64,000 bases of DNA from Stegostoma tigrinum (lineage: Eukaryota), in the NCBI RefSeq assembly GCF_030684315.1, contig NC_081396.1, forward strand, positions 992,001-1,056,000, in the 5' to 3' direction. Shown here piece by piece: positions 1 through 64,000 of this stretch (position 1 is its first letter; each line of letters opens with the position of its first letter). The notes beneath the pieces were generated by a model. The model made no database searches, was not told where the DNA came from, and saw nothing but the letters and a program-made list of their open reading frames with translations. Made by a program: the position numbers and the translations under genes.

Positions 1-12137: not shown

Positions 12138-15100
12138 ATAGAACATAGAACATAGAACATAGAACAGTACAGCACAGAACAGGCCCTTCAGCCCACAATG
12201 TTGTGCCGACCATTGATCCTCATGGATGCACCCTCAAATTTCTGTGACCATATGCATGTCCAGCAGTCTCTTAAATGACCCCAATGACCTTGCTTCCACA
12301 ACTGCTGCTGGCAACGCATTCCATGCTCTCACAACTCTCTGCGTAAAGAACCTGCCTCTGACATCCCCTCTATACTTTCCACCAACCAGCTTAAAACTAT
12401 GACCCCTCGTGCTAGCCATTTCTGCCCTGGGAAATAGTCTCTGGCTATCGACTCTATCTATGCCTCTCATTATCTTGTATACCTCAATTAGGTCCCCTCT
12501 CCTCCTCCTTTTCTCCAATGAAAAGAGACCGAGCTCAGTCAACCTCTCTTCATAAGATAAGCCCTCCAGTCCAGGCAGCATCCTGGTAAACCTCCTCTGA
12601 ACCCTCTCCAAAGCATCCACATCTTTCCTATAATAGGGCGCCCAGAACTGGACGCAGTATTCCAAGTGCGGTCTAACCAAAGTTTTATAGAGCTGCAACA
12701 AGATCTCACGACTCTTAAACTCAATCCCCCTGTTAATGAAAGCCAAAACACCATATGCTTTCTTAACAACCCTGTCCACTTGGGTGGCCATTTTAAGGGA
12801 TCTATGTATCTGCACACCAAGATCCCTCTGTTCCTCCACGCTGCCAAGAATCCTATCCTTAATCCTGTACTCAGCTTTCAAATTCGACCTTCCAAAATGC
12901 ATCACCTCGCATTTATCCAGGTTGAACTCCATCTGCCACCTCTCAGCCCATCTCTGCATCCTGTCAATGTCCCGCTGCAGCCTACAACAGCCCTCTACAC
13001 TGTCAACGACACCTCCGACCTTTGTGTCGTCTGCAAACTTGCTGACCCATCCTTCAATTCCCTCGTCCAAGTCATTAATAAAAATTACAAACAGTAGAGG
13101 CCCAAGGACAGAGCCCTGTGGAACCCCACTCACCACTGACTTCCAGGCAGAATATTTTCCTTCTACTACCACTCGCTGTCTTCTGTTGGCCAGCCAATTC
13201 TGTATCCAAGCAGCTAAGTTCCCCTGTATCCCATTCCTCCTGACCTTCTGAATGAGCCTTCCATGGGGAACCTTATCAAATGCCTTACTGAAGTCCATAT
13301 ACACCACATCCACAGCTTGACCCTCATCAACCTTACTAGTCACATCCTCAAAAAACTCGATAAGGTTTGTAAGGCATGACCTACCCCTCACAAAGCCGTG
13401 TTGACTGTATTTGATCAAGCCATGCTCTTCCAGATGGTCATAAATCTTATCCCTCAGAATCCTTTCTAACACCTTGCAGACGACAGACGTGAGACTTACC
13501 GGTCTATAATTGCCGGGGATTTCCCTATTTCCTTTCTTGAAGAGAGGAATTACATTTGCCTCTCTCCAGTCCTCAGGTACGACTCCAGTGGAGAGCGAGG
13601 ATGCAAAGATCTTCGCAAGTGGCGAAGCAATTGCATTTCTCGCTTCCCAAAGCAGCCGAGGACAAATCTGATCCGGGCCTGGCGACTTGTCAATCTTAAT
13701 GTTTGACAAAATTTTCAGTACATCAGCTTCCTCTATCTCTATCCATTCCAGCATGCACACCTGCTCTTCAAAGGTTTCATTCACTACACAGGTCGTTTCT
13801 TTCGTAAAGACAGAAGCAAAAAACTCATTTAGGGCTTCCCCTACCTCCTCAGGCTCCACACACAAGTTCCCTATGCTATCCCTGATCGGCCCTACTCTTT
13901 CTTTGACCATTCTCTTATTCCTCACGTAAGTGTAAAATGCCTTTGTGTTTTCCCGGATTCCTTCTGCCAAGCCTTTCTCGTGCCCCCTCCTGGCTCTCCT
14001 CAGACCATTTTTGAGCTCCTTCCTTGCCTGCATGTAATCCTCTCTAGCTGAACTTGACCCTAGCTTCCTCCACCTTATGTAAGCTACCTTCTTACTTTGC
14101 ACTAGAAGCTCCACCGCTCTCGTCATCCAAGGTTCCTTTATCTTACCCCGTCTTGCCTGTCTCAGAGGGACATATTTACTCATCACTCCCAACAACTGTT
14201 CCTTAAACCATCTCCACATGTCTATAGTTCCCTTACCATGGAACAACTGCTCCCAGTCCATGCTTCCTAACTCGTGTCTAATCGCATCATAGTTTCCTCT
14301 TCCCCAATTAAATATCCTCCCATTCTGCCTAATCCTCTCCTTCTCCATAGCTATGTAGAATGAGAGTGTGTTATGGTCACTATCACCAAAATGCTCTCCC
14401 ACCACAAGATCTGATACCTGCCCCGGCTCGTTTCCGAGCACCAAGTCTAGAATGGCCTCTCCCCTCGTCGGCCTGTCAACGTACTGCGTTAGGAAACCCT
14501 CCTGAACACACCTTACAAAAACAGCTCCATTCAAATCTTCTGCTCGAAGGAGGTTCCAATCAATATTAGGAAAGTTAAAGTCACCCATTACAACAACCCT
14601 ACTGCGTCCACACTTTTCCAAAATCTGTCGACCTATGCTTTCTACAATCTCCCTGCTGCTATTGGGGGGCCTGTAGTAAACCCCTAACGAGGTGACTACT
14701 CCCTTGCTGCTCCTAATTTCCACCCATACTGACTCAGTAGGCAGATCTTCCTCGACAATGGAAGCTTCTGTAGCTGTGATACCCTCTCTGATTAGTAGTG
14801 CTACACCCCCTCCTCTTTTTCCCCCCTCCCTATTCTTTTTAAATGTTCTAAACCCTGGAATATCCAGCAACCATTCCAGCCCATGAGAAACCCATGTCTC
14901 TGTTATGGCCACAACATCATAGCACCAGGTACTGATCCATGCTCTAAGTTCATCACTTTTATTCCTGATACTCCTTGCATTAAAGCAAACACACTTTAAC
15001 CGATCCCTTGGTTCCTTCCCAGGAAAATCCTTCCCACTAGCTGGTCTACCTCTTGCTACTGCCTCACCTGCATCAACGCTCACCTCTGGTATACAGCTCA

Positions 15101-15356
15101 GGTTCCCACCCCCCTGCCATACTAGTTTAAACCCTCTCGAACTACTCGAGCAAACCTTCCACCCAGGACATTGGTCCCCTTCCAGTTCAGATGCAACCCG
15201 TCCTTCTTGTACAGGTCCCACCTTCCCCAGAAGGCATCCCAATTATCAACATATCTGAAACCCTCCCTCCTACACCAGCTGCGTAGCCACGTGTTCAGCT
15301 GCGCCCGCTCCCTGTTCCTCACCTCGCTATCTCGTGGCACCGGTAGTAAACCAGAT
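12138..15356 (-). mobile_element. CR1-clade LINE, 5'-truncated within ORF1, ORF2 intact
   Basis: (GTTCTAT)n 3' tail at 12138-12165. ORF2 12234-15242. ORF1 C-terminal esterase-like fragment (...DGLHLN...REGLN*) ending at 15122. Confidence 0.95.
12234..15242 (-). CDS. CR1 ORF2: APE endonuclease plus reverse transcriptase
   Basis: 1002 open codons. APE motifs NARS, ITETW, GDFN, SDH; RT motifs [33 protein letters not shown]. Confidence 0.95.
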   Translation of the reverse strand: MGCLLGKVGPVQEGRVASELEGDQCPGWKVCSSSSRGFKLVWQGGGNLSCIPEVSVDAGEAVARGRPASGKDFPGKEPRDRLKCVCFNARSIRNKSDELRAWISTWCYDVVAITETWVSHGLEWLLDIPGFRTFKKNREGGKRGGGVALLIREGITATEASIVEEDLPTESVWVEIRSSKGVVTSLGVYYRPPNSSREIVESIGRQILEKCGRSRVVVMGDFNFPNIDWNLLRAEDLNGAVFVRCVQEGFLTQYVDRPTRGEAILDLVLGNEPGQVSDLVVGEHFGDSDHNTLSFYIAMEKERIRQNGRIFNWGRGNYDAIRHELGSMDWEQLFHGKGTIDMWRWFKEQLLGVMSKYVPLRQARRGKIKEPWMTRAVELLVQSKKVAYIRWRKLGSSSAREDYMQARKELKNGLRRARRGHEKGLAEGIRENTKAFYTYVRNKRMVKERVGPIRDSIGNLCVEPEEVGEALNEFFASVFTKETTCVVNETFEEQVCMLEWIEIEEADVLKILSNIKIDKSPGPDQICPRLLWEARNAIASPLAKIFASSLSTGVVPEDWREANVIPLFKKGNREIPGNYRPVSLTSVVCKVLERILRDKIYDHLEEHGLIKYSQHGFVRGRSCLTNLIEFFEDVTSKVDEGQAVDVVYMDFSKAFDKVPHGRLIQKVRRNGIQGNLAAWIQNWLANRRQRVVVEGKYSAWKSVVSGVPQGSVLGPLLFVIFINDLDEGIEGWVSKFADDTKVGGVVDSVEGCCRLQRDIDRMQRWAERWQMEFNLDKCEVMHFGRSNLKAEYRIKDRILGSVEEQRDLGVQIHRSLKMATQVDRVVKKAYGVLAFINRGIEFKSREILLQLYKTLVRPHLEYCVQFWAPYYRKDVDALERVQRRFTRMLPGLEGLSYEERLTELGLFSLEKRRRRGDLIEVYKIMRGIDRVDSQRLFPRAEMASTRGHSFKLVGGKYRGDVRGRFFTQRVVRAWNALPAAVVEARSLGSFKRLLDMHMVTEI

Positions 15357-15436
15357 ACTTGTGTGTGAGTCCATGTACTTGTGTGTGTTGGCATTTCTGA
15401 GTGTCTGTCTGTTGGTATCAGTGTGGGTGATTGTGT

Positions 15437-16125
15437 TGATTAATTTATTATCGTGTGTATGAAAATACAGAGCAAAGGCTTTATTTATGAATGGTACAGG
15501 CATATCATAGCAAGCAGAGGGTATGCAGATCAAAGAGACTTACAGGCGCACAGTTACATTGCAGACCACATTATTTGGAGATAAAGTCCATTCAACAAAC
15601 TGATAACGGATGGAGAGAAGCTCTTCCTGAACTGGCTCGGACATGTGTTAAGGCTTCTGTATCATCTGTCTGATGGAATAGGTTGTCAAACGTTATTACC
15701 AGGATGCAATGTGTCTTTGATAATGTTGGCCACCTTTCCGCACCTGTGAGAGATGCCAATAGAGCCCACTGATGCAAGGTTGGCTTCTGTGACGATCTTG
15801 GCTGTGTGCACCACTTTCTGAACTTTCTTACAGTCCTGGGCAGACCAATTGTCATACCAGGCTGCTATATACCCATACAGTATGCTTTCAATGGCGCATC
15901 GTAGAAGCTGGTGTGGCATCACAGAAGTTGGTTAAGGACCTTATGGACATTCCAAATTTTTTGAGCGGCCTGAGGAAGAAGAGACGTTGTTGTACCTTCT
16001 TGACTGTCCCATTTACAAGGGAAGTCCAGGACAGGTCATTGATTATTGTCACCCAAATGAACTTGATGCACTTCACTCTCTCAACCTCAGTTCTGTTGCT
16101 GTAGATGGGGACGTGTTCTCCTCCT
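15437..16125 (-). mobile_element. Rex1/Babar-like LINE 3' fragment
   Basis: EVERVKCIKFIWVTIINDLSW...KKVQQRLFFLR...CAIESIL...KKVQKVV matches the Rex1-type RT C-terminus; frameshifted. Confidence 0.75.
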
Positions 16126-16589
16126 TTCTTTCTGTCTACTTGTTTCTGTGTGTATCTGTGTGATAACGTGGGTGTGTGAAAGCTCAATGTAACAGGCAAA
16201 TCGTCAGAGGCATCGCAGACTGATTTCTATATCAATTCCCTCTACTTGATATTTCTTCTGTATCACTACCAACACCCCTGCCTTTATTGATCCCCTCTCT
16301 TTGTTCCTCTGTTGATCCTCATTGCCGTCTTTATCATCATCTGTAGGCGTTCGTCTCTCTCTCATCTGTGATTCCCCTTCATTCTCTTCTTCTTTTGGAT
16401 TCTTTTCAGTCGACTCAGCCTCAATTTGATTGGATTTGAAAAGATACATTTACACAACGGTATCTTTCATCTCAGTTTATTGAATACTCTTTTCAGCTGC
16501 ATTTTCATGGTCGTTACTTTCTTTATTGACTCCAATATTGTTCTCCCTGCTTGACTAATGTAATGTGTTAAATATCCTGTGTCTTGGCT

Positions 16590-16950
16590 TTTCATTTAGT
16601 TGTGGGTGGAAATGTAGCAGCTATGCTTCCTGCTCTGGCCTGCTGAGAAATATAAAGAGGAGAGCTGTTGTTTATTTCTTTCGATGTCATACTCCTTTCG
16701 ATAGAACGTGAAAATGGAGGTGCAATTAACTTTGATTATCCTTATTATCCTGAACAGAATCAACCCAGTTGAGTTACACTTCAGATTGGTATTATCTACT
16801 GATGTCCAGTGACAGTGTCCCTTCCTCTGGTGTCAAATAAATCCGGTTTCTAGATCAACTGATCTGGACAAGTCCCATGACGTTTCTGAAAACAGATGCA
16901 CTCTAAGTTCTCACCGATTATGATTCATGCAATATTTCAACATTGAACAT
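16590..16950 (-). pseudogene. Candidate decayed inverted V relic (family C)
   Basis: ATG at 16950 with a leader-length exon ending at a GTGAGA donor. After the acceptor: DQLI*KP..., EEG..LDIS, and later SSPLYISQ. Confidence 0.4.
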
Positions 16951-17050
16951 GGGTGCTCCCCAAAATTAATTTTCTAAGTTATTGCTGCCCCTCCATAAGG
17001 CCATTGCCATTGAGATTGCGAGGCTTTCGATACAAATCCGGTCTCCTCGT

Positions 17051-17542
17051 TGTTTCTGTACTGGCTGGTCATTGTTTTATTTCTTAGTGAAGAATACCAT
17101 GCAGAGGCGGATCACTCCGCCCTGCAATGTCGCTATTGGTCAAAATCCTGCGTTTCTGTTCCACTGAGGAGTTGTCTGAGTCCTCCCTGATCTGGCTGTA
17201 CTGCAGGAGTCGGTGCCCAGAAGCTATGGCTCCCGTTTACCACACTTACAGGTACCACTGCATGAAGCTGAGCAAGGTGCTGGTGCATTGTCACTGAGAT
17301 GCCTCCCACAGCCACAAAAGCTACAAGACCCTGTGTGATGCGCTCTTTGACCAGGAGGTCAATGACATGGAATAAAATCCCGCGGGACAAATGACGAGAT
17401 GAAATAGGGTGCAAGCATCCAGCTCCCCGGAAAATTTGTATTCATCAATGGGAAAACTGACTATTCTTCTCAATGACCATACCTTGAGATATATTCACAT
17501 ATGTCTCTCAAAGTATTTTAAATAAAAAAAAAATCTTCACAT
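17051..17542 (-). pseudogene. Inverted TCR V pseudogene (family B) with RSS remnant
   Basis: DLLVKERITQGLVAFVAVGGISVTM..STLLSFMQWY. Leader remnant with AG|GTATGG donor. RSS remnant CACTAAG-23-ACAGAAACA at 17089-17051. Confidence 0.8.
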
Positions 17543-19638
17543 CCTTGCGTTTCTATAACTGCTGGGGGAATAAAATGACACCTACACTTTGCACAGTTGC
17601 CCACTGTTTATCAGAGTCTGAGCTTCTCAACATTCACTTTGAGAAAATGTCTCAACTTGAATACGGCATATGGTATTAGCTACTAGATAACTTGTTCTCT
17701 GAGGAGATGTGCGCGTCCCTGCCTTGCCACGGTATTGGCTGCCCATCTCTAACATCTGTTGGAAAAGGCGCTGGTGAGCTGCCTTTTCAAACAGATGTCT
17801 CATTTGACGTGGAGATAGAAACAGGAAATTGGAATGGAGGCCCAGCCACAATATTGCTCAGTAGCACTGAAGGAAGGATGATCCATACTTTGGTCAGAAT
17901 GGTGAGTGAATTGGAGTGGAACTAGTGACTTATGCTATGTATCTGCTATACTTGTCATTCTAGCTGGAAGTGGTCAATGCTTTGGAAAGGGGCTGCATCT
18001 TCTTTTCTTTGGTTACCTCCCACCATTTAAGAGTAAAGTGTGTGTTGAAAAGTCCAGTCATAACAAAGTCTCAAAAAAGAAACATGAAAATGGCACATGG
18101 CGGTTTGGGGTGAGAATCGAAAGTGTAACTCACCCGGCATGCTTGCATTCAGCTTGAGAATGATCAACATTAACATCTTTCCCACCTTCATGACATATTT
18201 TTAGGAGTAAAATACCGACATGGCAGTGGCTGTTCTCTTGATAGTGCATAAAACGGCAGATGATGAAGTGCTGTTGTTATACTTCCACATAAACAAGAAC
18301 CAAAAGGACACGACGTGGGCCCGCGACCGTTTCCAACTGTGCATTCTGGTGTTAGTGCTAATGTGTATGTGTCTGAGCGCCTGTGTGGCCGTTTTGTTGT
18401 ACATGTTTGTTTTGCGTTATTTGTGTTTGTGTTTTGATGTGTTCTGCTGTGTATTGTTCTGTTTGTCTCAGTGTCTGATGGGAAATATATTCAAAAGTTT
18501 AGAAACGTTCATCTGGAGCATTGTCTCACGGATCTAATGTCAGCTTAGAAACTGCTTGTTGTTGCTTTGTGGTATAAATTGACTGGAGAGCTGATAATGG
18601 ATGATTAATCAACAAAACCCTCGCAGCCTCTTTCCCTGTTTCACTCCTCTCGGTTCAACATGATGCAGCGCTCTCCTCTGCTAGCTGCTGTCCATTAGTA
18701 CTCAATATGAAAATCAAACGAATCAAGGACTCAATTAGTTGGAGGGCAGCAGCACACAGCCTCATTCAAATTGATAGCATGATTAGGTCATGCACAGACA
18801 TAGTGTGCAGTCTTTGGTTCTCTAAACCTGCATGTCCAGCTAACATTCATAATTTCGCTGATCAGTTTAATGTTTCTTTTGTCCTCTGTTTCTCCTAGTT
18901 CTCCTGCCTATCAAACTTACACATCCTCCATGACAATTCGGTGTAACAACCTATAGTTTGTAAAGAAGGTGAGTTTTTGGATCAGGGATGGGTTGTACAT
19001 GATGGACAAACCTCGCAATGAAATGAGGCTGATCCTAAAATTTAAAAAAAAGCCTTAAAGTTAGATTCTCTTCACTGGTGTGCATCTATTATCTTCACAA
19101 TGCTGGGTAAGTTGCATAACATATTGATTGCGTGAGAATTGACAAAGCAGATGTTCATCTCCACTACTGGACGATGAAGCGTGGAGCCATTCCTTTTAGA
19201 ACATCATTAAACTAACACAACTTTTTGTTTGTGTTATCCCAGGCCTGGAGTTCTGCAGATAAATGAATGGGAGCAAACATACTTTGTGATTATCAAAATC
19301 AGAAAAATAATGAGAAAAGATGAGCTGTGTGGAGGGATCTCTTGTGTTTGTGGTAGTATATGTGCCTTTGAATCATGGGAATACTGTCAAGTCCTGCGGG
19401 CTCTGGAGACGTGTCATTAAAACTCTACAGTGTACATGAAGAAAATTGTTTCAGCCTGTGGGACAGTCTAAGAGCACAAAGTATAATTTCAGAATAAGGA
19501 GTCACATATTTAAAATAAAGATGAAGAGGCATTTCTTCTCTGAGATGAAAAAAAAACAGTATCAGTGAAATTATTTAGAGAACAGTCTGGGGGCTAAATA
19601 TGTTCAAGTCTGAGATCGACATAGACAGGCAAGATAAA

Positions 19639-19919
19639 GAAGGACAGGCAGTTGCTCTAAGCTGTACCTATGATATAACATCAATCTACTTTACATCATA
19701 CGGGTGCTGTTGGAACGCCAATGCACACAGGAGTCTATATTGTTGAAAAGCTGGATATGAGGATGAAACAGATTTTGCTAAAAGTTACTTCTCTGTAGAA
19801 CGTTAGACCCAGAAGAAATTCACCAGCTTCATTATCACCGGACTGGAACTGACTGATAATGTTGTTGTATATTTGGGACCTCACAGGGATGATAAACACT
19901 CTCCCCCCGTATAAAATCT
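19639..19919 (+). pseudogene. 5'-truncated TCR V pseudogene (main family)
   Basis: EGQAVALSCTYDIT...EDETDFAK...KKFTSFIITGLELTD with stops and frameshifts. RSS CACAGGG-22-ATAAAATCT. Fused directly to an old CR1 3' remnant. Confidence 0.85.
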
Positions 19920-21993
19920 ACCTTTGGACCAAACATTGATGCATATATTTAGGCTATCACAGTGTCTCAGGAAGTTACTATCTTAGTTGCTATTTCTGGA
20001 GATTAAGCACACACGGCGAGGAAACCAAACTAACCTCACATCAAATTGTTACCCAACTGGTTTCCCGAGTTGCTGAAAAAATCAACTGCAGACTTTTAGC
20101 ATACCCAAAGAAACAACAGAATCATGTCAGAATTTAATGTTGCACGTCTGCTGTTTTCCTAATGCCGAGAAATGTGCCTAATTTCTTGATTTGTTCATGA
20201 CAGTTAACAAAGCAGACATTAATTTCCAATCTTAAGAGTCTCAAGTCTCTAACCATTCCCATCAGGGCAAGCGAACATAATACAAAATTAGTTTGTCTTA
20301 TTCTTGGGCAGTAGGTCTGCAGAAAAATGAATATGAGCAAACTTACTTTCTGTTTATCTACATCAGAAGAATTCATCAGTGTATAGGCAAACTGCATGGA
20401 GATCTTGTGACGTTGTGGTAGCATCCCTACCTGAGTCAGGAGACACACATTCAAATCCCACATACTCCAGAGATGTGTAATGAAAACTTGACAGCATGGG
20501 GCAGAAAAGCTGTTTTTCCACTTGGGAGAGCCTAGGAGCAGTTGGCGTAACCTCAGAATAAGGAATCACAGATTGAAATTTGAAGTAAGAAACCTTTTCT
20601 TCCCTCAGATGGAAAATAATCTGTAGAATTATTTACTGCAAAGTCTGTGTGCTAAATATGTTCAAGGGTGAGATAGACATAGGAAGGATAGGCAGCAATA
20701 CCTGTATGCTCTGGAGATCACAAGAGTTAGACGTGATTGAATTGCTGTGCAAAGGAACCTGAAAGGGTTTAATATTGTGAATTTGTAATCCACACACTGA
20801 TCACGCCAATTTTCTCCACACTGACCATCTGTCATTTTCAAACTGGCCAGCTCTAATCCTTACACTTCCCTGTATGTCTGTTGATGCTACTGTCAGACTG
20901 AATTCAGATATCTGCTGTTGCTCTCCCTTTGACTAATTTCCTGGCTATTTTTACTCACACAGTCGTGGCAGCTACAGGTCTCTTGCAGAGGGTGACATTT
21001 CATCACTTCAATAGCAGGTAACTTGCAATGAGGACAGGNNNNNNNNNNNNNNNNNNNNNNNNNNNNNNNNNNNNNNNNNNNNNNNNNNNNNNNNNNNNNN
21101 NNNNNNNNNNNNNNNNNNNNNNNNNNNNNNNNNNNNNNNNNNNNNNNNNNNNNNNNNNNNNNNNNNNNNNNNNNNNNNNNNNNNNNNNNNNNNNNNNNNN
21201 NNNNNNNNNNNNNNNNNNNNNNNNNNNNNNNNNNNNNNNNNNNNNNNNNNNNNNNNNNNNNNNNNNNNNNNNNNNNNNNNNNNNNCGATGATGGCTACTG
21301 TAATATCATTCAGATGTGCAGGCAATTCCGTTTTGTGAGGACCCCGTGTTCAGTGAATCAGTAAAACATCCACAGGAGGGAGGAAAGAAGACGGGACTGA
21401 ACTCAGTAAAGAGTGCTGAGAGGACGAACAGGGGGAGAGAGTGATTATCTTGAGCCTGAGGGCAAAGAATCACCAAAAGAGGAGCAGAATAAAAGAGGAT
21501 CTGGTAAAAGTAATGTCAGAGATACAGCTGAATAAGTTTGAGAGTGAGTCCAGTGATGGGAAGGTGTGATTGTAATGCCAGAAGGCACAGTTGTGAAGCC
21601 GCAAAGATTATGGGATGTGGCGGAAATCTCGGGGTAGTGCCGGCAATTTCGTAGCACCCTTTACTGGTTAAGAACGGGAAAGTGATGTCAGTTGAAGAAG
21701 TTGGACAGAAACAAGAACAGAGTTTTGCGAATAAAATGTACCATGATTCTGGAGATACACTTGTATTGAGGCCAAACTATTAGAACTCTCGTTTCTTCAT
21801 TTTAAGTACAGTGTCAGTAACTCAGCTCTGGATGTGTCAATTCACTGAGAGTCTGCAATCTTCCTCCTGCCCTCTGCGCACCATCGCCCACGAAGGCGGT
21901 GATGTTGGAATGTCAGCTGTCGACTGTGGGCGGTGTTTATATAATAGGTATCTTCAATTATCTGACTGCTGTGCAACACAGACGAAATCGACA

Positions 21994-22477
21994 ATAGAGC
22001 CACTCAGCATCAGTGTTGTGTGGAGAGCAATTCTAACTGGCAATTGTGGAGGAAATGGAATTCATATTTCTTCACCAAATCATAGGCTTAAATGATAATT
22101 TACATCTGAAGTTTGTGTTCCCTTTCGGAGTTGAATCTTGGAAATTTTGTCACTCAGTCACTGTCCTCAGATGTTCGGACAGAAGGAAAGGTGGTGGCTA
22201 TAAGCTGCAGGTATGATACTACATGGAGGGTCTATGTATTATACTGGTACTGAGAGCACTTAAGTACGCAGCCCGAGTATATAATGTGGAAAAGTAATAT
22301 TGAAAATGAGGATAAAGCAGATTTTGCTAGAGGTCGCTTCTCTGCTGAGTTTCCAATTGCGAATAAATTCACCAGCCTGATGATCACTGCACTAAACCTG
22401 ACTGACGCTCTCATGTATTACTGTGCTCTCAGGGATGGCACAATGATGATACACAGTCTTTCTCCTGTACAAAAACC
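21994..22477 (+). pseudogene. TCR V pseudogene with near-consensus RSS
   Basis: ATG>ATA, donor GT>GC, acceptor CAG>CGG, WY*(TGA) in FR2. The 3' part is open (DALMYYCALRD). RSS CACAATG-23-ACAAAAACC at 22439-22477. Confidence 0.92.
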
Positions 22478-25400
22478 GCCGTTGGAACATACATTGATTT
22501 TTCTTGAGCTTTTGCAGGGACTTGAGAAGTTCCAAATTGTTTTCAGGAACTTAGATGCCAATGGAAACCCAAACTAACATTGCATTAAACTGTCAGCCAA
22601 CTATTTCCCGCAGCTGATGAGTAAATAACCTGCAGATGTCGAGCACACACAGAGACAGAACAGATTCACATGGGAACTCATCCTTTCCAATCCCTACCAC
22701 CAACAATTTGGCATCCTATGAAGGGTAGATAGTGAGTTGAGAGACACCTCTCCTACTCTGAGTTTCACATCCTTATCACGTACACAAGTCAATGAGGAGG
22801 CTAGTTTACAAAGAGCGGTGTTTTTAGAATGGCTGAAGATGTTGATTTTATCGCATTGAGTGAATGTCCCATCAATCCTTTCGTCACCAATCTGATCCCA
22901 TAAAATTGTGTCTATGTGCTGCGAACAAAGATGGCACCCAGGTGTGTGTGTCTGTGTGTAAGAACGTTTTATTGTGCTTATTTGTTTTGACAGCTTCACT
23001 GTGTGTTTTGATATATTCTGCCTTGTATTTTTCTGACCGTCTTATTCTCTCTTGGAAAACAAGTTCACAAGATTAGAAACGTTCATGTGGCACCTTGTCT
23101 CAGGGATCTAATGCCAGCTCAGCAGCAGCCCGCTGTTGTTTTGTGCGATAATTTGTCTGGAGGGTTGTTAATGAATGAATTGATCACAAAATCTCACAGT
23201 CTCTTTCCTTGTTTCACTCCCTTCACTTCAATACGATGCAATGCATCTCTCTGTTGCTGGATGCACATTACTGCACAAGAAGGTCAAGGAAATCATGGGT
23301 CCAAAAAAAGGGAGGACAGCAGCATAGTGCAGTATTCAAACTAACAGGATCAGCAATCCTCACTGATAGACAGTGCACAGACTTTGCTACTCTCAACTCG
23401 TATCTCCAGCTGACATTCATAAATTCGCCGGTATATTCTCATGCTTCTGTTGTTCTTTGTGTTTGTTCACCCGTCTGCCATTCTGAACCGCCGTTTCCAC
23501 ATTCCCCCTGGCGGTTCCCTGGAGTAAGAATCTGTAGTTTGGCAAGTGGATATATTTGCTCAGCGTGAGTTTCTGGATTGGGAATGGTTTGTTCACAGTG
23601 GGCAGATCTGAAATGGAATGACGTTGATCCTTAAAGCAGATACAAAGTTAGATCCTCTTCAATGACGAGTTGTACTTCAGCTGTTTTCGAAATGCTGGAA
23701 AACTGGCTCAATTACTGGTTTTGTATCTGACATTTAACTACCAGACATTCATCTCCACTCCTGGACTCTAAAACGTGGATCTATTCCTATTTGAGCACTA
23801 TTAACAGAGTGCATAATTAGTTTGTGTTAATCCAGGGCTGAACATTTGCAAATAAGTTACTTGAGTAAAAATATTTTCTGTTTGTCATGATCAGCATAAT
23901 TCAAATTGTTTCAAAGTGAGCTGCATGAAGGGGTCTTTTGGAAGTGTGGTATGTTCCTAATTGTGCCAGGAAGCTCACACTCACATGCCACACACTCCAG
24001 ATGTATGCCTTGAAAAATTGACAGAGTGGAGCAGAAGGGTTGCTTCCCCCAACATCCAGCCCCGTGGAAGAGTCTAAGAGTCGAAGACAATATGAGAATA
24101 AACAGTTAGACATTTAAAATCAAGAGGACGTGACATTTATTCTCTCAGAGGGAAAATAATCGGTGGAATGATTTATTGAAGAGTCTTTGTGATAAATATG
24201 TTCAAGACTGGGTTAGAAATAGAGTGACTAATATAACCTGGTCTTGTATCCTCTGGAGGATGCAAGAGTCATACGTGTTAGAACTGAAGCAAAAGTTCCT
24301 GACAGAAATTCTCTGGAGAATTTGTAATCCATGTGCTGATCATGCCTGTTTTCTCTACAATGTTCCTCTTTGTAATCCGCACATTGCCCCCTCTGTAGTC
24401 TTCATAGTGGACAACTCTAAAATATCTAAACTGAGCTTGCTTTTTTTATATGTGTGTGTTGATGCTACTGTCAGATAGAATGCTGATGTCTGCTACTGTT
24501 CTCCTTCTGATTGATTCCCTGGCCATTTTTGCTGTGTGGTGGAAGCAACTTTATGCCACCAGCAGAGAGTGGCATTGTATCACTTGAAAACAATTTGAAA
24601 TGCAGTGCGGAAAGGCTTTGATCCTGTGAAAACACTGACAAACATCTCCGACTGCGCAGAGAGACGAGCAANNNNNNNNNNNNNNNNNNNNNNNNNNNNN
24701 NNNNNNNNNNNNNNNNNNNNNNNNNNNNNNNNNNNNNNNNNNNNNNNNNNNNNNNNNNNNNNNNNNNNNNNNNNNNNNNNNNNNNNNNNNNNNNNNNNNN
24801 NNNNNNNNNNNNTACTGTAAAATTATTCAGATATATTCTGTCATATGAGGCCTCTGTGTTCAGTGAGTCAGAAAACACCCACAGAGGAGAAGAAGAAAGG
24901 TGAGATTAAGCTCACTGATGGATGCTGGGAGAGAGGAACAGAGGGAAGGGTTAAAATCTTGAGCCCGAGAACAGAGAATCTGCAATAGAGGAACAGAATA
25001 AAGGAGTCTTTTGTATAAATCGTAATAGAGATAATGCTCTATAAAGCTGAGTTTGGTTCCATTTAACTGGAAAGTGGTATATGAGTGTCTACAATTTGAG
25101 AAGATGCAGTTTATAAGTCGAGTAGAATTAGGTGTATAGTTGAATTATTGGGGGTGACATCGGCTACAGATCCCACCACCTCGAAAATTGGTTAAGAAGA
25201 AAACTTGGGGTCAATTGGGAATTTGGCAAGTGAAAAATAATCAATCTTTAATGTAAATTGTACCGTTATTCGAGAGATTTCTTACCATGGATGGAAGTCA
25301 ATCATTCAGAGTTCTCGGTGTACCATTTTAAGTGCAGTGACTCTACGTAGCTGATTGGTTTCCATTCGCTTAGAGTCTGCTGTCTTGCATCCGTCCACAA

Positions 25401-25529
25401 TGCATCTTCACCCGCTCAAGGCAATGAGGTGGGAACATCCAGTGACACAGCAATATTTTACTGTGGGCGGGGTTATAGAATGCGTGTCTTCAAATGTCTG
25501 ATCGCCCTGGCATGCAGAGGACTGCAACA

Positions 25530-25978
25530 ATGCGGCGACTCTGCATCTTGGTTCTGTTGACAGCAACTCTAAGAGGTAACTGTGTACATTTCACAATTCT
25601 TTATCAAGTCACTGGTTGAACTGAATCCAGCCTGGCAGTTTCCAATTGATTTCTGTTTTCCCTTTCAGATATGAGTCATGGAGATTCTGTCACTCAGTCA
25701 CTCTCCTCAGATGCTCGGACAGAAGGGTACGGGGTTACTCTAAGCTGTACCTATGAAACTACAGCGAGGTACTATACACTATTCTGGTACCGGCAGAAGA
25801 CAGACACGCAGCCCGATTTTATTCTGTTGAAAGATAGTACTGGTTCTGGTTTTAAAGCAAATTTTGCACAAGATCGTTTCTCTATGAAACTTCAGACCTC
25901 AAAGAAATTCACAAGTTTGACTATAACAAGGCTACAGCTCACTGATGCTGCCGTGTACTACTGCGCTTTCTGGAACAA
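25530..25978 (+). CDS. TRAV/TRDV: TCR alpha/delta V gene, apparently functional (leader 25530-25575, V exon 25669-25978)
   Basis: Leader MRRLCILVLLTATLR/G. V exon DMSHGDSVTQ...TLSCTY...LFWYRQ...DAAVYYCAFWN is open. Confidence 0.95.
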
Positions 25979-26017
25979 CACAGTGACAACAACCAGTCTC
26001 TCCGTTGTACAAAAACT
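25979..26017 (+). promoter_or_regulatory. 23-RSS
   Basis: CACAGTG + 23 nt + ACAAAAACT. Confidence 0.96.
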
Positions 26018-26442
26018 TCCTTGAGCTACAGATGGAGTGTCTCTTGGAGATTGTGTAAATCCAGGGCTGTTACAATGCACTGTTAGAAATTTAAAGTCGT
26101 GCCGAGAGGAAACTAAATTAACCTCTTTTCAAACTGTCATCCAACCGTTTCCTGGAGCTGCTGAGAAAACAAATTAAAGACTCCGAGCCCTCATACAACA
26201 CAGAACAGAGTCATATTTGAAAATTACTTTCCAAATCAGCACTCGCAACAAGTTTCTGTCATCTGATCTGGAGATAGCGAGCTCGGACAGAGCTCTACCT
26301 CTACAAGATTCACATGTCACCCACACATGGCAGGGAGTATGAAGCATCCAAGAGACACGACAGCAGTTTATTCATGGTGGGCTTTCAGAGTGCTGAATTT
26401 GATTGTATTGAGGGAATTGTGTACATCATCGATGTCATCACA

Positions 26443-27108
26443 TAGAACTAATGTTGAGAGGGTGAAGAGCATCAAGACCCTTGGAGTGATGACAACCAAC
26501 AACTGTCCTGGACTTTCCATGGAAACGCGACAATGAAGAAAGAACAACAACAACTCTTCTTCATAATGTGGCTCAGGAAATTTGTCATGTCCATAAGGCC
26601 CCTTACCAATTTCTACAGGTGCAACATTGAAAGTAGACCATCCTGGTGCTTAAAGGCCTGGAATTGCAAATGCTTTGCACATGACATTAAGAAACAGCAG
26701 AAGGTGGTGTTCACAGCGCAGACCATCATGGTAGCCAAGTTTCCATCCATGGAATCCATTTATCTGGTCTCTGCTGCGCAAAAGCTGTCAACATCATCAA
26801 GGACTGATTGAAATCCGGTAATGATCATCTACAATGCCTTCCTACAGGCAGAAGATGAGCGGGTTCAGGAATAGCTTCTTCCCAGAAACTATCAGATGGA
26901 TAAATGAACTCTCTAGACTCAGCTCATGCTGTTCTTGCTCATCTGGCACTTGACTTGCGCACATCCTGTCAAATAAACTCTGTATGCCTCTGCCTACCTA
27001 TTTTTGATCTGTACACCATTTGCTTACAGATAATCTGTTTTTATGGCTCGTAAACAAAGCTTTTCACATTAGTTCAGTATGCATGATAATAAAATAAAAT
27101 AGTAATAA
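26443..27108 (+). mobile_element. Rex1/Babar-like LINE 3' fragment
   Basis: NVERVKSIKTLGV...KKEQQQLFF..LRKF.MSIRPLTNFYRCNIES...KKQQKVV with an A-rich tail; paralog of 15437-16125. Confidence 0.75.
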
Positions 27109-29429
27109 TGCATCTACTGCTGAGAGCACAACATAGCACCATGCTCTCTGTGTGAGCATGTATGTGTGATTTTGTGCATTTCTGAATTTGACTATGCATA
27201 TAGAAGTATGTTTGTGTGAATGTCAGTTACTGCACAAGAGCAAGGGCAAGCCAAGCAGAGGGAACACGAAACCATACAACATCATTCAAAATGACAGCAT
27301 CAACAAATCAGCGACATGGACAGTATGCAGTCTTTGCTAATCCTAGCTCATGTTTTCAAGCTGACATTTACAAATTCACTGGCGGTTTTGTATTGTTTCC
27401 TGTGTCCTTTGCTTCTCTTCGTTCAACCATGTGTCATTCTGAACAACCCCTTCCGCATCTCTCACATCAGTTTCCCGGTGTAACAAAGCATGGTCCTTAA
27501 AGCAAAGGATGGTCCTTAAATCAAACACAAAGTCAGATTCCCTTCAATGGTGGGTTGTGCTTCAGCCGTTACCGAAATGCTGGAAAACTTCCTTAATTTC
27601 TTAGTTTGTTCATTGCAATTAACAGACCAGTCATTCATCTCTACTCCTTAATTTCAAAGCGTAAGGAGACATGATTTGTGGTATTCGCATCGGAATACCG
27701 TCAGAATATAAGTGAGTGATGTGGAGGGTTATTTTGATGTTCTAGTGTCCCTAACTTTGATTCTGGGCGCACCCCTTCAATCTCAATGCTGTAAAGATAA
27801 GGGATGGAAACAGGATGGGGAACAAAGCATGTAGAAGCAATCTCAGAATAATGAGTAAGTCACCCAAGAAAGAGATGAGTATTTATTCTCTGAGAGGGAA
27901 AGAATCTTTTGTATAATTTACTGCAGAGTCTGGGTGCTAATTGTATAGAAGTGGAAAATAGGAGAGTAAAACTAGATATTTTTGGCTTCTATCTCGCGTG
28001 TACGAGACACAGCCGTCATTGAAATCAACATATAAGGTCCTGAGTGGCATTCATTAGCTGCCTCTGTACATCTGTCAATGTCACGATGAGGATGCATGTG
28101 TTCTCCACACTGACTCTCTTTCTAGTCGCCACACAGAACCTGATGCAAACTTCACAGTGGCCGACTTTAAACCCCGTTCTTTTCTTGCATGTGCGTGTGT
28201 TGATGCATCTGTGAGGTTAAATTCTACTGTTTGCTACTGATTTTCTGACTGATTCCGTTGTGATGTTTCACTTTGCACAAGTGAAGTAGCTTCACAGCAC
28301 CAGCAGAGGGTGACGCCTAATCACTCTAAACGCAAATTGAAGTGCAATTTAGACATTTTAAATAGCATCAAAGCTCAAAACAAATCTCACATTGGATGGA
28401 AAGACATGCGCAGATGTAAGGAGATGTAAGGAGATCTACTGATTTCATGGTAGAGTCCGCCCCTCAGGTTCCAATTGATTGCGGTTCTCGTGCCACCCAC
28501 TCTAGATGTGTCTAAAAAACATCTAAGAACACCTTCAGAAAGTGGAAGCAGTCGAGATTCTCACCAACGTCGATTCACACAATATTTTCACATTGAACAC
28601 GCACAGATATGCGCCTGGGTGAGTGCATGCACACGCGCTCATACACACACACATGCACACTTGCACACACACACATATATACACACACACACACACCCTC
28701 TGCTGGAAAGAGAGATAGGTAATGTCACAATCAAATGTACACTTAATTCTGTCCTGTGAGGACTCTTTGATTGGAGACTATGGAGTGGAACAAAAAAAAT
28801 GCAGAATGATTTTTAAAATCTTAGTTTAAAGAATGTGTTTCAGCTGCAATTTCTGTATAATAACTGGTGTTACTGAGTCCCTACTATTTTTGTATGTTTA
28901 AATTTAGTGTTGAATAAGTGGTCTCAGCTCTTTGGGATCAGTTCATGTGTCAATGCATGTGCATGTCCTCCACTTCCTTCATTGGTCTGTCATGCACTTT
29001 AAAGAGCAGAATCTTTGTCTATTTCGAAGTTCCTCTCCTGCCAACAGGACATGAAGATAGAGGTGCTTTTAACAGTGATTATGTTCATGCTCCTGATTGG
29101 AAATCAACTAGATGATTTATAGATCAGTTGCTGATGTGTAACTCTGAGGATCTACTGATTTTATGGTAGAGTCCGTCACTTGGGTTCCAATTGATTGCAG
29201 TTCTCGTGTCACCTACTCTAGATGTGTCTAAAAACATCTAAGAACACATTCTTTAGAAAATGGAAGCCGTCGAGATTCTCACCAATGTCGATTCACACAA
29301 TATTTCCACATTGAACAGGGTAGTTTCACATAATTCATTTTCAGTCAGTGACTGTTGCTCCTCTGTAAGATTGTTGATGTTCAGTTTGCAAAGCTGTCAG
29401 TCTAACTCCTGTCTGCCTGGAGTATCTAT

Positions 29430-29740
29430 TCTGGTTGCCCTTTGAAGTTTTTACATGGTGATAATCACCAGGCAGCGCTACATAACAATACCCTTCCTCC
29501 TGATGTCTCTGGTGATGAATGTGCTCCGTTTCTGTCCTGGTGAAGAATATCCCCAATTCTCCACACAGACCGAGGCTGCATTCAGAAGCTGTGGCTCCCC
29601 TCTGCCATGCCACCTGTACCACTTTGCAAAGCTAAGCATTGTCCTGGTACTGTAGGTCTTTGCCATCGAGGAGAATTCCACAGCTATTAGTGCCACAAGC
29701 GACTGTGTAATCAGTATTTTGGCCAGGAATTCAGTAACAT
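29430..29740 (-). pseudogene. Inverted TCR V pseudogene (family B)
   Basis: ILITQSLVALIAVEFSSMAKTYSTRTMLSFAKWYRWHGRGEPQLL...QKRSTFITRDIRRKG; paralog of the 4.9 and 17.2 kb copies. Confidence 0.75.
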
Positions 29741-30637
29741 TGAATTAAGCCCCCACAGGAGGAATGGCGATAGGAGGTAAGGGATCACACTTCCAGCTCC
29801 GTGGAAACACATTGAAATTGCTGTTGGGGAAACAGACCATTAATTTTGTTGGGCATACATATATATTCACACATTCTGTTTCTTCCCAATCTATGTTTGG
29901 TTCCGCCTGTTCTCTTCACAATCCAATTCTCTTCACAAGAGACATGAATGCTCTTCACAATATCCCAGCATGTTTCAGTCTCAGATTATGAATATTTACT
30001 TTGAGCAAATGTATGTGTAGAGAAATTAGTTCTCAGGAAGGGTCATTCAAGTCAAAACTTTATCTCTCATTTCGTTCCACAGATTCTGGCAGACCTGAGA
30101 AATTCCTGTTTTTGTTTCTCAGAGTGTTTATCTCTGTTTCCCGCCATTGAGTTCAATGTGATGCAGCTCTACCCTCTACTGATGGATGTCCTTTACTGCA
30201 CAAGGGAAAGGTGAAACTGATCATAGAGTCAGCCAGACAGAAAGCAGCACGGAATGCACCATTCAAACTGAAAACAGCATTAAGCCACACAAAGGAGAGT
30301 GTCGAGTCTTTTCTTATCTCAAGTTGTAAAACCAACTGAAATTCATAAATTCATTGTTTATATTTTAAAATGTCTTTTGTACTTTGCTTCTCTTTGCTAG
30401 GATGACTGTCATTCTGAAAGCCCTCTTCTACTAACCTATGTCAGTTGACCAGAATTATCGAGCTTTTGTTTTCAAGAAGGTATGTTTGCTCCGATTGACT
30501 TTCAGGATGAACTCTATCTTGTACACAATTGATACATCTCAGAATAGATTGATTCTCATACTTGAAAACAGAATCAAAGTTAGATTCTTCTCAAAGCCTC
30601 TTCAGCTGTCTTTCTATCTAATACTGGAAATCTTCAC

Positions 30638-30880
30638 AGATAGATAGATGGATCGATAGATCGTTAGATAGATAGGTAGGTAGATATACAGATAGCTAGA
30701 TAGACAGCCAGATAGATAAATAGGCAGATAAACAGATAGATAGGCAGATAGATTGATAGTCAGATAGGGAAATAGACAGGTAGATAAATAGAAAAACAGA
30801 CAGACAGATAGAAAGCTCAATTGATAGGGAGATAGATAAACAGACAGAAACATAGCTAGATGGAGGAATAGGCAGGCCGA
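30638..30880. repeat. Degenerate (GATA/GACA)n satellite
   Basis: Imperfect tetranucleotide array; similar arrays at ~45730-45900, 50370-50545 and 54475-54640. Confidence 0.9.
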
Positions 30881-32150
30881 TGGATGGAAAGTCACACGGA
30901 GATAATCAGGACACTAAGACTGAAAAAGAGAGTTAGTTTAATGAGTATGCTGATACAATGCCAATAATGTAACTCCTTGCATTACTGTATAATTGTCACA
31001 CTATCCCTTAAAAATGGCTCTTCAGTTGTCTTTCTACTTGGTCTCTATCTCCANNNNNNNNNNNNNNNNNNNNNNNNNNNNNNNNNNNNNNNNNNNNNNN
31101 NNNNNNNNNNNNNNNNNNNNNNNNNNNNNNNNNNNNNNNNNNNNNNNNNNNNNNNNNNNNNNNNNNNNNNNNNNNNNNNNNNNNNNNNNNNNNNNNNNNN
31201 NNCGATACTGCTGTCAGATTTGGTGGTGGCATCTGCTGCTGCTTTCCATTTGACTGATTTCCTGGTGATTTTACAATTCATTGTTACAGTCCCAGCAGGC
31301 CAGCACCTATAAGCCTCTCTCATGCTTTTTCTCTGCATCAGTGTCAGCTGACTCACATATATTAGTCTCCCCTGTTGGCATCTTTGGGGATACTCAGTGC
31401 TATCTGTACTCTGATCTGTTTGTGAGTCTCTGTCTTTGCACTGAATTTCAACTTCTTTCTCTCCTTCTTGTCCTTTGTCTCCCTGTTAGCGAACTCAGTT
31501 GCAATTCGATTGTAGACACCATAAATGAACACAACCCATCCCTGACACCATCAATAACGGCGTCTTTTTTCACAATTGATCGTATCTTCTTTTCACCTGC
31601 ATTTCCAAGTGGGTTACTGATGCCAATATTGTTCTCTGTTTAATTAATGTGGTGTGTAAGATGTCCCAGGTCTTTGCATGTCAATTACCGTGTGGATGGA
31701 AGTACAACAGTGACAATTCCTTCTCTTGTGTCTGCTGTGTACTATAAAGAGTAGATCCACTGTTTATTTCAATGTTGTACGCCTTTAAAAATGAAATGAA
31801 GATGGATGTGCGATTAACATGGATTACCCTGATTATCCTGAATGAAATCAATTGAAGTGAGTTACTCTTGAGATTCTTAGGGTCAGCTGATGTTCAAAGC
31901 CAATATCATACACTCTGAATCAAATGGGTCGGGTTTCTCGCTTCACCTGGCCTAGAAGAGTGTACAACAGCTTTGAACAGGCTCTTTAGTAAATAGATGC
32001 ACTCTTGATTCAGATTAAGATTCATGTAATTCGACCACATTGATCATGGGAGAGGCACATAATTCATTTTCCAATCAATTACTGCTGCTTCTCAGAAAAG
32101 TTCTTTTGATTGAGATGATGAGGCTGTTTGCCTAATTCCTGTTTCCCCAG

Positions 32151-32360
32151 CGTTTCTGTACTGGCTGCTCATTGGGTTGTGTCAAGGCAATGGTCATCAT
32201 TCAGAGGTAGACAGCGACACCCTTCCTCCCAATGTCACTGATGTCCAATTGCTGTGTTTGTGTTCTCACTGAAGGGTGCCCTGAAGCCTTCCTGGTCTGA
32301 CCACCTCGCCCAAACCCGTCGGCAGGAGCTCTGGCTGTCATTGGCCACACTGCATTGTAT
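32151..32360 (-). pseudogene. 3' fragment of inverted V pseudogene (family B)
   Basis: QPELL...LDISDIGRKGVAVYL plus a nonamer-like ACAGAAACG, homologous to 17051-17230. Confidence 0.6.
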
Positions 32361-33174
32361 TACAAACTGGTGAAAATGCCACAGAGGCTTTCACCTCTAA
32401 ATTCATTAAACCGCTGACAAATATCTCCCATTACACAAATAGAGGCATTCACAAACACAGAATGACAGATTTCAAGCACCCTGACCATGAACAGAGAAAA
32501 NNNNNNNNNNNNNNNNNNNNNNNNNNNNNNNNNNNNNNNNNNNNNNNNNNNNNNNNNNNNNNNNNNNNNNNNNNNNNNNNNNNNNNNNNNNNNNNNNNNN
32601 NNNNNNNNNNNNNNNNNNNNNNNNNNNNNNNNNNNNNNNNNNNNNNNNNNNNNNNNNNNNNNNATGTACCTAGTCTGTGATGTACACAACCATGCATCCT
32701 AATTCGTAAGCTAGTACCCGTTGTAACATGAGCACCAATCATTTGGATTGCATTTTCGATGTGAATACTGAGTATTTGCTGAAAATTATGATGATTCTGA
32801 TGCAAAGTTGGGATGTGGAATTGACTGGAAGTTTGACTCCTGTTCATTGTGGCCCAGAACCATTACACACCATGAGTAAATTCAAGTAACAGATTGGAAG
32901 CACTCGGGATGTGATCAGTTGGCTCCGGATTCAATGCTGCTCCTGGAATATATTTTTCAGTTAATCACACTCCCCTGTCCTCTCCACAGCACAGACTCAA
33001 GCACTTTGATACCCAAAACCTATCAATCTAACATTTGACAAATGAAAATTGAAAAGCCTCCATCGTCACATCAGGCAGTTCAGTTCACACCACTGTAAGT
33101 TGCTATTTGAATAAACTGTCTCAATGTCATCCCTGATTCCTTTGTAAGGTTTATGCATCACTGGATAGGTAGGG

Positions 33175-33480
33175 TAATCAAAACATTTGGGAAAAAAATG
33201 ACGGGATTAGACGTAATCAGCATCATTTTGTGGCAGGCAAATCATGTTTAACAAATCTACTGGAATGTTTTTAGGATTTAACAAGTAGAATTGAAAATTT
33301 TGAGTCAATGTATGTGTAATATTTGATTTTCTGGAAATGTTTTGAAAAATTCCTACGTAAGATGAAAAAGGGTTGCAGTCAACTTCAAGATTTTGGGGTC
33401 AGCATATTGGCGCAGATCAGGAGTTGATTGTCATCAAGGAAACTAGAGTCAGAAAAGGAATGAGTCTTTTTCTGCAAAAG
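33175..33480 (+). mobile_element. Old CR1 RT fragment
   Basis: AATCAGCATCATTTTGTGGCAGGCAAATCATGTTTAACAAATCTACTGGAA reads as a decayed QHGF..GKSCLTNLLE. Confidence 0.6.
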
Positions 33481-36364
33481 TTAAATGAAGTTCTGTGCAC
33501 TATTGGACACTTGTGGTACCTTTAATATATCTAGGTATAGCTGACTATAAGCAAGAAATGCATTGAAGTTGTTTGCTGGTTCGAGTCAGACTCCAATGTT
33601 TGTTTTTCTCTTCATGTGCTGCAAAACAGAACCAAATTGCTTTGGTGACTATGTATGTTTATAAACATAGGTTGATGAATATATTATATTTTTGAAATGA
33701 ATCGAATTTGGACAGTAACTCTCAATTCATTCTGTTCTCTAATGCTCACAATGAGATGCTGCTGCCGTGCAGCCCACCGGGGGTATTAAGAAACCTGTAT
33801 ATTTACACCAGGCACTCAAATGGTTGGAATCCAATATCTTATATGCTTAAAGCAGCCCCCTTTCTGCGAATTCGTACAACCCTGTGACAGTGAATCAGAG
33901 TCCAGATACCCGCCAAATAGCTTTACCAATGAGCAGCTGAAAGACAGTTGGACACAGTTAACACAGCCTCAGCAACCAATGTCTATCACTCTCCTCCTTG
34001 CTTTTTCTCAATGGTGTAAGTCGAATTGTTTTCTTTATTAACCCATTTTAATGGTTGTATTTAACATCACTCCTTTGTCAACCTCTTTTCCAAGGGTAGT
34101 TACAAGACAGAATCACTCCAGTTTAATGAATGTTACTTTATTTCACAGATCAATGACTGATCAATGATTCCCTTTCCACCACTATTGGAGTTTGTCTGGA
34201 AATTTACTTGGTTGCAATCTGAAAACATTGGTTTCTTTTGACCTTTGGTTGGAACTTGGTCGTGCAATCCAACTTTAAACAAATCACTGCATAAATGCAC
34301 ATGCCCACATACATACTTTCTCATTTGATTGACATCATGAGGTCTTAAGAGTATAAAACATAGAAGCAGAAATAGGCCACTTAGTCCATTGAAACATGAA
34401 ATCATAGCTCATCTGATAAGCATCAATTCTATTCCCCTGTGTTTTCATCACAGTCTTTGATTCTCGTAATTGAACACATTTTCAACCTCACCCTTGAACA
34501 TAATTGTGAATTCAATCCTCTGTTATAAAGATTTCCTCAGATGTATTTCCTTCTGTGAGAAGATGTTCCTCCTAATCTCTGCCTGAAATTTTGGCTCTTT
34601 CTTTTAAAATCATGTCCTCCTGTCGTAGACCCTTCTGCAGACGTAAACAACCTTTCTGTTTTAAGCTGCCCAGTATTCATTGCACGCCTGCAGAGCAGAT
34701 GGAATGGATATGCTGGCCATCTGACTCAAAGATGGGTATATTGACCACGAGGCCACAAGAACCCTGCACATGGATTGAATACGCACTGAAGAATTATTCT
34801 CGTTCTGATAAACATAAACATATTTGTTCAATCACTTCTTTGCATATTTGCAGCCATGCAATAGCATAATCTAATTCTGTGTTACATTAGTGTTGTTCCA
34901 TTGTGAGTAGTTACACAGTTTGCCATCCAGAATGGAGATGAATCTCAGGTCTGCTAAAAGTTGCAAACAAATCAAGAATTGAAGAACATTTTTCAGGAGT
35001 GAGGAGGTCAGCCTGAAGCAGAACCATCAGTGAGGAGAAACTGAATTGTCGTCAATTATAATGGTAAGAATCTTTGCATTGTGCGATCTTCTATGCTTGC
35101 GCTAACGTTCCCTGATTCACAAATTGATTCACAGCAAACACGGCCTCTCCACAAACTGCGGATTGTGATTCCCGGCAAGTGATACGGAAAATGGAGAACA
35201 TGCTGTGACAGGCATCGAAGCAAAGAGATACAAATGGCAAAAGAAACATTGAAACATCACCAGCACTTTTACGAATATTAACTGGAGATGTAGATCGCCA
35301 GCATCAAAGGCTGTACAGTTTGCCACCTGTTATGATCTGATGCCGCTTTCAGTTGAATATGCTGTGCGGCTGTCCTCCTTCTGAGTAAATACCTGATGAG
35401 TTTGAACATCGTCTTGTGCAGTCGAGTAGGTACACCAGCAGACGGCGACATCTTATAACATTCCACACATGGGGCAAATCAGGAAACAGACTCAAAAGTT
35501 TTCCGCTATTTCATCCCTCCAGATACCTTGTCTCCCAGAGGAACGACCAGTGGCTTCTGTACTCATGCCAGTCTCCCAAAACAACTTTCCAGCTGAATGA
35601 TTAAATTTTTTGAGCATGTTCCCAATGAAGTACTGAGACAGATGAGCAAAACACATCAGTGAAAAATACATGACAACAAATACATGATGACAAATGTGTA
35701 CATCTAAACATTCAGATCCACACACAAACACGCTGAATTATGCACTCAACCCAGGCTACACAGTTNNNNNNNNNNNNNNNNNNNNNNNNNNNNNNNNNNN
35801 NNNNNNNNNNNNNNNNNNNNNNNNNNNNNNNNNNNNNNNNNNNNNNNNNNNNNNNNNNNNNNNNNNNNNNNNNNNNNNNNNNNNNNNNNNNNNNNNNNNN
35901 NNNNNNNNNNNNNNNNNNNNNNNNNNNNNNNNNNNNNNNNNNNNNNNNNNNNNNNNNNNNNNNNNNNNGACACACACAAGCAGTGACTGATATTGCTAGA
36001 ACCAAAGAGCGAACCTGTGACTTTATTAATTAGCACTGTCCTGGGATGCCTCCCTATTCAGTGAGAGAGAAAAACACCCACACTCACAGGGGGGGCAGAG
36101 GTAAAGTGAGACTGAGATCAGTGAAAAATTTTGGGGTGGTGGATCAAAGAAAAGGAGAGCTATAATCTTCTGCCTGAGTTCACCAAAACCACAATAGATG
36201 TTCAGAAAAAAAAGGACTCTTGTTGAAATTGACATGGGGTGCTGTTGTATATGCTTGAGATCGAGTTCAGTGATGTGGGAGTTGGAGTTTGAGATATTGC
36301 ATTTTGTGAGTAGCATTCTGTGGGTCCACAATGATAACTTGTTGGTTCATGGGTGGTTTTATAA

Positions 36365-38700
36365 AGCCTAACTTTGTAAAAGATCTTAAAGTAAGGGAAC
36401 GCTTAGGAGGCAGAGATCATAATTTGGTAGAGTTCAGTCTGCAGTTTGAAAGAGAAAAGGCAAAATCCGATGTAATGGGGTTACAGTTAAATAAAGGTAA
36501 TTAGAGGGGCAGGGGAGCGGAATTGACGAAAATCGGCTGGAAGCAGAGCCTAGCGAGGAAGACAGTGGATCAGCAATTGCAGGAGTTTCTGGGTGTAATT
36601 GAGGACTCAGTGCAGAGGTTGATCCCAAAGAAAAGAAAGATTATCCGGGGTGGGATTAGACAGCTATGGCTGACAAAGGAAGTCAGGAAATGTATCAAAG
36701 AAAAAGAGATAGCCTATAAAATGGCCAAGGGCACTGGGAAATCAGAAGATTGGGAAGGTTACAAGAACAAACAGAGGATAACAAAGAGAGGAATAAGGAA
36801 GGAGAGGATCAAATATGAAGATAGGCTAGCTAGTAATTTTAGAAATGATAGTGAAAGTTTCTTTCAATGCATAAGAAACAAACGAGAGGCAAAAGTAGAT
36901 ATTGGACCGCTCCAAATTGATGCTGGAAGGCTAGTGATGGGAGATAAGGAAATACCTGAAGAACTTAATAAGTTCTTTGCGTCAGTCTTCACAGTGGAAG
37001 ACATGAGTAGTATCCGAAAAATTAAGGACAGTCAGGGGACAGAGTTGAGTATGGTAGGCATTACAAAAGAGAAAGTGCTAGAAAAGCTAAAAGGTCTAAA
37101 AATTGATAAATCTCCGGGCTCCGATGGGCTACATCCTAATGCTGCGAGGGAGGTGGCTGAGGAAATAGTGAAGGCTTTGGTCGTGATCTTTCAAAAGTCA
37201 CTGGAGTCTGGGAAAGTCCCAGATGATTGGAAAATTGCTGTTGTAACTCCTTTGTTTTAGAAAGGGTCAAGGCAAAAGATGGAAAATTATAGGCCAATTA
37301 GCCTAACCTCGGTAGTTGGTAAAATTCTAGAATCCATTTTCAAGGATGAGAGTTATAAATTCCTGGAAGTGCAGGGATCAGATTAAAACAAGTCAGCATG
37401 GTTTTAGTAAGGGTAGGTCGTGTCTGACAAACCTGTTAGAATTCTTTGAAGAGGTAACAGTTATGTTAGGCCTGGGAAACCCAGTAGATGTTATCTGTCT
37501 AGACTTCCAAAAGGCCTTTGATACAGTGCCTCATGGGAGGCTGCTGAGCAAGGTGAGGGCCCATGGTGTTCGAGGTTAGCTACTGACTTGAATTGAGGAT
37601 TGGCTGTCTGACAGAAGGCAGAGAGTGGGGATAAAAGACCCTTTTTCGGAATGGCAACCAGTGACAAGTGGTGTCGCGCAGGGTTCAGTGTTGGGGCCAC
37701 TGCTGTTCACTTTATATATTAATGATCTGGATGAAGGGGCTGGGGGCATTCTGGCGAAGTTTGCCGATGATACGAAGATAGTTGGACAGGCAGGTAGTAC
37801 TGAGGAGGTGGGGAGGCTGCAGAAAGATTTAGACAGTTTAGGAGAGTGGTCCAGTAAATAGCTGATGAAATTCAACGTGAGCAAATGCGAGGTTCTGCAC
37901 TTTGGCAAAATAGAAAACAGGCATAGACTATTTTCTAAACGGTGAGAAAATTCGTAAAGCAGAAGTACAGAAGTAGAAAACAGGCATAGACTATTGGGAG
38001 TGTTGGTCCAGGATTCTTTAAAGGTAAGTAGAGTCTGTGATTAAGAAAGCGAGTGTTACATTGTTGTTTATTTCAAGAGGGTTGGAATATAAAAGCAGTG
38101 ATGTGCTTCTGAGACTTTATAAAGCTCTAGTTTGGCGCCTTTTAGAATACTGTATCCAATTTTGGGTCCCACACCTCAGGAAGGACATACTGGTGCTGGG
38201 GTGTGACAAGCGTAGATTCACACGGATGATCCCTGGAAAGGTAGGTTTAACATTTGATGAACGGCTGAGGATCCTGGGATTGTATTCATTAGAGTTTAGA
38301 AGGTTGAGGGGAGATCTAATAGAAACTTACAAGATAATGTATGGTTTAGAAAGGGTGCAAGCTCTGAAGTTGTTTCCGTGAGGTGGGGAGACTAGGACCC
38401 GTGGGCACAGCCTTAGAAATAGAGGGAGTAAATTAAAAACGGAACTGAGGAGACATTTCATCAGCCAGAGAGTGGTGGGCCTGTGGAATTCATTGCCAAG
38501 GAGCGCATTGGGGGCCGGGATGTTAAATTCCTTCAAGGTAGAGATTGATAATTTCTTGATCTCATAAGGAATCAAGAGCTAACGGGAGAGTGCAGGGAAG
38601 TGGAGCTGAAATGCCCATCAGTCATGATTAAATGGCAGAGTGGACTCGATGGGCCAAATTGGCTTACTTCCACTCCTGTGTCTTATGGTTTTTTGGTTTT
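36365..38700 (+). mobile_element. CR1 LINE, 5'-truncated, degenerate ORF2
   Basis: Fragmented ORFs with KSPGSDG, QHGFSKGRSCLTNLLEFF, DFQKAFD, QGSVLGP and FADD. Same subfamily as 58602-61915. Confidence 0.93.
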
Positions 38701-39041
38701 TGGGGGCATTTCGGGGGCACAGATTAACCAGCGAAAAGCAATACTTGAGTCAATTGGAAATTGCGGCAGAAAATGAAGGAGCCTTGTGAGTAACAAAACT
38801 TGGAACCTGGGGGATTGTTTATCATGAGAGAAACCAATGTGTCAGAATACTCAGTTCTCCAATTCATGAATAGTGACTGTTACCCAGCTCTGAATGTGTT
38901 AATTCTATGACAGCCAGTGTTCCTCCAACAAAAAGCATGAGCTGGAACATCGGGAGAGACTACAGCATCCGTTTATTGGCACGGGTTTTAAATGGGTGTC
39001 TGCAAGTGTTCGACTGCCCAGTTACACAGAGGATGGTGACA

Positions 39042-39428
39042 ATGTTGCTACTTAGTAGCTGAGTTTTCTGGAGACCCATTCAAACAGGAAAATTTCGAGG
39101 AAATATTGATCACAATTCTTTGTCAAATTACATGATAAACCACTTTTAGCCAGGTATATTACAAATGATAATTGATTTACAGATCTGAGTCATGGAAATT
39201 CTCTAACTCAGTCATTCTACTCAGATCCTCAGAGAGACGGAGAAGAAGTGACTCTGCGCTGTACCTAGCATATGACATGGAGCAAGCATGCGTTATTCCA
39301 GTACCGATAACACATAGGCGTGCAACTCATATATATACTGAAGAAAGATGTTACCAATAAAATACATTAAGTAGATTTTTCTACTGAACACTTAGCAGAT
39401 CTTTAGACAACGAAAAAATAATCACCAG
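39042..39428 (+). pseudogene. TCR V pseudogene (main family), 3' truncated
   Basis: Leader MLLLSS*, donor lost. DLSHGNSLTQSFYSDPQRDGEEVTLRCT*... with several stops and no RSS. Confidence 0.85.
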
Positions 39429-39524
39429 GGGACAAAACAGCATCATCATTTGGCCACCCTCTTACTAACAGTACTGCATGTGAATTATATGTTTCAGTCT
39501 GTGATAGCTTTTGATGTTTTGTCA

Positions 39525-39830
39525 TAACAGACATAACACCAGCCGGAGACTGAAGTGACAGCAATGGTCAGAGAGAGTGTAAATCATTCGTGCTCCTACA
39601 GAGACAGGGCGGGTGTGAGTGCCTGTCTGCCTGGTACGTGCTGCTTGGCTCCCAGAGCTCCCAATATATTCTCATCCACTGTATGGTCAGCTTGATTGGC
39701 AGTGCCACATTTGCCATAAAACGTTTTCCATTTTCTCTTGCAAAAACCTATCAAACTGTCAGTCTCCCCGTCTCAAAGACATTGTCTGAGGATTCTTTGG
39801 AATATTGCTTTTCTCCTCTGTGAAAACTGA
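39525..39830 (+). pseudogene. TCR V pseudogene of a different family (family E)
   Basis: QPETEVTAMVRESVNHSCSYRD../.AWYVLLGSQSSQYILIH...SATFAIKRFPFSLAKTYQTVSLPVSKTLSEDSLEYC. Confidence 0.75.
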
Positions 39831-42439
39831 GGGCTTTTTATTCCTTACACCGGCACCTTTGGTACTCCACACCTGACCACCTCTGTAATCTCCACACTGA
39901 CCTGCTCTGAAATCTCCGCTCTAACGAGCACTATTATTGCTGCTGATTATCATTGTAATACGCACGCTGATACTCTCCAAAATCCCATCTTTAACGAATT
40001 CTGTCATCCCAAGCTGTAAAATCCGCAGTCCAAGCACTGGCATTTTTTTTAAAACACCAACACTGAATATATCTGTTCCCTCCACACTGACTCACTCTTT
40101 ACTTGCCACATGGATTTGCTCTGCATTCCAATAAAACTGCCACTGGAATCCCTTAACTGATAATCTCTGTGATTCGCACACTGACACATTCTGTTATCAG
40201 AATACATGAGCAGCTGGTCCTATGCCCAACATGATTCACTCTGTAGTCCCGACAATGAACGCAGCTGTCGATCTCACTTTAACTTCTGTGTTATCGCCGT
40301 ACTGACCAATTGTGTGCATTGAAACTGAGTCTTTCTCTGAGTCTCAAGCAGTAACTCTCAATTCCGACTTTTAAATTAGCGTTGATAATGAAATGGTGCT
40401 ACTACACAGTACCCCACGGGTGAGCTGGACTTTGTGTATTTACATCAGACATAGATTTTAGGCGATCAATGACTTGTGTTCTCAAACCAACCCTCCCTCC
40501 TGCCGATTCATAAACATTTGTGTCAGAGAATCAGAATCTAACAATCCACAAAACTGTTTTGTGTATGAGTGACTGGAGGGCAGATTGTCTCATTTAGTGC
40601 AGCCTCATGAAGGATGATGCTGCAGAGGCCTATTGCTCACCTTCTTGCTTTCTTATCCCCTGCGTATCTCAAATTACTTTCCCCTCAAGTTTTAAGAGTT
40701 TATCAATTTCTTTGTTAATTCCCACCCCGAGGAGAGGAACATGAGCCCGAGTCACACTGGCTTAATTACTGCTGTTTTACATTACTAGTTGCACAGTCGA
40801 AGATGACATTAACTCAGCCAGAGGCTGATGTAGGGATCCCCCGACAGTCTTTGGACTGACTTGTTAAACCAACGGGTTCAGAGCCGAAAACTATACCATG
40901 TGTTGGTGGAAACGGCGGCCTGGGAATGGCTTGAAATTGTTAATTTGGCACTACAGAGAAAACAGAAAAAGAAAACTCCAGAGTTTAAAGAACGAGTGAA
41001 TACTTCCAAAGACCATTCAGAAAATAACTTCTCTGGATGTCAGAACATTGAGCATATGTGACAGCACAACATATTATTGTACAGGGCACAGAAAAACTGA
41101 CAAAACAAAAAAAAACACAAGAGGAAATGTTGTTTTCCCCTCGATTCTCAAAGCACAAATTGGCTCATAACTGTCAGTGGCTCAGCTATTTAGACCAGTG
41201 TGAACTGATAAAGGAAATCTGTCTAATCTGCATATTTTTGCAGGTGACTCATCTTCTGCTTCATAATATCTTCACCACTACTTCCTTCACAGAACTGGCA
41301 GTTTGAAATATATTTATGTTTTAGCTTTCTCTAAGAATTGCTTTTCTTTCCTTTTTTGCCAGTAATTCACTTGCGAGCCTCAAAGAGTTTTTCATTGTTC
41401 AAAGAGAACATGACTGATCCAATAATATTCAACTGCACATTTCTGCGTTTACTCCAGAAGCTTTGATTCCCTCTTTTTTGAAACGACATCTTTTATTCAG
41501 CCTTGAACATACAGAGGACTTCACAATCAGTTGTACATAATTCCACAGATTCCTTCCTGTCTGGGTAAATATCCCCCTCAATCCTCTCTTAAATTTGCGA
41601 CTGCGAACTCAAAGATTACGACTTCTATTCAGAAACTCTTCCACGGGGAGAAACAACATTTATGTTTCTGCGGTGTCAGATATTAATTGTACACTTTTGG
41701 TACACGTGGGATTGAAATTGGTACTTCGTCATCAACAGTAGGGACACTACCAAAACGTCACATTCTACGCCCCGCCCCAATCACAACTGTGGCTCGTGCA
41801 TATACCGAAAAAAAAATCAGGGTGATAAGCAAAAAGTATGTTTCTCATTGTCAATTTTCTGCAGAATTCCAGTTTTAATTTAGTGGTGTTCTAATGCGAT
41901 TGGTTCCAGACTAGAATGTCCAGGGGTAGAGGTAAATGACTGGTCTGGTAAGAGATATGAAGAAGTGAAGAAATTAGGACTTTTCACCGCCTTAGGGAGA
42001 CAGGTGAAGTTCATCTGTCGTCGACGAGAATCTAACTTTCAACCTATCTTGGCGATCAAACCGACTAAAGTTGTGAGATCTGTTCAGTGTTTACAAAATA
42101 TCCCTGATCCAAAAACTCCCTCTTGGCAAACACGCACTCTAGCAAAGGTGTGACTTCTGGAAATGGCATTGGAGATGCAGAAATCAATTTTCAGTATGAT
42201 GGACAGGTGAACAAAGAAAAGCAGAGAATGAAAGAAATATTAAAATATCACCAGTAAATTGATGCATGCTAACTTGACATGGGAGTGGGAGGCAGAAAAG
42301 TCTTATACTGGACTTGATGACTGTATTGGACTGTACGAGTTGATCTGCTTTCCGTTTGAATGGTGTGGTGTGCTGCTGTCCTCCATATGAGGCAGTCCAA
42401 AATGAGTATAGTCTTCTGAAAAAAACAGTGGATGCTGTA

Positions 42440-42865
42440 AATCAGAAACATGAACAGAACTTTCTTGAAAACCCCAGTAACGCTGGCAGCAACTGTGGAG
42501 AGAAATTAGAGTTAACGATTCATTAATAGATAGTAGGATATGCAGATGCTGGAGAATCTGAGATAACAAGGTGCAGAGCTGGATGAACACAACAGCCCAA
42601 GCAGCATCAGAGGAGCAGGAAAGCTGACGTTTTGGGATGAGCCACTTCTTCAGAACATCATTTCCTGAAGAAGGGTTTGGCCCAAAATATCAGATTTACT
42701 GTTCCTCTGATGCGGCTTGGCCTGCTGTGTTCATCCAGCTCTTCACCTTGTTATAACGTTTCATTAATGTTAGTTCTGAGGAAGGGTCACTCAACCCAAA
42801 ATGTTAACTCACATATATCTCCACAGATGCTGAAGTTTCGCAGCAATTTTTGTTTTTGTTTCTGA
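42440..42865. repeat. Nested palindromic repeat (Penelope-like/MITE-like) with decayed hammerhead-like cores
   Basis: Inner inverted repeat 42563-42754 inside outer inverted arms. CTGA(A/G)GAAGGG..CCC(A)AAA motifs at 42665 and 42776, and on the minus arm. Confidence 0.6.
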
Positions 42866-44152
42866 GCAGCATCCTTCTCTAGTGTAGGATGGCACATCAA
42901 CTTGTAGAATGCAGCATCTTATTGCTTTCAACAGACAGGAGAGAAGCAGGGGAAATGATTGTGAGGCTTGTTTGTTATTTCACTCATTATCATCTATCTG
43001 GACAATATATTCTGTGAGCAAGACCAACTGCTTTTGAATTGACATTAGAACAGTGAAACAACGTTGCAGATGAAGGTTTCTAAAATTTTAAACGTGTTTC
43101 CAATGAGACACTGAGACAGGCAGAACAATACAGTGTGGACCTGAGAACACACCAACACGCATGTACAAATACAGCAAACCAAAACATACAAATAAACATT
43201 CATACAGCCACATACACATGAACAGGTACAGCAGAATGTGTTATTANNNNNNNNNNNNNNNNNNNNNNNNNNNNNNNNNNNNNNNNNNNNNNNNNNNNNN
43301 NNNNNNNNNNNNNNNNNNNNNNNNNNNNNNNNNNNNNNNNNNNNNNNNNNNNNNNNNNNNNNNNNNNNNNNNNNNNNNNNNNNNNNNNNNNNNNNNNNNN
43401 NNNNNNNNNNNNNNNNNNNNNNNNNNNNNNNGCTATGGCATTATTCAAAGGTACATTGAGCCCAACTCCCTGAGGAGCCTGTTTTAATGAGCCAAAAAGA
43501 AAAAAAAAACAAGGAAAGAGAGTGAAAAGAAACTGAAGATATCTAAGGGGGAGTTAAAAAAAATAAGCATGATAATCTTGACCACAAGAACAGAAAAACA
43601 GCAACAGAAGGTCTCAATGAAGCAGAATCTGACAAATATAATAGCAGAGATGCCGCTGACTAAAGGTTGAGATTAAGTTTTATGATGTGGGAGATTTATT
43701 TTGAATGACTTTGCTTTGAGAAAGGGCAGTTTGTTGGTCCACAAGGATGAAGTGAGGGCTATGAATCCCGTGGATGGTATTACGGAGAAAATTCAGTTCA
43801 CCCATTCACATGTCTATCATAATAAATGACGTCAACTGGGGATAAGTGCAAGCAAAAGAACAGATTCTGCAGAGTAAATGTGCTGGGAATGTGGGAACTT
43901 GCTTATCTGGAATCAAAACCGTGCTCTCAGAATGCTTAGTGTCCAACTATTAAGAACAGTGACTTTAACTCTGCTTGGGGGCTGCCAAATCAGTTCGAGA
44001 CAGCCCTCCTTATTCCAACATCTCAGCATCACACCAAGAAAAAGCAGTGAGGTGGATGCATCCACATTAAGACAAGCAGCATATTGTAGGCGGGGTTACA
44101 GAATGGGTGTCATCAAATATCTGGCAGCCGCCCTATGCCAAGGACAGAGGCA

Positions 44153-44605
44153 ATGTGGCTGCTCAGCATCTGGGTTGTGTTGGTCACATTTCTAACGGGT
44201 AAATGTGGAAGAAATGGAATTCATATTCTTTTATTAAATCATATATTTAATTGATGTCAGCCTGACATTGTGCAATTAATATCTATTTTCTCTTTCAGAC
44301 CTGAGTCGTGGAGATTCAGTCACTCAGTCACTCTCTTCAGATGTTCAGACGGAGGGAGCGGCAGTGACTCTAAGTTGTAACTATGAGACTACAAAGAGCT
44401 CTTATTGGATATACTGGTACCGGCAGTACCCAGGCACGCAGCCCGATTATATACTGAGGAAAAGTACTGGAGGCAATGAGGATAAGGCAGATTTTGCGAA
44501 AGATCGTTTCTATGTAGAGCTTCAAAAATCGAAGAAACTCACCAGATTCACTATCACTGGATTAGAGCTGAGCGACACTGCTGTGTATTACTGTGCTCTC
44601 AGGGA
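44153..44605 (+). CDS. TRAV/TRDV: TCR alpha/delta V gene, apparently functional (leader 44153-44198, V exon 44299-44605)
   Basis: Leader MWLLSIWVVLVTFLT/G. DLSRGDSVTQ...TLSCNY...IYWYRQYPG...DTAVYYCALRD is open. Confidence 0.95.
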
Positions 44606-44644
44606 CACAATGATTGCAAACAGTCTCACTCTTTTACAAAAACT
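44606..44644 (+). promoter_or_regulatory. 23-RSS
   Basis: CACAATG + 23 nt + ACAAAAACT. Confidence 0.94.
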
Positions 44645-46164
44645 GTCTTTGCACCATAGATTGCTCTATCTGTGATGTTTTCGCAGAATTTTGGGAAGTT
44701 ATTATGTGCTGTCAGGGGTTTAAACACACACTAAGAGGAAGCCAAACTAACCACGCATCAAACTGTCAACCAACGATTTCCCTTAGCTGATGAGAAAATA
44801 AAATGCATATTCTGAACTTGAACGTAGACGCTGGACAGTGACATGTTTGAACACACCGGTTCCAATTGTTGTCCACTGCAGGTTGCTGTCCCATAACTTG
44901 GAGACGGTGAGCTGTCAGATATCGCTCTTTCTTCACGATTCAGATCCACACCTTCACCACAAAGGAATGAGGTTCACCACAAAGGAATGAGGTTTGAACA
45001 TACGAAAACACAACATCAATATAGCGGGGCGGAGTTTTAGAATGAGAGCCACTGAAGGTGCCAAATCGATTGGATTGAAGGAATGCTGAAGTAATGCTTT
45101 GATCACCAATGTGATTACAGAAAAGTGCTTATCTGTTTACATCACAACCTGGCAGTAGCTTCGCTGCAGTGTGTGTCTGCATGCATGTCTGTACATGTTA
45201 GCGTCTGTTTTTGTGTGTTTGTGAGTATGTTTTTCTCCATGCATCACGCTCATGCAGCAACACCTATCATTATCTGTGAGTGTGTGATTCTATCTCTACA
45301 ATGGATGGTAGTTGGCGGAGGTGTTATTCAAAATTAAGAAAGTAAAGCCTCTGTGGATTTTTTCATCAGTTAGTGTTTAAAGTGATGAAAAGTCACACCC
45401 TGCTGGCGCCCTGCATCTATTGCAATTATGAACTTTCGAACATTAAGGGAGAATCAGTCAAAAGGTGAGCTGCAGTAGAAGCACCATCGAATCTAAAAGC
45501 AGCACGAAAACGTACACAGCATTACTGTGAGTATTTTGGACATGGTCACTATGAAAAATATGGAGAGGATTAGCATGGAGAATAAAGAGATGGTCATTGT
45601 TAACAGAGAAGGCATGAAACCACGTAACATCATTGCTGACAATTGTGGTGTCTTCAAATGCTTCTGCATATGTCGTCTATCAGTCTATTTTTGGTCTGTG
45701 TGCACAGCACCCGTTCACCAAAATACCTGCCTGTCTATCTTTCTATCTAGCAGTCTCTCTGTTTGTCTGTAATCTTGGCTTTCTATCTATCTGTCTGTCA
45801 ATATGTATATATCTATCTATTTAAATCTCTATCTAACCATCTGTCAATCTATCTACTTGTTTGTCTGTATATCTATCTATCAATCACTCTCTATTACTCT
45901 ACATATGTACATTACAGTTTACCTGCATGCATGTCTATTTATCAGACAGTGTTTCTTTCGGTTTCTTATTCTATGCACTTTTCTCAGCCTGTCCCTCTGT
46001 GTACCATACTATCCATGTTTGTTCTTTCAACTGTTTGTACGTCGACTCACATTCCACTGCACTTAATCATGTTGAACAGTGCCTTGTAAAATACCGGGAA
46101 TTCTCATCGCTCACAGACTCCACATTCAGATCCCTATCTAAAGGCATTGTTCCATTAAATTTAG

Positions 46165-46480
46165 CACTGTGAGTATGCTTCTGTTGCAGAAAGGTTTTTT
46201 TTTGAGAAACCTCGTGCAACATCTGTTGAACCGGCTAAACTTCCAACTCTGAAGGGTTTGACCAGAAAAGATGTGAAGCGACTTCTGGCAAATGTGGAAC
46301 TGTCACTGAAGCCGTCTGTATGGTTGATGACAATATATTGGTGTCGAAGGGAGAGAGTCAGCCAGTACTATGACAGGAAAGCACTCTCCCCATCTGTGCA
46401 GAAACAGAGGAGAGTGTGACTCTCTGCAATATTCATGTCATCTTTACTTCTGACTTATCAGTGAGCAGTTTGGACAGGGT
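46165..46480 (-). pseudogene. V pseudogene (family E), inverted copy
   Basis: Minus strand VTLS..LS*Y..HQYIVI..TDGFSDSSTFARSRF, with heptamer CACAGTG at 46171-46165. Homologous to the 39.6 kb relic. Confidence 0.7.
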
Positions 46481-46968
46481 CCCAAAAGGACAGGCAGGCA
46501 TTGTATTTGGAAGACTTTCTTCCACAGTAGATTGGAGAAACGAAATAGTCGTTCCTCACATGATCGAAAGAAAAGGCAAGGAAGAATTGACGAATTTTGT
46601 TTTGACATCGACATTTTATATGGCTGAGGATTTGGCACGCTAATGGATTGTTAGAATCATAAGAATGTAATACGAGGGTACAGGAAAAAGTTAATTGGGA
46701 CTTAATGGCATCCTCTACCATTGAATAAGATTATGGAGTTTCCAATCAAATTGAAGTTGAATTCAAACACAAAGAGGAAACCTGAAAAAAGACAGAGTGA
46801 ATGTCAAACTCAAACTAACGAGAGTGAGGTAACAGCACAGATGAATAAAATACCTGAGAGCGAGATTGACACGTATGAGGTATGAGGTACAAGTAGAACT
46901 GAAAATGAAATCATGACAGTGAACTTCTACATAATTGTACAAACTTTATGTCTCTCTCTCGCTCACAG

Positions 46969-47037
<69 letters not shown>

Positions 47038-47755
47038 TGGTGCTGCTGTCTAAGGCAGCTGCTATGACATTATTCAAAAGTACATTGAGTCCATTTCCAT
47101 GAGGTGCCTGTTTTCAATGATTCAAAAAAGAACAGGATCGGAGTCGAAAGAAAGTTAAGATATGTGAGGGGAAGCAAAAAATGTAAGTGTGATAATCTTG
47201 ACCGCACGAACAGAGAAACAGCAACGGAAGATCTCAGTGAGGTGGATTCTGACAAACATATTATGAGTCATACCTCTGCAATTAAGTTTTATGCTGTGGG
47301 AGATTTAAATTGAATGACTTTGCTTTGAGAAGTGGCTGTGTGTTTGTGAACAAGGATGACGTTGGAGGTGTAAATCTCGTGGATGGTATTACTGGGCAAC
47401 TTCAGTGCACCCATTAACATGTCACAAGCCACATCAACTGGGGATAAGTGTAAGCAAAAGAACAGATTATGGATAGTAAATGCGTTGGGTATGTGGGAAA
47501 TTGCTTATTTGGAATCAAAAGCGTGCTCTCAGAATGCTCAGTGTCCCGTATTTAGAATAGGGACTTTAACTCAGCTTGGGGGCTGTCAAATCACTGAGAG
47601 TCAGCTCTCCTTCTCGCAACATCTCAGAGTCACTACTAAGAAAAAGCAGTGAGGTGGCAACATCCACATTAAGATAATCAGGATATTGAAGGCAGGGTTA
47701 ACAGAATGGGTGTCTTCAAATATCTGGCAGCTCCACTATGCCAAGGACAGAGGCA

Positions 47756-48246
47756 ATGTGGTTGCTCAGCATCTGGGTTGTGTCGGGCACATTTCTAACA
47801 GGTAAATGTGGGAGAAATGAAATTCACATTCTTTCAACAAATCATATATTTAATTGATGTGGGTCTAACATTGTGCAGTTGACATCTATTTTTTCTTTCA
47901 GACGTGAGTCGTGGAGATTCAGTCACTCAGCCGCTTGCCTCAGATGTTCAGACAGAGGGAGCGGTAGTGACTCTATGTTGCAACTATAAGACTACAGAAA
48001 GCTCTTATTGGATATACTGGTACCAGCAGTACCCAGGCAAGCAACCCGATTGTACACTGAGGACATATTCTGGAGGCAGTGAAGATCAGGCAGATTTTGC
48101 GAAAGATCATTTCAAGTAGAATTTCAAACCTCGAAGAAGTTCATCAGATTCACTGTCACAGGATTAGAGCTGACTGACACTGCTGTGTATTACTGTACTT
48201 TCTGGGACACAGTGATTGCAAACAGTCTCACCCTTTAACAAAAAAC
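47756..48246 (+). pseudogene. TCR V pseudogene (frameshift), paralog of the 44.2 and 51.9 kb genes
   Basis: Leader 47756-47801 and splice sites intact. A 1-nt deletion gives FK* at ~48117. RSS CACAGTG-23-ACAAAAAAC at 48208-48246. Confidence 0.92.
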
Positions 48247-48504
48247 TGTCTTTGCACCGTAGATTGCTCTATCTCTGATGTTTTCACAGAGTTTTGGGAA
48301 GTTATTATGTGCTGTCAGGGGTTTAAACACACACCAAGAGGAAGCCAAAATAAACTCGCATCAAACTGTCGACCAACTATTTCCTTGAGCTGATGAGAAA
48401 ATAAAATGCGTATTCTGAACTCTAACACAGACACAGGGCAGTGTCATCTATGAACACACCCATTCCAATTGTTATCCACTGCAGTTTGCTGTCCCATAAC
48501 TTGC

Positions 48505-49060
48505 AGACCATAAGACCATAAGTCCATGAGACACAGGTGTGGAAGTAAGGCCATTCGGCCCATCAAGTCCACTCCGCCATTTAAATCATGGCTGATGGGC
48601 ATTTCAACTCCACTTCCCTGCACTGTCCCCGTAGCCCTTGATTCCTTCTGAGATCAAGAGTTTTTCGATCTGTGCCTTGAAGGCATCTAACGTCCCGGCC
48701 TCCACTGCACCCCGTGGCAATGAATTCCACCAGCCCACCACTCTCTGGTTGAAGAAATGTCGTCTCATTTCCGTTTTAAATTTATCCCCTCTAATTTTAT
48801 GGCTTGCATACGGTTCCTCGTCTCCCTGCATAATGGAAACAACGTCCGAGCGTCTACCCCTACTCAGCCATACATTAACTTGAAAGTTTCTATTCGATCT
48901 CCTCTCAACCTTCTAAACTCCAATGAGGACAATCCCAGGATCCTTAGCTGTTCATCCTACGTTAAACCTACCATTCCAGGGATAATCCGTGTGAATGTCC
49001 GGTGGACACGCTCCAGGGTTAGTATGTCCTTCCTGAGGTGTGGGTCCCAAAATTGGACAC
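48505..49060 (-). mobile_element. CR1 3' fragment
   Basis: (CTTATGG)-type tail; KFKTEMRRHFF..RVV..WNSLP C-terminus. Confidence 0.9.
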
Positions 49061-49809
49061 AGTGAGCTGTCAGATATCACTCCTTCTTCAAGATTCAGAT
49101 CCACACCTTCACCACCAAGGAATGAGATTTGAGCATCCAAAAACACTATCGCTATGGATCAGGGGTGGAGTTTTAGAATGAGAGCAACTGAAGGTGCCGA
49201 TTCGATTAGACTGAAGGAATGCTGACTTAATGCCTTCAACACCATCGTGATCACAGAAAATTGCTTGTCTGCTTACATCACAANNNNNNNNNNNNNNNNN
49301 NNNNNNNNNNNNNNNNNNNNNNNNNNNNNNNNNNNNNNNNNNNNNNNNNNNNNNNNNNNNNNNNNNNNNNNNNNNNNNNNNNNNNNNNNNNNNNNNNNNN
49401 NNNNNNNNNNNNNNNNNNNNNNNNNNNNNNNNNNNNNTGTAGAAACTCACTGTCATGATTTCATTTTCAGTTCTACTTGCACCTAATACTTCATGTCAAT
49501 CTCGCTCTCATTTATTTTATTCACTGGTGCTGGTGAATCACTCTCGTTAGTATATTCAATGGCAGAGGATGCTCTAAAGTGCCAAATAACTTTTTCCTGT
49601 ACCCTCGTCATACATTCTTATGATTGTAACAATCAATTGGAGCGCCAAACCATCAGCCATATAAAATGTTGATATCAAAACAAAATAGCTCAATTCTTTC
49701 TTGCCTTTCTGTTCTATCATATGAGGATCGACAATTTATTTCTGCAATCTACTGTGGAAGAAAGTCTTTCAAATACAATGCCTGATTGTCCTTTTGGGAC
49801 CCTCTCAAA

Positions 49810-50112
49810 ATTGCTCACTGATAAGCCAGAAGTAAAGATGGCATGAATATGTAGAGAGTGACACTCTCCTCTGTTTCTGCACAGACGGGGAGAGTGCCTT
49901 CCTGTCATAATACCTGCTGACTCTCTCCCTTCGACACCAATATATTCTCATCAGCCATACAGACGGCTTCAGTGACAGTTCCACATTTGCCAGAAGTCGC
50001 TTCACAGCTTTTCTGGTCAAAACCTTCAGAGTTGTCAGTTTAAACGGTTTAACAGATATCACACGAGGCTTCTGAAAAAAAACCGTTATGCAACATAAGC
50101 ATCCTCACAGTG
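49810..50112 (+). pseudogene. V pseudogene (family E)
   Basis: RVTLS..LS*YLL...HQYILISHTDGFSDSSTFARSRFTAFLVKTFRVVSL, with heptamer CACAGTG at 50106-50112. Confidence 0.7.
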
Positions 50113-51863
50113 CTGAATTTAATGGAAAATTGCCTTCAGATCGTCATCTGCAGGTAGAGTCTGTGAGCAATGAGAATTCCCGATACTGTTCAACATGATT
50201 AAGTGCAGTGGAATGTGAGTCTACGTACAAACAGTTGTAAGAATTAACACGGATAGAATGGAACACAGAGTGGCAGACTGAGAAAAATGCATAGAATAAG
50301 AAACCGAAAGAAACACTGTCTGATAAATCGACACGCACACAGGTAAACTGTAATGAGCGTACGTAGAATAATAGAGACTGATAGACAGATAGAGAGACAG
50401 ACAAACAGATAGATGGGCAGATGGTTAGATAGAGAGATAAAGAGATAGATATATACATAATGACAGACAGATAGAAAGCTAGATAGATAGATAGACTGGC
50501 AGACAGATAGTTGGCGAGATAGATAAATTGAAAAACAGACAGGCAGTTCGACCAATGGTTGCTGTTCACACACGCCAAAAATAGACTGATAGACGACATA
50601 TGCAGAAGCATTTGAAGACACCACAATTGACAGCAATGATGTTACATGGTTTCATGCCTTCTCTGTTAACAATGACCATCTCTGTGTTCTCCATGCTAAT
50701 CCTCTCCGTGTTCTTCATGTTGACCATGTCCAAAATACTCACAGTGATGCTGTGTACGTTTTGGTGCTGCTTTTAGATTGAAAGGTATTGTCCACTGCAG
50801 CTCACCTTTTGACTGATTTCCCATAATGCTCAAAAGATGCAGGGCGCCAGCAGGACGTGACTTTTCATCACTTTAAACACTAACTGATGAAAAAAGGCAC
50901 AGAGGCTTTACTTTCTTAATTTTGAATAAAGCCCCCACCAACTACCACCCATTGTAGAGATAGAATCACACACTCACAGATAATGATGGGTATTGCTGCC
51001 CGAGCAGGGTGTACGGAGAAACACATTCTCACAGATATACAAAAAAACAGATGCTAACATGCACAGAGACACATGCAGATACACACACACATACGCACAC
51101 ACGCACTCACACACACAAGCACACACACACTGAAGGTGTTGGTGTCTAAGACAGCTGCTATGGCATTATTCAAAAGTGCATTGAGTCCATTTCCATGAGG
51201 TGCCTGTTTTAAATGATTAAAAAAACACAGGGTTGGAGTGGAAAGAAACTGAAGATATCGAAGGGGAAGCAAAAAATGTAAGTGAGATAATCTTGGCCAC
51301 ATGAATAGAGAAACAGCAATGGAAGATCTCAATGATGTGGATTCTGATAAGCATATTATTAGACATACATCTGATTAAAAGTTGCAATTAAGTTTTATGA
51401 TGTGGGAGATTTAATTTGAATGGCTTTGCTTTGAGAAGGGGCAGTTTGTCCGTGTACAATGATGATGTGAGAGCTGTCAATCTCGTTGATGGTATTACTG
51501 GGCAACTTCAGTGCACCCATTAACATGTTTATCACAAGCCACTTCAACTTGGTGTAAGAGTAAGCAAAAGAACAGATTCTGGAGAGTAAATGAGTTGGGA
51601 ATGTGGTAAATTGCTTATCTGGAATCAAAGCCGTGCTCTCAGAATGCATAGTGTCCTGTATTAAGAATAGTGACTTTGACTCTGCTTGGGGGCTGCCAAA
51701 TCAGTTAGAGTCAGCCCTCCCTATCCCAACATCTCAGCATCACACCGAGAAAAAGCAGTGAGGTGGATACATCCACATTAAGACAAGCAGCATATTGTAG
51801 GCGGGGTTACAGAATGGGTGTCATCAAACATCTGGCAGCCCCACAATGCCAAGGACAGAGGCA

Positions 51864-52316
51864 ATGTGGCTGCTCAGCATTTGGTTTGTGTCGGTCACAT
51901 TTCTAATGGGTAAATGTGGAAGAAATGGAATTCATATTCTTTTATCAAATCATATATTTAATTGATGTCAGCCTGACATTGTGCAATTAATATCTATTTT
52001 CTCTTTCAGACCTGAGTCGTGGAGATTCAGTCACTCAGTCACTCTCTTCAGATGTTCAGACGGAGGGAGCGGCAGTGACTCTAAGTTGTAACTATGAGAC
52101 TACAAAGAGCTCTTATTGGATATACTGGTACCGGCAGTACCCAGGCACGCAGCCCGATTATATACTGAGGAAAGGTACTGGAGGCAGTGAGGATAAGGCA
52201 GATTTTGCGAAAGATCGTTTCTATGTAGAGCTTCAAAAATCGAAGAAACTCACCAGATTCACTATCACTGGATTAGAGCTGAGTGACACTGCTGTGTATT
52301 ACTGTGCTTTCTGGGA
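51864..52316 (+). CDS. TRAV/TRDV: TCR alpha/delta V gene, apparently functional (leader 51864-51909, V exon 52010-52316)
   Basis: Leader MWLLSIWFVSVTFLM/G. The V exon is open, nearly identical to 44299-44605, and ends YYCAFWD. Confidence 0.95.
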
Positions 52317-52355
52317 CACAGTGATTGCAAACAGTCTCACTCTTTTACAAAAACT
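52317..52355 (+). promoter_or_regulatory. 23-RSS
   Basis: CACAGTG + 23 nt + ACAAAAACT. Confidence 0.96.
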
Positions 52356-52612
52356 GTCTTTGCACCATAGATTGCTCTATCTGTGATGTTTTCACAGAAT
52401 TTTGGGAAGTTATTATGTGCTGTCAGGCGTTTGAATACATATCAAGAGGAAGCCAAACTAACCACTCATCAAACTGTCGACGAACTATTTCCCTGAGCTG
52501 ATGAGAAAATAAAATGCATATTCTGAACTCTAACACAGACACAGGGCAGTGTCATCTTTGAACGCACCCGTTCCAATTGTTATCCTCTGCAGTTCGCTGT
52601 GCCATAACTTGC

Positions 52613-53127
52613 AGACCGTTAGAGCATAAGTCCATAAGTCATAGGCGTGGAAGTAAGGCCATTCGGCCCATCAAGTCCACTCCGCCATTTAAATCATGGC
52701 TCATGGACATTTCAACACCACTTCCTTGCACTCTCCCCATAGCTTTTGATTCCATGTGAGATCAAGAATTTGTCGATCTGTGCCTTGAAGGCATCTAACG
52801 CCCCGGCCTCCACTGCACTCCGTGGCAATGAGTTCCACAAGCCCACCGCTCTCTAGCCAAAGAAATGTCGTCTCATTTCCGTTTTAAATTTACCCTCTCT
52901 AATTTTAAGGCTATGCACACCTGTCCTAGTCTCCCCATCTAACGGAAACAACTTCCTGGCATCTACTGCTTCTACGCCATACATTATCTTGCTAGTTTCT
53001 ATTAGAGCTCCACTCAAACTTCTAAACTCCAATGAGTACAATCCCAGGATAATTAGTGTGAATCTCCGCTGGACACGCTCCAAGGCTAGTATGTCCTTCC
53101 TGAGGTGTGGGGCCCAAATTTGGACAT
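52613..53127 (-). mobile_element. CR1 3' fragment (duplicate of 48505-49060)
   Basis: Same insertion site and 5' truncation point as the 48.5 kb copy, with a small internal deletion. Confidence 0.9.
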
Positions 53128-53894
53128 AGTGAGTTGTCAGATATCTCCTCTTCTTCAAGATTCAGATGCACACCTTCACGACAAAGGAATGAGGGGGGAG
53201 CATCCAAAAACATGATAGCAATCAGGGGCGGAGTTTTAGAATGAGAGCCACTGAAGGTGCCGATTCGATTGGATTGAAGGAATGCTGACTTAATGCCTTC
53301 ATCATGATTGTGATCACAGAAAAGTGCTTATCTGCTTACATCACAACATGGCAGTAGCTGTTCTTGTGTGTTTGTGTGTTTGTGTGCGTGTGTGTGTGTG
53401 TGAGCGAGAGAGAAACATAAAGTTTGTACAATTATGTAGAAGTTCACTGTCATGATTTCATTTTCAGTTCTACTTGTACCTCATACCTCATACGTGTCAA
53501 TCTCGCTCTCAGGTATTTTATTCATCTGTGCTGTTACCTTACTCTCGTTAGTTTGAGTTTGACACTCACTCTGTCTTTTTTCAGGTTTCCTCTTTGTGTT
53601 TGAACTCAACTTCAATTTGATTACAGACTCCATAATCTAATTCAATGGCAGCGGATGCTCTAAAATGCCAATTAACTTTTCCCTGTACCCTCGTGATACA
53701 TTCTTATGATTCTAACAATCAATTGGAGTGCCAAATCCTCAGCCATATAAAATGTTGATGTCAAAACAAAATACCTCAATTCTTCCCTTCCTTTCCTTTC
53801 TCTCATTTGTGGATCGACAATTTCGTTTCTGCAATCTACAGTGGAAGAAAGTCTCCCAAATACAATGCCTGATTGTCCTTTTGGGACCCTCTCC

Positions 53895-54200
53895 AAATTG
53901 CTCACTGATGAGCAGAAGTAAAGATGACATGAATATTGCAGAGCGTGACACTCTCCTCTGTTTCTGCACAGATGGGGAGAGTGCCTTCCTGTCGTTGTAC
54001 TGGCTGACTTTCCCCCTTCGACACCAATATATTGTCATCAACTGGACAGACGGCTTCAGTGACAGTTCCACATTTGCCAGAAGTCGCTTCACATCTTTTC
54101 TGGTCATAACCTTCAGAGTTGTCAGTTTTAAACGGTTCAACAGATATCGGACGAGGTTTCTGAAAAAAAACCTTTCTGCAACAGAAGCATACTCATAGTG
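53895..54200 (+). pseudogene. V pseudogene (family E)
   Basis: QSVTLS..HQYIVINWTDGFSDSSTFARSRFTSFLV...FC, with heptamer CATAGTG at 54194-54200. Confidence 0.7.
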
Positions 54201-56414
54201 CTGAATTTAATGGAACAATGCCTTTAGATAGGGATCTGAATGTGGAGTCTGTGAACGATGAGAATTCCCGGCATTTTACAAGGCACTGTTCAACATGATT
54301 AAGTGCAGTAGAATGTAAGTCTACGTACAAACAGTTGAAAGAGCAAACATGGATAGAATGGAACACAAAGGGATAGACTGAAAAAAAACGCATGGAATAA
54401 GAAACTGAAAGAAACACTGTCTGATAAATAGACATGCATGCAGGTAAACTGTAACATACATTTGTAGAATAATAGAGAGTGACAGATAGATAGACAGATA
54501 GTCAGACAAATAGATATATGGACAGATGGTTAGATAGAGAGATAAATAGATCGATATATACATATTGACAGACAGATAGAAAGCAAGATTACAAGTAGAC
54601 AGATAGATGGTTTGATTGACAAAAAGATAGACAGGCAGGCATTACGATGAATGAGTGCTGTGCTCACACGCCAAAAATAGACTGATAGACGACATATGCA
54701 GAATCATTTGAAGATACCATAATTGTCGCCAATGATGTTACATTGTTTCATGCCTTCTCTGTTAACAATGACCACCTCTGTATTCTCCATGCTAATCCTC
54801 TCCATATTTTTCATAGTGACCATGTCCAAAATACTCACAGTAATGCTGTGTACGTTTTCGTGCTGCTTTTAGATTCGATGGTGCTGTCTACTGCAGCTCA
54901 CCTTTTGACTGATTCTCCCATAATGTTCGAAAGTTAATAATTGCAATAGATGCAGAGCGCCAGCAGGGTGTGACTTTTCACCACTTTAAACACTAACTGA
55001 TGAAAAAGGCACAGAGCATTTACTTTCTTAATTTTGTATAAAACCCCCGCCAACTGCCACCCATTGTAGAGATAGAATCACACACTCACAGATAATGATG
55101 GGGTTGCTGCATGAGTGGGGAGCACGGAGAAACACATTCTCACAAACGCNNNNNNNNNNNNNNNNNNNNNNNNNNNNNNNNNNNNNNNNNNNNNNNNNNN
55201 NNNNNNNNNNNNNNNNNNNNNNNNNNNNNNNNNNNNNNNNNNNNNNNNNNNNNNNNNNNNNNNNNNNNNNNNNNNNNNNNNNNNNNNNNNNNNNNNNNNN
55301 NNNNNNNNNNNNNNNNNNNNNNNNNNGCAGTATGCACCAATCTAATCTTTCACATATTAGCTGATATATGACAGGCTTGTTGTTGCCAGTTGTAACCTTT
55401 GTACGGCTCATTTGGTTTGTAATTTCTTTGCGTTTGCAATTTTGTGTATTTGTGAAATCTCTGAAGATATTCACACAGACATGGTATATAGAATAGATAG
55501 AAGGTTTGTTTTCTGTTTTGCTCTGAATACCCCAGAAACTTCCCACATGGTAAGTAAATTGTAGCAACAGAATGGGAGCTATTCAGATGTGGTGAGTTGG
55601 GCTCCTGCTGCTTTGACACTCTTGACAGGCTTGATTCAGCTAATTGTTCTCCACTCCTGTCTCATTAGTACACTCTCAAATATTTAGATTCCGTCTTCAA
55701 TTTGATGAAAGAACGTTGGAAATCCTGAAGCATCCTATCAGGCGCTGAATTAAACTAACTCAATGTGACCTCAGTGACTCTGTTACTTGTGTGTACCTTT
55801 GGACAGATGGGGATAACAAAACGTTTGTAAAGATTTATTGGAATTGGACACAACCATTTTATGGCCAGAAATTCAAGCTTTACAAATTTACTGGAGGCTT
55901 TATTTTAGAGCTTTAGCTCATAGAACAAATAATAATGAGTCACTGTACTTGTTCGATTTGAATTGCCAGTAAGTTACTGGAAAATTACTGCATGAAACGT
56001 TAGTGGCTAACAGTCAACATCAAGCTTATAAAAATATAATTTTTCCATGGAAGGCGAATCGGTAGACCTATTGGAAACGTGAGTGAGAGAAAAAAGTATT
56101 TTTCTGCCTAAGGTAAATAGGGATCCATTCATTTATTGGATTCTCGCTATGCCTCTAGCGTATTTAAGTGAGCCCTGAAATCATTTGGAAATGCCTTGAG
56201 ATTGTTTACTGGATAGAGTCCCAATCCGAAGGTGGCTTGTTTCTTCATGTGCCGCGTGTAGGACCGAACTGCTTTAATGACAGTTTATGTATACAATGTT
56301 GCCATTATGAACAACTTATATTTTTGAAAGGTAAAAAGAAGTCAGACAGTGACTGTAATTTTACGCAAAGCCTGCACTGAGATGTTGCCACGGCCAGCCC
56401 AGTGAGGATGGCAA

Positions 56415-56530
56415 AAACCCCATGTAATTATATCAGAAGTCAAACCCCATGTATTTACATCAGACGTCAATGGTAGACAGCCAATCTCTAATGTTCTCAC
56501 ACACACCGCCTCTTCTTCTGATTCATAAAA
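56415..56530 (+). promoter_or_regulatory. Putative promoter of the IgH-like V
   Basis: 27-bp tandem duplication containing an octamer-like ATTTACAT and a CRE-like GACGTCA; CCAAT at 56481; TATA-like CATAAAA at 56524. Confidence 0.5.
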
Positions 56531-56628
56531 CTCTGTGGGTGTGGATGAGCGTCCAACAGTCTGTAGATCTGCTTTTGCAGTGAGTGACAGGAGAGCATAC
56601 TGTACCAATAAAAACAGTGTCAGGAAGC

Positions 56629-57063
56629 ATGAGGTCGCTAAGCTTTCTTCCTCTTCTTCTTGCTTTCATATCCAGTGCGTAGACCTAATTGTTTCTTTCA
56701 AGAAAATTTTAACCTGGTTTGCAGTTTCTCAGTTTAATTAATTTTCCTTTGCTTCACTAGGTGCCCAATCTGAAGTATTGTTGACTCAACAGGAGGAAGT
56801 CATGGGAATTGCTGGACAGCCTCTGAGACTGACATGTAAAACCAGCGGTTTTGATCTGGGTACCTACACTATGTACTGGTACAAACAAAGTCCTGGGAAT
56901 GCTCCACAATGGTTAGTTTGGCATTATACTGAAGACAGCAACGGTTTTAATCCAGAGGTTGAAAACCGAGTTGATGCTTACAAAGACCTTACAAACAATA
57001 TGTTCACTTTGGATATCAGACCTTTGAGGGTTTCAGATAGTGCAACATATTATTGTGCAAGAG
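56629..57063 (+). CDS. TAILV: Immunoglobulin heavy-chain-like V gene inside the TCR V array (TCR-associated Ig-like V); leader 56629-56674, V exon 56761-57063
   Basis: Leader MRSLSFLPLLLAFIS/SAQS, resembling shark VH leaders. EVLLTQ...LRLTCKTSGFDLGTYTMYWYKQSPGNAPQWLV...KDLTNNMFTLDI..L...DSATYYCAR is open, with GT..AG splice sites. Confidence 0.9.
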
Positions 57064-57102
57064 CACAGTGAGACAGATCAGATCCAAACCTGAACAAAAA
57101 CC
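57064..57102 (+). promoter_or_regulatory. Perfect-consensus 23-RSS
   Basis: CACAGTG + 23 nt + ACAAAAACC. Confidence 0.97.
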
Positions 57103-58036
57103 CACAAGAGGAAATGTTGCATTTTCGTCGGTGTTCACTGATAGCATCAAAACACGCATGATGTACAGCAGCTCACTGAATAGTATTTTTGCTGAATAAT
57201 ATTTATTCAATAAAACAACAACGAATGAGGCTTTGTTTCACTGTTTGGTGTTTGTGTGCATGTGTGTGTGTATGAATGTGTACATGTGAATGTATGCGTG
57301 CATGTGTGCGTGCATGTTTGTGTTTTCTCTATGAGTATAGATGTGCTTGAGAATGTAATTATGAGTACATGGAGATTCAGTGTAACAGTTAAATTTATAT
57401 GCAATCTCTCAATACTGTATATCAGTCACGCTGTCCTGAAATATTTGACCCCTTTTATTGTTCTCTCACTTTCTGTAGTCTCAGTTTCTCCTTAATTCTG
57501 ACCACCTCTTCAGTTCCCACTGAGGTACTGAACTTAATCTCAATTTGTTTGGAGACTCCGTAAAGGAAACAATAAAAATCAGTTACGTGACAATGCATGT
57601 AATGTCAATTTTCAGAGAGTTCGTTTCAGCTGATTTTTCACATGATAACTTTCGACACTGACTGCAATTCTGTACTCGATGTTTACGTTAAGCAGTGCCT
57701 GAGTGATCCCTGGTCTTTGCTTTTGTCTTGCCTTTGAACAGGATTGTTCCAACTTCATTTCCTGCTTTGCACTGATGTGCATTCTCAGGAGGAGAACCAC
57801 TGCATATTTGGGCTTTACTCTCCTCTCAGTCGGACATGAAGACGATGGTTTCGAAAAGCAATGACTATTCTCATTATGCGAATGTAACTGACGGTTTAAA
57901 TTGTGAGGAGCTACCAATGTGCAGTGGTAGAATCCCTACGCTTGTTTCAAACAGATTCCAGTTCCAGATTCACTTGCTGTTGAGTTGTCTAATAATATCG
58001 CTAAACACGTTGTTTTGAAAATGGAGATCCTTCACC

Positions 58037-58300
58037 GTAGAATCCCTACAGTCCGGAAACAGGCACTTCAGCCCAGCAAGTCCACATTCCCTCAAAACCC
58101 ACCTAAGCTCGATCACCCTGAACACTACAGGCTATTTAGCATGGTGAATCCAACTAGCCTGCACAACTTACGACTGTGGGAGGAAACCGGAGCACGAGGA
58201 AGTAATGTGGAGAATGTGCTAACTCCACACTGACAGTCGCCAGACCGGAGAAGTGAACCTGGGATCCTGGTGCTGTGAGGCAGGTGTGCTACCTACGGTA
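58037..58300 (-). mobile_element. HE1/V-SINE-like element
   Basis: Homologous to 7953-8258 (GTAGAATCCCTACAG tail; GGAGGAAACCGGAGCAC core on +). Confidence 0.75.
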
Positions 58301-58459
58301 CCAAGTTTCGAACCTCAACAGTGACAATTCATGTAACATTTACACATCGAACAGGGATGCTCCACAAAATTCACTTTCAGTCACTGATTGTTTCTCCTCT
58401 GTCATGTTGTGGATGGTCAGAGAGCGAAGCTGTTGCTTTGGCTCCGCTCTGCCTGTAGT

Positions 58460-58600
58460 ATCTGGACAGTTGCCCTATGAGTTGTAACATGGTGCTGATC
58501 AGGAAGCAGAGATAGTCGGCCACATCCTCTCTCCTGATATGTGCAAAATTGTAAGTTCTGTGTTGTTGACCTAGGTGAAGAGTGGGAAGATGCATTTACT
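58460..58600 (-). pseudogene. 3' fragment of inverted V (family B), cut by a CR1 insertion
   Basis: HIRREDVADYLC (D-x-A-x-Y-x-C) followed by heptamer-like CACCATG; flanks homologous to 29340-29560. Confidence 0.65.
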
Positions 58601-58601
58601 G

Positions 58602-61600
58602 CAGGATTACTGCCCAAGCCACGTGCCAATTGGCATAGGGAAAAGAATGTTAGGGAAGTAAACACGTGGCTAAGGGATTGGTGTGGGAAAGAGGGATTCC
58701 ATTTCATGGGGCATTGGCATCAGTTTTGGAATCGGGGGGGGGGGAGCGGGAACTGTATCGATGGGATGGTCTCCACCTGAACGGATCTGGAACCAGTGTT
58801 CTAGCGAAAAGGATAAATATGGTGGTCAGTAGGACTTTAAACTAGTGAGTCGGGGAGAAGGGAAAGTGAAAGAGTCAGGGAGTATGGAGTTAAATGGAAA
58901 GATAAGCAACAGGATAGCATGTGTACAGGTGGATTTAAGCTCGAGGCAGACTAGGAATACTGATAAAAAGGAAGGATAGCCTACGACATCTTGGGATGTC
59001 CAACCTCTCGAATAATGATAAGAAAGCTAGCATTAAGGCACATTATCTAAATGCTCATAGTATTCACAACAAAGTAGATGAATTACCAGCACAAATCCTC
59101 CTGAATGATTATGATGTGGTAGGCATCACAGAGACATGGTTGCGGGGAGCTCAGGACTGGCAGTTAAACATCCAAGGATTCACAACATATTGAAAAAGCA
59201 GAGGGGGTGGGGTTACCCTGTTAGTTAAGAATGGAATTAAATCTACGGCACTGAATGACATAGGGTCAGAAGATGTGGAGTCTGTGTGGGTAGAATTGAG
59301 GAACCACAAAGGCAAAAAAAAACTATAATGGGAGTTATGTACAGACCTCCTAACAGTGATCAGGACCAGGGGCGCAAGATGCACCGAGAAATAGATTGGG
59401 CATGTCAGAAAGGCAAGGTCACGGTGATCATGGGAGACTTCAATATGCAGGTGGATTGGGTGAATAATGTTGCTGGTGGATCCAAAGAAAGAGGATTCAT
59501 GGAATGTTTGCAGGATGGCTTTTTGGAACAGCTTGTGATGGAGCCCACAAGGGAGCAGGCTATTCTGGACTTAGTGCTATGTAATGAGCCAGACTTTATA
59601 AAAGACCTTAAAGTAAGGGAACATCTAGGAGGCAGAGATCATAATATGGTAGAGTTCAGTCTGCAGTTTGAAAGAGAAAAGGCAAAATCCGATGTAATGG
59701 TGCTACAGTTAAATAAAGGTAATTACAGGGGCATGAGAGAGGAATTGACGAAAACCGACTGGAAGCAGAGCCTAGCGGGGAAGACAGTAGACCAACAATG
59801 GCAGGAGTTTCTGGGTGTAATTGAGGGCACGATACAGAGGTTCATCTCAAAGAAAAGAAAGATTATCCGGGGTGGGATTAGACAGCCATGGCTGACAAAG
59901 GAAGTCAGGAAATATATCAAAGAAAAAGAGACAGCCTATAAAGTGGCCAAGAGCACTGGGAAATCAGAAGATTGGGAAGGCTACAAAAACAGACTGAGTA
60001 TAACAAAGACAGCAATAAGGAAGGAGAGGATCATATATGAAGGTAGGCTAGCCAGTAATATTAGAAATGATAGTAAAAGCTTCTTTCAATAAATAAGAAA
60101 CAAACGAGAGGCAGAAGTAGATATTGGACCGCGCCAAATTGATGCTGGAAGGCTAGTGATGGGAGATAAGGTAATACCTGAAGAACTTAATAAGCACTTT
60201 GCGTCAGTCTTCACAGTGGAAGACATGAGTAGTATGCCAACAATTAGGGCAAGCCAGGGGCAGAGTTGAGTACGGTAGGCATTACAAAAGAGAAAGTGCT
60301 AGAAAAGCTAAAAGGTCTAAAAATTGACAGATCTCCAGGCCCCGATGGGCTACATCCTAATGCTGTGAGGGAGGTGGCTGAGGGAATAGTGAAGGCTTTG
60401 GTCGTGATCTTTCAAAAGTCACTGGAGTCGGGGAAAGTCCCAGATGATTGGAAATTGCTGTTGTAACTCTCTTGTTTAAGAAAGGATCAAGGCAAAAGAT
60501 GGAAAATTATAGGTCGATTAGCCTAACCTCGGTAGTTGGTAAAATTCTAGAATCCATTGTCAAGGATGAGATTTCTAAATTCCTGGGAGTGCAGGGATCA
60601 GATTAAAGCGAGTCAGCATGGTTTTAGTAAGGGTAGGTCGTGCCTGACAAACCTGTTAGAATTCTTTGAAGAGGTAACAAGTATGTTAGACCAGGGAAAC
60701 CCAGTAAATGTTATCTATCTAGACTTCCAAATGGCCTTTGATACAGTGCCTCACTGGAGGCTGCTGAGCAAGGTGAGGGCCCATGGTGTTCGAGGTGAGC
60801 TATTAGCTTGGAATGAGGATTGACTGTCTGACAGAAGGCAGAGAGTTGGGACTAAAGGTTCTTTTTCGGAATGGTAACCGGTGACGAGTGGTGTCCCGCA
60901 GGGTTCAGTGTTGGGGCCACAGCTGTTCACCTTATATATTAATGATCTGGATGAAGAGACTGGGGGCATTCTGGCGAAGGTTGCCGATGATACGAAGATA
61001 GGTGGACAGGCACGTAGTACTGAGGAGGTGGGAAAGCTGCAGAAAGATTTATCAGTTTAGGAGAGTGGTCCAGGAAATGGCTGATGAAATTCAACGTGAG
61101 TAAATGTGAGGCTTTGCACTTTGGAAAAAAGAATGCAGGCATGGACTATTTTCTAAACGGTGAGAAAATTCGCAAATCAGAAGTGCAAAGGGATCTGGGT
61201 GTGTTGGTCCAGGATTCTCTCAAGGTTAACTTGCAGGTAGAGTTTGTAATTAAGAAAGCTAATGTAATGTTGTCGTTTATCTCAGGAGGGTTGGAATATA
61301 AAAGCAGCGATGTGCTTCTGAGGCTTTACGAGGCTCTAGTTAGGCCCCATTTAGAATACTGTGTCCAATTTTGGGCCCCACACCTCAGGAAGGACATACT
61401 AGCCCTTGAGCGTGTCCAGTGGAGATTCACACGGATGATCCCTGGAACGGTAGGTCTAACGTATGATGAACGGCTAAGGATCCTGAGATTGTACTCATTA
61501 GAGTTTAGAAGGTTGAGGGGAGATCTAATAGAAACTTACAAGATAATGTATGGTTTAGAAGCGGGGGACGCTGCGAAGTTGTTTCCGTTAGGCAGGGAGA

Positions 61601-61915
61601 CTAGGACCCGTGGGCACAGCCTTAAAATTCGAAGGGGTAAATTTAAAACTGAAATGAGACGACATTTCTTCAGCCAGAGAGTGGTGGACTTGTGGAATTC
61701 ATTGCTGCAGAGTGCAGCGGAGGCCGGGACGTTGGATGCCTTCAAGGCAGAGATCGACAAATTCTTGATCTCAGAAGGAATCAAGGGCTGTGGGGAGAGT
61801 GCAGGGAGGTGGAGTTGAAATGCCCATCAGCCATGATTTAAATGGCGGAGTGGACCTGATGGGCCGAATGGCCTTACTTCCACTCCTATGTCTTCTCGTC
61901 TTATGGTCTTATGGT
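58602..61915 (+). mobile_element. CR1 LINE, 5'-truncated in ORF1, degenerate ORF2
   Basis: ORF1 end GLLPKPR..VNTWLRDWC..; APE motifs ITETW and GDFN; RT motifs with stops and frameshifts; (CTTATGG) tail. Confidence 0.94.
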
Positions 61916-62187
61916 TCTTCTAGTTGGAAGTGTCTATTGGCTCAGAACGTGCTGTCATTTTTCCCTTTGTTAACTTCTCAACTGTGAAATATGAAGGCAT
62001 GTTTGACAAATCTTCCAACAATGTCATCTCAAAATGGAAGTTTGAAAAAAAAACACAAATGACGTTGATCAATTTTTATCCGACCTCCACCTTCATGTCA
62101 CAATAAGTGCACAACACTACTGAAATAAACAGCGGCGTCCACACCTTGCAATGTGCAAATAGCCAGCATAGGAAATTCAGTTGTTAT

Positions 62188-63521
62188 ATAGAACATGGAA
62201 CATAGAACATAGAACATTACAACACAGTACAGACCCTTTGGCCCTCGATGTTGTGCCGACCTGTCATACCGATCTGAAGCCCATCTAACCTACACTATTC
62301 CATGTACGTCCATATGCTTATCCAATGACGACTTAAATGTACCTAAAGTTGGAGAATCTACTACCCTTGCAGGCAAAGCGTTCCATTTCCTTCCTACTCT
62401 CTGAGAAAGAAACCACTTCTGACATCTGTCCTATATCTTTCACCCCTCAATTTAAAGCTATGCCCCCTTGTGCTCGCTGTCAGCATCCTCGGTAAAAGGC
62501 TCTCCCTGTCCACCCTATCTAACCCTCTGATTATTTTATATGTCTCAATTAAGTCACCTCTCAACGTTCTTCTCTCTAATGAAAACAGCCTCAAGTCCCT
62601 CAGCCTTTCCTCGTAAGACCTTCCCTCCATGCCAGGCAACATCCGAGCAAATCGCCTCTGCACCCTTTCCAAAGCTTCCACATCCTTCTTATAATGCGTT
62701 GACCAGAACTGTACGCAATACTCCAAGTGCGGCCGCACCAGAGTTTTGTACAGCTGTAGCATAACCTCTTGGTTCCAGAACTCGATCCTTCTATTAATAA
62801 AAGCTAAAACACTGTATGCCTTCTTAACAGCCCTGTCAACCTGGGTGGCAACTTTCAAGGATCTGTGTACATGGACACCGAGATCTCTCTGCTCATCTAC
62901 ACTACCAAGAATCTTACCATTAGTCCAGTACTTTGCCTTCCGGTTACTCCTACCAAAGTGCATCGCCTCAAGCTTGTCTGCATTAAACTCCATTTGCCAC
63001 CTCTCAGCCCAGCTCTGCAGCTTATCTATGTCCCTCTGCAACCTACAGCATCCTTCGTCACTATCCACAACTCCACCGACCTTAGTGTCATCTGCAAATT
63101 TACCCACCCATCCTCCAGGTCATTTATAAAAATGACAACAGCAGTGGACCCAACACCGACCTTTGTGGTACACCACTAGTAACTGATCTCCAGGATGAAC
63201 ATTTCCCATCAACTACCACCCTCTGTCTTCTTTCAGCAAGCCAATTTCTGATCCAAACTGTTATATCTCCGACAATCCCATTCCTCCGCATTTTGTATAA
63301 TAGCCTACTGTGGGGAACCTTATCGAACGCGTTGCTGAAATCCATATACACCACATCAACCGGTTTACTCTCATCTACCTGTTTGGTCACCTTCTCAAAG
63401 AACTCAATAAGGTTTGTGAGGCACGACCTTCCCTTCACAAAACCGTGCTGACTATTCCTCATCAATTTATTCTTTTCTAGATGATTATAAATCCTATCAC
63501 TTATAACCTTTTCCAACACTT
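62188..63521 (-). mobile_element. CR1 LINE 3' part (related to the 12-15 kb subfamily)
   Basis: (GTTCTAT)n tail; QHGFVKGRSCLTNLIEFF, FADDTKVGG and VRPHLEYCVQFW, with frameshifts. Confidence 0.93.
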
Positions 63522-64000
63522 TGTATCAGGTTGCCCAACTTCAAGGGCCAAATGCTCGAAAGATGTATGATGAAAACCTGACAGGGTAAATGGGGAATAG
63601 TCCCCACCCATCACCAACCCCACCCCGTTGAAGTGGAATACATAGTCAGGTAGATGCAAAGAAGCATTGCGTCAACAGAAGAAACTGAGCTTATCAACGT
63701 ATTTGTGATCGGGACTGTGCTTTAAGTATGTTCAAAGCTGAAACAGGTATAGCAAAGATACACAGCCTGGATTGTCTGGAGCATCGAAGATTCAGAGAAA
63801 ATGAACGGAATCATATTCGACCCTGAGGGGAGTTGATCAGGAATATCTGGAAAGCATGTTTCCTCTTGTGGAACAGCGAAGAATTAGGAGCTGGAGGTTA
63901 AAAATTGGGCAGCACCAATTAGTCTCAGCAATGCGGAGGTTTTTTTTTAAAATACAGTGGGCGGTGAGTTTTTTGAATTTTTTTTATGTTAAGGTCGTGG

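What the first reader, a model, noticed from the sequence alone, without database searches (positions are those of the whole stretch)
56875..56935. The IgH-like V has a TCR/light-chain-type FR2 (WYKQSPGNAPQWLV instead of WVRQ..GLEWL)
Seen: the VH scaffold lacks the canonical VH interface residues (Val after Trp; GLEW) and carries Tyr and A-P-Q. This resembles the WYRQ..P motif of the neighbouring TCR Vs and of VL domains. Inference: the pairing surface may have been remodelled to dock with a TCR gamma/beta V rather than an Ig light chain, by convergence or by conversion from a TCR V.
Basis: partly seen in the sequence, partly recalled or inferred. Interest (0 to 1): 0.7.

Follow-up and report, generated by a model that had tools for sequence, protein, structure and literature searches.

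The report
Antibody gene with T-cell docking face
This is an intact antibody-heavy-chain-type gene segment inside a shark's T-cell receptor alpha/delta region, and its partner-binding surface carries tyrosine and proline like T-cell-receptor and light-chain domains, likely through point mutations that suit it to pairing with the receptor's gamma chain, a pattern also seen in opossum and bird relatives.

Summary
Confirmed: FR2 reads WYKQSPGNAPQWLV (56877-56918) in an intact IgM-like V gene with a perfect 23-RSS, 88 kb from D-delta in a shark TCR alpha/delta locus: a TAILV-type segment, a known kind. IMGT 42/49/50/52 are Y-A-P-W, not V-G-L-W; the VH Trp52 is kept. The proposed refutation fails: 0 of 24 cluster IgM/IgW VH have Tyr42 or Pro50. 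Tyr42 marks the orphan clade (5 of 5 intact genes here, three other sharks); Pro50 only 2 of 5. Conversion from neighbouring TCR Vs is not supported: FR2 is 49% identical to V-delta, 84-86% to close paralogues. Opossum V-mu-j, reported to pair with V-gamma, has the same Y-A-P-W, and 7 of 8 VH domains next to a TCR delta/mu constant domain have Tyr42. Best reading: point-mutation convergence towards V-gamma pairing. Pairing and expression are untested; retention of an ancestral Tyr42 is not rejected (AU p 0.14-0.19). The scan noted the mixed-V layout in two other shark genomes. The TAILV paper was not readable, so novelty of the FR2 point is uncertain.

The parts
56629..56674 (+). Leader exon (MRSLSFLPLLLAFIS, phase-1 intron follows)
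   Evidence: similar leaders in paralogues L002-L004, L006
56675..56760 (+). 86-bp leader intron, GT...AG
56761..57063 (+). V exon of an orphan IgM-like VH (TAILV-type), open frame, both Cys and Trp41 present; mature domain from 56772
   Evidence: VH fold predicted, pLDDT 84.7, top Foldseek matches mostly VH/VHH chains
56877..56918 (+). FR2 IMGT 41-54 WYKQSPGNAPQWLV; hallmark positions 42/49/50/52 = Tyr/Ala/Pro/Trp at 56880, 56901, 56904, 56910
57064..57102 (+). Perfect 23-spacer recombination signal; no D or J signal in the 1.5 kb behind it
40799..41092 (+). Decayed VH-like V (L030, several stops), probably a second member of the same family in the window; not placed on a tree
52018..52317 (+). 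Nearest conventional V-delta-type gene (FR2 WYRQYPGTQPDYIL), tested as a conversion donor

Best explanation
This is an intact orphan IgM-type VH gene in the TCR alpha/delta V array whose FR2 carries Tyr42-Ala49-Pro50-Trp52, likely reached by point mutations after the lineage left antibody use, and it would join D-delta/J-delta by inversion to make a delta chain predicted to pair with V-gamma. Shown: anatomy, position 88 kb from the single D-delta found and on the opposite strand to D-J-C, clade membership, FR2 residues. Inferred: Tyr42 was fixed once in the ancestor of the shark orphan clade (present in catshark, basking shark and bamboo shark); Ala49/Pro50/Gln51 came later by single-base steps within the clade; the changes tune, rather than enable, packing against V-gamma.
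For: Locus map: C-alpha 843-844 kb, J array 850-916 kb, C-delta 944-947 kb, at least 9 J-delta, one 12/23 D at 961 kb, all on minus; this V on plus at 1,048.8 kb. Orphan clade 99/99 with FR2 masked, beside or inside IgM VH in all best trees; orphan+IgM 98/95 on DNA. Tyr42 in 5 of 5 intact orphans with TAC/TAT both used, and 3 of 3 orthologues in other sharks; 0 of 24 cluster VH. G-L, G-P and A-P states all occur in the clade and differ by single bases (GGT/GCT, CTA/CCA). FR2 has the lowest pN/pS of five regions, 0.31-0.40 (rough pairwise). All 7 gamma-type and 12 of 13 delta-type Vs have Tyr42. Opossum V-mu-j (7K0Z) reads WYLWTPGHAPLW, also Y-A-P-W and pairs with V-gamma (PMC7615758 passages). 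7 of 8 VH domains next to a TCR delta/mu C have Tyr42 against 7 of 84 other VH domains (hand-corrected). One clade of shark orphans plus all tetrapod Tyr42 VH rejected, p 1e-5; plus marsupial V-mu-j alone, p 0.02.
Against: No transcript, rearrangement or pairing was observed. Unmodified IgM/IgW V exons are used in shark TCR-delta chains (PMC5931798), and a terrapin VH-C-delta model has Val42 (P0168). Pro50 is in only 2 of 5 intact paralogues and also in an S. torazame IgM model and 5 other non-Tyr VH domains. A tree with the orphans basal to all VH (Tyr42 ancestral) is not rejected, p 0.19 protein and 0.14 DNA. The 7-of-8 count covers three lineages, rests mostly on automatic gene models and came from searches seeded with Tyr42 sequences.
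Confidence: 0.55

Rival explanations
1. Ancestral retention: the orphan lineage split before VH acquired Val42 and simply kept the Tyr42 shared by TCR and light-chain V domains; nothing was remodelled at 42.
For: Tyr42 is near universal in the non-VH V genes examined (37 of 38). A basal position is not rejected (AU p 0.186 protein, 0.142 DNA). Flajnik 2025 describes V domains intermediate between TCR and Ig in this region (PMC12227049 section 6).
Against: All best trees put the orphans with IgM VH to the exclusion of IgW (98/95 on DNA; 100); framework DNA identity is 61-62% to IgM against 51-54% to IgW (FR1, FR3); Callorhinchus, IgW and most bony-vertebrate VH carry Val/Ile42.
Confidence: 0.15
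2. Relaxed constraint: once freed from light-chain pairing the VH face drifted; Tyr42 and Pro50 are tolerated, not selected for V-gamma.
For: Positions 49-51 vary among paralogues (G-L-E, G-L-Q, G-P-E, A-P-Q); 4 of 9 tabulated orphans are pseudogenes; unmodified VH also work in TCR-delta.
Against: FR2 has the lowest pN/pS; Tyr42 needs two base changes from Val/Ile and is kept across four sharks; the same residue recurs in bird and marsupial TCR-linked VH.
Confidence: 0.15
3. Gene conversion: FR2 was copied from a TCR V (or a light-chain V) into a VH scaffold.
For: V-delta and VH genes are interleaved and duplicated together. With all sites, a triplet test gives Bonferroni p 0.028 for light-chain donors. 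Same-residue FR2 codons are identical to alpha-type Vs in 24 of 45 cases, above IgM (38 of 95); best single FR2 identity 65% is to an alpha-type V.
Against: FR2 identity to V-delta averages 49% (max 57%), below IgM (57%) and far below close paralogues (43-44 of 51). The light-chain signal disappears when the first two bases of codons 42/49/50 are dropped (p 0.63) or only third positions are used (p 1); best V-delta donor raw p 0.012 in 114 tests; the alpha excess is absent in paralogue L003 (13 of 42). An ancient tract of one or two codons cannot be excluded.
Confidence: 0.07
4. Unpaired, nanobody-like V domain, as in NAR-TCR or the distal V-mu.
For: Tyr42 is also a VHH hallmark option (YQRL, YERW; PMC12591594).
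Against: VHH motifs have Arg50 and Glu/Gln49; here 49/50/52 are Ala/Pro/Trp, the pairing-type set. No D-J or supporting V cassette follows the gene. The unpaired V-mu has a polar FR2 (WHWNPSGSNRQF), unlike this one.
Confidence: 0.05

Closest known systems
[quoted passage not shown] 2019; not held, seen only as cited in PMC12227049)
   Same: IgH-like V inside the TCR alpha/delta V array, 23-RSS, no own D-J-C, distinct clade from cluster VH.
   Different: No named TAILV sequence was retrieved, so orthology is inferred from position and type. Whether its FR2 Tyr42 was described could not be checked. Here at least 9 members, 5 intact, in both orientations.
Marsupial TCR-mu V-mu-j (PDB 7K0Z; PMC7615758)
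   Same: VH-derived domain on a delta-related C; identical hallmark set Y42-A49-P50-W52; reported to pair with V-gamma.
   Different: Germline-joined, invariant, structural, under a second unpaired V; separate locus; separate origin favoured (AU p 0.02, long branch).
VH-delta of birds, turtles, amphibians, platypus (PMC3457774, PMC5278385)
   Same: VH used with D-delta/J-delta/C-delta; mousebird model has Tyr42 (P0170); four turtle/bird VH models of unverified locus also have Tyr42.
   Different: Derived from tetrapod VH, not shark IgM VH; one terrapin VH-C-delta model keeps Val42.
Shark cluster IgM VH and their trans-rearrangements to TCR-delta
   Same: Sister or parent group; 42-54% amino-acid identity for the C55 genes.
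   Different: V/I42-G-L-E-W; each sits in a V-D-D-J-C cluster 2-4 Mb away.

Membership tests
[quoted passage not shown] | IgH-like V sequence | tested here: met
   Groups with IgM VH in all trees; VH-type structural matches
[quoted passage not shown] | Located in the TCR alpha/delta locus among TCR Vs, without own D-J-C | tested here: met
[quoted passage not shown] | Forms a lineage distinct from cluster VH | tested here: met
   99/99 with FR2 masked; 100/99 on DNA
[quoted passage not shown] | Orthology to the published nurse shark TAILV sequences | not testable with these tools
   No named TAILV among hits; paper not held
[quoted passage not shown] | Expressed rearranged to TCR C and not to IgH C (definition recalled) | not testable with these tools
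   No RNA holder listed; the catshark V+C-delta protein P0012 is an automatic model of unrearranged DNA
Cluster IgM VH | V followed by D-D-J-C within a cluster | tested here: not met
   No D/J signal within 1.5 kb; no 12-spacer signal at 2 or fewer mismatches in 992-1456 kb
Cluster IgM VH | FR2 V/I-G-L-W hallmark | tested here: not met
   Y-A-P-W
VHH-like autonomous V | Glu/Gln49 and Arg50 | tested here: not met
   Ala49, Pro50; hallmark definition from PMC12591594
VH/TCR-V conversion chimera | DNA tract closer to a TCR V donor than to VH, including silent sites | tested here: not met

The most novel reading that the evidence does not exclude
Whenever an antibody VH becomes a dedicated TCR delta/mu domain, it re-evolves the same V-gamma docking face (Tyr42 first, often Pro50, keeping Trp52): independently in sharks, marsupials and birds/turtles. 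Tyr42 would then be a sequence marker telling T-cell-dedicated VH from antibody VH, as the VHH hallmarks do for nanobodies.
Probability: 0.35. Interest if true: 0.62.

Novelty: new member of a known kind. Interest (0 to 1): 0.42.

Why it matters
The gene type is known. What may be new is a simple, testable structural rule for how antibody V domains adapt to life in a gamma-delta T-cell receptor: one interface residue fixed across four sharks and matched in opossum TCR-mu. It gives a two-residue experiment on VH/V-gamma pairing and a marker for spotting T-cell-dedicated VH genes in new genomes. It also weighs against gene conversion as the route.

Tried and rejected
Expression: no RNA holder listed; says nothing either way. 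Complex prediction not run: one job cannot compare V-gamma, V-beta and VL partners, germline Vs lack the J-encoded strand that completes the interface, and any Ig V pair tends to pass by likeness to solved structures. Single-domain model and Foldseek only confirm a VH fold. First triplet test had a permutation floor of 0.002 and was redone. Exact-word protein search at near length found nothing. Tetrapod Tyr42 VH as one clade is not rejected (p 0.18), so the number of independent tetrapod origins is open. Deiss 2019, Ott 2021, Matz 2021, Criscitiello 2010, Parra 2010 and Morrissey 2021 are not held. Nine answered full-text searches beyond and including (4, 10, 21, 22, 48, 51, 67, 88, 89) showed no paper on FR2 of TAILV or VH-delta in their listings; with the primary papers unread this is weak evidence of novelty. 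No supplements were read.

Full report
Observation. The window holds seven V-delta-type genes with good 23-spacer signals and one VH-type gene, all on the plus strand. The VH gene has a leader exon at 56629-56674, an 86-bp intron, an open V exon at 56761-57063 and a perfect 23-RSS at 57064. FR2 is WYKQSPGNAPQWLV at 56877-56918. At the four FR2 positions that face the partner domain (IMGT 42, 49, 50, 52; VGLW in classical VH, PMC12591594 passages) it has Tyr, Ala, Pro, Trp. So three of four differ from VH and Trp52 is kept. Contigs of four runs from one sample show no FR2 difference, and three missense differences elsewhere in the exon.

Locus. The window is G000:C55:992001-1056000 of a 3.2-Gb genome. 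A constant-region query whose best solved relatives are human TCR delta chains found C exons at 944-947 kb and 843-844 kb on the minus strand. Mapping showed a long J array at 850-916 kb, at least 9 J segments at 950-960 kb and one 12/23 D at 961 kb. I read these as C-alpha, J-alpha, C-delta, J-delta, D-delta from the layout. The VH lies 88 kb from the D, on the opposite strand, so joining would be by inversion, as for most Vs between 971 and 1130 kb. No D or J follows it. This matches TAILV, named in PMC12227049 (sections 6 and 15 read); the primary paper is not held.

One search scored 150 of 229 candidates and gave 102 matches; I examined the best 30 loci and 40 more stretches. Of 19 IgM-type and 5 IgW-type cluster VH, none has Tyr42 (Val 14, Ile 8, Phe 2) and all 24 have Leu50. 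Of 9 orphan VH tabulated between 1.05 and 1.19 Mb, 8 have Tyr42 and 5 have Pro50; among the 5 without stops, Tyr42 5, Pro50 2, Trp52 5. One decayed copy (L030) and three fragments were left out. Orthologues from catshark (XP_038644089, a model that splices the V to C-delta), basking shark and Chiloscyllium punctatum all have Tyr42, one of three Pro50. So Tyr42 is the clade trait and A-P-Q a variant. Class labels for gamma, beta, alpha and light-chain Vs are my assignments from recalled motifs and the tree.

Origin of the scaffold. With FR2 masked the orphans form one clade, 99/99, inside or beside shark IgM VH; on DNA orphan+IgM is 98/95. That makes Tyr42 a reversal. But forcing the orphans to the base of all VH is not rejected (p 0.186 and 0.142), so ancestral retention stays open. 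The alignments are short (86 residues, 258 bases).

Conversion test. FR2 DNA of this gene is 43-44 of 51 identical to four close paralogues, 57% to IgM VH, 49% (max 57%) to 13 V-delta, 57% to light chains and 58% (max 65%) to alpha-type Vs. In 114 triplet tests the best V-delta donor had raw p 0.012. Light-chain donors reached Bonferroni p 0.028 on all sites, but 0.63 once the first two bases of codons 42/49/50 were dropped and 1 on third positions. Same-residue codons were identical in 48 of 63 cases with paralogues, 38 of 95 IgM, 15 of 59 V-delta, 12 of 43 light chain, 24 of 45 alpha-type; the alpha excess is absent in paralogue L003 (13 of 42). Paralogues show G-L-E, G-L-Q, G-P-E and A-P-Q, linked by single-base steps. 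Resemblance is therefore at the protein level. A very short, ancient tract cannot be excluded.

Other lineages. [quoted passage not shown] Among 94 VH-type domains found in the 182 proteins held, 8 stand directly before a TCR delta/mu constant domain by my reading of the sequences (the script flagged only part of them): 7 have Tyr42 (2 shark, 1 bird, 4 marsupial), 1 terrapin has Val42. Two distal V-mu were set aside. Of the other 84, 7 have Tyr42: one VHH-type, two Callorhinchus with Arg50, and four turtle/bird models whose locus I could not verify. One origin for shark orphans and all tetrapod Tyr42 VH is rejected (p 1e-5), with marsupial V-mu-j alone weakly (p 0.02). Limits: three lineages, automatic gene models, searches seeded with Tyr42 queries.

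Mechanism. Most likely RAG joins this V by inversion to D-delta/J-delta, the chain pairs with gamma, and Tyr42 (present in 7 of 7 gamma-type and 12 of 13 delta-type Vs here) with optional Pro50 gives a TCR-like packing face while the loops stay antibody-like. Joining to a J-alpha, and so pairing with beta, is allowed by the 12/23 rule and not excluded. Steps shown: anatomy, position, residues, clade. Steps inferred: rearrangement, expression, partner, selection. FR2 has the lowest pN/pS among regions in the intact orphans (0.31-0.40, rough). Against necessity: ordinary IgM and IgW V exons are used in shark TCR-delta chains (PMC5931798 passage).

Novelty. The gene class is known, and two unreviewed notes of this scan report the mixed-V layout in other shark genomes. 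I saw no paper on the FR2 signature in the search listings, but the key papers could not be read. Papers seen: PMC12227049 (abstract, two sections, passages); PMC7615758, PMC3457774, PMC5931798, PMC5278385, PMC12591594, PMC13113880 (passages only). Verdict: real, a new member of a known kind, with a moderately interesting convergence lead; interest 0.42.

Noticed in passing
G000:C55:971-1130 kb (includes the whole window): Nearly all V-delta and VH-like genes nearest to D-delta lie on the strand opposite to D-J-C, so they would join by inversion; from about 1131 to 1195 kb the Vs are on the other strand.
   Followed up: partly
G000:C55:961056-961073 (L092 region): Only one D segment with 12/23 signals was found between the V array and J-delta at the thresholds used.
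   Followed up: partly
L099-L102 (G000:C60:3.37-3.47 Mb): A light-chain V family with FR2 WYRQKPGEAPVWVI, also Y-A-P-W, the nearest protein look-alike of the finding's FR2 in this genome.
   Followed up: yes
window 56935, 56980, 57022: A second sequenced sample differs by three missense changes in this V (Asp-Gly in CDR2, Tyr-Ser and Pro-His in FR3); allele or close relative.
   Followed up: partly
window 44307-44606 and 52018-52317; G000:C55:1081818-1086459: Two near-identical V-delta copies in the window, and a similar V-delta-plus-VH pair repeated 37 kb further on: tandem duplications carried both V types together.
   Followed up: no
window 22140-22436 and 47910-48208: Two V-delta pseudogenes with good recombination signals (a stop in FR2; a frameshift), plus several decayed V fragments.
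   Followed up: no
L123, L124, L130 (G000:C55:5.4-5.74 Mb): V genes resembling the supporting V of NAR-TCR chains, with G/A-L at 49-50, lie more than 4 Mb from the C-delta mapped here, beyond the IgM clusters; no second C-delta was found.
   Followed up: no
L028 (G000:C54) and L098: Two cluster-type VH with Phe42 and altered 49-52 (TLEI; RLEW), on a different contig from the main clusters.
   Followed up: no
about 250-420 bases upstream of the V exon in L001, L002, L003, L006: L001 and L003 carry a CRE-like AGACGTCA, L002 and L006 an octamer-like ATTTGCAT upstream; none of four cluster VH checked showed either. No chance control was run.
   Followed up: no
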